From positions 248,001 through 312,000 of the forward strand of contig MU005968.1 in the NCBI GenBank assembly GCA_010093745.1: a stretch of DNA of 64,000 nt, in the 5' to 3' direction. Made by a program: the position numbers and the translations under genes. Shown here in pieces: positions 1-64,000 of this stretch (position 1 is its first letter; every line of letters begins with the position of its first letter). The notes under the pieces are model-generated. The model had not been told where the DNA came from. It saw only the letters and a list, made by a program, of their open reading frames with translations, and did no database searches. The DNA is from Piedraia hortae CBS 480.64. Lineage: Eukaryota.

Positions 1-267
1 ACGGTTAGACACCTTCAGGAGGGTTTTAGAGAGGAGCAGATTGAGATGACGGAGAAAAGCTGACTGGGTGGAGGAACGATGGGAAGGAACTGCGCTTCCC
101 TCTACGGCTGATGAGGCTCAGGGGAGAGAACGAACAAGATCATGGGAGGAAGAAGTGCGCCATGGGGTTAAGTGGGAAGACGAGAAGGGAGGAAAGCCGA
201 ACGGAGAGGACGAATGGTATCCGCTCGATTCTGCAGTCACTCTCTCATCTCAAGGTCAAAGACAAAG

Positions 268-638
268 TGTAGCGATAGTGCTCTCGTGGATGGGAGTGCG
301 CAGCGACCCGAGCTAGGAGGACGTTGCAATAAACGGAGACCAACGACAGGGACAGGAAAAGACGCAGGTGGGTAGGAGTCAATACCAGTGTCGATGCGGC
401 AGTGTGAATGACTATGTATGTCTACGAGGGACGTCAGAATAATTATTCTGTACCGGTGGGCCGGTTACATCACGTCGTACACTAGCAGGGTGCATTCGCA
501 ATATCACATCTGACATGACCCTGAGGGAAAACCTCTGTGAGGGAAAAACCTAGGGTGCAGCTGGTAGTGTAAGGGGTATAGCTGACTTGCTGTGTAAGTG
601 TCCCGCATACGCGCTAGTGGCGATGCTTGACTCCGACA
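268..638 (+). mobile_element. Solo LTR, ~360-bp family (family 1), with 5-bp TSD CAAAG
   Basis: Termini TGTAGCG...CCGACA; CAAAG at 263-267 and 639-643; homologous to copies at 11780, 29248, 37259 and 39022. Strand is inferred from the orientation of the split copy relative to gag-pol at 13.2-16.8 kb. Confidence 0.9.
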
Positions 639-1290
639 CAAAGTGCGCAGAGAATTGGCAATGACATTGGACAGAAGCGGAGGGACAGCAAAGACGACGA
701 AAAGAACAACTCGACAAGCGGAGAGGGCGAAATCTGCGTCTCGAGATCAAAGATGCTGTTCTTGTAAGACGCAGAGGCATGATGTCACTGAGGAGGACAA
801 GCAGGACAGCAACAATAACGACCATCTCATCGATGGACGCGGGGCGGACGAAGTTCATGGACAATAGGTGCTTCAGCTGTGATGCTATCTGGGCTGGATA
901 ATTGTGTGCTTGACACGACCAGCACGACCGGCCTGCCCAGATGCTTGGGGCTTCTTTATTTTTTTTTTTTTGGTTTTTTTTCTTTTGGGTGTTGTTTGGC
1001 CTGGATAGGTAAAGTTCCTGCATTGGGGAAGACATCGTTAGAGACCTGATCATCTCATCCTCTTCTCGTTTGTCTCATTGCCACACCTTCTGCTGAGTCT
1101 CATTCCGAATTAATTCCAGACCGTCCCTCATCCTGAACCACTTTAGCCATTACGACTCAAAACCACACAAGGACGGGGAATCAACACAACGGGCAGGACA
1201 GTCGCATGAGCGGAGGTGCAACCCAACCACTAATACCGGCACAGTACTAACCGAGATATCTTTTATATACATACTCTTGCCATCCCTATA

Positions 1291-2655
1291 TCAAACAAAC
1301 TGTCTCGTCAACAGTCTCCTAAACCCCCTATGAACGATCCCCTCACTTGAAATCTCAAACTCCTCCCACCTTGCATCCATACCGCCCGCTAGGACCCTCA
1401 CGACAGCCGTCTCCCCTTCCTCCTTCGCAAAACCCAATACCCCCTTCGGCGGTCGTCCCAAAGGATCATTCGGCAGCGGTAGGACCGGACGCGGAGCTTT
1501 GATTTTCTTCCCCTCGGGTCCCTCTGTTACGATTGGCGTACTTGGCCCGCCCTGCCAGTAAACATCGTCATCTCCAATGTGGAATTCCGTGCTAAAGACG
1601 CTTCGTATGTCGCGGATGGCTCTTGGGGTGAAAGGAGTTTTCTTGAGGATGCCTAGGGCGGTGGCGCCCATGCTGAGGCGAGGAGGGGAAAGGGAAGTTC
1701 CTGTGGCTGGACGGAGGTTGTAGTATTCTTGTACTGAGCCCTGGGTGTTGCTTGCGTAGGAGCGGCCGCCGGAGGATTGTTGGGAGCTGGGTGGACGGGT
1801 GGGTTGGGAGGCAGGGCGGTTGGAATGGGAGTTTGGTCTCCCGGAAATGGTTAGGGGTTCGTGGGAGAGGCGGAAGATGTGGAGGGTTCCCTTGTCGCTG
1901 GTGCATGCGAGCCAGCGGTTTTTGGGCGAGATGGCGAGGCTGTAGATCCTGGCTTGGTCGACTCCTCGGCGGAATTCAAACGCGAGTTGGAGAGTCTGCG
2001 TGTGGAAGACTCTGATCATGGTTCCGCGTTCGGAAGCTGTTGCTAGGAGGGAGCCATCGTCTGATAGCGCAAGGCTGCGTACGGATGCTTGGTGTGCTTT
2101 TAATATGCGCAGATTGTTCTTCTCGAGGGATATTAGTTGGGCCTGGCCGCATGCTTGTTGTGGTAGGACGAGGATGGAGCCGGAGAGACTGGCGAGGCCG
2201 TAGTAGTTGCTGCCGGTCGTGATGATTGGGCGGATGATGTTCGGCGCCATGAGGCCTTCTCCCGCCAGTTTTTGGTACCGGAATATCAGGACCCTTTTTA
2301 GCAAGAGGACCACTAGCCAGCGGGCGCTTATCCGAATTCCGCGTATGGGCTCATGCATGTCAAATCGTTTGGTTTCCTTGCCCAATACCGCATCCCAGAA
2401 GATGACTTCGCTAGGCTTCCATGCTGGTTCTCTGCCTCCACCAACCAGGGCAATATACCGGTCATCAATTGCTTCTGCTATGCCGATTCCCCCTTCAGCG
2501 GGTAATCTGGGCCAGTAGGTGGTCAAGCAGTTATCACTACGGAAGCAATGGATGCCATTGGAAAGAGCGGCAGTAAACCGCGACCGGGTGGATGAGAAGG
2601 AAAGCGCGTGGACTACAGAGGTGTTGGGTGGTTGTATGGGCTTTCGAGTGTTCAT
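1291..2655 (-). CDS. HSV2: PROPPIN WD-repeat phosphoinositide-binding protein (SVP1-like protein 2 / Hsv2, ATG18 family)
   Basis: 454-aa ORF with AH...LALSDDGSLLATASERGTMIRVF, the FRRG lipid-binding motif (EFRRGVDQARIYSLAISP) and SDKGTLHIF. Confidence 0.88.
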   Translation of the reverse strand: MNTRKPIQPPNTSVVHALSFSSTRSRFTAALSNGIHCFRSDNCLTTYWPRLPAEGGIGIAEAIDDRYIALVGGGREPAWKPSEVIFWDAVLGKETKRFDMHEPIRGIRISARWLVVLLLKRVLIFRYQKLAGEGLMAPNIIRPIITTGSNYYGLASLSGSILVLPQQACGQAQLISLEKNNLRILKAHQASVRSLALSDDGSLLATASERGTMIRVFHTQTLQLAFEFRRGVDQARIYSLAISPKNRWLACTSDKGTLHIFRLSHEPLTISGRPNSHSNRPASQPTRPPSSQQSSGGRSYASNTQGSVQEYYNLRPATGTSLSPPRLSMGATALGILKKTPFTPRAIRDIRSVFSTEFHIGDDDVYWQGGPSTPIVTEGPEGKKIKAPRPVLPLPNDPLGRPPKGVLGFAKEEGETAVVRVLAGGMDARWEEFEISSEGIVHRGFRRLLTRQFV

Positions 2656-2906
2656 GGTGGCTGGGTAAGTGGGAAATAGTCACAATACATAGTATGATAT
2701 CTATCAGTCCATGACAGGCAGTCGAAGGTTTGGGCCCTGCAGATTGGCTGCAGCTGACAGGGTCTGGTGCGCATCCACTCCTAACCCTTGCTAGGTCGAC
2801 CCAGTTGGGACTAGCGGGTGCCTAGCGGCCAGCGGCTGGGCGGGAGCTTTGGCCCCCAACGACGTTCCCTGGTCTGATTTTGACCGCACCTCCCCCTTCC
2901 ACCACA

Positions 2907-4117
2907 ATGTCATCCAACGCTATCCGGGTCCGTCGTAAGAAAAATGTCAAGAAGGGGATCCAGTTCTGCCTCATGGTTTGCGGAGCGTCGGGCACCGGCC
3001 GCACGACGTTTATCAACACGCTCTGCGGCCGCCAGGTGATTCCACACCGTGACGATGACGATCCAATGCGAGCCCATGAGGATCGGGGCATTACCATCCG
3101 GCCGACGACTGTCGAGCTTGAGCTGGACGAGGAGGGAACGCGTATCAGTCTCACCATAGTCGATACGCCCGGCTTCGGCGACGGCATCGACAACGAGGCC
3201 AGCTTTGGCGAGATATCGGCCTACTTGGAGCGCCAGTACGACGACATTCTCGCCGAAGAGAGCCGCATTAAGCGTAACCCTCGCTTCCGTGACAACCGCG
3301 TGCACGCGCTGTTGTATTTTATCCAGCCAACGGGTGAGTTTAGTTGCCCCAACATCATTGCTGCTGCTAACGAGGTCCAGGCCATGGTCTCCGCGAGCTC
3401 GACATTGAGCTGATGCGTCGTCTGTCGCCGCGTGTCAATGTGCTGCCAGTCATTGGCAAGGCCGACTCGTTGACGGCGCTGGAGCTGGCCGAGAGCAAGA
3501 AGCTGATCATGGAGGACATTGAACACTACCGCATTCCAGTCTACAACTTTCCCTACGACATTGAAGAGGACGACGAGGACACGGTGGATGAGAATGCCGA
3601 GCTACGCGGACTGATGCCCTTTGCCATTGTTGGCTCCGAGGACATTGTCGAGATTGACGGCCACCGCATCCGCGCGCGTCAGTATCCGTGGGGCATCGTT
3701 GAGGTTGACAACCCGCGTCACTCTGACTTCCTCGCCATCCGCTCCGCGCTACTGCACTCGCATCTCGCCGACCTCAAGGAGATAACGCACGACTTCCTGT
3801 ACGAGAACTACCGCACCGAGAAGCTTAGCAAGTCTGTCGCTGCGGACCCCATGAGCTCGGCAGGGGGGCAGGAGTCTGAGTCGCTCGACCCGCAGAGTCT
3901 GGCGAACCAGTCAGTGCGGCTCAAGGAGGAGCAGCTGCGACGGGAGGAAGAGAAGCTACGAGAAATCGAAGTCAAGGTACAGCGCGAGATCAACGAAAAG
4001 CGCCAGGAACTTCTGGCGCGCGAGAGCCAGCTAAAGGAGCTTGAAAGCCGCATGGCCCGCGACCACTCCCAGCAGCCCGGCATCGAAGAAGAAGTCGAGA
4101 CTCAACCCGGCGCTTGA
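2907..4117 (+). CDS. CDC11: Septin Cdc11/AspA; one intron (3334-3380)
   Basis: RRKKNVKKGIQFCLMVCGASGTGRTTFINTL, DTPGFGD, IGKADSL, RQYPWG and a C-terminal coiled coil. The GTGAGT...GCTAAC...CAG intron restores PTGHGLRELD. Confidence 0.95.
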
Positions 4118-4182
4118 AGCGTTTTTTACGTAATAAGGCGTTGTTTTGGGAAAAAAAATGCATCCCCTGTAGAGTATACATA

Positions 4183-4614
4183 TTATTTGGTCACTTGATC
4201 GCCCTCGCCTCTATATTTTGGCGGCAACAAACCGATCTGTTTGCAGTCAGCCAAAAAAAAAAAAAAAAACCATCATTGGCCACTATAACCTGTACTTACC
4301 ATACTAAGCAACTTCCAAACCCTCTCCGAAGGCTGCGCCCCAACTCCCAACCAGTACTTTGTCCTCGTGACATCCAGTTTTATATCCTTGACCTTTTTCT
4401 GCACCGTCCCAATCTCTTCATCTGCGAAGACTGTAGGCGACACCCCAGCAGAGTAGACCTTTTCGCTGGGAATGGGGTTATATGTCCCAAGAACCTCGAG
4501 AGGTTTGCTGTCTCGCGCTGTTCGCGCGTGCGCTAACACGATATTGTACACGGGCTTGTGCCGGCGCGCGCCGCCTGGTGTAGATACGCGAGCGAGGCGG
4601 AGGCGGAGGACCAT
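4183..4614 (-). CDS. MRPS16: Mitochondrial ribosomal protein S16 (bS16m); intron 4237-4299
   Basis: MVLRLRLAR...[27 protein letters not shown]...[19 protein letters not shown], then a GTAAGT...CTGAC...CAG intron, then IGLLPPKY...TK*. Confidence 0.93.
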
Positions 4615-4973
4615 GTTTTGATGTCGTGGGGGTCGCTGGGTTGGGAGGTTGGTTGTTGGTTGGTTGAGTGAGTGAGTCAGGTGAAGTTAGGGTTTGAGGT
4701 TAGGGTTGGTCAACGACTGGGGATGGGGATGGGAAGTGGGGAACATGAAGGGTTATATGCAGGTAAGGGGATACATCGTGTTTGTTTGAAGACATTAGTA
4801 AATATTATCTGGACGACAGTGCGAATGCTCCGTGTTCTCTCGGTATGCGTTGGGATGATCGAAGCGGTCAGGGAATTGTCTAATGACGGTATGGCTGGTT
4901 TTACAAATCGCTTGAAGATGAGGCAGGACGGGCGAGGGAGTTCAGCTCCTCTGGCTGTTTGGTAGAGGTGTCG

Positions 4974-7081
4974 ATGACCAGGCCATTCCGTCTGGAGGAT
5001 GGAGATGGTTATGACCAAGATCACGTGAGTTGATACAGCATCTTTGGGGGTATTTGGTCTGGCCTGCAGTGGGATCTTTGAAGAACTCCCTCTTTGTTCT
5101 TTGGCATTTAGTTTTGAATGCTGGTGTAAGCCGTGGCAAGCGATCTGCTGAACACTTCACAGTACAGCTTATTTCCAAACCTGATTGGGTCCCTGAGGCT
5201 TCCCTTCCACGGATAGCCACTAGCACCATATTCATCTCAATTCGGTCTCACATCGTTTACACAGTAGCTTCCACACGCGGTCACATACAAATTCTTTGTT
5301 GCAGTTCATCCACTTTGGAACAAAGACATGAGTAGTAGAACATACTTGAACATATCTCGTGGTGCCAGACTCAAGCAACGAATCAACGTATCTGCCACCA
5401 CACAGCATGATATATTCAACAATCCACGATCTCACCAAGGCCACTCTCCCATCGAGGTTGGTAGCCGACTACATCGACCCATAACGGCATATTGTCCAAG
5501 ACCCACCCGACTGGTCTACATTCAATGGACCATTCGAGTTTATGCAAAACATTGGCTTCATCGCAGAGAAGTATTATGACAGTTCTGACAAATCTGATGA
5601 CCTCTAGATTCTGAACTTTGAGTACGGAAAGACATGCACATTGTCGAATGATGAGCTTCGTGAGTGAGGAACGACGTGGCTGACGTTGCTGGTAATTTGT
5701 TCGCCCTTGTGAGTATAATGGATGGCTATCCGCTGGATGAGTGGAATGATAATGGATACTTTACAAGTATCCTTGAAAAGTTTCACGATGAGAAGAAACA
5801 TGTGTGCATTAATTGGAATTTTGGATTGGTTTGGCCGGAGGAGCTTGCAAGTGAAGATGAGGAGGCGGAGAAACCTCCACAGGCTCCGAAGCCAGTAGAC
5901 CCAGAGTTGGAGACGTGCCAACGACAGCTCCGTGCGGGAAACCACATGCTAGGCTCGTGGATAGGACAGTGGGATCTGGGCAAAGGCGGATGGGACTCGG
6001 TCGCACTGTGGGTCCAAGTGGACGAGAACAATCTTGTTGTCGACTGAATGGCTGTAAAAATCACAAATCTCTATGAAAGCGACATGATCAAAGCACCTCG
6101 AAACCAATTAGGGATTACATCCCCGAGCCGTTTTTGTGGCATCTGCTTGAGTGCATGGCTCAAGTTGGTGTGTTAATGAAGTTTGGTACGTCGAAGGAGA
6201 GGAATCCATTGTACAATATCCTCAATGAATGGGTTCCGCTTTGCACAAGGACTTGAAACCAGAGAATGTATCTTCGGGTTGCCCTGGAAGTCGCTATCTG
6301 GGGTATCCACATTCAAAAATCGGGGATTGTGGTGTTTCTGCGTTCATTCTTAAGCGTTTTGAGACTGCTGCCACCAAAGTATGTCAAGGAATGGAAGAAG
6401 CAAAACTCGAAATCAGATGTTTTTGGGGCTGGCCTGTTGGTATATGGATGCATGCACTTGCATCATTCTGACTATTTCCAGTTTGACTGGGACATTAAAG
6501 CAGGCCGTGCACCAAATCCAGATAAACCTATCAAGGAACCACTCTTCCCGCCAGAGTTGGAGAAAAACTACAGTCAAACGCTCCTGGATCTGGTGAAGCA
6601 GATGGTCCGCATCAAGATTGACGAACGACCCTATTTCCGCGAGGTATTGGATAGGGTGCAAAAGGCCACTGCGGGAGAGCCACTGAGAACAGCCTCGCCA
6701 AACGTTCCACGATTCAGACCAGTCGACCACCAGTTTTACTGGATACTCCTGGAGGATAAATTTCCGTTGAACAAGAAACCAATAGATCCAGTCATCCCGA
6801 AAAATTCCCGTCCCCTAACTCACTTGACACCACTTGCGGGTGACAAGGGTCCGGGTGGGACTCCGGGCGGCAAATCCAACCCATCTTCAGCTGGGGCTCC
6901 CCAACATACAAAACAAAAGGCAGCTCCAGCTCCAGATCCAGCTCAACCTCATCCTCACGCTGCAGCCCGACCTGGGAATGCCCTCGCCCAGTTAGCTGCT
7001 CGACGAGCTGCCAAAGCTGCAGCCCAGCCAGCCCCTGCTGCACACCAACCAGCTCAAGCTCCTGCCAAAAAAGCATTGTAA
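4974..7081 (+). pseudogene. Degenerate Ser/Thr protein kinase with long N-terminal extension (start approximate)
   Basis: LGKGGWDSVALW...VD*MAVK (in-frame stop 6045-6047), HPEPFLWHLLE, HKDLKPENV, KIGDCG, KSDVFGAG, ERPYFREVL; motifs are spread over several frames. Confidence 0.8.
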
Positions 7082-8134
7082 GCAAAACGCAAGGCACCAA
7101 GAAAAGCCTCACCTTAACCAGTACCTCCTCAACCAGCACTACAACTAGCACCCCAACCAGCCGCTCCCAAAGATGCGCCCAAAAAGGGCAAACTGAAAGC
7201 TCCGGTGTGAGCAGCGGCACCACCAGCAGCTCAATCAGCAACCCCACGCCCAGCTGCACCCCAACCAGCTGCCAAGAGAGATAAAGCCACAAACGACAAA
7301 CTAAAATCTCGGAAATGAGAAGGCAAAACAGCGGCTCAACCGGCAGCGGAACTAAACGAAGCAGCAGTTCAGCCAGCTCAACCAGCGTCACCTGCCCCCA
7401 CAATACCCCACGCCAGAGGCAAGAACAAGACCAAAATGCAAAGCAGCTGTGAACGCAGAGGAGCGAATTGGAGAGTTGGATAAGAAAAAGGTTGAGAGTG
7501 GAGAGGAGGAGGAGGAGGGGAGTACGACTGCGCCGGTGAGGGATAAAGGACGGCGAAGGAGACAGCGACGAGAACGCGGACGAGGGAGGGGAATGGTTTA
7601 GATTGATTAGGGCTTAATGTGTTGATGTTCTGATTTCTAGGCAGGATTACATGGGTGATTGTATGAGATTTGATGGTGCAAGTTAGCCGTATTCTAATTG
7701 TCCTACCTCAGCCAACTAGACGGGAGAGATCTTAAATTTGGAAGTAATGTGAGCGTATGATACCCCCACACTGTGATTCTTATAAAGCTTGTTTGTTTAT
7801 TTTTCATTTTGCGACTATGGATGGGTCATAGCTCCTAATGAGCTTATGCCCGGACCCTAATGGGCGTTAGACGGCTGGTCCTCACAACCCCTCACGTGGT
7901 GACCATAGCTGATCCTAACTTCTAAACATAAAATAGCGTATGCGTTGCCAAGACTAAAAATGATTGGCCGGTTCCACACAAAGTACCCATGTACCGTCCG
8001 CGCAAATCCATCTAGCTGAGGCCAACAGCAGCGATAGATATCTCACCCATTGCAGTTGCCTAGCCAATCTCTGACAAATTATCATTCTTTCAAACTTCCA
8101 TAAAACACATGGGTATCAACAATCAAAGCCCCGC

Positions 8135-8854
8135 TCATCTCATCGCCTTCGGCCCACTCGGCGCCAAGCCCGGCACACCGGCATAACGTTCCTGCCTCTC
8201 CGTCTTAAACGTAATTTGAATCCAATACTCCTTCAAATCGGGATTAAACCACGTCCACAACTTCCCCTCACTCCGATCCACATCCCTCGCCTGCAACTTA
8301 AACCCACAAGTCTCATACGGCTCTGCCGCAACAAGAAGGTACTGAAACGCCTTATTCGGCTCCTCCACCTTTTGCTCATATGCCCCCATAAACCTCATTC
8401 TGGGCACAACCCCCGCTGCGATCTCAGGATACTGCAGCTGGAACAGCAGACCCTGCTGTCCCGTAATTCTATCCCTCGTTTTTGTGATATTATACCCCGG
8501 CCGTCCAATCTTCACCGCGTTCCGCTTAATCGGAACAGCATTGACGTTCACGAAATTCTCCTCATCCTGTCGTCTGCCTAGTTGGGCTTCTTTCGCCGCC
8601 CGACGCGCGAGGTTGGTTTGGTGTTTCCGTCCCTGGGTGTGTGCGAGGTATGAACCGTCGTTTTGGTGGACAGTCACGCAGAGGCGACATTCGTAGCTGC
8701 CGACGTGGTTGCGAAACATGAAAGGGTCGTGGTCTAGATCGATGGTTTCCAACGCTAGCTTGCGAAGACGCTCCCGTCGGTCAAGATTGATGGCCGACTG
8801 CGACGCGATGCCGCCGCCACCGAATTTGGAGCCTGCGCGGTTTTGGTAGTCCAT
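8135..8854 (-). CDS. SAP62: Splicing factor 3a subunit 2 (SAP62/Prp11)
   Basis: MDYQNRAGSKFGGGG, RRERLRKLALETIDL, matrin-type zinc finger YECRLCVTVHQNDGSYLAHTQGRKH, KIGRPGY, AAEPYETCGFK. Confidence 0.95.
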   Translation of the reverse strand: MDYQNRAGSKFGGGGIASQSAINLDRRERLRKLALETIDLDHDPFMFRNHVGSYECRLCVTVHQNDGSYLAHTQGRKHQTNLARRAAKEAQLGRRQDEENFVNVNAVPIKRNAVKIGRPGYNITKTRDRITGQQGLLFQLQYPEIAAGVVPRMRFMGAYEQKVEEPNKAFQYLLVAAEPYETCGFKLQARDVDRSEGKLWTWFNPDLKEYWIQITFKTERQERYAGVPGLAPSGPKAMR

Positions 8855-9095
8855 TGTCAAAGCTGTCTTTGCTGGTGGTGGTGGATGTGGTTGGAAAGGG
8901 TAGGGTTAGGATTATGTCACCGCGCTTGTCAAGATTAGATCTTTGAATCTGATTGGGCTGTGAAGGGCGTCATTAGTCAACATGCACTTCACAACGGCCC
9001 GCTTACACATATCTGTGCTCGGACCGAGCTCGTGGTTCTGCGAGGTGACAACTACTTCAACGTTCCGGAGACTTTCCATCCCCAATCTGTCTGTG

Positions 9096-9476
9096 ATGGA
9101 TCAACAAGCCGATACAGAAATGCCAGACGCCTTCCCCGAGCAGCAGGTCACCCGTGAGCCCGACCCCGTCTGGCTCCGTCCAGCCCTCCATTTCCTCCGC
9201 CAACTCTCGCGCAAGGCCCACAAGCCATACATAATCTACCTCTTTCTCGAGCTGTGGAATATGAGCAAGCGTGATACCGAATTAAGGGATTTATTTGAGG
9301 ATATCTTCAGCACACACCCGGAACTGATCATGTCGGAGGTGTTTGCGAGTTATACAAGAAAGGCTAAACAGAGTTTAATGCAGGGCTCTGATAGTCCGTG
9401 GTTCGGGTCTAGGATGGATGAGTGTACGTGTCAAAGGTCGGGACGAGATATGGAGTGGAGAATCGATCAGTTATGA
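9096..9476 (+). CDS. Small hypothetical protein
   Basis: Open frame from MDQQADTEMP with helical-looking composition; no family recognised. Confidence 0.35.
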   Translation: MDQQADTEMPDAFPEQQVTREPDPVWLRPALHFLRQLSRKAHKPYIIYLFLELWNMSKRDTELRDLFEDIFSTHPELIMSEVFASYTRKAKQSLMQGSDSPWFGSRMDECTCQRSGRDMEWRIDQL

Positions 9477-9836
9477 CAACTAGGGCTGGGACTGCTCGTC
9501 CTGTCACATGAGGGATGGAGGGATTGAGTTACGTGGGGTATGGGGTGGGGAGTAAGGGGTGAGGGGTGAGGTACACTGTTAGGGCTTTCGTATGGCAGTG
9601 TTTTTATGCATTCTTTCATCTGTTCCTGAAGTTAGGCATGTAGAGGAGCAGAGCTGTACAGACTAGGCTACAGAGCTGTGTTCAATATGACGATAGCTAA
9701 ACCATAAGCTAGCCAACAAGGCGAGCATCGAAAGTGTACAGGAAGAAGATCGTGATTAATATCCAAAACAGGTATTGCCTAGGTACGGAACTTAAAGTGA
9801 TCCTGTCTGGCGGGCCGTAGGTATCTTATCTCGCAA

Positions 9837-10514
9837 TCATAAAGGTATCATATTTATGACTGCAACGGCCGCTTGCGCACCGGCTTCCGCCCTTTCTTCA
9901 TCCGTTTGAATTGGCATCCCACGCTCGTCGTACTGGACGTCATCATAGTGATTGTGCTTGTGGTGGTGATGATGTTGGCCATGGTGGCCATGTTTATTGT
10001 GGTGATGGTGTTTGCCGTGTTCACGGCGTTCATTGTGGTGTTCATGCTTGTCATGATGATGGTGCCCATCTCGGTGGCTATCCTTACCATGATAACTCTG
10101 CGTCCCACTCGACCGTTGTTGCTTCTTGGTATACGAGTCCCTGACACGGTTGCCATCATGATGGTACCCATCTCGGTGGCTATCCTTATCGTATTGACTA
10201 TGTGTCCCACTCGACCGTTGTTGCTTCTTGGTGTACGGGTCCCTCACACGGCTGCCAGTATTAGACCTGCACCTGCTACAAGAGCGGTTGCTTTCGTTTA
10301 TGCTACTACGAGAGATGCTGCTTTCCGTTGGGCCACTGCCCTCCCGCCCCATGAATCGATTTCTCACTGCTGAAACAGACTCAACACAGCCGTCTGTGTA
10401 AGGTACCGAGAATTTGTGTGGTTGAGGATCCGCAACTCTAATATGATCTTCTATGGTACCGTCCATTGTGGGATCTGGGTAGATGGCTTGGGTGATGATC
10501 TGAGGGTTGGGCAT
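9837..10514 (-). CDS. Histidine-rich hypothetical protein with an internal 102-bp tandem duplication
   Basis: 225-aa ORF; RVRD(P/S)YTKKQQRSSGT...KDSHRDG occurs twice; poly-His tract follows. Confidence 0.5.
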   Translation of the reverse strand: MPNPQIITQAIYPDPTMDGTIEDHIRVADPQPHKFSVPYTDGCVESVSAVRNRFMGREGSGPTESSISRSSINESNRSCSRCRSNTGSRVRDPYTKKQQRSSGTHSQYDKDSHRDGYHHDGNRVRDSYTKKQQRSSGTQSYHGKDSHRDGHHHHDKHEHHNERREHGKHHHHNKHGHHGQHHHHHKHNHYDDVQYDERGMPIQTDEERAEAGAQAAVAVINMIPL

Positions 10515-11317
10515 CGTGAGTGCATTCCACAGATGGAGCGCGCTGTTGGGAATGAAGCCTCTCCGCTAAACAGGCAGGCGCGATGGAGGTGAGTCACATG
10601 TTGCCTACCAACAAATCTTGATGGCAAGCTGGCAGGTATTGAAGATTGAATAGAGGTGGGTCTAGGTATAGTATTCCAAGCAATTCATGTCTTGCAAGTA
10701 GTGGATCTGTTATGCTTCGGCATTTGCCGATTGCAATGGTTATGGTATTACAGGAGATTCCATGGATAAGGGCCACATACCTGCGTAGTAGTCATCCTTC
10801 AGCCTGCCCGTGTCTTGTGGAGCTTTGTGTCCATAATCGTGCTTGTAGGTAGCAGATTGTGCTTATGATGGCCATGATGTTTGCTATGGTGGTAGTTCTT
10901 GTCATGGCGGGAATCGGTGCAAGCACACACATCACGCCAAAGGACAACAACGCTTGCGTCCGATCTGATCCAGCAAAGCAACATTTTCGTGCACTCAACT
11001 TGCAATCGAACCTCTTCTTCATAGGAGAACTGGTCCAACAAGCTCCTGGCGTTGGCGACTGTGCGGGCGGCTACATACTAACGCAAAGCCCCTTTGTAAT
11101 TATCGCCTAGCCGGCCGTCATGAAGCCATGATACATGAACAAGCACGGCCTGATTCACCATGTCCAAGATGTTCGGACGCTGATGACACGAAATTGGCTG
11201 TGAACAAATGTGTAGGCGCGTTCCGACAGGGTGGCGTTCGCGTCTATTGCGTCTTACTCTTGCGACCCACTTCTTTCTTTGGCATCAAGTTTTGTTGGTG
11301 CAAGCAAGTGAGCACAC

Positions 11318-11501
11318 TGTTGATATTAGTCGGGAGCCAGTCCCAAGAGGGTTAGAACAACCGGCAACCTCACCTCCTCTAGAGTCTTGGCAGCAAGGTA
11401 ATACTAACAACATCATCTTTCGTGTCACCTGCCATTGGGACATTAATGATATAAAATCAAAACACATGAAATCAAATCATTCGCATCAAGGTTATGAGCC
11501 C
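11318..11501 (+). mobile_element. Copia/Ty5-type 5' LTR remnant plus primer-binding site
   Basis: TGTTGA start at 11318, ends ...CATCAA at ~11489, immediately followed by GGTTATGAGCCC, the half-tRNAiMet PBS typical of copia/Ty5 elements. Confidence 0.65.
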
Positions 11502-11779
11502 GGAGGGCGCGAAAATTCTGAGGTTTTACAATGTCTACAGATGCAAACCCGTCTGCCACCATGGCAAAACTGGATTCATTCGCTGATATTGAGAGACTTG
11601 TGTTATTGAGAAGTATCAGTGCCATACCTCGGCCTGATAACAAAGACTATACAAAGAAAAATCCTGTATAGCAAAATACTCAAAGAGCATAAAGAGGACA
11701 GCGGGGCAGTGGAGTAATATTCAAGACTATCTGAACAAAGCTACTTGTATAGAAGCTCGCTGCTGAACATCAGAAAACA

Positions 11780-12143
11780 TGTTGGATTCAAGCATCGCCG
11801 CTAGCGCGTATGCAGGGCACTTGCATAGCAAGTCAGCGATACCTCCTACACTACCGGCTGCACCCTAGGTTTTTCCCTCATAGAGGTTTTCCCTGAGGGT
11901 CATGTCATATGTGACATGGTGAATACGCCCCGCTAGTGTACGACGTGACGTCACCGGCCCACCGGTACAGAATTTTCATTCTGACGTCCCCTTATAGAGA
12001 GACATAGTCATTTCACACTACCATACTGCAACTGGTATTTTGACTTACATACATCTACATCTTTCCTGTCCCTGATTCCGTCTATCGCTCCGTCCTCTTC
12101 TGGTCGCTGTGCACTCTCACCCACGAGAGCCAAAATATCTACA
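11780..12143 (-). mobile_element. Solo LTR family 1, with TSD AAACA
   Basis: TGTTGG...CTACA; AAACA at 11775-11779 and 12144-12148. Confidence 0.92.
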
Positions 12144-12439
12144 AAACACGGCTTTGTAAAAACTAAATCTTCAGAACGCGTACGCTAGGCAACAACTATC
12201 TTCCAACAACTTGAATGAAAGGACAACTGGGCGACAAGGTTCAAACAGACGAAGCGCCAACACAATCCGTCGGCAGTTCATTGTCTGCGTACAGTTCAAT
12301 GCTGGAGGTTGGGAAGACAAACAAGCACGAGTCTTGGGAGCCATTCGTGGGAGATGCGGATATAACGCCAAGCAGATCGTGAAGAAATATGAAACCGCCC
12401 AAACTGCCTTAGGATGCAACAAGATAAGCAATACCAACT

Positions 12440-13230
12440 GACGAGACCGGTTTTTCTCACCAGCTGTGTGTGAACCTTGATGCTCTTGATATCGATTGCT
12501 GCATTGGGGTAGCGGACTTTGGGGCCAAACTTAATAAGATCTGGGTGCAAATGTTTCAGGCCCATGAGACAGCAGCCGAGCCAGTGTGCTTTGTGATACA
12601 GAGGTACCTGCGCCGATTAGGCATGAGATTTACAAATTTACCACATCTTTCAACCTGCAGTTCCAAACTGTATCTACACACAATTCAGACGGGGATGTAA
12701 AGAGGGCATTTTATTCATAGAAACTACTGAAACTGCTGAAGAGTTTGAAAAACGAGATTTGAAGTCAAATGACACTACTGCCTTGAATGGCCAAGAAGAA
12801 AGGCCAAAGCCAAAAGATTTGATACTGTTGCCCCTCGACACTGAGCTTCAGACATTTGTTGCCCATCTGCCTACGTTGCTAAGCGGACTCCCAAACTTGG
12901 AAGCAGTCCATCTTAACACTTCGGAATTCTACTCCCGATTGGAGCGGTCTACGTCCTTACTTGGTCGGCCTTCACAATCTTTCTGAGCTTTCAATTTTAA
13001 AGGGCGTCGCATATCCCTTCTTGGAGGATTTACTCCCCCGCCTCGGACAGCTCCTTTCCCTCGCTACAGGAACTGACCCTTGGTCTAACCTGGGAGAAAG
13101 TGCCATTCATTCCATGACTTTTGCTGTATTTGATCAGTCTACGCCTGCTTGTCGATTCCGAAGACACACAGTTAGACATCTGTGAGGGCATTCGTCACCT
13201 CACCAATCTGCGGAGTTTTGACCTTGAGCT
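12440..13230 (+). pseudogene. Decayed gene fragment with LRR/F-box-associated-like leucine periodicity
   Basis: Fragments LSGLPNLEAVHL, LHNLSELSIL and IRHLTNLRSFDLEL lie in different frames. Confidence 0.35.
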
Positions 13231-13231
13231 C

Positions 13232-13387
13232 GGTAGCGATTTGGCTCCCGTGGGTGAGATTGCGCAGCGATCCGAGGAGGACGTAGCGATAGACGGAATC
13301 AGGGACAGGACGGATGTAGATGGATATGAGTCAATACTGTCGATTTGACAGTGTGAATGACTATATATCTCTATGAGGGGACGTTCA
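13232..13387 (+). mobile_element. First half of LTR family 1, ending at the central palindrome
   Basis: Matches 37259-37417 and stops at ...GGGGACGTTCA. Confidence 0.88.
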
Positions 13388-16300
13388 CGAGGATACCGCT
13401 CGCCCTGTCTCGCGCACTACACCTCCGTCCGGGGTCCACCTTCGGTCCGAGCACCACTCTCTCCACACCCCATTCGAGGAGAGAGTTGCCGCCGGATTCT
13501 TCCCTTGTACTCAACCCTCGGACGAGGAGTATACTGACAGTGAAGAGGAAGCACAGTTCGACCCCGCGATGGATGCTAAGTCGACCAGTTAAGAGGTCTC
13601 CTCCGATGGGGGCCAGACCTTCGATGGCAAACCCGACAAGCTGCCTGCGTTACTTATGCACGTGTGCCTGAAGGAGCTTCTAGACAGCGATCTGAGGGAC
13701 CAGGCCATAAAATGCGCGTACGCTGCAAACCAAATCCGAGGCCACGCCCAGAAATGGTTCGTTCGTATAGCGCCGGCCCAACCTCAGCTCCTGCAACGAT
13801 GGAACAACCTAGAGGCCGCTCTCGTTGAAGTATTCGGGGAAACCGATACGGTGCGCCGCCAACGGGCAGAGCGCCAAATCAAGCAACTCAAGCAGGCTAC
13901 GACAGTGTTCCAGTTGGTGGCAGAGCTAGAGGGACTCGCCGATCAGCTCAACTGGCCCGAACAGGCCCGCCGCACCGCCTTCTTGAACGCCCTGAAGCGC
14001 GGCCTCCGTGCAGACCTCTACAAACGACCGGAGGATAGCTATGCTGTCCTGAAGGAAACGGCCCGCCAACTAGAGGCGGCGGCGGCGTTGGCCTCAGGGC
14101 CAGTGGGCGCCCCACGCCGCACCCGCCGTGGTGGCAAGAAGGGCGGAAAGACAAGATATCACCGATGCCACCGGACGGGACACCTACAGAAAGACTGCTA
14201 CGCGAAAACTACCGCTGAAGGCAAGGCTATCAACTTCATTCAGGCCAGCGAATCACTGCAAACTCCGGAGCACCAAACTCCCGTGGTCATTGGCGGTCGC
14301 ACCGTCCAAGCTCTCATGGATACGGGGGCAGCCGTTAGTTGCATCCAGAAAAACCTGGCCCCCAAAGGAACGCCTGCCCTCGACGGTTACGTTGAAGGGG
14401 CCAACCGGGATTCCCCTGGCGGAGCACGCGGAATCTTGTATCATTGAGGTCGAAGGCAAAGCCGCGGTTTGTTACGTGGTCTCAAACCTCATGGTGAACC
14501 TCATCTTAGGTCTTCCCTTTACCAATGGAGAAGGACTCACGGGCGTTTGCCACTTGCGCACGGAAGACCAACTTAAGCCCGGTAAGCGGGCCAGGGCCCT
14601 TACTGTATCGGAGGATCGTGCGCTCAAGGATACTCTGGCGGAGGGGCTGGCCAACCACTGGATCCAACCCTCGACATCGGAGACGGCGGCAAAACATTTC
14701 GTTCGTACCCAAAAAAGACGGTTCATTCCGCATGTGCGTCGATTATCGTAGCCTAAATGAGATCACCCTGCCTGACGAATACCTCTTACCGAACCGCTAT
14801 GACCTCCTACAGAAAGCAACTCCGTCACGGTTCTTCACGGTGCTCGATGTGGTCAAGGCAATCCACCACATCCTAGTCTAACCAATATCGCGTCAGCTTA
14901 CGGCCTTCCAGACACCATACGGGACATATCAATACTGCATTATGCCCTTTGGGATGCGCAGCGGGCCGGCAATCTTCCAGCGGTACATCAATCACGTTCT
15001 ACGCCCTGCCGCAGAATTCGCATTCGCTTATTTGGATGACATCCTAATCTTCTCCAATACTGCGGACACACGCGCCCACCACGTTCACGAGGTACGCACC
15101 CTGCTCCAAGCAGCACACCTGTGCGTTGCTGAGGACAAGTGCCAAATCGCACGAACGCGCGTCAAATACTTGGGTCACTGGCTATCGCACAAGCAAATCG
15201 CACCACCACTACGCCCTGAGCGACTGGCCGCAACCAACGTCCAAACGTGATTTACAGCAATTCCTGGGCATCGTTAACTGGTTCCGGCCCTTCCTTCCCC
15301 GACTATCCCACCTCGCCGCCCCGCTTTATTCCTTGACGGGGAACGAACCCTTTGTCTGGCAAGAGGTCCATACCCGTGCTTTTCGCGACATACGCACCTT
15401 AACCACCCAAGCCCTTCCCATTGCTTCATTCGACGCCAACATGCCGCTTGATATATTCACCGACGCCCCGCTTTTCGCTACTGGCGCGATCGCCCTGCAA
15501 AACGACCGACCTGTCTCCATTCTTAGTCAGAGCCTTTCCTCCGCTGAGCGCAACTATTCCACCACGGAACGTGAAATGCTAGCCGTTGTCCGCGCCATTA
15601 AACAGCTGGGACTGGCAGGTCATCCCGGCCGGACCAAAACCTTAGATCTCGTCAGACAGAATTATATTTGGCCGCGAATGCGCCAGGATGTAGCACGCTT
15701 TGTGCGAAACTGCAACACATGTCGACGATCAAAGGCATCAAGACAGGCTCCATTCGGGCTCCTACAACCGCTACAAGTACCTTTGGGCAAATGGGAGGAC
15801 ATTTCCATCAATTATATCACGGATTTGCCTGAATGCAAGCGGAATAACCAAGTCTACAGGCACATCTTGGTCGTGGTAGACCGACTGACGAGAATGTGCC
15901 ATTGCATTCCCATGGCAAGCCTGGAAGTCCCGGATTTGGTTGATGGATTTCTTTAGCGGGTCTGGTCCCTACACGGCACCCCACTGTCCATTGTCAGTGA
16001 CCGAGGATCCCAGTTCGTCTTCATTTCTTGGGGACAGTTAAGCAACGCGACTCGGTACGACATAAACGCCCTCATCATCGCATCATCCTCAGACAGACGG
16101 GCAAACCGAAAACGCGAATGCCTGTATGGGAGTCTATCTCCGATCGTATGTCAACTACCTCCAGGACGATAGGTACGATTGGTTGCCAATGGCCGAATTT
16201 GCAGCCAACAATTCGTGCTCGGAATCCACAGGCCTGACACCTTTTTTCGCCAACTACTTCGCTCACCCCAGAATGGGAACGGAACTGCAAGGCCCGCAAC

Positions 16301-16608
16301 CGCCACGTATGACGTTCAAACAGAGACAAGACTACTTGGCAGCGAACGACTATGCAGAGAAGCTGCAGCAGATGTTGGATCATCTTCAAGCGACCTTGAG
16401 ATTAAGAGCCACATCGGGCAACTGACACAAATATTCTTTTAAAACAGGGCATGGCACCACCCTACCACAAATCAAGGCCGTTCAGCACAGGAGAAAATAA
16501 GATCATCAAGGAGTGGTTGGATGATCAACTGGCCAAGGGTTTCATCAGGAGGTCGATTTCGCCTGCCGCAGCGCCGATCTTCATTGCAAGGAAACCTGGC
16601 GGTGGAGT
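13388..16608 (+). mobile_element. Degenerate mosaic Ty3/Gypsy internal region: gag, protease, RT, truncated RNase H, integrase, then a second RT N-terminal fragment
   Basis: Zinc knuckle (HRCHRTGHLQKDC), ALMDTGA, FVPKKDGSFRMCVDYR, MPFG, AYLDD, ERNYSTTEREML, GHPG...CNTC, IVSDRG, then KEWLDDQLAKGFIRRSISPAAAP; several frameshifts and stops. Confidence 0.92.
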
Positions 16609-16808
16609 TGAAAATTCTGTACCGGGTGGGCTGGCGACGTCACATCGTACACTAGCAGAGCGCATTCGCCATGTCAAATATAACATGATCCTGAGGAAAA
16701 ACCTCTGTGAGGGAAAAACCTAGAGTGCAGCTAGTAGTGTAGGAGGTATCGCTGACTTGCTATGCAAGTGCCCCGCATACGCGCTAGCGGCGATGCTTGA
16801 ATCCAACA
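16609..16808 (+). mobile_element. Second half of LTR family 1, starting inside the central palindrome
   Basis: TGAAAATTCTGTACC...GAATCCAACA matches 37421-37618. Confidence 0.88.
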
Positions 16809-17510
16809 ATATGATGATGACTTAAACAAGACGATGCTGAAGTGTGCAGTTATCAACAGTTATGTTTCAAAAACCAACAAGGCTTTAGCGGCACGAGGGG
16901 CAACCCGGACGCTGGCTTTACAAATCCAACGGCGAGGCACTGTCCTGAGTGACGTGTACCCGGTGCGACCCGGCGGCCGCAGCCGACCCGCACTTCTGCC
17001 CTTGTGACGCACGCACTCAGCAGTTCACTTTCAACCACAGACACACACATCGCTTGGATTTATCTCTTCGCATTATTCTGTCGTTTCTCTTCCACATTCG
17101 TTAACAAACGTCCGTGCGAACCGACAGTTCACTCTTCCGCGTCGCCTCCAAAACACCTAAAATCTACACTGCCATCCCTGCACCTGGGTCTGCACCCCAC
17201 CCTCCCGATCATCACTCTTTTACGCAACTTTCAACATGGCACAGACCAGAACGTCCAAAAGCAAGTGCAAACGTGCCGCCAAACAGGAGTCAGAAATCTC
17301 AACGCCAAAGCGACTGAGGCAGGCCCGCGGTCAGGGGGTTGCCTCATCCAAATCGCCAACTCCCCGTGTGGAGCCTACCCGAGTAGAGTCGACCCAAGAG
17401 GAACCTGCCCCAGCAGAAGCGAGTCATGTCAGAAAGGTGTACGTCCGTGTGGTAAGGTGGAACGTGGACCAAAGACAGATGTGTGCGCTTGACTCTGACC
17501 AAAAGGTAGT

Positions 17511-17859
17511 TGTAGATGTCTACATCTCTATGAAGTGAAGTCGGAGAAACCTTCTCCACTCTATCTCAGTCTAGCCGCATTTGCCAGTACAGCGTCATCG
17601 AAACATGCAAGAACATGAACGAAACGATGACCCGTCCCAAGGGAAAACCTCCTCCAGAGAGGTAAAAGCCCTAAGAAGCCTCGACCTGTATATATGCTGG
17701 CAGAGGCGACCTGGCTGTAAACTGCATGAGATGGCTAATCGTCTTACAAGTCAACAGGAAGTTGTGCGCGAGGATAAGCCAAGGCACACGTCCTCTTCCT
17801 GCTAGCGGTCACATAAAAGTCTGGCGAACTTCCCTTTGCACTTCCCACGATCCATGACA
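17511..17859 (+). mobile_element. LTR-like repeat, family 2
   Basis: TGTAGATGTCTA...CATGACA; homologous to 27517-27736 and, inverted, to 38666-39415; no TSD; abuts mid-gag. Confidence 0.65.
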
Positions 17860-19095
17860 GGTTCGGGCAGACGGATGCCTCCCGTCGTGTGCGGGCAGCG
17901 AAACAATGGGAACGACTCCGCTACTCCTCCCCCGGCCAATTGCGGGCCGAGGTAGAGATGCTCGGTAGCCAGTTGAAGTTAGATTTCCCGGCGCAGGAAC
18001 ATAAGATCTACGAGATCCTTCCGCGCTCCTTTTTAATGTACCTGGGCCCTATGGGCTCTGAGGAATCGCTATCGGACCTCTGCGATGCCATTGAGAAAGC
18101 AAGCCTCACGGTTGGAGTCACCGGACAAGACGTGGCTACGAAAAAGCCTAACTCTCGTCGGCGCTCTCGTAACAAGAACAAGACCAACCCCATTTGCGGC
18201 CGATGCAAAAGGACCGGCCACCCGGAGTCCAAATGTTACGCGAAGACGACCTCGGACGGGAAGGCTATCAATGCCGTCCGCGTCAAAGGTGCCCACCAGG
18301 ACCTACTCCGGCGGAGGACGCTGCGGATCGGCAACGCCGAACTGTCAGCGCTCTTGGACTCGGGGGCAGAGTTGAACTGCATCCGTGCTTCGCTATGGGA
18401 TGGGCCTACGGAGGCCTCGTCTGTATCCATTCAAGGCATCCTGGGCGAAACAGTTGCCACCCATCTGTCCACCGCGCTTATTACGGTGGACGACCGAGTG
18501 TTTACGTTCTACTTGGTACCGAACCTCCATGAGGAAGCAATTCTGGGCGAGCCCTATTTCGCGTCCACTCAAGAGCTCGCAGTTTGCGCATTCGAAACAG
18601 AAGGCACCATGTCAGACGGTGGCCGCCTCCGCGCCCTCTCCATACCGGAAGACAGGGCCATGACTGAGTATATCGCTCGGGCCCTTGACCGCCAGTGGAT
18701 TCGCCCGGCCTCGCCTTCGGTTAGCTGCAATCCTCTCTTCGTTCCCAAGAAGGATGGGACCCTCCGGATGTGCATTGATTACAGACCGTTGAACGCGATC
18801 ACCAAGCGCGATAAGTATCCCTTACCTAAACTGATGGACTTACTCAAGCGTGCCGCGACTGGACACGTCTTCTCTGTCTTGGACCTGAAGGACGCCTTCT
18901 ACAACATTCGTATCCTTCCTGGCCAAGAGCGCCTTACGGCCTTTAAAACGCCCAGCGGCTGCTTCGAGTACCTAGTCATGCCCTTTGGGATAACCAATGG
19001 GCCTCCTGTGTTCCAAAAGTTTATGGATGCCCTGCTCCAGCCGGTGTCAACGTTTGCAGCTGCATACATCGATGATATTGTTGTCTTTTTCTGTC
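17860..19095 (+). mobile_element. Ty3/Gypsy gag-protease-RT fragment, same lineage as the 13.4-kb element
   Basis: CGRCKRTGHPESKCYAKTTSDGKAIN, ALLDSGAE, FVPKKDGTLRMCIDYR, LDLKDAF, MPFGITNGP, YIDD; truncated right after YIDD. Confidence 0.93.
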
Positions 19096-20170
19096 CTTGA
19101 GTACAACGCGCTGAGCAGTATGGGGACCGCGAGTGCCATCGATCCGAGGCTGGTTGGAAATACAGTGGACGTAACCACTGCAGCAAACGAGGTCGCTGCG
19201 TTTATTCAACAGGGAAATCCATTGGATCCGCACTATCTCAGACACATCCTCCGTGTGACCTCGCTCGTAGTGGCAAATCGTATGATTATGAGCTGTTTAC
19301 AGATGCTTGCTCGCGAGGTGGCTAAGCTTCGAGTGCAACATAGCCAGCTCGAGACACAGGTTGCACACCTTGTTCAGAATGAACAGCAGAAAACCCAGCT
19401 GGCGAGCCTTAATGCTGTAAGTGGTATATTCAAGCTCTTGAATGCAGCGAGCTTGACGGTGCTACAGACAGGCCGAACTATCATGATGGAGAAGCTTCTT
19501 TGGAGCAACAAGGCTCTCGAGTGGGCAGACGGTCCAAAGACCGCCGTAAGTAATGACTCCTGGACAATACTTTCTTACGTTGGAAGGCCAACTAACTGTT
19601 TCACAGCCTGCTCTTTTCACCTGGGGTGTCTCTTCGGAGGCTGCCAGCAGCGAGGTGGTAAAGCTTGTCGGTAAAATCGAGTCCGACTACATGAGCAAGC
19701 TGAAGGACCGGCTGGGCAAAGAGGGAGTTCTGGAATAGTCCTTGGGGGTTGTACTCCAAGCGGTTGGGGAAACCGATCTGAGACGGGCTTTCGTCTCACC
19801 AAAGCACGACCTAACAGCGTCATGCCACCGCGGTGTGGGTAAGTAGTTCCCTTCCTGTCACTCGTGGTTGAACGCTAAAGACAATGCGCAGCGTTTCAAG
19901 GCCAGGACGGCCACCCTTTCGGACCGCAAATTCTTCAAAAACGCCGACAAGGCGTACGATGAGCTCCCAGAACTGAGCAAATATGTAACACCTCAGCAGA
20001 TACCTTGACGCTTGTCGATGCCAATGTATAAGTCAGGCATGCTCTTCTTCGCCGAGATGCCCAAAAATACGGCTTGGAAGGCCCAACCGTCGGTGGGGCG
20101 AGCATCCTGGCCTCAAATAATGCCACAGTTGGTCAGATAGCGCTGACCTACGCCTCCTATGACCTCGCCC
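19096..20170 (+). pseudogene. Intron-containing gene fragment of unknown function, fused to the truncated RT
   Basis: Coiled-coil-like ORF pieces separated by GTAAGT...(CTAAC)...CAG intron-like segments at ~19416, ~19546 and ~19839. Confidence 0.4.
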
Positions 20171-20403
20171 ATTGATGGCAGGATTTAGATAGCGGATGGT
20201 CTAAACGAAAATCTGTCCCATCGCACAACTAATCCCCAATCTCCAAGTATCTTGCCAGAAGTCTCTTCAAGCCATGCTGCAAGATCGATTGAGTCTCGCT
20301 GCGATTCGCCAAGTATCTTGTGTCGACTCTCAAAGTATTATAACTTTCTTCGCTGAATCTTGTTGCAATATTCGCTGCTTTATGCCACAAGGTATCGCGC
20401 ATT

Positions 20404-20598
20404 TTGCTGCAATACGGTCCCACTCTTCTTACGCCTTGTGGCGATATTCTCTACGTCTTGCCGCGAAATTGATACATCTCTCAGCGAGACCCTCTATATC
20501 TCGCCTAGTACTGCTGCAATGATCGCTACATTACGCTGCGAGATTTGGTGCGTCTTCCTACAAGACACAATTAAAGGAGTGGGACCGTATTGCAGCAA
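20404..20598. repeat. Perfect 22-bp inverted repeat with 151-bp spacer, inside a field of short degenerate repeats
   Basis: TTGCTGCAATACGGTCCCACTC (20404-20425) and GAGTGGGACCGTATTGCAGCAA (20577-20598). Confidence 0.85.
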
Positions 20599-21238
20599 GA
20601 CGTGGGCCTTCTGATAGTGTAGGGTCTGGGTACCGTCGTTTCGAACGGAAAGCAGAGTTTCGGTTATCGATCGGCCGTTCGGAGATATCACCACGCCAAT
20701 TGTACGTCTTACGGTCAAGACTTCGGGATTTACCGGTGAACATCGAATTAGTGAAAACTGAGACTGCAACGGAGTACCTGTGGATGGATTGAACGGTGCA
20801 ATGGCTGTAAATGTGGCGGGCCTTGTCCTTTAGGCTTGAATTTTATACACACGCGTATCATCGTTGAATTTCCTCACAGCTGTTCTCGTTAATGCCGATG
20901 TCAACGCGCAAAGTGGCGTGGCATCCCCCAACGTGCGAAGTTCCGCCGATATTTTGGCATACGCGATATCCTGACGATATTCCACCGATACGCGGTCAAC
21001 CCCCGAATGCTGCCTACATACTGCAGATACGCTATCAGCCTTTCATACACGGCTAATCTCTGACTGAATGTGAGTTCTCAATTTTCAGAAGTTCACGTAT
21101 CAAATCGGTTTGTGTGTCTACAGGCTGTGGACACGCAATTTCTACCCCACAATATTGTCTTTCGCGTCACCTCCCATTCCTATTCTCACTAACATGAGCG
21201 GTGGGTAGAGACAACCTAGCTGTATGTGGTTTACAGTC

Positions 21239-22290
21239 TTACATGTTTGAGTGCTGCCATGGCACAGCATCATCAGAATAAGAGACGTGGTCTGTGGTCA
21301 TGCGCACAAATGTCTTTTCATTGTATGAGATCCTGATCGTCCTATCCATCTTGCCACCGTATAGCTCGGTCTGGAAAGGGAAGATGATATGCACAAAGCA
21401 TGCCTCATAACTATCGACCATCGGGTTCACAAGTCCGAAAAATAGTTAGGCCACAGTTTCGTCCATCTTCTCCATGTCGTCCATCCACTCTTTACCTAGA
21501 AGTTCTGCTTCCTTTCCCTCGAGCCTGATTTGCTCACCCGCATAGATCAAGAGGTTGGTAAAAGTACTATTGGTAAACACATCCTGGCGTTTTGTGGCAG
21601 CAACCTGGAGAACTCGACGCAGATCTTCGTCATCACGGCTCATCGCGTGAAGCTTCCAAAGATACTGCTCCCTGTACGGGTCCCCTCTGGCGATGTACAT
21701 TCGCTGAAACCATGCAACAAGCTGACCAATCCACCGCGGAATGGGCACCCAGGGCACATATGGCACGTCGACCCCGGGTATAAGCGTTGCGACGGCAAAG
21801 GAGCTTATCATGGTGCGTGGAATGCGTGGTTTGGGTCGATTTTCGACCTCAAACTGACTTATGAACAAACTTTGGGCCGCGCCTGGGAGTTGACTTACGG
21901 GCTGGTGGCGTCGGCGCGACAAGGAATTCACTTGAAGTTGAGCAACCCCGTCAAGACACGATTGGTTGCTCCCCTGTTAATGATTAGCATCATTCTATCA
22001 GGCCTTCATGAGACATACATCCTGCACCGGTAGAGCCTGCGTTTCATAGAGTCTGACGTAAGGATTTGGCCGAAAACAGGTTCTCCAGTCAGTTTCTGGA
22101 GGGTTAAAATTTATCAGGGACACATTGACGTTCGAGATCTCTGGAAAACTCGATAGTTCTTCAATCTGTTGATTCTGCTCTCTTGTTGAAGTTACGAGCT
22201 TCGAGACATTGCAGGGAGGCGGCCCAGGGCACATTGAATGCACAGGTGCCATGATCTTTGAAAAATATCGTAGTAACTTTTTGGCCAATG
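21239..22290 (-). pseudogene. Decayed or chimeric fragments of fungal hypothetical genes
   Basis: Protein-like ORF pieces (LVAWFQRMYIARGDPYREQYLWKLH; YEACFVHIIFPFQTELYGG) broken by stops. Confidence 0.35.
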
Positions 22291-23699
22291 GTATGTACGG
22301 GGTGGATGGTTGTCCACAAAAGAGGGGAACTGTACAAGGAACAATAAGTCAGCCCTTTGAACTGGAATGTATGGTTTTCAGATGCATGATGCGGGCAGGT
22401 AGTCATCAGCTTGAGCATACACAAAAGTTGCAGGTACGAAGAGGGCTTACCACAAATGAAAGCCAAACACTCAGTGAGGTAACTGCTTCGTACAGCGGTT
22501 CTTGAGCAGTTTTAAGTGGTCCTTGCTGGCTTGTATATATGGTGACAATAGTGCAGTGTTACGTGCAGGTGAACATAGAAATTGGCAGCGCAAGAAGTAT
22601 GGAGCTCCTTTAGAGCTAGTCATGTAAGTCCCCACATCGGAAGGGTCCCACTTGGAAGAGTCATCGCGGATCCTGAACCCTTTACCAGTCTTGAGTTAAC
22701 TGCTTACATAATAATTTCAAGACGTCGGTCTTTGGTGGCACAGCTCCATGGCACCGGGGTGGTTCCCAACTTTTGGCTTAATCTTTAAGGATCAGCACCT
22801 AAGAATCCCATAAGGTATATGTTCGCGTATTCAAGACATCAAGGCTTCTTTTCATTGGGAAAAGGAGGTTAGAAGGCCTCATGACGAACTATGATGCGTC
22901 ATATCAAGCTTTCTAACCAACATGAGTATAAAGTTCCAGGTGTATGACTTGGCAAGAGCAGGCGGACGAAGGACGACAACAGAGGAAGTGGGATAGGCAC
23001 CCTCTTGTTGGTTGCTTCGAAGTCTCAAATGCTATGTGATTTAAGTGTCGTGCACAGCGATATTAAGGAGTTGAATAAGAATGAACTGCGGGGCATTCAG
23101 GCACATTCTTCAGGCATCACGGATCAATCCGACCCGGAATTACGCGAAACTGCTGATGTAATCCAAATTGACTTCCCTCAAACGGCAACTTTCAGTAATC
23201 TCAAGGATCAGGTCGGCCATTGATCCTTGGGACTGATGCCTGAAAGCCCCACTATTTACTCCTATTTACTTTCTTAACAACCCTGCTCCCGCCCAGTGAG
23301 TCACCACTTTCACGCAGTCCGCTGACATCTCGACACCTTGACACCGGAACGAATCCCATCACGCTAACCTCTTTCGTTTGTGTGTCTTCCCAGTTCAAGA
23401 TGTTAACTAGAATCCCGGCGACGATGTCTGCGCAGCCTGAATAACAGCGCCCAGGGCGTTTAATGAGTTCGCACAGTCTGAAAGGGCGTAGGTGCAACAA
23501 ATTTCCATTCAAGCGCGCCAGTGATACGATCTAAGGATTCGGTCAGTGATCTTCGACACGCATATGGCTGGTGCGGCATGTTTGACTGGTAACTAATTCT
23601 CCTCCACGCTGCTACACGGCTTCGCGACTGTCTTTGGGTATCGTGGAGGGATCTGGGAAAAAATGACAAGGGCTGGACACTGGTGCAGGAAGGGAAATT

Positions 23700-25199
23700 C
23701 AGGAAAGATACTATGAACTCAGCAGCGTTGAGCTAGGGTCATGGAGTGAGCCGAATCGAAGGATGAGAACTTGGTCAACAATCATGGGTATCAGTACCCT
23801 GTGTTTTGAGAAGTTGTTCCGGGGGGTAAGGAAGGCATCATCAATGGATAGCCAGAGCAGATGAATGAGCATTAAGAAAAAGCGGGAGACTTGTGGGCAG
23901 CTGACGGTCAGCGTGCAAAGATGAACCCTGTAATAGAGTGATGGATTCTGGAGTCTGATTGCTGGGGAAGAAGGACAAACTGAACATGGAAGCAGCCATA
24001 TACGTGTTGGCGTCTGGGTAGACCCTGGCGATAGAAAAATTCCAAAAATGAGGCTTGGGAATGAATTCTGGGTCTGATTTGGCAGGAGTCTCAGCGATGC
24101 AGCTATCATTGATGTGGACAGAGAAAACAGCGACGTAAGGAAGACAACACGACTGCCCGCCCAAGCCGGCGGGCGGAACTATGTACAAGACACAACTAAT
24201 CTATCAGCGACAACAATTTCGATCATGCGATCGACATGCCAAGTCACCGGCAAGGATCGACACTGGCCACTGCCTCGTAGCAGCACGAATGAGATTGGGC
24301 CTATTAACGGGCCTTTAGTGGATTCAGCAGCACCACCTTCATGAATGATTCAAAATTTGATGGTCGAAAGTGGACTATGAGTGAGACCTGGATGAGCCCT
24401 CGGTAACGAGTTAAGAGGAATGTTGGAGACCGAAAATGTGCTGTGTGTGGAGGTCGGAGGATCCTTCTGCGATAAGTTACCATCATACTAGAAGCCTAGA
24501 AGGGATTATGAGTGATCTCTTAGGAGAACGAGACACATCACCAACGAGAAATAGAGTTCATTCTAAGAGAAATAGAATCCCCACCATAATCTTGCGCGGC
24601 GTGCAGCATACAGAAAACCAATACCTCAAAGTGCATTCTTCTCATAATGTACCTACAGGTTAATCAGCTTATCCCGTGAAGGTCTACCCTAAACTCCAGG
24701 TTCCCCGACGGCATCACTGAGGAAATTTTGCCGACAGAGAGGAGATACTGTAAGGGTCTTCATTTGTGGGTCCGAGGTTTGACTCTCGTGAAATTGCAGT
24801 TACCAGCCATGATGGTTCTAATTCCCACGGTTGGATGTGTTGGAGGTAGGTTAGGTGGCGCTTAGCGGCGATTGTCCTTATTTCGGGTAGGGAATAGACT
24901 ATGTGACACAGGTGGGGGTTTTGGAGCAGATCATTATAATCCAATGAATTGAGGGGTGCTTGGCAGGAAGTTTGGTTTGATGGGTCACTCAGGTCGGGAA
25001 GTGGGGCCTGAATGCTGGACTCTGCTTCATCTAGTGGCTGGTCCGATGAATCCAGTGCATTAAGATCTGGGTTCACGCCTGTTCCCGGGTCTTGGTTCGA
25101 TGATGTATTGGATGAGGTCTCAGTCGAGTCTGCGGTCGAGTCCATTTGTAGATGAGACTGCAATAGAGTAGGCGACTTGCGCTGGCCGTTGGTATCCAC
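23700..25199 (-). pseudogene. Unknown gene family X, copy B (decayed)
   Basis: LPDLSDPSNQ...LDYNDLLQNPHLCHIV...HLTYLQHIQPWELEPSW and ARVYPDANTY align by eye with 39.7-42.6 kb. Confidence 0.7.
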
Positions 25200-25879
25200 C
25201 AGGTCTGTTTATTTATCATATTCTGTGCGGCTGGAACTTGTGACCTCAGATCTCCAATCGCTCGTGTTATAATGCCGGTGGAGCATGTTGGCCAAATGCT
25301 ATACCTGATTTGTCTGAATGGCTTTGTGCTTACCGAGGAGCAGATTTATCAGGGTAGTGAGGGAATGTATTCGGCAAGATGAGTAATTGAATCCCAGCAG
25401 AAGTGGCAATCTTGAAGCTCACGTTTTTGAACCCGCTAACTAACTGCAGCCATCACAAACAGCGGGGAGGATAAGATCCCACCAAATCATGACTTTCTAC
25501 ATGCTGTGCAGAGTCCATAACAATCTACTTCAATTTGCTGACAAGTAGATACTAAAGAAAATTTCATCATTTATTTCATGGCCATTTGTCGAAGGCAACC
25601 AATCTGCACCAACACGTCTGAGTCTAAATCTAGTGCATCATGCTCCCGAGAGGCGTTTTAACGCACGCTCCTCGATGCCCTGCCTCGTTGATAGCCGACG
25701 GACCAAGGGAAGCGGAAGAAACTCTCCCATACAATGTGTGGCTGTTCCATTGGACCTGAGCCACCTCTACAGCCGCAATATGCAAAAGCAACGCAAAAGA
25801 ATGCGCACCCATCACGTCTAGGTTTCTCGTCACCACAAAGCCAAGTCCCTTTCTCAAAAAGACGTAGTCGCGACTCAAC

Positions 25880-26430
25880 TCATGAAGCTTCAGAAAGTTC
25901 TCGCGCTTGCACTGTCCACCCTGTCTCGCAAAAAATTTCCTCGACCTTTACGAGCGCAGCCATCATCCAATCAGGCTCTGGAACCCATGGTATATCACTT
26001 GCCAAGTACAAACGGTCGGCTGGCGAAGTAAGATTGTTGTCATTAATCAGGTCACTGGCAGCATTTCTTAGGAAGTTATAGGGGTAACTTTCGGGGCTGA
26101 CAAGATGATTCAAGATTGAAGGTATATATTGCACTGCAAAGGAGCGGCTCGGTTGTTGGTTGCATGTGGCTGAGAAGTGGGACTATTCCGAGTGTTTGTA
26201 CGTGAACTAGTGTACATTTTGGCATCAGGATCTGAACTTGGTCCTTGCCCCACAATGAATGGGTCAACCAAGTCTGGAAGCGACTCCGGCTCTGAATCAA
26301 ACTGCAAGGAAGACAACCCTTCACTGTCGCTGTAGGCGTTGTGTGCGTCTGATCGGTTGTCATCTTTCGTGCTGTTGTGACTCAAGCCCTCAGATCCTAC
26401 GTTGTTGGTGCTAGAAAGCTGGAAGGGCAT
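25880..26430 (-). pseudogene. Unknown gene family X, copy C (decayed, divergent)
   Basis: LPDLVDP and DRLYLASDIPWVPEPDWM resemble LPDL..P and HLTYLQHIQPWELEPSW. Confidence 0.5.
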
Positions 26431-26806
26431 ACTTGCTGTACACGGTATCGAATATCTCCGAATCGATTGGTGCTTGTTACGGTGCCAGTTAATCAGGGCC
26501 CTGAGGGAAGATGTTTAAGGAGTTGTTAGTCATTAACGGAAGGCACTATGCTGAATTTTTTCATTGCAGAAGGCATAAGCTGAGTACAGATAGCCACGAT
26601 ATGATACGCGCTGCACAGTATTTCTGGGAACCCAGCCCAATGCATGCAGATAGAAACTGAGAGCAATCCTGAAGGGCGTTTAAAATCAAAACACATATAC
26701 TGAATCATGTATTAATTCAAGACTGAAGGCCACTGCAGCCTCAAGGGCATATTCTCGAGACTGTGTTTACCATTAGTAGCCATGATGGAAAATACCGAGC
26801 GATGAA

Positions 26807-27492
26807 TTACTCTCTGTTGGGAAATGTACCTCGGCCTTGCCTAAATCTTTGATGGCATAGACGTTGCACAAGTGTTGCTTCAACAAAGCAGAAGCCTGTT
26901 ACAGACCTTGGAGTTGGGACGTAGACTCTAATCGACGACATAATAAAACTCCAATCCCCTCTTATCCAGCCCTCGCAAGAAAAAAGTGACAGGCAGCAGT
27001 CCAACTAGAGAAAGGTATGGACAATTAATAGACATATCCAACAGAAGATACAAACGGTCTAAAAAGATTCAAACTCCTTAGCCGGCACCCTTCCACACTC
27101 GGCATAGAGGAAGAAGAGTTTCGGCGCAAAATACAATTTGTAAGGAAATACACCGCCTTCCCTACCCAGTATCTCTTACTACCCAGCACGAAGGATACCA
27201 ATACCCCAACATATAACCTTCCCTGTATATCCACCCACAAATTTCCCTTTTCCATCTACCGACGCCAGGGCCATTCCAGCGTATTTCTCCATTTTAACAC
27301 ATACTTAAAATGTTCCTCCTCAGTCATACCGGTTGGCGTAAAAAAGACATATGTAAGGTAAACCTGCCAATCCCTATCCTCCTGCAAGTGATGATGTAGT
27401 TTAGTCAGAGGAATGTGATTGCACGGGTCTTGTCGTAGGAGTGAACCTCCGAAGACTAAAGGGGAACGGATATCGACGACAAAAGTTTTCAC
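26807..27492 (-). pseudogene. Unknown gene family X, copy D (central part)
   Basis: LTKLHHHLQEDRDWQVYLTYVFFTPTGM and DIQGRLYVGVLVS match LCKLHDRSRKDRNLQIYLEYIFVAPGNM and DIQRGLYVVVLVS of copy A. Confidence 0.65.
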
Positions 27493-27516
27493 TCAACTTT
27501 GACTGAAAAAGTGAAA

Positions 27517-27736
27517 TGTAGATGTCTATGTCTATATAAGGTGAGGTTCGAAACCTTCCCCACACTACCTCAGTCTAACTGAATCCGCCAGGACAACGTC
27601 AGCGAACCATGCCCTTAAGCATGAACGAGACAATGACCCGCCTCAGGGAAAACTTCCTCCATAGAGGTAAAAACCCTGAGAAGTTTCGACTTCTATGTAC
27701 AGTTCTGGTCATGTTAGGTGCCACACCCTTCTGACA
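27517..27736 (+). mobile_element. LTR-like repeat, family 2 (shorter copy)
   Basis: TGTAGATGTCTA...CTGACA; similar to 17511; no TSD. Confidence 0.6.
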
Positions 27737-30200
27737 ACAATGATTCGTTCGAGTTTTGCATGGATGTTGACGACCAAGCTGACGGGCGAGATGAAATATC
27801 AAGAGGCGGAAGACGAAGACAATTGCAGTTACGATGAGAGTGACTGGGATTCTGAAGATGACGACACTATCATCCGCGATGCCAGCGATATTAGCGAGTC
27901 AGCTCATGAGGACGAAGATGGCAAGTTTCCGATAGTTAACGAGATGTTAGACGTCGAAACTTCAGTACCGATCGACCAAGTTATGCCATATCCTTCTTGT
28001 TTTATTTCGCCAGAAAACATCGACATGAGACCGCCTCACAATCCATGGAACCCGTTTGCTTGCAAACAAGATGCCCTTTTGTTTGCAATATACCATTCTC
28101 ATCGTCATCCTACCAGTGTTACTCTGGTGAACACCTTTTTGAAACTGGTGAAGGAGCTTGCAAAGATCCCAACCAGACTCAAAGTACCCTCATTGGGAAG
28201 ACTGAAGAAGCCTCATAAAATGATCCCCAAACCTCAGGTTATTCGTCGCGAGACCAAATATGGGGCACCATTTTATCAGATTAGTGTGCTTGACATTGTA
28301 CGCATGCAAACCTATAGGAACATCACAGAAGTCGTCCAGTACCCCGATGTGGTAGAGCAAGTGGCGTATGCAGCGACCTATGGAGATTATCTGGATCCAA
28401 GGGAGGCGAGTCAGTTTTTGGCTTGGAGACATCCTGCGGTTGAGTCCATCTAGCTCGACCGAATACGCCTTGTATTACGGCCTGGAGACTCGCTCTAGCC
28501 CGCAGACACAGGAAAACAAGAGATATCTTATTCAAGCGATTCCGCTGATCTTGTTAGAGTCGGTGAACGGGTGCACCCAAGGAAGCTGACGTTCTCTATT
28601 CCTACCAAGGACGGTATGTTGGAGGTGAGCGAGACGACCGTGGTTTTCCTCGAAGAGACCCAAGTTGTGGTAACCCGGGCCAAGGAAGATGTTAAGTTTG
28701 TTCCGCAAGATTGCATGCCGTTCCATGAGGACTTTGGTCCATTCCTGCGAACCCCACATTCGGCAAAGAAGTTCTACACGAAGCATGACGCCCGTGTTGT
28801 GCAGCTCAATGTCAACTTTTGGCAGGACGAGGTAAGTGCGGCGCGAGGAAAACGGTGGAATGCCCTGGAAGTGTGAACTATGAATTTGGCTGGCTTTTCA
28901 CGCAGGGTGAGTCTTGGCTGTCAATGCGAGCAAATCATTGTATGAACTGGACCTAATGTGTGATCTTGTCTAGCACAATTTTCACGTCTCTGCCAACTAC
29001 TATGTTGCGGTTCGTGCCAAGATGAAGGCCCCCAGTATGCTCCGTGGGCTGATGCCGGATCTGGTTCGGCCCCAGCGCGGCGTGCGGGCCTTCGACTCGC
29101 GCAGTGGCCGCCCTGTGCTCATCTCTGGATGCGTCTGTCGGTTCATGGCCGATAATCCTACCGCGGTGGCGCTTTGCTCGATCCGTTGGCATGATTTCTA
29201 CTGGCGCTGGGCAGCAGTCAATCAATGGAAGGACCTTACCGATGTTCTGTTGGATTCAAGCATCGCTGCTAGCGCGTATGCAGGGCACTTGCATAGCAAG
29301 TCAGCGATACCTCCTACACTACCGGCTGCACCCTAGATTTTTCCCTCACAGAGGTTTTCCCTCAGGGTCATGTCATATGTGACATGGTGAATACGCCCCG
29401 CTAGTGTACGACGTGACGTCACCGGCCCACCGGTACAGAACTTTTATTCTGAACGTCCCCTCATTGAAATAGTCAATTCACACTACCATACTGCAACTGG
29501 TATTTGACTCACACACATCTACATCTTTCCTGTCCCTGATTCCGTCTATCGCTCCGTCCTCTTCGGGTCGCTGTGCACACTCACCCACGAGAGCCAAATC
29601 TCTACATGTTCCCAGTCTGGGATTGCTACGACATACCAAGGGATGAACTTCTCAACTTTTGCCAAGGAAAATGGAAGAGGTCCATGATTGGCCTGCCAAA
29701 TCCTTAGATTTTCGGCCCTAAGATCCAACGCCTGCGCACTCAGCTTCCTGCAACGACCCAAGCCGCGCACAACAGGCTCGTCAGCACGTATGTCCTGAGC
29801 TGGAGCCGGAAAGAATACTGCCAATTCTCTAGATGTCTGGGGTCTGCGTCATGTTGAGTGGATTCTTTCGTGAAATGCTGGGAAAGCAGCACGATATTCC
29901 GCGTCAACGCGCTCCTACGACAGGTTAAGACACTACAGACGGCGATTACCCTAATTGAGGAGTTCCGGATTGTGGCTCCCCAGAACGCTGACGAAGGCCT
30001 TTGTTCGTCGGTCAAAATTATCTTGCTCGCCTCGACACGAAGTTACAGAATCGTTCCGATAGAGAATCTGGCCCGCGTCTCAATGTCATGCATTTGCGTG
30101 GCGAGTGGGGTGGCGTAAAGCAGGGTCTCATCGCTTATCGAAAGGAAAGGCAGATGGCCCCTGGTGATTTATGGCAGCACGAGGCAGAGAGCGCGTCTAG
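27737..30200 (+). mobile_element. Degenerate DDE transposase, CACTA/CMC-like, interrupted by a solo LTR
   Basis: NPWNPF, LNVNFWQDEVSAARGKRWN, GVRAFDSRSGRPVLISG...FMADNP...LCS resemble the (S)DDxSGNxSKxWN and GDNP motifs of fungal CACTA-like transposases; stops and frameshifts present. Confidence 0.6.
29248..29606 (-). mobile_element. Solo LTR family 1, with TSD TGTTC
   Basis: TGTTGG...CTACA; TGTTC at 29243-29247 and 29607-29611. Confidence 0.92.
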
Positions 30201-30324
30201 CCGCTGAATGGTCAATGTCCATATGCTTAATCTGCATAGCTGATTGGCAGGCCAAGCATGATAGGGTTTCTACGCCACCGCGTGGCTTTTGACAGTTTTA
30301 ATTCATTTTGCACACGTCGATGAA

Positions 30325-30744
30325 TGGTCCCTTATTACGTAGTTTCGGAATCAGGTATTTCATGTCCACGCTGTGACAGTCTCGATCTTGTCACTTGATT
30401 TTTTTCCCCCGGTTTCTCAGTTGTGATATACCAAAGCGGAGCATCTGATAGATGCCGAACTTCAGTCTGAAAACGTGTCCGGTGACAAGCTTGTGCCAAG
30501 CAACCTGTCACAGTCCGCCTTAAGATTCCACAAATTTCAGACCGTGTTAGCCTGGAAAGAATACTCGGTGATATCCTGATTTCAAATACCACAGGATTCA
30601 GGTCGTGACAGCCTGGAAAAAAACACCGTATGGAATCCTGATCTCAGGTCTCCTGAATCTCAGACTGTGACAGCCTGAAAACATGACCCTGTGATATCCT
30701 AATTTCAGCTTTCAGGTGGAGGCAGCCTGATGCGGGATTGGCTG
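30325..30744 (+). repeat. ~400-bp dispersed repeat with internal ~62-bp tandem units (copy 1); probable DNA-transposon end
   Basis: Units TTCAG..GTGACAGCCTG.AAA...GTGATATCCTGATTTCA at ~30536, 30597 and 30659; homologous to 37619-37979; both copies end at GGGATTGGCTG. Confidence 0.8.
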
Positions 30745-31420
30745 CGTATGTCCGTCCAGACGCACTCTGCATGCCATCTATTGCTCTGTCCGGGTCTCCC
30801 GCCCTCAGCGGTGTTTTGTAGTCCACTAGGGCATTTTTGCACTCCTGGTTCCACCAAAGCGTACCTCGCCTCGCCCGTGGGTTACTCTTCGGTAGCGACG
30901 CTTCCATGGCGCTTTTGATGTTGTTTATCAGAGCAGTGGCCAGCTAGTCGATGCAACCAGGTTCGGGTGTCACCTCGGGTAGCGGGTGGATGGGATGCGC
31001 TTCCCTGAGAGCCTCTTCGTCGCCGTCACTGTAGACGTATCTAGATCGTTCTCGCCTCCGCAAGGGACCCTGGGTGGGGTGTCACTTCGGTTCTAGTCCC
31101 TGGGACATTCGAAAACACCAGATCTATCGTGTGGCCTCTGTTGTGAGTAGATATTCCATGTGTTGCACACAGCGAGGTGGTTATGGGCATAGTCGGGGTG
31201 GGTTTTGGAGAGAAATGCCTGGCTGGATCTGTCGAACACAGTCCATGGCTCCTGCACCATTAGTATGGCGGCGCCGATCGATGCGCCATGGGAGAGTATG
31301 AGGTCATTATTAGGACTGTCGTTTTGCACGTTCGCTAGCAGCAGGAAGATCCTTCGATCGCGTTGGGATGGGCGGCGGTTTCTTAACCCCCAGTGCTTCC
31401 CTTCAGAATTTCAGCCAAAA
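30745..31420 (-). mobile_element. Tad1-like LINE relic (APE endonuclease and linker)
   Basis: AAILMVQEPW, HPDY, SDH-like motif region, TLWWNQECKNA. Confidence 0.75.
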
Positions 31421-31751
31421 CACATGACCATAAATCCCTCCAAGTTCTTGCGCAGATGACGGTCATGGGAAATGCACCTCGAGTCCCGGCGCACCCAACG
31501 CCACCACAGAGCGTGGACACATCCACAGCACGACGCTGCTGAAGACTGGCGTCTGCCTCTAAAGGGGTTCAACAGGGCCCTTTCCTCATATGGTCTGGCG
31601 GCGATGACCATTTGGTGAATTGCATTGCTTCTCCCTATGGAAACATTCATGGCAGGTTCAAGAAAACGCTACAAATGTAGCGGCACGGACCGACTGTATC
31701 GCTCAGTAAAGGAATCGGGACCGTTGGAAATTTGAACAAAGTCAATTTCAT

Positions 31752-34700
31752 TCAGAAGGAGTCTTTGCTCGTGAAATACAGCACAGTAAAACCAGTCTCA
31801 TAGTTGGAAATAACCATTGTTCGTCCGCACGAGAACCAACCATTATAGACTTTCAGCCGATCAGGGAGCTTGAGAATCTTCCGACCATTGACAGTGATCC
31901 ACTGACATGTATTGTCCAAGGCCCAGATTTGCCGGTTTTTGGACAGCGAAGTTGAGCTTGCCGAGGCGGAAGAGTCCGTTTGCGTTTGGGGCTGATTGTC
32001 TTCGTTGGCTGCTAAGCTGTCCACGACAGGCAGGAACCTTGACGACACAAAGCGACCATCGACAAGTATCGAACCATTTTCAGGACCCTCAGCGAGTGTG
32101 CGCACAATGCACGCCTCTTCAATGTCCCATTCATATGTCTCAAGAGACTCCTGAGTGTAGAGCATCCGACCGTCTGCTGAGAAACATGCCTCCTTCATTG
32201 CCAATTCAGAGCTCAGTACCAGCGGGGTTTGTGACTTCGGTCCCCAGATCCTTACTGTCTTGTCGTATGATGCCGATGCAAAGTTCTGCCCATCCGGGGA
32301 AATCGCTATCGCGGAGATCTCTCTCGTATGACCGGGGAATTTTTCTCGCAGAAGTCCACGTTCCAGATCAATAGCCCATATCTGACCGTCGCGCAAACCG
32401 CAAAGGAGTGTTTTGTTGTCTGCGGATAACGCAAGAGCAGTAGCATGGCCCGGCCTGTCTTTTAACTCTCTCAGTTCATCTGCATCCATGTCGCAAATCA
32501 ACACCACATTTTTCGGGGGCAGGCTTAAGGAGGCAACAACCACGAAACGACTGTCCGGTGAGATCAGGATCTTGGTGTAAGAAATTTTTGCAAGCCTGTC
32601 ATCTGTTAACCGCCGTTCGCAAATTTGCGTTTCGATGTTCCAAACGCTGAGCTGGTTATCTTTAGTCAATGAAGCCAGTGAACGTCCATCCGTTGACAGC
32701 GCAAGAGTAGCGGGACCAGTCCGATGCTGCGGGCTCTTCAAGAGTAGATCCACGTCCAGCTGTGTACTTTGTCCAGACCAATACCCCGCCCAGATTGCCT
32801 TCCCGTCGGGCGATAATGTCATGGCTGTGACGATGTCTCCCAACCGCAGTTTCATCGGCTCTTGTTGCGTTTGAAAGTCGTAGAGATAAAGACTATCCCC
32901 GTCACCAAAAAGAACTTTCTGGCTGTCTGGCGTAACCATGAGACATTTGTTGTAAGAATTTTTCATTCGCATGATCTGCTCAACTTGGTCGGTGGTGCAG
33001 TGAAACACCGATATCGTGTCATCCACAGACCAAAAGACAACGAACTTGCGGTTTGGCGAAATGGCGATGCAGTCGATATCAGTACCAACTTGGCATAGTT
33101 TTTCAGGCCCAGCTTGTGGGCTCCATTTCCAGATGTCTGTGGATCCCGACACCAGTGTCTCGCTATCTGATGAGAAGTGCAGGCACCGCACTGGAGAGTT
33201 ATGACCCTCAACCACCTGTCCGGCGTTGTTGTCGGCGTCCCAGATGTAAATCCCGCCGTTGCGCAAGCCCCAAGCGGCATATCGGCCGTTCGGAGAGACG
33301 GAAACGCTGAGTGCAGCGCTTTTTGCAACGTCTATTGCAAAGAATTTAACCATTTCCTCATCGTTTTCTTCATCGCTTTCTTCAACGCTTGGCAGTTTGA
33401 TGTCAATTGGCCTGGCGTCGTCTTCCAAGTTCCACCTCCAATAACCTCCGGTCAACTCGGCAATGACCACAATGTCTTCTTTGGGGAACGCTGAGGCGGC
33501 GCGAAGATCAATACGTAACGACCTTTTGACCTTTCTTAAGTCAATTTCCGTACGTTTTTCTTCGGTGCCGCTTTCAACATCCCATAGTCGCACTGTGTTG
33601 TCGTCGGCAATGGTGACAAGCCGTCTCCCGTCGATGGAAGTCATTATTGACATTATACAACCAGTATGCCCCCTCAGGGTTTGCAACTCAAAGCCCCAAT
33701 CAGTCGCGACTGGCGGCCAAACTTGTAAAAACTCTTCCATCTCACTTCTGAAGCTGTTTCGCACAACACTGTTGCTCGGCGCAAAAGCGAGTGCTGAAAG
33801 ATATGTCTGAAGCGGTGTATCGCTGATCAGGTTTCGGTTTGCTGGTACCCATCTTAGCACATCGGCGACAAAGGCGTGTAGCTTCGGCGAAGATTTCGAC
33901 TGCGCAGGGTTAGGCATACTTTTGACAGACTGAAAGGGAAGCGATACATACGTCGATGGTTCTTTGCAGCTGCCAGAGACTTGCTACCATTTCCCCAAGC
34001 TTGTCCAGCCACGCCATTGCTTCTGTCCAGTAAAGAAAACATTCACGCAAGAACTGATCCACTCGTTCGACATCTTCAAGTGTCATCTTGCTTTCGACTG
34101 CATGGCTGGTCCAGTAGCGGCTGGCATACTGTACGGACTCTGGGATGTGCTTCTCGACATCCTCGGCAGGCACACCTTTGCGTTCCGTTGCTGGATCTTT
34201 CAGCTTGCACACATTGCGGCCAAGCTTGGTTTGGAGCAACTTCAAGCATCTGGCAAGGAGGTCGCCATGTGTCTCCTCTTTGTTAACCCACCAGAACGGC
34301 GGTTCGTCCTTAGAGGTTCGGTCCAGAAGGAAGTCCCGGAAAGACTCGTGATATATCTGGACCTTGGCCGGAGATCCCGCTTCCATTTCCACGGTATTGG
34401 GAAATTCGATGACTGAACTCAAAGGATTGAGGGCATCTGCAACAATCCCTATGTTTCCTTCTGCTAGGAGATCAGTAAGCGCCGGGAGGGTGAGCGGGGA
34501 ACGTAGAATAGCAATTGGTTTGATGACTTGGTCGAACCAATCGTGCCACTCTTCATCCAAGTCAATGGCTTGTTGTAGAATGTCCATGTAGATCTTGGTC
34601 AATGCTTTCGAACCAGTGGAGTTGACCTGGGCCACCCACTGTTGTAGTCGTTGTGGGTTGGTACTCACGTCTTTGAGTATGGTGGAAGCTGCGATGAACA

Positions 34701-36400
34701 GTGGCTGAGATATCTCAACGAGTTTTTTGACAACGTCTTCTCCTGGCCAGTCAACGTCTAGTTTCGCAGAGATTTGACCCTTATTTCGCTTCTCGCGAAT
34801 CTTCTTGAGTTCGTACTCGCAGAACAAAGTCAAATCATGTTCAATAGTAGTCGTTTGCAAGTCTTCAAGCCTCTTGTGCTGGAGATCTTTTGACTCTAAC
34901 TGACCGAGCGTAACCGAGATTTCATTATCTGAACGACTCGTCATGAAAACTTTCAAATGCAGGTACTTATGGGCACCAAGTGTAGGCCAAAGTGTCATGG
35001 CTTGACCGATCACTTCCTTGGCATCGCACTCATCAAGAGCATCGATCACGATAACCCTAACATCCGGCGTTGCAAAACATGTGCTATACCCCGAAAGCGG
35101 CTGTTTGATAAGCATGTCGAACTGGCTTGTCAATGGCCTGTCAGTGACAGCAGTTGTGCCGTGGGAGGCTGCGGCAATCTTGTCGCTGATTTCAGGTATG
35201 AAGTTGGCCATTTGACGGGCAACGGTGGGAAAAAGGTTACGCGCTCGATTTAACTCATCCTTGCCTCGCTTGAAAAAGTAGCTCCCTACCAGATGTCCTT
35301 TGCTCTCCAGTTCGTGGGCAACGGTTCGAGCAATCGTGGACTTTCCTGTCCCTGCCTTACCGGATAGCCAGAATACCCTCTGATCACCGGCGGTGGTGGC
35401 CCAGTCCACTATGTCCTCAATGATATCCACCCTGGTATTATTCAGACACAAGTCTAGTTCATAGGCGTCTGTCGAAACGTATGTCGCCCCAGCAGCACTT
35501 TGGAGAGCATTCAGGTCTAGTGTTTTTTGGACACCTTTGACCCCTTCCTCTATCGCTTGCAGATCACTCTTCAACGAGTCCAGTTTTTTGCCTTGCTCAT
35601 TCGTCAACTTGCAATCGCATGCCCTTGCATGGCGCTCAACGGCTTCGAGCAGCTCCTTGTGCTCGTTCTTGAAGTCTGTTATGACGTTACTAGCCACAGC
35701 TTGTATCAGGCGTTCGAATCCGGACTTGTCGCCAGTGTTCTGGGCGTGTGCCACAAATTTAAGAATGCAGCCGTATAGCTTGACGATACTGCGATACAAA
35801 TTCCCAATCTCCTGTGTCCAACTGAGCTGGCCATATACGTCAAAGTATACGTTGAGGAGGAGGCTAGTGTCTAACGTAATTTCGATTCCCTCCAAAAGCG
35901 CCTCGCTTTGTTTATGGGCCTTCTGAGCAACCTGGAGGAATGGGGTCACCATGGGTTGTCATCGCAGAGCAGTCGCTTACCATCAGGAGAGAGCGAATGC
36001 CGGCCCACGGCAGACTGAGCACCTCCGCTTGGGCATTCGTCGCCACGTCAAATACCGTCGCGAAGTGCATAATTTGACCAGTGATTTTCCTCATCTTAGC
36101 ACGGTACGGCTCAAACCTTTTCTCCTGATATCGTCCTCTTAAAGCCAAAAGTCCAGCCTCGTCTCGCGCAGGATCGTTCGGCAAACAAAGTTGCTGTTTA
36201 ATAAACTTTTTATAATCGTCAGGAAGATCGTCTAAAGCATCGAGCAGTAGCCTGTCCCTGTCCTTGAAGGAGGTTTCTGGTGTTTTGCCTGGACTTGCGG
36301 CTTGGGTAGATGCACTGTGTGGCGACGAAGATTGTGGCCTGGATGAAATCGAGGTTTTCGATTTAACCTTTTCTTTCGGATCCTTCGCCCTTGAGCGCAT
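31752..36400 (-). CDS. Fungal NLR: N-terminal helical (NACHT_N-like) domain, NACHT NTPase, WD40 repeats (HET-E/NWD-like); ~1515 aa; introns 35932-35980 and 33900-33951
   Basis: LPWAGI, CLNNTR, WLSGKAGTGKSTIARTVA (P-loop), VIVIDALDEC (Walker B), YHESFRDFL, YASRYWTSH, PLQTYLSALAFAPSNSVVR, GH...WD repeats. Both GT..AG introns join the three ORFs in frame without stops. Confidence 0.92.
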
Positions 36401-36959
36401 AGCGGGCACAGAAAGTAGTGAGAATGAACACTGAGGAAGACCTGGAATGGAGAAAGTTGTTGCAAGGCCTTGCCGGGCCCAAGGCTGAAGCCTGATGAGG
36501 GGTAAAAGTGGCGTGCATGCATACGGTCAACCGATGACGTGTGAAGTTACATCAGTGAGGAGCAAGTGTTGGGAAGATTGCACTTCATACTAACCTGTAA
36601 TCCTGTCAATCTATCATGGCGTCGGGACTTTTTTCCTCACACACCACCGTACTACTATGAATGAGGTATCCCAATAGGACCGAAGTTGTGGTCCTGCGCG
36701 ATGACATCTTTGTATAACATCAACTACAACCACAGCTCGCGACTCTTCGTTTAGCATTCGCAATGGACTGGATATGTGTTGTTCTAAACGTAGTCTTTCA
36801 GCGTTGAAAGGAACCTAACAGTCCTCCCCACCTCTTCCCGCACGTCCTCACTGAATACTGAGTTTTCGTCACAATTTCGAACTTGAGTGATGCCACGCAC
36901 GACCATACTACATACCTATGGGCCACCCAGTTGCAAAGTTCTTGTCTGGAAGTATGGTG

Positions 36960-37258
36960 TCGCCGAACACGAACGAGCCGATCAAAGCTTCGTTCGGTAT
37001 TCGGGTTCCGATTAACAAGCAACGAAAGAACACGAACAGGGTTAGGATTATGTAGTGGTGGCTAGATTACCTAAAAGAGGTAGCGCCTTGCCAAACTCGG
37101 CCTAACTATCTACACCATCACATCACTGGGTCCTCCTTGTACAAGGATTTTTGGATGGAAAACTTGCTGCGAGCATCGACAAAACATCGTGCGCGACAGG
37201 CGCGAAACGCGGAAGCTTCTGGGCAATACTGTTCACCCACAGCTGCATTGGGTCGCCG
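36960..37258 (-). mobile_element. hAT transposase C-terminal dimerisation-domain relic with adjacent GAACACGAAC repeats
   Basis: DPMQLWVNSIAQKLPRFAPVAHDVLSMLAASFPSKN resembles the hAT W...PxLxxxAxDxLSIPAxS motif; GAACACGAAC occurs twice at ~36965 and ~37027. Confidence 0.6.
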
Positions 37259-37618
37259 TGTAGCGATTGGGCTCCCGTGGGTGAGAGTGCGCAGCGGCCC
37301 GAAGAGGACGAAGCGATAGATGGACACAGGGACAGGACAGATGCAGATGGATATGGGTCAATGCCAGTGTCGATATGACAGTGTGGATGACTATATATCT
37401 CTATGAGGGGACGTTCAGAATAAAAATTCTGTACCGGTGGGCCGATAACGTCACGTCGTACACTAGCTGGGCGCATTCACCATGTCACATATGACATGAC
37501 TCTGAGGGAAAACCTCCGTGAGGGAAAACCTAGGATGCAGCTGGTAGTGTAGGAGGTATCGCTGACTTGCTATGCAAGTGCCCCGCACACGCGCTAACGG
37601 CGATGCTTGAATCCAACA
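37259..37618 (+). mobile_element. LTR family 1 copy without TSD
   Basis: TGTAGCG...CCAACA; flanks CGCCG and GAAAT do not match; nearly identical to the inverted copy at 39022. Confidence 0.9.
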
Positions 37619-37979
37619 GAAATGTCCCTTAATATGTAGTTTCGGAATCAGGTAGTTCAGGTCCACGCTGTGACAGTCTCAATCTTGTCACTTGATTACT
37701 TGCCCCCGGTTTCTCAGTTGCAGTATTCCAATGCGGAGCATCTGATAAATGTCGGATCTCAGCCTGAAAACTCGTCCGGTGACAAGCTTATGTCAAGCAA
37801 CCTGTCACAGTCCACCTTAAGATTCCACAAACTTCAGACCGTGATGGCCCGAAAAGAATACTCTGTGATATGCTGATCTCAGGTCTCGTGGAGTTCAGAC
37901 CGTGACAGCCTGAAAATATGACCCTGTGGTACCCTGATTTCAGATTTCAGGTGGTGGCAGCCTGATACGGGATTGGCTG
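37619..37979 (+). repeat. ~400-bp repeat, copy 2 (one tandem unit fewer)
   Basis: Direct repeat of 30325-30744. Confidence 0.8.
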
Positions 37980-38665
37980 TGTAGGGAAGCATGCCTCGAA
38001 AAGGGACCTGGAGCCATTTTCCTTTTTCTACTGCGGGATCTGTGGCATGCGTGAGCCCATCTTCTGCGACAGATTGTGAGCCCGGTAGTGATGAACTCGC
38101 AGAGCAGGCCCCAGAATATTTTTTCTGATCGCTCGGATACCAGCCGGGCAAGGAGGTATCTGGTGTTGTGAGACCGCACGTCCTACGGGCGTCGGCTGTT
38201 GATAGAAATCTTCATTGGAGACTCTCCTCTTCTTCACCACTTTACCCTTTCCATCGTTGTGGGGCTTTGGCGCTCCACCCCGCAAAATCAAAAGGTCAAC
38301 GATTCGAAAGTCGGAAATTTCCATCTCGCTTGGAATTGTTTCCGCCCACTCAGAGGGCTCTGTTTCGGCAGTGGTTATCGCATATGAAATGCTTGAATAA
38401 CCTCATTTATCATCAATACGCGTAATTTATGACATACAGATCCAATAGCTCTCATAAGTAAGTGGTCGGCCACAACTCCGGTGGAGACAGAAAATTGCGA
38501 TATTTGAATCGCTGGTCTCTGCGCAGAATCACCACAAGCTTAAGCAATCAGCGAGAAACATCGACGGGGAAAAATTAGCTCCATCACGCTGACCTGTCTT
38601 GTCTTTCTCGTGTAGAGTTCCTTTGTGGTGTTGTGAGACAGTAAACCCTCTCAAATTGTATACAC

Positions 38666-39415
38666 TGTTGTGCAGTTCGCCACGGAGCGATCCGCAGGTG
38701 ATGACCCACATCCCTGGCAAGGGTTCGAGTACTCAGATATTTTCTTGTAGCTCTAGATACGCGTGTATACTGACACACCTGTGAGGTGCCGCTGCTTATT
38801 AGAACATACACCCAGGTCGCAACTGCGAGTTTAGATAGAGGTCGATGCTTCTCGGGTTTTTACGTCCATAGGATGAAGACTTCCCTGGGACGAGGCATGG
38901 TGCCGTTCATGCTCTGTGCGTGCTCGGTGGCGTGGTCTTGGTGAAGCGGCTAGACCAGGGTTAGCGTGAGGTGAAGTTCCGCACTTCGCCTCACCACATC
39001 ACCTCAACACCTATATATACATGCTGGATTCAAGCATCGCCGCTAACGCGTATGCGGGGCACTTGCATAGCAAGTCAGCGATACCTCCTACACTACCAGC
39101 TGCACCCTAGGTTTTCCCTCACGGAGGTTTTCCCTCAGGGTCATGTCATATGTGACATGGTGAATGCGCCCCGCTAGTGTACGACGTGACGTTACCGGCC
39201 CACCGGTACAGAATTTTCATTCTGAACGTCCCCTCATAGAGATATATAGTCATCCACACTGTCATATCGACATTGGCATTGACCCATATCCATCTGCACC
39301 TATCCTGTCCCTGTGTCCATCTATCGCTTCGTCCTCTTCGGGCCGCTGCGCACTCTCACCCACGGGAGCCCAATCGCTACAATACACACATAGCCACACA
39401 TATATGTGCCTCACA
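38666..39415 (-). mobile_element. Older family 2-related LTR, interrupted by a family 1 solo LTR
   Basis: Its reverse complement shares GCATGAACG, AAAAACCCGAGAAG, TCGACCT and GCGACCTGG.TGTA with 17511/27517; ends ...GCACAACA. Confidence 0.55.
39022..39381 (-). mobile_element. Solo LTR family 1, with TSD ATACA
   Basis: TGCTGG...GCTACA; ATACA at 39017-39021 and 39382-39386. Confidence 0.92.
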
Positions 39416-39689
39416 CACTATTGCCTGCCAAATAATCCGACAGGTGTCAGTGCAATTTCCACGTGGAAATTGTCGCCAGAATCCAGGCGACGAGTATGCG
39501 CATCTTTGATACCAGCGTCCAAGGCGGTTGAGTAGTCGACGGATCGAGGAGGCGCGGCTGCAGTAAAGGACCAATTAATCGTGCCAGGGAAAGGACTTAA
39601 AACCTCGATCAGAGAGTTTTGGTGACAAGCGGCTTCGCCGGTCCTCAGGCAGTGAAAAGATTCCCTGCCATGGTGCTACGTCCTTTTAC

Positions 39690-42583
39690 GACAACTTTTG
39701 AGGGCTGTTGAGCGTTCTAGACTGAAGGGCAGGGATGTCTTCGTGAAATGAGTAATTCTGGACGCTGGTGCTTGAAGAAAATATTGAAAAGTTGTGCCAG
39801 AAGTCTACAACAGTTCGCTGACATTTTAGGGTGGAACGAATTGAGAGATAGGGTCTTGGGTCGATAGTTGAGGACATTTGTACCCTGTGACCACAAACGC
39901 TATTCTGCAATGATATGGAAGGCGTTAGCGAAGGCTTGGCAGCGTGTTTGGACCAACTTAGGGAAGAAATGAAAAATTCATGTTCAGCCGGCGTTTGGAG
40001 TCCAAAAATAAACCGTGTGATGGAAGAAACAAGGTGATGAATTGCTGGAGAAAGAGGTGGACCTGAACGTGGAAGCAACATTAATATAAGCGTTGGAATC
40101 AAGGTAAACCCCCAAATATGGAGTGATAAGAAAGACCAGGTCTGAGAAAAATCTCGAATAGAAACTGGCTGAACATCCAACGATGAAGCATAAAGGTTGG
40201 AGACTGGAATGAAAGACATTTGGTTGCACCAGCAGCAGCGAAGCATTGAAAGAGTTGGCATTCTGAAACATTCGCGGAAGAAAATTTCCACCCCCTCGCT
40301 ATAGGGTAAGGGACAGTAATATGGGCAATTATGTGATACAGTGGCGCTATCTAGCCAGCCAGTCCGACATATTGCCAGCGTACGGTGGGCTTGATTTGTG
40401 CACGTCAATCAGATCTTTCAGGCCCTGCGCATCGCACGCTGGCTGATGGGCGTGCTGGCTAGTAATTGGCGCTGTATCATGGCTGTCTGTATCATATCAC
40501 TGTCGCCCGTTCCACATAGGGAGTGGGAATATCTTCCCGCGGACAGATCATGGGCGAGATTCGGGCGAACCCTCAGCGATGAGCTGTCAAGGAAGTGCCG
40601 AAAAGGAAGTGCTGGCAAGTTCAAGTCTGAAGATGATCTTTGAGAGGAATTTGAACGATCCTCTGTGGCAAGGAAACAGAATGACTGAAGCCAGCAAACG
40701 AATCTATGAGTGGTGTGTGGCCACGAATGACAACATAACAGATCTCCCACTCCGCTCAGGTATCCGCAAAACAAAACCAACTTATAGCAGCGCAATGGAA
40801 GACTAAGGCACAGAAACAATGACAGTTCCAACAAAAAATACAATCTGACCAAAATATTCTACTCTCCCCGCCAGTACCCTTGCCCCCAGCCCATAGGAAG
40901 ATACCAGTACCACGACATATAGCCCCCTCTGTATGTCCAATCCCCCTCCCCCTCCTCACCTCATCACAAACATCCCTCTCCCCCTTGAGAACACCCAGTA
41001 GTAATGTCGCTGAAATGATGTGTCTCCGCCCACCCCAGCAGTTGCTGAAATTGCCCCCCCTCAACCATGTTCCCCGGTGCCACAAAAATGTACTCGAGAT
41101 AAATCTGTAAGTTTCTATCTTTCCGCGAGCGGTCATGTAGTTTACATAGAGAGCAGAGATTGTAAAGACTTCCTTTGCTCCTGGAGAGTTCCATCATCCT
41201 GTTGGATGCGCCCTCCCACCATATTGGCCGCGATTCCCAAGATCCGATGCTTTGAAGGTAGTTTAGGTGGAGCATGCAGGCAATGGTTCCATTTTGGAGC
41301 AGAAATCGTACTTCGTGGTGGAGGTAGGGGTTTTGGAGTAGGCCGTTGTAGTCTAAGGGGCTGAGTGGTCTTGGGCAGGGAACCTGGTTTGCTGGGTGGT
41401 GAAGGTCGGGGAGACGGGGGATGATGCTGGCTTCTGATCTGTATGGAAGCTGGCGTCGATCTGGTTGGCATGGTTTGTCGTGGATTGGGGCTGGTGTGCG
41501 CAAGGGGATTGGCACGTTTCGGGGCTGTTGAATGGGATTGATAGAGATGTTCGCTGCAGCCGGGCGATAGACGGCTTGAGCGCGTGCGGAGGCGCTGGGT
41601 GCCGAATTGGAGGGTTGGGTGATGACTCGACCTATGAATGGGCTGAAAGTGTTTGAAAGTGCTTGAACCCATGGCTGCGGGGCGCGGATATCGAATAATT
41701 GGTGGGTCGATGATATTGGACCCTGAGAAGGCGCGAGTGCAGTAGGTGTTATTTGTGAAAGCGGGGTGATGGCTAGGCCCACGTTTGTGCTAACCGATTC
41801 ATCAACTTGAGGGGTCCATGACGGCGTGCTGGGGATGTCGGGGTGCCGGACGCCTGGGTGGCCCCTGGGTGGAACGTTTGCGTGTTCGGTGTATGTCTCA
41901 ATGAAACGCATATTTTGTGGATTATAAGTTTTGAACCTATGGAAATGATGGGCCTTTGACCCCGGTTTCAGGTTTGTCTCCTGAGTTCTCTGATTTTGCG
42001 ACGGTTGCGGAGAATCATCCTCTGATCTTGAGCCATAGGCAGGGACGTTTTGTTCCGAAAAGTACGGCTGGACACTAGTCTCGGAAAACGAATCCTGGGT
42101 TGATGTGGAGGAAGGCCGTAGCTGTCGGTTGGGCTGATTGCTTGGACTGGTCTGGAACACACGGCCCTGATGGATAGTCGTGTATACCTGAGCAACGAGG
42201 GAAAAACCAGTTCCAAGGTGGGCAGTACGGCGACCAGGCGACTGATGGTTGGAGAAAGTTGAAGAGCGTTGCGGTGACGCAGCAATGACATGACTGCCGG
42301 CATTCATGCGAGCATTAACATCTGGAGGAAACAGGGAGTTATAGTCCGAATGGACCCCTCCGGAAAAATCATCCATGTCACCTAAATCTGAATTCATACC
42401 CGTAAGGTGACTCAGCTGATGCAACCATGAAAGTACCTCGTGGGCGGTTTCCTGTTGCAAAGCTGAAGCCAGTTCATCTCCTCCATAGCCTTTCTTCTCT
42501 TCATCCTTCTTAGCGCGTTTTCCATCACTTGAGTTCGCATTTCCAGGCGGTGAGCTGGTTCTTTGACGCTTGGGAATCGCCAT
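39690..42583 (-). pseudogene. Unknown gene family X, copy A (longest; ~540-aa open N-terminal part, then frameshifts)
   Basis: ORF from MAIPKRQRTSS (42583) with a P/S/Q-rich region, then LPDLHHP...LDYNGLLQNPYLHHEV...; similarity to copies B and D continues in other frames to ~39.7 kb. Confidence 0.6.
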
Positions 42584-43205
42584 AGCAGCTAGAGATCTAC
42601 CGGGTAAGCCTAGCAGTTGCAAAGAATCATGCTGTTCAGGAAGTGTTAGTAATGCTTGTTGGAGACTTCTGGTTGACCAGCCCGTCGGCCGCTTCCAACA
42701 GATAGCTCAGAGACTAAGTAAAACGGTCAAACCTAATCGGTGTTTTTTTTTGTTCTTTTTCTCAAAGGAAACAAAGAGGCCGGGACGAATGTTGCAAGCC
42801 GTCTATCGAAAAGGACTCAATCTTTGTCGACAGACAACGATATGCGCCAGTTTTGGGGCTCGCGGTGTTTGGCGTCTCTTGCAGAATAATCTGTCGTTAT
42901 AACCTGACTCAATCCCTAGCGCTGGCCTGACTGTGCCGCACAACGTTGCAAGCCCACAGAACTCATTGGAGGCCATGATGAGAGCGAGTGGAAGGTCCAT
43001 GAGCGGATCTAAGGCTCACCCAATCATTATATCGGTTCCTAAAGTCCTTTTGTTGATGCCAATTTCCGCGGTCGCGAACATCGGCTACCTAAGTTCGCGA
43101 GCGGCCGGTCGACAAGGATTCGTTCCGTCTTTCAAGACATGTACAGCCTCGCCGTTTACATCGATGGCATACTTTTTGAACAATATGTACGTATGAGGAC
43201 AAGAG

Positions 43206-43308
43206 TGTTGGCATGAAGTCTCGATTCTATGAGTGTACGATGCCAATACGCGAAACCTCTTACACCAGCAGCTGCACCCTATGTTTTGCCTTCACAGAGG
43301 CTTTCCTC
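43206..43308 (-). mobile_element. Truncated LTR fragment related to family 1
   Basis: TGTTGGCATGAAG...CAGCTGCACCCTA.GTTTT..CTTCACAGAGG; close to 53871. Confidence 0.7.
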
Positions 43309-44640
43309 GTTGAGCTGTAACGAGGAAAACGTTTTGCTCCCATGGTTGGTATTGTCCAAGACTGATAGTATGTCAAGTTCTGTGCTATCCACAGTCAAAC
43401 CCTGAGATTCCACATTGTTGGTGCTACAACGCTTGGTGGACATGTTTGCTGGACAGCGTATCAAGAAACTCTCAATACCCTCGTGATTGTTGATGATTGA
43501 GTTGATCAAAGCTGTGAGAAAAGCTGTTTAGCGAGATGACTAAGTAAATAAGAACGGAAGGTGCGATATTGAAACTCACAATCTCTGAAGGCATAAGTTG
43601 AGAACAGGCACCGGAAGGTAGCGGAAAGGAGATTTCGCATGGCCATGCCTTTCTGCAGGTTGTACAGTGTATATAAGATAGTCGAACCTGCAGATGTTAC
43701 GGCTAGGCTGTGTGTGCGCGGGACGACCCGCGCGGCCAAAGCGCACAGGAAATTTGATACACCGACGCGCCCTGCTAGTTGTTCATGGATACGCTCGCTA
43801 CCATGCGTAAATGGGCGGCGCTTCTGGATTAGTTATAGTATCCTAGCTTCCCAGTAGATAGCAGTTTGGATTGTCCTCGTTGTTGTGACTTATTGAGCCT
43901 TTTCCTCTGAGTACCGTAACAGAGGAGTATGGCATGAGGAAGGCGAGCTGACGGAGGGGCAACCAGCTTTTCCTCGCTTGGCCTTTCATCCACCATTTTA
44001 GGTACAGATTTTGGTGGTGGCCCCATTGTCCCTGGTGGATAAATAACATCGGGTAATGGTGCTGCGCGAACATATTCCGAACTGGCTTTACCACTCGATA
44101 TTTTCCGAACCTGTCTGGGAGAGGATGGCTCGTCTGCGTTCGATAGCGTGTGTTCTAGTGTCACGGCTCGAACTATGCTATCCTTATAACTGTGTTGTGC
44201 CTTACGGAAGAGCTAACTACGCTGTGGGCTGGAGGTGAGGTGTCGGGTCACGTGGCTGAGATATGGTTCCGTGACATTTAGTCTGGACGGCATGAACGTG
44301 TTCTGCTGCGGACTTGAGATTTCAAGCAAAGTGCGGAGATTGCGCGCACTTCAGAAGTGGACTCCACCCCAATTTGCGCAAATTGGAAAGGAGTGTCAGA
44401 CGCCAGCACCATGCTTCATTGAGATGGTATCTTTGAGAGCAGTACCTAAGCAAACTAATTCTAGATGAATGTTCAGATTTCATGCGCAACATCACCATGG
44501 AAACCCCCCTCAGCCACCAAAGCGCAGCGAGCAAGTACCAAGCCACGGCGAAGCAAAGAGCATAACGACCAAGCTAGCAGACCACATATAGCTCAACCGT
44601 TGATCGCAACGCCAAGCACACCGGCACAATCCGCAGCACG

Positions 44641-45429
44641 ATGACGTCAAGATGCAGCGCATGGCACACCTCCAACACCTATACCCCGGTCCCAAACCTC
44701 CAAGAAACGCCTGAAAAAGAAGAGATGCAACCAACCCCAAGCCCCTCTCTAGCCAGCAGCGTAATCAACAGCAGCGTACAGTGTCCACTCTCCACACCGC
44801 GTCACAAACCTCTCCTGTCAACTTCTGCCAAACGATCATCCCTGATTCGATTACTCGACGAACGAGTTCAGCAAATTCAGCGTATCATCGCCATAGCAAT
44901 AACGACACACAAGACTATATTTGATGATATCTCAAGGTTATTAGATATTGCCTGGGAGAGCAATACGCCCAGCATCCTGATTCCATATAGTATTAGTCTT
45001 GCGGGGATTGTTTTAGATATGGTCAGAGGAGGAAATGGGGAGTTGGATATGTTGAATGCTCAGCGGACCAGTGAGAGGGACAGAGATGTGGAGAGGTCAA
45101 ATGAGGTCGATGGTGCGCCGCCTGGGAAAACAAAAAGGGATGAGAAAAGTTTACTGCTTATCCTGCATAAACTGGATTATATCTTCGCAAGTCTGATCAG
45201 GGGGCAGGATGTGGCGTCTGGCGACCCGCTCCCGGAGAAAATATCGCAGACGGAGAAAGTGCGGATCCGGTCGCTTGTGTTGGAGAGTAGAGTCGCAGTT
45301 GTGAATTATTGTGGAGAGCTGGAAGATGGCGAGAGCGATGAGGAAGAGGAATTGGATGTGGGACGGGTGTACGAGTTGACGTTGACGGAGATTGGTGATG
45401 GCATGGAGAGAGCCGAGTTTTCCTGCTGA
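44641..45429 (+). CDS. TFB6: TFIIH subunit Tfb6-like conserved fungal protein
   Basis: 262-aa ORF with LHKLDYIFASLIRGQDVASGDPLP, SQTEKVRIRSLV...RVAVV and VGRVYELTLTEIG, as in Pezizomycotina Tfb6 homologues. Confidence 0.7.
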   Translation: MTSRCSAWHTSNTYTPVPNLQETPEKEEMQPTPSPSLASSVINSSVQCPLSTPRHKPLLSTSAKRSSLIRLLDERVQQIQRIIAIAITTHKTIFDDISRLLDIAWESNTPSILIPYSISLAGIVLDMVRGGNGELDMLNAQRTSERDRDVERSNEVDGAPPGKTKRDEKSLLLILHKLDYIFASLIRGQDVASGDPLPEKISQTEKVRIRSLVLESRVAVVNYCGELEDGESDEEEELDVGRVYELTLTEIGDGMERAEFSC

Positions 45430-45674
45430 TATCGACAACCCGTACTGTCATCCGCCCGCTGAAATACCCGATCAATTCCACAGCGTCTTGATAAGTTCTG
45501 CTACGTGATGACCATAAATATTTGTTTTTATATGCAATAACAATACACGAGACGCTCCAACGCTTTTGAAAATGCAGAATGATTTGCGAAATCTTCTTTA
45601 TGTCTTCTTTTGGCAAAGTCTTTCTCTTTCGGGAACTTCTCTTGCAAGCAACTACTCTCTCCAGGAAAGTCCTT

Positions 45675-46856
45675 CTACCATCCGAGGTGTCGATAATGAG
45701 CAGGTCTGCCGCTGTCAGGGTCGCGACCCATTTTCAGACAGCGGTTTTTCCTACCGATTTGCTCTTTCAGCAGCTCCAGTCGGTCGTTGTCGGTCCCAAA
45801 ATAGAAAGAACCGTCGGAGAAACCGCATTGAATGTTGCTGGTTTCCTTACGAAAGTGAGTCTGCTCCAGGCCGGCGGCATCGACGGGCGGCAACAGTATA
45901 TTGCGTTCCTTCGACTCTTGGCTCGCGATGAGGCTCTGGCCAGGCATATGGTGAAAAAGTTCGGGCGTTACAGAGAGACACTTGAGGCCGTAGTCGCGAC
46001 AGCCGACGAGAATAGCGGCGTCAAAGGCGACGAGATTCTTGGCCGGATCCTCCTTGGGCGGCGCAATCTCATCCAAGATGCGCTCGGCCATATTGCGGTT
46101 GATGGCGTAGGCAAAGGTGCACAGCGGCCACACTGACTGGTGAACGACGCGCGTAAACTCGGGCAGCTTAAAAGCCGAGAGCAGCGACGCCGTATAGGGG
46201 TGCAGATCTGTACGATCTGGCATTGTGTGGTCAACGTATAGGGCGTGCGGCACGCCGGCGAGATCGTGCGGATGATGGTGGCCGACGCCCAGCGGCTTGT
46301 TGACGTCGCCAAAGTAGTCGCCGCAGTGGCCAATGTACAGCAGGTCCCAGTCGGCCGTGTAGCCCCATGGATACTGTCTCTGGTCGGTGGTCGTTCGCGT
46401 CAACGCGCGAACCGTCCGCTGCGCCAGCGGGATCTGGATGTTCTTTAGCCGAATGTCCCAGTCCACATCATCCTCGAAGATGACGGCAGTCTCGAGGCCG
46501 GACGCGAGGAATTCGCGCAGCACGACATGGTGGCTGAGCCACGCCTTGACGCTGCCTGTCAGGATGTGAGACTCGGACAGGCCGGACGAGCGGAAGTTGC
46601 GCACATCCTCGTCGGTCCACGCCGTCTGCTCGGGAATCGTCAGTTCCAGCCCCGTCACGTTGGCCGCTTGCTCCAAGTACGGCCGTCGCGGACTGCCGGG
46701 CCCCGACACGACAAAGAGCCCGCCAAAGTCGAGCGTCGCGTTGGCCGGCGGCAGCGGGCGGTGAGCTCGATGAGGGGAGCGGTGGTAGAGCAGCGTGAGG
46801 CCGATCAGAACGCCGGCCAGTAGCATGTAGGGAAGGGGAGAGCGGTGGGCCAGCAT
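45675..46856 (-). CDS. Glycosyltransferase family 25 protein (type II membrane anchor)
   Basis: N-terminal TM segment, AWLSH, AVIFEDDVDWDIRLK, WDLLYIGHC, PLCTFAYAI. Confidence 0.85.
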   Translation of the reverse strand: MLAHRSPLPYMLLAGVLIGLTLLYHRSPHRAHRPLPPANATLDFGGLFVVSGPGSPRRPYLEQAANVTGLELTIPEQTAWTDEDVRNFRSSGLSESHILTGSVKAWLSHHVVLREFLASGLETAVIFEDDVDWDIRLKNIQIPLAQRTVRALTRTTTDQRQYPWGYTADWDLLYIGHCGDYFGDVNKPLGVGHHHPHDLAGVPHALYVDHTMPDRTDLHPYTASLLSAFKLPEFTRVVHQSVWPLCTFAYAINRNMAERILDEIAPPKEDPAKNLVAFDAAILVGCRDYGLKCLSVTPELFHHMPGQSLIASQESKERNILLPPVDAAGLEQTHFRKETSNIQCGFSDGSFYFGTDNDRLELLKEQIGRKNRCLKMGRDPDSGRPAHYRHLGW

Positions 46857-47411
46857 CGTTGCGGCGGTGTGGAGGACAAGTGACGGCGGAGGGGATGGCA
46901 GGTGATGGCCCGAAGGAGGAAACTGACAGCTGATCGAGGGTTAACCTTGACCGCTGATGAAGGGATGGAGGCAGCTGACGGCGGAGACTCCGCCGGACAG
47001 AATCGTCACTCGGGAGCGGAAGAGTCACGCAATGAGTCGCTTTGGTTGCGCCTCACTCGGGTGTGGTTACATGGGTCTCATATACGTACGACGACTGTCA
47101 CTGCCACTGTTGGATCCGGAGGAGCGGACTGCGGTCTGACTGAGGCTGCGCTCTATATATCCCTGACTCGCACAATCCGCTCCTGGAAATGAAGGCTGTG
47201 TGATGGACTTTGTCGCGTGTTGGATAAGCTCAACCCTAAGCCTACGTCGGGGGGAGGAGGCGCGTCGAGGGGGCGATCTTGTAACCCCACCGCCGCTAAT
47301 ATGGAGGTACAGGAGCTCGACCGGACGGCATCGCCAATAAGAGCAGTGTCTAATTACGTGCAACCAGAGTAGGCAAGTATCAATGGTCATTAGATGCTAC
47401 TCCAACCTCTT

Positions 47412-49388
47412 TTACTCGTTGTCATTACCATAACCCCTCGGCCCGGCCTTCATCACCGCATCCAGCAGCTTCTTGAAATTCTGTCGCTAGTCAGTTCATG
47501 GCTCGGTCCGCGCATGTCGTTTTTACATACCGGCGTGCCGAACCCAGTGACAGCGTCCCAGCCTGTGGTGGCTGGGAACCCGTCGGTACCACAACCAAAC
47601 GAGCTGCCAATCGTGACATCGGTAAACGTCTTGTACGTGGACTTGTACAGCATTGGATTAATGAATCCCAACGGAGGCTTTCCGGCCGCGATCAAGGCAT
47701 CGTTGACAAGCGTGAGAACACCCGCCATTGTCGGCGACGAGGCAGAAGTGCCGCCAATGGTCCTGACACGGCTGTTGTACACGATCACGTCGCGGTTTCT
47801 ACAATGTCAGACTCGTAGTCATGAACTGAGGCCATCACTTACCCTTGGGCTGCAACGTCTGGGTATCCACGACCAGTCTTGTTGTAGAGTCCATCATACT
47901 TGCCTCCCAAGCTCTTGATATAAGCGTCGATCGTGTTCTTCTGGTACGCCGGCGTGGGGAAATAGTTGGCAAAACCACCGCCAGAAGCGTATCGAGTGCT
48001 ATCTCAAAGTCAGTAGATTAAACTCAATCATCCACAAGTACTCACACGGCAGTCTCGGGGTTGAAGTTTGCAGTGCCGCCAACTGTCGTTACCCAAGGGC
48101 ATCCGGCCGGGAAGGCAGGCAAAAACATGTCCTGGCCATCCTTTGTGGATTTGCACGTTCCAGTCTTACCTACACCATAATCTCCAGACGAGAAAAGAAC
48201 GGTGATGCCTCGTGCGCCAAGCTGAGCAAGGCCTGCGCACACTCTGCGAGCATAAGACTCGGGCACTGTTTGTTCGTCATCGCCATACGATGTGCTGATG
48301 ACCTGGGGTAGGTTCCTTTGGGACAGGACATAGTTGAGCCAGACGAGATAGGGCTCGTTCGTATTGGTGGTAGTTGCAAGATCGGGAATGAAAGGCGGGC
48401 TACCACCAGTGTTCCAGGCATACAAGGGCACCGGCCAGGACATGCCGAGGACCCATTGGGCGTCCAAGTTGCCTTCGGCGTTCTTGCTCTGGTCGAGTTG
48501 GTCTTGTGTGTACGGACCCTGATTGTTAGACGCGTTGGCAATGATGGTGATGGGAAACTTGTAGCCGGCTTCACCTTCGGGGCGGAACTGGTGGAGAAAT
48601 TGCTTAGTGTCGTTGTAGTTGCTCGTCTCATTCAGGTAGTTTGTGATTCCAACCCTGTTCCTGTTGCCGGCTTTGGGCGTGTAGTCGATGGTGCCGTATA
48701 GGGTCCGCACACAATTTGGCGTCGTGAACGTGACATTGCAAAGTGCACTGGTATTCGCACCTGCGAGGTTGTAATATTCCTCGCCGTGCTTGGCAAACCA
48801 TTCCAACGAATGATCAGGCGCCTCGGGATCAAACGTAAGCGTATCCTCGTTGGCCTTGAGACGGAAAAACGAGGTCGTCGGCTGCACAACATCAATATGT
48901 TCGTGCAGGAAAATGGGCAGAGACCATTCGGGCGCGCGGTCAATTTCGCTGCCATCATGATGACGGAAAGTCTTGTATTTGGTCTTCAACAGCTCCTCGG
49001 CCTTAGAGACCGGGACTACGATGTGGATCCAATCCTTACTGGCCGAATGACTCGCGGGCGTCACGCCATTTTGGCTGAGCCACGACTCAACCTTCTCGAC
49101 GCTTTCGGCGGCCGGGGCCGTCATGGCATCGATCTCGGCCGCCGAGAGATGCTGTCCATAGCGAACGTGGTCGGGATCAGACACCTCCAGCAAATGCTTT
49201 TCTACAAGGCCCTGGTTGCGCTGCGTCAGGCCAATCTGGAGATGGATGAGCTGGTCCTTGTTGGCGGACCGAACCGCTGTCCAGGAGGCGGGGACAGGGT
49301 GGCTCTCCTTGACGTGATAGGGTGACGTTGGGAAAGCCAAGCCCCATGGGGCCAACAGAGCTAAAACGGCAGATGCTCTGCCTGCCAT
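47412..49388 (-). CDS. Secreted tripeptidyl-peptidase / sedolisin (S53); introns 47999-48045, 47799-47842, 47481-47530
   Basis: Signal peptide, activation prodomain (VSDPDHVRYGQHLS), EGNLD, STSYG, FSSGDYGV, GRGYPDVAAQG, GGTSASSP, WDAVTGFGTP. Confidence 0.93.
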
Positions 49389-49539
49389 CCTGACAACAAT
49401 AATGGTTTCAGCCCATCCCCTGAGCCTATATACATCTCGACCGCTGCACGTGATCTCGCTTAATCCGTTTAGCCCGTGGAATCTCAAGCGCCAAGGCTTG
49501 CCAATCTATGCACACTTTTGCAGCTGGACCAAGCCCAAA

Positions 49540-50359
49540 ATGTCACAGGTTCCTAGAATCGACAAGGTTTCTGCCCTATCTCCACACGAGGCGAAATGGA
49601 CCGAACTGAGGAAGATTGAATGGACCGATCAGAGCGGCCAACCCCGCGTCTGGGAGGCCGCGGCGCGTAAAACGAGGGGCTCTACCGGTGTCGATGCCGT
49701 CACCATTGCGCCTATCATCCGCCATCCGTCGCGGCCGGTATCTACCCTCATTATTCTACAGTACCGTCCGCCAGTTGGCGCTACATGTGTCGAGTTCCCC
49801 GCGGGCTTGATCGATGAGGGAGAAACTGCGCAACAGGCCGCAATTCGGGAACTCAAGGAAGAGACAGGATACGAGGGCAAGGTAGTCAACGTGACTCCTT
49901 CGTTGGCGAACCAATGTGGGCTAACCAACCGTCGTGTTCAGGTAATCGATCATACGCCCACGCTCGTGTCTGATCCAGGCCTGACAACAGCCAATTTGCA
50001 GGTACGTGATCCTCTCGTGATTTCTATTTCTGACGGGTCCGTAGTGCGTGACCATTGAAGTTCAACTCAAAGAGAGCGATGCCGAGCCCGAACAGCACCT
50101 GGATGATGGCGAATTTATTGAGCGGAGAATTGTCCCAGTCACCGAACTCTATGATACGCTTCAAGGTGAGTTTCTATCTGCCAACAATTTGCCCTTGCAT
50201 GCCAACATAACGAAGCTTTGGCCAGTGATAAGGACAAGATAATCGATGCTCGGTCAGTTCACCCCTCTGGCAAAACGCCCGGCATGTCAATGCTGACAAA
50301 ACAGCAGACTGTTCCACTGGGCGCTTGGTTTGAAGTGGAGTTCCACCTTGCTTAGCTAA
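49540..50359 (+). CDS. YSA1: Nudix ADP-ribose pyrophosphatase (Ysa1/NUDT5 type); introns 49882-49941 plus 50002-50044 (or one alternative intron 49942-50044), 50166-50215, 50253-50307
   Basis: QYRPPVGATCVEFPAG, Nudix box GLIDEGETAQQAAIRELKEETGY, SDPGLT, QHLDDGEFI, IDARLFHWALG. Confidence 0.88.
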
Positions 50360-51319
50360 CTGATTCAAGCGCTGGCTTGTGAAGGCTACATTCCAGACAT
50401 TCACGTACAGTTCACCGCCGCCGGCTGGCGTTCGGCTTTTGCCCTGCGCGGAGGATCGGCACTACATGATGCACCCCTTGCGGCGCGTTCCGCTTGACAC
50501 GTACTCCTTCGGTCGTCACCTGATTAAGGACTTGTCGCATTCATGATTACGAGCATCGGATGGCCGACCCGAGTGGTTGAGCAACCACATGGCGGGCCAC
50601 TTGCGCCTATCGTTCAGAACACGCCGTGGCTACGGCATCCCACTTTTGGCGATTATGACGTTCCTGTGGACGTTTGCAACGGTCGGTAGTGCGGCCATGT
50701 ATGTCATCCTCGATGCTTCGGAGCCGCCTCTTTGTATCAATCTGCCCGTCGCATAAGCCTAACCCTAGATTCCATGACCCCGCATTGCTAGCGCAAACGG
50801 TTTGGTCTTGGCACACCTCTTTTCTCGTCATTTTGAAATGTTTTTTTTTTAATTTTTCACGCGCCTCCTTGCTGTATCGAGAACCATCGCCGTCTAGGCG
50901 TGCTCAGCAGGATGTACAGTGTTTCTGCGTGACAGCTTAGTTGTCTGCCGTATCATCGCCAGTCTTTGCAAAGGCTTGGATTGATATTTTGCCCTTGGAC
51001 AATCAAGCTAATTTCCTCATTGCTGGACACTGAGATGATGTTCAGGATCGAATAAGTAATCATCTTCGATACCCAGGTCTATGCTACCTGAAGCCATGCC
51101 GAGAAGGTATACAAGGTCTTGAGGAACCCACTCAATGAGATCGTGGTCGTTCGCATGTTCAATGTTAACCAACATGGCCACCCAATTTTTTTGGTATTCC
51201 AAGGATCAAGACCCCTTCCACCTAAACCTGACGAACTTTCCACCGAGCTGTTCACCAGGCTCAGGGACGTCAATCAACTGAACATTCAACGTCAGGGCGG
51301 TGCCGTCCCGAAAGACGGA

Positions 51320-52060
51320 CTGCTGCCTTCCGAAGGTCATGAAGAAGCCCACGAGTTTGCCCCATAAGGCTAGCATTGTACGGTCTCAAACAGCCACCGA
51401 ATGTATGATACGATTCTCTACCAGATGCTAGAGTTTGAGCATTTGGTGGCCGATCTGGCGGCTCTCCGCACGGGATTGAATCATAATTGCCATTTACGTG
51501 GATACTCTCCTGATTGTAGGCCCATGCAAATGGGTCGTTCAAGAAGCCATGGTAAAGCTCAGCGCAAGGCTCATAACGACCGGCCTTGGAGCTTGCACAC
51601 ACTAGCTGGGCATGATAGGGACCGTCCCAACAGGACACTGGCCATGAGCCAGCACGCGTATATCGGGAAGCTGCTGGGATGACAGAGCTATGGGATTGTA
51701 TGACAACAACTATTTCCATGGAAGCAACAATCTCAGAAAAGCCCCTGAGGGCTATGAAGCACCACGCGAGCTGAATATCAGCGAGTAGTAGGAATTGTAA
51801 TGTAGCCGGACTTTGCGACTTCTGTGGTCATTAGGTATTAGCAAACCGAATAATGAGCATCAAGCAGCAGCTCAGCGCGTACTGCGAGGAAGTACATATC
51901 TACCTCGACCTCGCCTACCGTCACCAGATGATGTGTCAGCCAACTGCCTCGCTATCCTCGTGCGAGGCTGAATATATTGGCAAAGCACAGGCAACCAAGG
52001 AAGCAGTCCGGCTCCGCCGATCACTGGTCGAGCTTGAAGCGGTCGATGAGAGGTCAGTGT
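51320..52060 (+). mobile_element. Ty1/Copia RT-RNase H relic
   Basis: ALYGLKQ, IIAIYVDTLLIVG (YVDD equivalent), SQHAYIGKLL, SLSSCEAEYIGKAQATKEAVRLRR. Confidence 0.85.
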
Positions 52061-52827
52061 CAGTGACAAGCCATCGAGACGAGGTGATCACGTCAATCAT
52101 CTGGATGTCAGAGTACTTGATCCTCTGGCGGCCGCACCTGTGAGGTGATATTTTAACCTGGCAGAACTGATAGCGACTATAATACTCTGCGACAACCAAG
52201 GAGCCTCCAAAGATCGGCCGTGTCAGAAGTTTTTCTCGTCGCAATGCCAAGCAGCCAAATCTTGGAAGAGCATTCTCCGACCGTTGCAAGCTTCCTATTT
52301 GGCAAGTCAACTTTGACGGATGGAGTGGGGGGGCGAGTGTGATGAGCGGAAAGAGATGGAATTCTCTGGAGCTCTCTACCCTGAGGCTGGCTGATGGAAC
52401 ACGCCAAGTAAGTTAGACTGGAATCTTTTCCGTGAACTGGACCTGACATATGCTGGCAAACAATCATCTATCGGCTCACCACATCATCTCAAGTTTCATG
52501 GCTGCGTCAAACACCTCGATGCCCAGCAACATTTCTGGTCGTGAGATGCAGACATTCAAGACACAGCATGGATCTCCCTTGAAGCCTTCCATGCTCTCGC
52601 ACACATACCTGCGAACGTCATGGGCTCACTTCCCCTCAAGGCGCTGCAGCTCCCTGTCCAGCCCTATGAATGATATCGAAGACTTGAAGCCGCCCCAACT
52701 CTGCTTTGCCGGCAAAGAGCAGGTGCATCTCCGTTCTTCGCCGCCAGTTTCGCTTCACTCGCTTTGATTTGCCTCCTATGGTCTGACTGTGGGCAGAGAC
52801 AGTTATGTTCCCGGGCAGAAATTTTGA

Positions 52828-53540
52828 TTGAGTATAGTTTCTGAAACGGTGCGGCGGCAGAGACAGCTAACAGTTGTCGACGTCCAGGAGCTCGTTGTTG
52901 AAAAAGAGGAGCGGGAAGCCCTGCATGAAGCCCTCACAGACGTACAGACAGTCATACGGCGGACTCGTCTCATTAAGCCAAAAGCTGTCACTTCCCTTAC
53001 TAACGCCGAGAAGGCCCAGTACGGGGCATACATGGTCCAGCTTGCGAAATGGAACTCACCCCTCTTGCATAGCGCCTCCAACAAGGACGCCACGATTGGG
53101 TTCATCTTGGAGATCGTGTGCAGCCAAACACCTTTTGACTACTTTAGGGCTTGCACAAAGATTGGTGAGCACCACCGAAACAACAAGATGGCCACATGCC
53201 GAGACGTCGGCCGCTTCTTGGAGAAGCTGGTCGCTCAAGAGCCGGACAAGCAGCATCTCGAGGTGTCCGCCGAGGTGCTCAAGCAGCGCATCGGGGCCGA
53301 ATAGTTCAACAAGGACGATCTTTTCTCCTGCTTCAAGTTGATAGCAGGCAACTTGGATTTTGACCAGTCCACCGAACACATAGACGTATGGTGACTTAAT
53401 GAAAGTCTTACAAGCGAAAGTAAAGGCTGAATCCGGCTTCGACGACGACACCTGCCAGCAGCTGGTGCAGATTGCACTTACTTCCCGTCTATCAGAGCCG
53501 CATGCTGCAAACACTTCGACGGAAGCCAGTGGGACGTAAA
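52828..53540 (+). pseudogene. Decayed ORF of unknown function
   Basis: Protein-like reading frame continues past a stop at 53302-53304. Confidence 0.3.
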
Positions 53541-53870
53541 TCTCAGTGCAGTATACACTGTCCGTCACCGACAAACTGAAATGCTCTCGTTCACATCAAA
53601 TCAATCACAGGAAAATCTGTGATGTCTGCCCACTAGGACTCTGCTCCCGAACCACGTCGGTTTCAAATCCTGTTGTTAAGTCCATACCGCCCTATCAAAG
53701 GAAGAGTTGCTAATATTTGCTCAGTTTCTCCTCCTACTTTTCATCTTTGCATGTCTGACATGGCACTTTGCCGCGACGGACATCCCCCAACGCATCAAAA
53801 TCAATGTCAACGCTGCATACCAAATGAATGTAAGTTCTTTTTCACCCCTTGCAGTTACATATGTTCTAGT

Positions 53871-54014
53871 TGTTGGCATGAAGTCTCGTTGCTATCAGTG
53901 TACGATGCCACTGCGCGACACCTCTTACACCAGCAGCTGCACCCTAGGTTTTGTCCTCACAGAGGTTTCCCTCAGGGTCATGTCGCATGCGACATGGTGA
54001 ATGCGCCCTGCTAC
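53871..54014 (-). mobile_element. Truncated LTR fragment related to family 1
   Basis: TGTTGGCATG...CACCCTAGGTTTTG..CTCACAGAGGTTTCCCTCAGGGTCATGTC...GACATGGTGAATGCGCCC; cut off by the next element. Confidence 0.8.
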
Positions 54015-54427
54015 TGTTATGAGGTGAGTCATGGAGTAAGACTGCATGCTGACAGTCTTACTGCATGTATGACCACTTGCTTATGGTCATACAATTGATG
54101 ACTCTTCATACGAGGCTACGCACGGGCCTTCCAGCCCAGAATATATTCTCTGATGTTCCCTCGAAGATATACTTGTATTCACTCATAAAACACATCTCTA
54201 CTTTCCATCCATCGTTCTCACTCATACATACTATCTGTCTTTTCACTAATAAGTCAGTATCCATTCACGACTGTCGTGTGGGCAGCCTCGTTCTGGGGAG
54301 AGTTGGTGGTCGGCTTGTCATTGCGGCATGCGGGTCATGTCGATCGACCTACTACGTGGTGGTCATGGGAACAGGATCTACCAGTACCTACTTGCATGGC
54401 TGGAGCGGTAAGCAAGAAACGGTAACA
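54015..54427. mobile_element. Probable LTR of another family
   Basis: TGTTA...TAACA inverted termini; starts exactly where the family 1 fragment is truncated; no TSD seen. Confidence 0.5.
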
Positions 54428-57400
54428 AGCCGCCACCCTGACGTCCGGCTACGGGCTACGGCTGCTGATATCACCAACCTGGTGGATGATGGGTCTGAAC
54501 CGTACACGCAGACCGGTCAAGCTATTAGTACATCTTACCAACGATACATCCTGACTAAATTATCGACTAGAGTATGAAGAACGACAAGGACCACTGCCCA
54601 CAATCCGCAGACTCGGCCAAATGACCTGTGGAGTCCGGAAAGCTAGGAGGGATTAGGTCACTTGACGAAAGACGCGTTGATTAAGATGTTGCAGAGTCTA
54701 TAGGTTAGATGGAGGACACGATCAGGCATTTGCTGCCGTGTAGACACAGGCAGCGAGCGCTATTCCTCTGCGCAAGTGCCAATGTGTCAGAAGTCTGCCG
54801 CTTGCGGAAGGGTTGTTGAGACTGGATCCGTCTCCGAATAAAGGAGATGATGATATGAAAGGATTTGAGGACAAAGTCCTCTCATGTATTCAGTCAGGAG
54901 AGTTTTCTCCCAGGACATCATTCATCTAGGGATATTCCCTTTGCTCTCCACTGGGGTGTGAGTTCTTTCCACCCCCTCTGACACAATGGCTTCAGAGGGA
55001 AATAGGTACGTGAAGAGTCGAGGCTATGCTGTGGAAGGGTGTAGACTTATACTCTCATAGGAGCAAGGTCGGTCGTCTGGAGAACGAGAATTTCCAAACA
55101 ACTTGAATGTTTTTCTGGGCGTGGAAATGTGAGGGTGTGTGTTCAGTCAGCATAGCGGGCGCAGAATTCCAGCGAAGTGTAATTTCTTTTTGTGAGGATT
55201 AGAGATGTAAACTTTGAGTACTCCGCCCGGGTGGGGGTAGAGCATTGCCATGCTCTTCGTAGTGAAGATGGAGAAACGAACGAATGTTCTCTCAGCGGGA
55301 AAACTCTCCAAGGACCATGGACCTAGAAAAAGTAAAGATGGGGTGTTCTTTCTGAATCCCCTGGATGTATTTTCCAAGATCGTGGCGTCAGACATCAAGA
55401 TGCACATGGGCTTTGGGGAATTCTAAGAGAAGCATCTGGAAAGTGAATTCTGGAAGTCGAATAGTTGGCGATTATCCATACGAAGAATTTCGGGCAACTT
55501 CGCCCACTACTCATCAGGACAACCAGTCTTTCCGTCCGATTTTCTGCCTTATCGATGTCGACAACCAACGACAATGTGTGTACAGGGCTGTGGACAAGCA
55601 AAACAGCCAATATATGGGCATGTAGGCAGGGTATTGGGTGTCAGCGTTGAAAAGCGCATAGGAAAGGCGAACTACAATGAAATAGTCTTACAGGTTCAAC
55701 AAGTCCTGGCTCCTGCTAATCTCCACGGTGAATTGGCCGACATGGCCTTTCAAGATGAATCTCTCCAATCTCATGGAATCACGTTGATATGGTTCATGAG
55801 AAGGAAGTTAGCCATCGTCTGGAAAATGTTGCCCTGGACTAGGACTTCCAGAATGATGCGCTTGACCCTGACGCCTTTCCTCCCGTCCAGCCATGCAATC
55901 GTTGCATCCTCATCCGCAGGGTGTATGATAGCTCCCAGGATCCTGCTATCTTCACGCCGCTTTGCTTGAACAAACCTCATACGTGGGGAATTCGAGATTG
56001 AAGCTTTTGGTCGAGATCATCTAGATTTCGTCTCTTGCATAGCATTTCAATAGTGATAGATTGCATCAATTAATACTATCGCTGTGCTGGAGAATTCTCT
56101 TCCCATCGATATAGGCGGAATTTTACGTCAGGGTCAGGGTTGATGTGAGGGTCGACCAGGTGGTCAAGGGTGAAGGTGAAGCACTGGATAAGACGTAGTA
56201 AGTGAGTTATCGATTATAGAATACGTCTGCATGTGTGAAAATGCAGGCTTGGGGTCTGGAGTAGCGGTTCAATTTCCTCAATGCCTTTCCACCCGCTCCC
56301 TCATACGTTGCTAGGTAGAATCGAGCGCAAATACATCAGACGTCGGGGTGAGTGTTAAGAACGCTTGGGAGAAAAGCCACGACCTCCCGAGATGTTTGCT
56401 AGGGCTGATTCTTGCGGTATCATCAATCGCCTTGCCTTGGAACGCAGGAAGGTGAACTCCGCATTCTTTGCATAACATGTCTTCAACTTCCTAGCCGATG
56501 AGAGGAGATTGAACGTCCACTCGGACAACTCGGCAAGAAGTTGAGAAGAGTCCTCCAGACGGAGGTGATCAACAACCGCTCCTAACGACGGCCAGCCAAA
56601 AAGGCTAATAAATTTCTCGACTACCCGCCCTATGAGTTCACATGATCTAGGCCTGATTTCTCAATCCATTACACCAATGTCGTAGTCTTAGCATCACCCA
56701 ACGGCACGGAAAACATACTGCCCTCAAGAGGAATCCCACTTCCCACCAACACAGCTCGACTCCCCTTCTCACTCTACAAAATAATACTTTTCCCACAGAG
56801 AACAGGAATAACGATCGCTTCTGTACACCCAAACCTGGTTATAGCGGAAATTCAGTCCACCATATTGGAAATCCGCCCCTATAGGTCGATGGAAACAATC
56901 GAGCGATGGCTTTACCCAAGACAGAGCTGGGTCGCTACTTCATCAACGCTCCACAGGCCTCGCGTGCTCCCACATCACCATACAAGCGAGTCCATCTGAC
57001 TTTTCACACTCAGCTTACCGACCAGCCCTGGAGTTGCGCCGGTCTTGGGAAAAGGGGCGTTGCAGGCTGCATTTCCGAATTGACTAGGGCATGACGAGAT
57101 CTAGATCCTCTGGATGAGGCAGTATAGTTGGGGTGTGAATGGGAGCGTTTTCCGCTTGAGGTTGGCGACAGAGACCTTGCGCCGGCACGGGTGCGTTTTG
57201 TGGAGCAGCCTCGGGGTTAAGGAAGTGTTCACTCTCATTTGCCTCCTTGGTCGGTTGACAAACATCGTCAACAGAGGTATGTTGGTATCAATCCACGGGG
57301 TTGATTTGTGATTTTCTGAACGTCGTGAGCTAGCTTGTTTACGGGGCGTTGATTCGGAGCTTTCCTTATCCTCTGCTAAAGGCCTAGTGGGTTCCTCCTC

Positions 57401-58035
57401 CTCCTCCTCCTCGAAGTACTTATCGTAGCTCGCACTTTTTCTCTCGCTTAAACTTTTCTGCCCGCATGCACACTCTCGTTAAGCTAATCAGCTAGCCCTA
57501 AAAAATATACATTTTCGAGAGTCAGTGACTAGTCGGCTCCTAGGACTCCCGATGTGACCTCAAACAATAAGGACTAGATGGCCTAGGAAATCTGGAACTA
57601 AGTAGAAGTGAAATGAATGGAGGAGTGCTCATTTTTCGGCCTGCGGTGCGGACATTCCCCGGATCCTCATCCTTGCCCACACAAAGAATCGTGCGCCTAC
57701 GTAGGCCTCTGACATGGTCATATCCCCTTCTTCACTCATTGAATAATGCCAAGTGATTTTTACAGCTATGGGCTTCGTGCGCGAGGAAAATCTCCTTAGG
57801 CCATGGAGCTCTCCCCACTGAAACATCTACGTTAAAGTCGACTCAACGCACCCCGTATTATCCGCCCTCTCTCATTGACCTCTACCCCAATACCAAGAAC
57901 CATCACATCCTTCAGCGAAGAAATTATGTGTCTGTGCAGGCGATACAATCAGACTATCAGAGTAAAAAGGCACTGTTATCTCGCGAAATGCTTTCCAACC
58001 AAAGCAGGCGATCGCAAGGGGGAGTATACATGACT

Positions 58036-59730
58036 TCACAGGGCAATTTTCAGGGTGAAATTAGGCAAGTGCTTTACAACGTCCTCACACAGCTTCTTTT
58101 TTTCAAGCGGTTTCCAATATCTTGAATCTGGCGGCGGAGCTGCCCTCCTATGGAGTCCCTGCCTCTCCTCTCCCCAAAGGGTATGCCTCCCCTTTACCCC
58201 CTCAAACTGCGGGTGCGAAGCATTCCTCTCCATCAACTCCCCCACCATCTTGATGGCAGTACATATCAACTCCCCAAACGTCGGCCTCTCATCCGCCCTG
58301 AGCCTCAAGCATCGCTCCACCACATCAACCAAACTCCCTGGAATAATTCTGCTTCACCGCAGGCTCAATTCCCGCAGCATACTTCCTCGGCTCGGACCCC
58401 TCGAACCGATCCAAGGTGAGATCATACACCGATCCTGCAGTCGTATTAACAAGCGTCCACATCGCCACCCCCGGGCCGTAGACATTCGTCGGGACGGTAC
58501 GTCCGCTAGCCATCTCCGGGGTGCGGGAGCCGGGGGGCTCCACCACGATGAAAACACTTCGGATCCAGTCCCCCCTGTCTTGGACGGGGGAGGATAACTG
58601 CCAAACCAAACCCCGCTAACTTCGGGTTTGGAAGTAGCGGGAGGTTGATGGACAGCCGAGGTGGATATTCGGCGCTTTTACGTCTCAGTGGATGATACTT
58701 TCCCAGGATGATGTGAAGCGTGTGAAGCGTGCTGGGGAAAACAGGCCGCCTGTGGCGAGGACGCACCCCGCACGGGCTATTGATTCCAAATTGTGCCAGC
58801 AGAGGGGTTCTGGCGCGAAACCGATCCGTCGGGAAAGGAACATTGATTGAAGGACTTTACGGAGTTAGGCGTAGCCTAGGTAGGCTAGGTTATCTGCTCT
58901 CCCGCGGTCGCGGACGAGGTAGGTGGGTAGGATTTCCGCGGGAATGAGTCGAAGACCGGTACGGGTGGGGGTTTTGTAGAGGCCGTGGGAGTCGGTGTTG
59001 CGGAGGGTGAATTTGATTGCTAGGCAATCCGTGGCGAGATGCCGGAGCCTTGGAAGCTGTGGGTCATGAGACGCTCGAGCTCGAAGAGGGCATCGTGCAT
59101 GTAGCAGGCTTGGGTGAGGATGGCGGTGTTATTGGTCGTGTTCGAGGTGGCTGAGTCGACCCGGGATGGACGGGGTATTGGCGGAGAGTGGTCTAAGGAC
59201 ATGGTGTCGTGTCTCATGTAGGCTTCAACTAGGGGAGCAACGTCGACGACGACAGAGTTGATGTCTTCGGTCATGTCGGCATATTTAATGCTGACGGGTC
59301 CGGCTTGCATTGACAGATGGTGCTGGAACGTCTGCCGTGTTTGGAGAGCCCATGGGACTGGATCTACGCGCTGCGTTTTGTTGTTGTAGAAGAGGCGCGA
59401 GGGTTGATCCTTACTCCTTGGGACAAAGACTTGCAGACAGAGCACGAATGCGGTAGGCAGTCTCTGTCGCTGGAAGGGAGTTTTCTGGTGGTTGGATGAT
59501 ATTCGTCTGTGTGAGGGATGATATCTGCCAGGATTCTCTCTGCCAGTATGCAATCCTCTTCATCCTCACGGCGTGGGCGAGTGCGCAGGTTGTGAGTATG
59601 TCACCTGCATGCAAAACATCAACACAGAACAAAGCCTTCTCGAAGCGGCTGAAGAGTTCCTCTGTTGACGTCCCTGTCCAATTAGAGCGATCACTAGAGA
59701 TAGCCATAGTGAGTTGAAAGTTTACCATTC
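58036..59730 (-). pseudogene. Degenerate Ser/Thr kinase, paralogue of the 5-7 kb pseudogene
   Basis: APEPLCWHNLESIA, WESIIH*DVKAPNIHLGCPSTSRY, PKLAGFGLA, PPGSRTPEM, TNVYG, ERPTFGEL. Confidence 0.75.
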
Positions 59731-59811
59731 CCCTTTCTGCATAAAGACTCGCAGATAGAAACTGACATGGAAAGAGATCAGCGAATTCACCCATCCCCTC
59801 CAGCGTTTCCC

Positions 59812-60540
59812 CTAGTCCCTCGCCCCATACTTCCCATGATACTCCACCATAGCCTGCACCTCCTCCTCCCTCCCCAACTGTCTCATCACCTCAACGATAT
59901 CTATCAACGTAATAACCGCCCAAACCGGCACTCCCAAAGAACTTCTAACCTCCCCAACCGCACTCCTCCCACTCTCCCCAACCCTCTCCTGCCTATCCAC
60001 CGCCACTATCACGCCAACCAACACGCCCCCCTCACGTTCAATCACCTCCACAGCCTCCCTCACGGCAGTCCCCGCAGTTATCACATCATCCACAACAACA
60101 ACCCTCTTGCCCCTCAGTGTCTGCCCAATGATATTTCCGCCCTCACCATGCGTCTTAACCTCCTTCCTATTAAAACTATACCCCAATTTCCCCCACCTCT
60201 GCGGATCCAGCACACCAAGTTGGAGACAAACCGTCGCGCAGAGCGGTATTCCTTTATATGCAGGTCCGAAGAGGACGTCTATTTCGAAAGAGGGGTTGGT
60301 GAGTGAGTGGGTGTGGAGGAGGTTGGCGTAGGCAGAGGAGATTGAGCCTACGATGGGGTTTTGGGATAAGAGCCCGCAGTTGAAGAAGTAGGGGGATACG
60401 CGGCCGGATTTGAGGGTGAAGGTGCCGAAGCGGAGGATTCCAAGGGAGAGGGTTGTGGTGATGAGGGTAGTTTTCCATTGGGGGAGGGATTTTTCATTCT
60501 TGGGTAGGAGGGAATCCTCTTTAAGGGGTTGGGTCGACAT
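59812..60540 (-). CDS. URA5: Orotate phosphoribosyltransferase
   Basis: FGTFTLKSGRVSPYFFN, LFGPAYKGIPL, FNRKEVKTHGEGG, VVVVDDVITAGTA, VDRQER. Confidence 0.97.
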   Translation of the reverse strand: MSTQPLKEDSLLPKNEKSLPQWKTTLITTTLSLGILRFGTFTLKSGRVSPYFFNCGLLSQNPIVGSISSAYANLLHTHSLTNPSFEIDVLFGPAYKGIPLCATVCLQLGVLDPQRWGKLGYSFNRKEVKTHGEGGNIIGQTLRGKRVVVVDDVITAGTAVREAVEVIEREGGVLVGVIVAVDRQERVGESGRSAVGEVRSSLGVPVWAVITLIDIVEVMRQLGREEEVQAMVEYHGKYGARD

Positions 60541-60795
60541 TTTTCCCGTTCTTGAGAGGGTTGTGTGGTGGCCGAATGCTGCTGTAGGCTGGTGGATAGG
60601 CTGGGTTTGTGGGACGTGGGATCAAAATTCAGTGTGGGGTGACGTCATTTTGATAGGCAGATGACGGGGGTTGTCGGTGGTAAGATTGGACGGGACTGCT
60701 AAGGTGCTTTGAGCTCGTGCATTTGACTCGATTGAGGCGAATTCTTACGTCATACGTAAAGCGTCTACAACGTACTACCACTGCTCTCCCTGTAG

Positions 60796-61383
60796 TCACT
60801 CATACTGATCATCCCTCCTCCGGGCCGCCTCCCTCCTCCTCACCACAATCTCCACATCCTTCAACCTCTCGTCCCAACTCGCCCAGCTCTCCCCCGTCTC
60901 CAACACGCCATTCTCATACCACTTCTGCACCACCCTTGCACTCCGCAGCCTTAACTCGGAAACCTCATCCATCTGCCTCCTCTGCCTTTCCATCGCGTCC
61001 GCAATTCTCCCACTAAGCGCCACCAACTTCGCAAACGCCTGCGAATCCGGAACTGCACTCTGCGACTCCAGCTGAGCCAGGTTCGCCGCAGCAGAAGCAA
61101 CAAGGCTGTAGTGCGCGAGGACTAGCTGCGCAAGAGCCGCCGGCGCGAGGTCCGTGGAGTCTGGGAATGGCGAGGGGTTAAAGATGGAGGGGTGTTTCTT
61201 CTGCAGTTCCAGGATTAGAGCGACGGAGGGATGTTTCGCGGCGAGAGAGGCGAGGCCTTTTTCCAGCGTTCGGAGGCGGGATATGGCGGGTTGGGTTGAG
61301 GAGGGCTGAAAGTCGGATGCATTGCCGTGGACGGCGTATTCTACGTGGCGGAGGCGGTCTTCGAGCTGGGCGATGGTGTCCAT
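60796..61383 (-). CDS. ro-10: Nuclear distribution protein RO10 (dynactin p24-like)
   Basis: LEDRLRHVEYAVHG, RLRTLEKGLASL, ELRLRSARVVQKWYENGVL...WASWDERLKDVEIVVRRRE. Confidence 0.8.
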   Translation of the reverse strand: MDTIAQLEDRLRHVEYAVHGNASDFQPSSTQPAISRLRTLEKGLASLAAKHPSVALILELQKKHPSIFNPSPFPDSTDLAPAALAQLVLAHYSLVASAAANLAQLESQSAVPDSQAFAKLVALSGRIADAMERQRRQMDEVSELRLRSARVVQKWYENGVLETGESWASWDERLKDVEIVVRRREAARRRDDQYE

Positions 61384-61448
61384 GCAGGTAGTCTGCCCTC
61401 GTGGACGTCTCAGTAGATGATGCCTCAGGCACGAATACCCCCCCACAT

Positions 61449-61472
61449 CCCCCCCCCCCCCCCCCCCCCCCC
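61449..61472. repeat. C24 homopolymer in a divergent promoter
   Basis: 24 consecutive C between the RO10 and AVT start codons. Confidence 0.9.
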
Positions 61473-61578
61473 ACGCAACCCGAACCACTGCCTGCCTCAG
61501 GCAGATGTCCTTGCCCCAGGGTAGGTTCCCCAGGATGATGCGAGCGCACAATCTCAGGTTGAAATTCTCTAGGACGCA

Positions 61579-63037
61579 ATGTCCCCTCGCCGAAAGACTG
61601 CTGGCCGAGGCAGCGCGTCATGGACCTCCTCCGTAGTAAACCTAGTCAACACTATCGTCGGAGCCGGCGTGCTGGCCATGCCGCATGCAATGTCCAACAT
61701 GGGAGTCGCTCTCGGCATACTGGTCATCTTGTGGGCAGCATTAACCAGCGGGTTCGGACTGTACCTTCAAACCAAATGTGCCCGGTACCTGGAACGGGGG
61801 GGGAGTAGTTTCTTCGCTCTCAGCCAAATTACTTACCCCAATGCTGCGATCTTGTTCGATGGAGCCATTGCGGTCAAGTGCTTTGGTGTGGGGGTCAGTT
61901 ATCTGATTATCATCGGGGATCTTATGCCTGGCGTTGCAAAGGGACTGGGATGGCACGAGGGACAGGCGGCATATCTGGTGGACAGACATTTTTGGGTTAC
62001 GGCGTTCATGTGAGTTCTAGGTGTTGGAACATGTACTTGGCTGACGGTTCCAGGCTGATTGTGATTCCTCTTTCGTTTCTGCGGAGGCTAGACAGTCTGA
62101 AGTACACCTCGCTCGTGGCGCTGGTGTCGATTGCGTATCTGGTCGTGCTGGTGGTCTACCACTTTGCGGCTGGTGACACGCTGGATAGACGGGGAGAGGT
62201 CAACTGGATGCATTGGCAGGGCCCGGTGTCGTCCCTGGCGAGTTTTCCGATCATCGTTTTTGCCTATACTTGTCATCAGAACGTGGGTGTTTCCTTGGGA
62301 CGATGATGGCTGTGCTGACGTGGCAGATGTTCTCGGTGTTGAATGAGATTGCAGACGATTCGCCGAGGAACACTGCTTCGGTTGTGGTTACCTCCGTGGG
62401 CAGCGCTGCTGCTATCTACGTTCTGGTCGCCATTACCGGGTATCTATCCTTTGGGTCAGCAGTGGCGGGCAATATTGTCTCGCAATACATCCCTTCTACG
62501 GCATCCACCATCGGTCGTGCGGCTATCGTGGTGTTGGTCGTCTTCAGCTATCCACTGCAGGTCCATCCGTGCAGAGCATCCGTCGATGCTGTCCTACGCT
62601 GGAGGCCCAGGAAGAGGACCTCAGCGGCCAACAACGACTCCAATCAGCGGGAGGAAATGTCCGAGGTGCGGTTTGCCATCCTCACCACCGCCATCATTGT
62701 CCTCTCCTACGCATGTGCCGTGACCATCAACAGTCTGGACAAAGTCTTGGCCTACGTTGGAAGCACCGGCTCTACATGCATATCGTTCATCCTTCCGGGC
62801 CTATTTTACTACAAAATCAGCAGCCCCGACTCTCCGCACCACCAAAGACTGCTCAAGGACGAGGACGAAGAGTACGAGTCTCCCACCCGGCGCGACATCA
62901 CAACCCCTTGGGTGACCAAAAGCCGAGAACGGAATCAGAGGATGCTACGCGACGCCGCCCTGGCGCTGGCCGTCTACGGCGTGGTGGTCATGGTGGTCTG
63001 TCTTGTCATGAATACATTTTTCATAGTGTCTTCATAG
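61579..63037 (+). CDS. Vacuolar amino-acid transporter, AVT5/6/7 (Aa_trans) family; introns 62010-62053, 62283-62326
   Basis: SSVVNLVNTIVGAGVLAMP, AIAVKCFGVGVSYLIIIGDLMP, LRRLDSLKYTS, FAYTCHQN, SYPLQVHPCRAS, GSTGST. Confidence 0.93.
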
Positions 63038-63176
63038 GGACGTCACCGTTGGATAGTTTCGCTCACCGCATTAGGAAATCGTCACGATCGTCTTCGTCAC
63101 AGCCGCATGCGCCTTGCCATGACGTCACCGCCTCGCCCCGTACCATCACCAGGCTGGGCAATGCGCCCTCGCCATC

Positions 63177-64000
63177 ATGCCCAATCCCCCAGACCTCGCG
63201 GCCCAAGCGGCGGCGGAATCGATCTTCGAACAAGCCGGCGCAGCCCTAAGCGGCGACCGTGACGGCCACACCTTGGCCGGCCAGAACGCCCCTCTCGACC
63301 CACCCGCCGACAACAACCATGTAATCCCTCCCCCCGCCTACGGCGAACACTACGGCCAAGTCAAAGACGACGAGAGCGGGCTTGGGACAGACGCCCGCGT
63401 CGGCACCGACGGGCGCGTCAACATCCGGATCAGCCAGAAGGACCACAAGCTCGCCAATCTCCTCCATCCCGTGTTGAAGAGACATCGGGATGCGGAGGAG
63501 AGGAAAGAGCCCCCACCGGGGTACATCCCCGGCGACGAGGGCGTGCCGCCTATGAATGTCGTCGTCCACGTGGTTGGCTCGCAGGGGGATGTGCAGCCGT
63601 TTGTTGCGCTGGGGAAGGCGCTGAAGGAGAGATTTGACCACCGGGTGCGGTTGGCAACGCATCCTGTTTTCCAGGATTTCGTAACGAAAAACGGGCTGGA
63701 GTTTTTCAGCATAGGCGCCGATCCGGCGGAGTTGATGGCGTTCATGGTTAAGAATCCGGGTTTGATGCCGGGTTTCGATACGCTTAGACGTGGGGAGGTG
63801 GGGAAACGAAGGAGGGAGGTGGCCGAGTACATCAAAGGATGCTGGAGATCGTGTTACGAGGCCGGTAACGGACTCGGAGCGGAGGCTAACGATAAAACCG
63901 TCGAAGATTGGAGCAGTCATAGGCCGTTTGTTGCCGACTGCATCGTGGCCAATCCGCCGTCCTTTGCGCATATCCACTGTGCAGAGAAACTGGGAATCCC
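63177..64000 (+). CDS. Sterol 3-beta-glucosyltransferase-like (GT1, GT28 N-terminal domain); runs off the window
   Basis: DGRVNIRI, MNVVVHVVGSQGDVQPFVALG, HRVRLATH, DPAELMAFMVKNPGL, IVANPPSFAHIHCAEKLGI. Confidence 0.9.
   Translation, partial: MPNPPDLAAQAAAESIFEQAGAALSGDRDGHTLAGQNAPLDPPADNNHVIPPPAYGEHYGQVKDDESGLGTDARVGTDGRVNIRISQKDHKLANLLHPVLKRHRDAEERKEPPPGYIPGDEGVPPMNVVVHVVGSQGDVQPFVALGKALKERFDHRVRLATHPVFQDFVTKNGLEFFSIGADPAELMAFMVKNPGLMPGFDTLRRGEVGKRRREVAEYIKGCWRSCYEAGNGLGAEANDKTVEDWSSHRPFVADCIVANPPSFAHIHCAEKLGI

Follow-up and report, generated by a model that had tools for sequence, protein, structure and literature searches.

Directly after its Nudix box, an ADP-ribose pyrophosphatase gene of Piedraia hortae runs through two adjoining, similar 60-nt segments, the first of which reads openly in frame and is spliced out of the mRNA that we could trace. 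Is segment 1 then an intron, an alternative exon, or both? We lean towards the last of these answers: segment 1 would be an alternative exon, duplicated long ago, that can also act as an intron, spliced out here and, judging from its relatives, able to serve as an alternative coding exon.

Two similar segments in a NUDT5/YSA1-type gene

The gene lies in the stretch of 64,000 nt analysed here (the window) and is of NUDT5/YSA1 type, with both segments (49882-49941 and 49942-50001) inside it. Its exon–intron map is as follows.

49540..49881, + strand: exon 1 (MSQVP..EETGYEGK, 114 codons, ending in AAG), from translation, the PF00293 match, identity to protein P0002 and a spliced contig without mismatch
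49882..49941, + strand: segment 1 (VVNVTPSLANQCGLTNRRVQ), 60 nt, phase 0, open, a GT..AG intron in the observed mRNA, from the contig skip, homology and orthologues
49882..49941, + strand: splice signals of segment 1, namely donor D1 AAG/GTAGTC, a CTAAC branch-like motif 17 nt before the end and acceptor CAG, from a donor and branch scan
49939..49947, + strand: inter-segment junction CAG/GTAATC, acceptor use from the contig, role as donor D2 putative
49942..50001, + strand: segment 2 (VIDHTPTLVSDPGLTTANLQ), the canonical 20 codons, kept in the observed mRNA, from the spliced contig, P0002 and the NUDT5 alignment
50002..50044, + strand: 43-nt intron GTACGT..CTGAC..TAG, removed, with GT..AG ends, from the contig, which skips these 43 nt
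50045..50165, + strand: exon (CVTIEVQLKESDAEPEQHLDDGEFIERRIVPVTELYDTLQ..), from a contig piece and the sequence
50166..50215, + strand: 50-nt intron GTGAGT..AG, from the contig, which skips 50 nt
50216..50252, + strand: 37-nt exon (..ALASDKDKIIDA..), from a contig piece and the sequence
50253..50307, + strand: 55-nt intron GTCAGT..CAGCAG, the second AG being used, from the contig, which skips 55 nt
50308..50359, + strand: last exon, with stop TAA at 50357-50359, from a contig piece, the sequence and the P0002 C-terminus

The gene product matches Pfam family PF00293 (Nudix; E 7.5e-14, 52.3 bits against a cut-off of 21.1), and exon 1, which holds the Nudix box GX5EX7REUXEEXGU as GLIDEGETAQQAAIRELKEETGY, is 100% identical over 114 aa to the Piedraia hortae protein P0002, a JGI-derived model. 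P0002 in turn aligns with human NUDT5 chains (PDB 3bm4/2dsc; E 3.5e-41, residues 62-245 against 24-207) with a single 1-residue gap that falls outside segment 2, so that the segment 2 stretch is ungapped; its human counterpart is I123-H142, which includes the DPG motif. By these sequence criteria the product is a member of the NUDT5/YSA1 ADP-ribose pyrophosphatase subfamily, with the corresponding activity predicted.

The two 60-nt segments are both in phase 0 and stop-free, and share 8/20 amino acids and 28/60 nucleotides (9, 13 and 6 identities at codon positions 1, 2 and 3), with different codons used for the shared T, P, L, G, L and T residues. When all 64,737 20-mers without a stop, taken from the window's six frames, are scored against segment 2 with BLOSUM62, a value of 40 is reached by segment 1 and by no other apart from segment 2 itself; among the ungapped 60-mers of the window's DNA, 38 of 127,880 attain 28 identities. 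The comparison supports the view that the segments are true homologues, born by duplication. An earlier note on this DNA, made from the sequence alone, had given the same coordinates and layout (60 nt, 60 nt and 43 nt with GT/AG borders), all of which agree with the sequence. It had also claimed homology from the 8/20 shared residues, the common phase, the open frames and the synonymous codon differences, and the score of 40, unique in the window, bears this out; its proposal that the pair arose by duplication holds as well. The Gly-Leu-Thr codons do spell branch-like motifs, as it had pointed out (GCTAAC in segment 1, CCTGAC in segment 2). RNA folding of 49862-50064 gave no sign of a structure-based selector (-60 kcal/mol, z = -0.07, with 82/200 shuffles folding as well).

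Splicing seen in Piedraia hortae and in relatives

One 5,500-nt contig from the public run X1 matches the gene without mismatches and lacks exactly 49882-49941, 50002-50044, 50166-50215 and 50253-50307, all with GT..AG ends. The RNA nature of X1 is assumed, not on record; we take the run as RNA because its contig lacks these four introns. The contig represents isoform A, in which segment 1 and the 43-nt intron are both out and segment 2 is kept, just as the earlier note had predicted, and removal of segment 1 restores a reading frame collinear with NUDT5. Isoform B, in which segment 1 would be kept and 49942-50044 removed, appears in none of the X1 contigs, which yield only isoform A, and no X1 contig retains segment 1; contigs drop rare variants, so this absence proves nothing. 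Of the splice junctions that distinguish the two forms, those of isoform A (49881^49942 and 50001^50045) are thus seen, whereas that of isoform B (49941^50045) is not seen in this contig, where rare variants would be lost. In Piedraia hortae the isoform with segment 1 would be no more than a minor or conditional form, and possibly one already lost.

Relatives were sampled through a metagenome set of 79 loci. Three of these have spliced contigs with segment 2 only (L009, L011, L012); segment 1 alone is found in none of the transcript-like contigs of the 79 loci, and no transcript-like contig holds both segments in frame. In the transcript-like contig L032, segment 1 follows exon 1 with no intron between them, in an unproductive double inclusion, which means that the acceptor of segment 1 is used in that relative. 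Searches aimed at the junction of segment 1 to exon 3, with P0049 and P0032 as queries (32 and 52 candidates), returned only NCBI gene models and no transcript-like protein. For the isoform B of the earlier note, then, the X1 contig, the metagenome loci and the junction-targeted protein searches provided no RNA in Piedraia hortae or any relative.

Segment 1 is conserved as coding sequence in relatives

Segment 1 is conserved and open in 31/70 informative metagenome loci. It also occurs in gene models or read-through ORFs of Recurvomyces, Friedmanniomyces, Hortaea, Cryoendolithus, Meristemomyces, Coniosporium and Cladosporium, and in an ORF that shares its exon 1, at 100% identity, with Zymoseptoria tritici; these named carriers represent three Dothideomycete orders. 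The duplication thus appears to be old, and common to Capnodiales, Cladosporiales and Mycosphaerellales. The sole length variant of segment 1 is exactly one codon longer (L002, L003), and the neighbouring introns in relatives are unalignable and bear stops.

The pattern of substitution is that of a protein-coding sequence. Across 18 Cladosporium-like loci, variable sites in segment 1 number 1, 0 and 10 at codon positions 1, 2 and 3, and pN/pS is 0.013 in segment 1, 0.013 in segment 2 and 0.019 in exon 1; the intron before segment 1 in these loci ranges from 56 to 96 nt. In three close pairs with abutting segments, segment 1 differs by 11 synonymous changes and 1 nonsynonymous change (under neutrality 23% would be synonymous; binomial P = 8e-7), while identity in a nearby intron is only 40/62, 54/91 and 50/60. 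Within the abutting type as a whole, pN/pS is 0.44 in segment 1 against 0.14 in segment 2, so segment 1 is the less constrained of the two. The earlier note's suggestion of protein-level constraint on segment 1 is thereby confirmed in relatives, and the comparison of orthologues that it had proposed finds length, frame and peptide conserved, with mostly synonymous changes. As judged from these alignments, segment 1 is not an ordinary intron and is conserved as protein-coding sequence in relatives.

The peptide has a signature of its own. Position 11, one residue before the Pro, is Gln in all 35 distinct segment-1 peptides; in segment 2 it is Asp (81/88) or Asn (7/88) and never Gln (0/88), which makes this the family-wide difference between the two segments. 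The structural positions S5, P6, P12, G13 and T15 are conserved in segment 1 as in segment 2. The window copy is an outlier in this family: it alone has Val at position 2 (1/35; the others have Cys, Ser or Arg), as a consequence of which donor D1 lacks G at +5, and it is one of 2/35 peptides without Pro at position 12. It keeps six of the seven invariant or near-invariant family positions (V1, Q11, G13, T15, N16, Q20). Against each relative it shows approximately 12 synonymous and 15 nonsynonymous changes, counts from which the Piedraia branch is not separable.

Three layouts and the double role of the segment boundary

The relatives show three arrangements of the pair: abutting segments as in the window, a pair separated by a spacer of 16-23 nt, and two 40-nt alternatives. 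In the spacer type (19/19 loci with 16-23 nt; 4 nt in L066), the sole well-placed branch motif for the segment 2 acceptor is a CTAAC or CTAAT inside segment 1, encoded by the invariant GCT Ala codon; it lies 23-30 nt upstream of the segment 2 acceptor and upstream of the GTACGT donor of segment 1. Joint inclusion of both segments leads to a frameshift or a stop at these loci. In the third layout (L053), the two 40-nt alternatives share a 20-nt micro-exon, and either alone is in frame, with the residue proper to each segment preserved through split codons (A/TG for Met, T/TG for Leu); inclusion of both or of neither gives a frameshift with stops. The spacer and 40-nt layouts are therefore best supported, on their sequence, as mutually exclusive exons, the only arrangement in which they make sense. 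In the window layout, by contrast, there is no spacer and both segments or neither remain in frame, and exclusivity is accordingly unenforced. The position of the 43-nt intron is also occupied by an intron in relatives that lack segment 1 (L048, L063).

Mutual exclusivity is thus well supported by the gene architecture of relatives and unproven in Piedraia hortae. The mutually exclusive switch put forward in the earlier note finds a basis in the layouts of relatives, but not in the window itself, where nothing enforces it and isoform B was not found.

If either segment 1 or segment 2 is chosen, the inter-segment junction would have two roles, that of acceptor for one isoform and that of donor for the other. 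The boundary CAG/GTAATC has seven contiguous matches to CAG/GTRAGT as donor D2, the best match among abutting loci, and D1 has five (5/9), which makes it the weakest of its donor set. A G at +5, present in every D1 and D3 of relatives, is missing from D2. Segment 2 opens with the codon GTA in 10/10 rows of the abutting type, from 6 lineages (9/10 rows are distinct, L007 being identical to L004), as compared with 7/101 of other Val codons and 0/19 spacer-type loci at the same codon. The CAG/GTA boundary serves as an acceptor in the X1 contig, and this codon conservation points to its use as a donor.

Predicted consequences for the enzyme

In ADP-ribose pyrophosphatases the Nudix-box Gly is followed, about 16 residues on, by a signature Pro. 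Segment 2 has this Pro at +16, and the window's segment 1 has Cys there, as the earlier note had observed; as a general feature of segment 1, however, the exchange does not stand, given that 33/35 distinct segment-1 peptides keep the Pro. Its idea of redox sensitivity finds no support beyond this one organism: the Cys is limited to Piedraia hortae, and the family-wide change is Gln for Asp (35/35 against 0/88).

Met132, Pro134, Leu136, Cys139 and Ile141 of NUDT5 are given as ligand contacts in docking in table 2 of PMC12081488, and these contacts fall within the stretch aligned to segment 2, which thus supplies part of the ligand pocket in the human enzyme; PMC3203587 and PMC5772648 make no mention of Asp133, Gly135 and their neighbours. 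AlphaFold2 gives 10-residue blocks over segment 1 mean pLDDT values of 95, 78 and 91 when it models P0032, which has segment 1 only. For P0011, which has both segments, residues 116-135 fall below 50, a value that is weak evidence because few alignment rows have both segments. The models lend weak support to the idea that segment 1 may fit the place of segment 2 in the fold.

Weighing the explanations

An ordinary intron, with its likeness to the next exon a matter of chance or a by-product of splice signals, would account for the removal of segment 1 and for the branch-like motif spelled by its Gly-Leu-Thr codons, but it is very hard to credit: the protein likeness is matched by no other of the 64,737 window 20-mers, and length, frame and peptide are conserved over three orders beside introns that are unalignable and contain stops, with substitutions that are overwhelmingly synonymous. 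Based on the unique score in the window and the synonymous bias in relatives, we rejected chance similarity and the ordinary intron. It is also improbable, if less extremely so, that segment 1 is a retained in-frame intron or exitron, with both segments kept, the 43-nt intron out, a protein 20 residues longer and no either-or choice. Such retention would be in frame and stop-free in the abutting layout, and six NCBI models do hold both segments; intron retention is moreover the commonest alternative splicing in fungi according to PMC6176087, where exclusive exons are called 'almost absent'. Double inclusion, however, breaks the frame or meets a stop in spacer-type loci, and both or neither breaks it in L053, so the peptide conserved there cannot serve a protein with both segments. 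The rare GTA codon persists only at loci where this site has to be a donor, segment 1 conserves the structural positions of segment 2, as expected for the same place in the fold, and no transcript-like contig has both segments in frame; the low pLDDT of segment 1 in the both-segments model argues weakly in the same direction.

A more serious competitor, though still an unlikely one, is that segment 1 is a relic in Piedraia: the clade once had the alternative exon and many members may keep it, but here segment 1 would now be only a constitutive 60-nt intron with leftover coding capacity. Isoform A alone is seen and the P0002 model agrees with it, the window copy departs from two near-invariant features (Pro12 replaced by Cys, and Val at position 2), and about 15 of some 27 differences from each relative are nonsynonymous. 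Against this, segment 1 is still open and exactly 60 nt long, 6/7 invariant or near-invariant positions persist, and the CAG/GTAA junction is kept as the best D2 match among abutting loci. Were segment 1 purely an intron, its donor should have stayed strong, yet D1 of the window is the weakest; the absence of isoform B from contigs counts for nothing where rare variants are dropped.

The duplicated alternative exon that doubles as an intron remains the reading we favour. Its origin would lie in an old duplication in which the final 60 nt of exon 1 were repeated in tandem. In the main Piedraia mRNA, splicing from D1 at 49882 to the acceptor at 49941, together with removal of the 43-nt intron, restores the canonical segment-2 enzyme; in the alternative, splicing from D2 at 49942 to the acceptor at 50044 would put segment 1 in place of segment 2. 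The resulting enzyme would be altered over a 20-residue stretch by the Nudix helix, with Gln for Asp before Pro-Gly and several neighbouring changes. A wider version, to which we give slightly less than an even chance, is that a conserved either-or switch exists in three Dothideomycete orders, in which the abutting exon is also a complete intron, its boundary is both acceptor and donor, the layouts are successive solutions, and the enzymes differ in a pocket-lining loop (Asp-Pro-Gly against Gln-Pro-Gly) and so in substrate preference. The three layouts would then record how duplication of an AG/GT-bounded exon segment becomes an intron, an alternative exon, or both.

Relation to known systems

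Conservation of exon length, splice sites and reading frame, along with exon homology, has been used to predict mutually exclusive exons (PMC3228551). As in those of animals and plants, the adjacent units here are homologous, equal in length and in the same phase, and both are under purifying selection in relatives, where the classical means of exclusion are also seen: a branch site upstream of a too-close donor (spacer of 16-23 nt) and frame incompatibility (two 40-nt exons). Unlike classical exclusive exons, the window pair has no intron flanking the first unit and no spacer, and the first unit is itself a complete intron; neither frame nor spacing enforces exclusivity, a segment-1-only mRNA was not seen in our searches, and the host is a fungus.

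Exitrons are protein-coding introns internal to exons, usually a multiple of three in length. Segment 1 resembles them in lying within one open exon, being a multiple of three, showing coding-type conservation and being spliced out; it differs in being a paralogue of the next 60 nt, and related layouts forbid the twins in frame together, which suggests that one twin is swapped for the other and not merely retained beside it. Dual-specificity splice sites, at which AG/GT acts as acceptor or donor, were reportedly described by Zhang and co-workers in 2007; CAG/GTA at 49939-49944 is likewise an observed acceptor and a predicted donor, but its donor use is read from codon conservation rather than RNA. 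Full-length homology links the gene product to human NUDT5 and to yeast Ysa1 (Ysa1p is protein P0137), including the Nudix box followed by S-P-x4-D-P-G in segment 2, whereas the segment-1 version has Gln for Asp. We know of no alternative version of the segment-2 stretch in NUDT5 or Ysa1.

An RdRp gene of potato is reportedly a case of intron birth by tandem duplication. Such birth from an AGGT-bounded exon stretch is described by Hellsten et al. 2011 (PMC3265369). Like introns of this kind, segment 1 copies the adjoining exon, has AG/GT at both ends (AAG/GTAGTC...CAG/GTAATC) and is spliced in vivo, and its removal restores the ancestral NUDT5-collinear frame; in contrast to those introns, as far as that account goes, the duplicate is undecayed, with an open frame, a fixed length and amino-acid constraint across three orders.

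In literature searches on exclusive exons in fungi, Ascomycota and Zymoseptoria we found no description of this locus, and PMC6176087 states that mutually exclusive exons in fungi are 'almost absent' and 'might not be relevant'. If our favoured reading is true, this rarity would have a clear counter-example in a pair under purifying selection in three orders, whose members include the ubiquitous Cladosporium and the wheat pathogen Zymoseptoria tritici; where RNA data are abundant for a species, the switch can be tested directly. In the abutting layout, intron birth by tandem duplication would meet exclusive exons arising from exon duplication, two ideas that are mostly kept separate, segment 1 being one sequence that meets intron signals and protein demands together. 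Should the enzymes differ in specificity, the switch would be a way into the housekeeping of ADP-ribose and nucleotide sugars in black fungi that tolerate stress.

There is a consequence for annotation as well, as gene models conflict at this type of locus. Public models disagree four ways: both segments are kept in six NCBI models (P0005, P0006, P0011, P0017, P0019, P0141), segment 1 only in five unverified NCBI models (P0032, P0034, P0037, P0049, P0099), segment 2 only in others, including P0041, P0050 and P0055, and neither in P0110, which derives from a 905-nt contig.

Two homologous segments follow the Nudix box

Translation of the window reveals a small Nudix protein encoded on the + strand from 49540. 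Three stretches lie 3' of its first exon, and their coordinates and sequences are as the earlier note described them:

49540-49881, + strand: exon 1, containing the Nudix box; last codon AAG
49882-49941, + strand: segment 1, 60 nt, GTAGTC..GCTAAC..CAG
49942-50001, + strand: segment 2, 60 nt, GTAATC..CCTGAC..CAG
50002-50044, + strand: 43-nt stretch 3' of segment 2, GTACGT..CTGAC..TAG

Both segments are open in the gene's frame; 8 of their 20 residues and 28 of their 60 bases are identical. Of the 64,737 20-mers without a stop in the six frames of the window, a BLOSUM62 score of 40 is reached only by segment 2 itself and by segment 1, so that their likeness is beyond chance and the original observation is confirmed; 28 DNA identities are attained by 38 of 127,880 60-mers. 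Upstream, a 487-codon open frame on the minus strand (48042-49505) ends about 35 nt from the Nudix gene start.

The gene product carries a NUDIX domain (Pfam, E 7.5e-14). Its top database match, P0002, is the Piedraia hortae CBS 480.64 protein (exon 1 identity 100%), a model with segment 2 in and segment 1 out. P0002 matches human NUDT5, an ADP-sugar pyrophosphatase, at E 3.5e-41, and yeast Ysa1p is among the more distant matches; because the alignment to NUDT5 (I123-H142) is gapless throughout segment 2, we regard segment 2 as the canonical sequence. P0002 starts at an upstream ATG at 49402, which adds 46 residues (49402-49539); proteins of relatives begin where 49540 would lie or have a short, Arg-rich stretch added at the N-terminus (e.g. 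P0003, P0009, P0014, P0025), and such extensions might provide a targeting presequence via an alternative start.

The prevailing message lacks segment 1

One public run, whose RNA label is a guess, contained 64% of the gene's sampled words. Placed on 49300-50700, it yielded a single 5,500-nt contig with zero mismatches that omits 49882-49941 (60 nt), 50002-50044 (43), 50166-50215 (50) and 50253-50307 (55), all with GT..AG ends. With four introns missing, the contig represents spliced RNA; segment 1 is thus spliced out like the other introns, which makes isoform A, the predicted form lacking segment 1 and the 43-nt intron, the prevailing message. No contig retaining segment 1 was found in this one run, which is kept as contigs from which rare variants are dropped, so that a minor form may exist. 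At the tandem CAGCAG acceptor (50299-50310) the contig is spliced at the second AG (intron 50253-50307), and P0002 has ..DARRLFHW.., longer by one Arg, as would result from splicing at the first (50303-50304).

The contig pairs the donor at 49882 (D1) with the acceptor at 49941, and the donor at 50002 (D3) with that at 50044, yielding the canonical enzyme. Were D1 left unused, the junction CAG/GTAATC (candidate donor D2, 49942) would pair with the acceptor at 50044, taking 103 nt out and producing a segment-1 enzyme (isoform B). D2 has 7 contiguous matches to the donor consensus in the window and D1 has 5; the contig nonetheless shows D1 in use. The window's layout would also allow both segments to be kept, or both to be lost through a second splice, and the isoform balance therefore rests on relative D1 use. 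No RNA structure stands out in a fold of the segment region (z = -0.07).

Segment 1 is conserved as coding sequence in relatives

Searching with the read-through of exon 1 and both segments, we found many relatives in which both are open. Among 35 distinct segment-1 peptides, position 1 is Val, position 11 Gln and position 13 Gly in every one, and position 12 is Pro in 33; segment 2 has Asp (81/88) or Asn (7/88) at position 11. Position 20 is Gln in 31, Lys in 3 and Val in 1 (a Cladosporium form), and the Gln and Lys codons there both end in AG. Removal of segment 1 from the contig is what an ordinary intron would show; we rejected that reading because the peptide is conserved while the translated intron downstream of segment 2, in the read-through ORFs, is unalignable and soon reaches stops.

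Named carriers are Recurvomyces, Friedmanniomyces, Hortaea, Cryoendolithus, Meristemomyces, Coniosporium uncinatum and Cladosporium fusiforme, joined by a lichen-associated MAG, a record filed under Quercus suber, and an ORF with an exon 1 that matches Zymoseptoria tritici at 100% across 117 residues; sequences without a name of their own are labelled by nearest-named match only. Piedraia is filed under Capnodiales, Cladosporium under Cladosporiales and Zymoseptoria under Mycosphaerellales. The window's segment 1 is the odd member of this family, with Cys at position 12 and Val at position 2, the latter leaving D1 without a G at +5; even so, it has remained open at a length of 60 nt and keeps 6 of 7 invariant or near-invariant positions.

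Metagenome contigs were scanned with patterns drawn from exon 1 only, making the scan independent of segment-1 state. The exon 1 end is present in 70 of the 79 loci recovered, and segment 1 in 31 of those 70, open in all 31.

Layouts of metagenome loci carrying segment 1
Type I (10 loci; the window's layout): segment 1 abutting exon 1 on one side and segment 2 on the other
Type II (19 Cladosporium-like loci and L066): intron of 56-96 nt between exon 1 and segment 1; segment 1 with its own GTACGT donor, leading into a spacer of 16-23 nt (4 nt in L066) with a TAG end; then segment 2 and the usual intron
Type III (L053): exon 1, 40-nt segment 1a, 36-nt spacer, 40-nt segment 2a, 54-nt intron, shared 20-nt micro-exon, 62-nt intron, exon 3

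A small number of sampling campaigns supplied the type II loci. L066:246-431 (nearest named match Cryoendolithus, 90%) has an intermediate layout, with a 61-nt intron before segment 1 and segments 4 nt apart (GTAG). In P0033, from a 7,333-nt contig (nearest named Baudoinia, 88%), an open segment 1 is followed by the read-through VSRCWIARRRLSVIPG, which looks like segment 2 in the wrong frame and suggests yet another layout, one that lacks an intron ahead of segment 1 and sets the twins a few bases apart. GC-AG introns (donors CAG/GCAAGT and AAG/GCATGT) follow segment 2 in L004, L005 and L007 and precede segment 1 in L050; the model P0006 (Friedmanniomyces endolithicus) is translated straight into the GC intron.

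In 18 type II loci (15 distinct DNA sequences), variable sites in segment 1 number 1, 0 and 10 at codon positions 1, 2 and 3, and pN/pS, computed over non-independent pairs, is 0.013 for segment 1, 0.013 for segment 2 and 0.019 for exon 1. Segment 1 has a synonymous diversity of 0.22, roughly half the 0.45 of segment 2 and the 0.42 of exon 1, consistent with a CTAAC branch site and a GTGAGC start overlaid on its codons (e.g. L014:1702-1761). Three close type I pairs (L004/L005, L006/L008, L002/L003) differ in segment 1 by 11 synonymous changes and 1 nonsynonymous, where 23% synonymous is expected at random (P = 8e-7); their introns after segment 2 are identical at 40/62, 54/91 and 50/60 positions. 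The sole length variant of segment 1 adds one whole codon (L002, L003). Across all type I sequences, the window included, segment 1 is less constrained than segment 2 (pN/pS 0.44 vs 0.14, likewise over non-independent pairs). This mostly synonymous change argues that segment 1 is translated in type I and II relatives, and the protein-level constraint on both copies that the earlier note proposed holds there, the window's own lineage not being separable.

Locus architecture points to replacement of one segment by the other

In 19/19 type II loci, an Ala close to where segment 1 ends is encoded by GCT, forming a CTAAC or CTAAT 23-30 nt upstream of the segment-2 acceptor that is in most loci the sole such motif in reach. 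As this motif lies upstream of segment 1's own donor, the spacer is not removable alone; when kept, it shifts the frame or, as in L014, introduces an in-frame stop. In type III, either 40-nt unit alone gives in-frame read-through. The split codon then becomes the residue typical of the family concerned, Met with segment 1a or Leu with segment 2a; including both units or skipping both gives frameshifts with stops. In type I, the first segment-2 codon is GTA in 10/10 rows (9 distinct, L007 being identical to L004) from 6 lineages, compared with 7/101 other Val codons of the same genes and 0/19 at the segment-2 start in type II, where donor function is located in the spacer. The fixed GTA is what a CAG/GTA donor at the type I boundary would require. 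Segment 1 has Cys, Ser or Arg as its second residue in 34/35 peptides, and in type I loci with DNA the segment begins GTGTGT, GTTTGT, GTGAGC or GTGAGG; with G at D1 +5, this start doubles as a good donor.

Relatives offer some direct hints from RNA. L032, a metagenome locus lacking all five introns of its genomic relatives, joins exon 1 directly to segment 1, showing that the acceptor before segment 1 is in use; since it also retains the 16-nt spacer and segment 2 and is shifted by 2 nt at one upstream junction, it represents either an unproductive RNA or several RNAs assembled together. Segment-2-only forms come from short, transcript-like contigs (P0041, P0050, P0055, L009, L011, L012), and P0110 has neither segment. 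Segment-1-only proteins are five NCBI gene models only (P0032, P0034, P0037, P0049, P0099), and database searches aimed at a transcript-like protein of that form found none. Of the two-isoform switch that had been proposed, isoform A is borne out by the spliced contig and isoform B is not.

Among gene models, both segments are kept in P0005, P0006, P0011, P0017, P0019 and P0141, segment 2 only in P0002 and P0058, and neither in P0081, P0105 and P0116. Public annotations of this locus type thereby disagree four ways (both, segment 1 only, segment 2 only, neither), with three versions for Hortaea werneckii alone (P0011, P0034, P0055).

We consider it very probable that the clade carries a true alternative exon, and probable that segment 1 is used instead of segment 2; for the window's organism, a functional segment-1 isoform has at best about an even chance. 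Segment 1 resembles an exitron, and the segment boundary would be a dual acceptor/donor site. In sequence the pair is like exclusive exons arising from tandem duplication, and both enforcement mechanisms of classical cases are present in relatives' loci; at the RNA level the likeness so far stops short of the second isoform. Our literature searches on exclusive exons in fungi, Ascomycota or Zymoseptoria turned up no description of this Nudix pair, and a fungal splicing survey puts such exons below 0.2%, or almost absent (PMC6176087). Viewed as an intron, segment 1 fits the model in which introns are born by tandem duplication at AGGT, as outlined in PMC3265369; unlike the introns outlined there, it stayed coding.

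Docked ligand contacts of NUDT5 fall in the stretch of the two segments

The AlphaFold2 model of segment-1-only P0032 has a mean pLDDT of 83, with 10-residue blocks over segment 1 at 95, 78 and 91. In both-segments P0011, residues 116-135 (essentially segment 1) fall below 50 and confidence in segment 2 is reduced; few alignment rows carry both segments, and the models weakly fit one segment per fold. In the docking study PMC12081488 (table 2), one NUDT5 chain contributes Met132, Cys139 and Ile141 to the ligand contacts and the other contributes Pro134 and Leu136; all five fall inside the stretch encoded by the two segments. Consistent changes there from segment 2 to segment 1 are Asp to Gln, Val to Ser, Ile to Leu and, often, Leu to Met.
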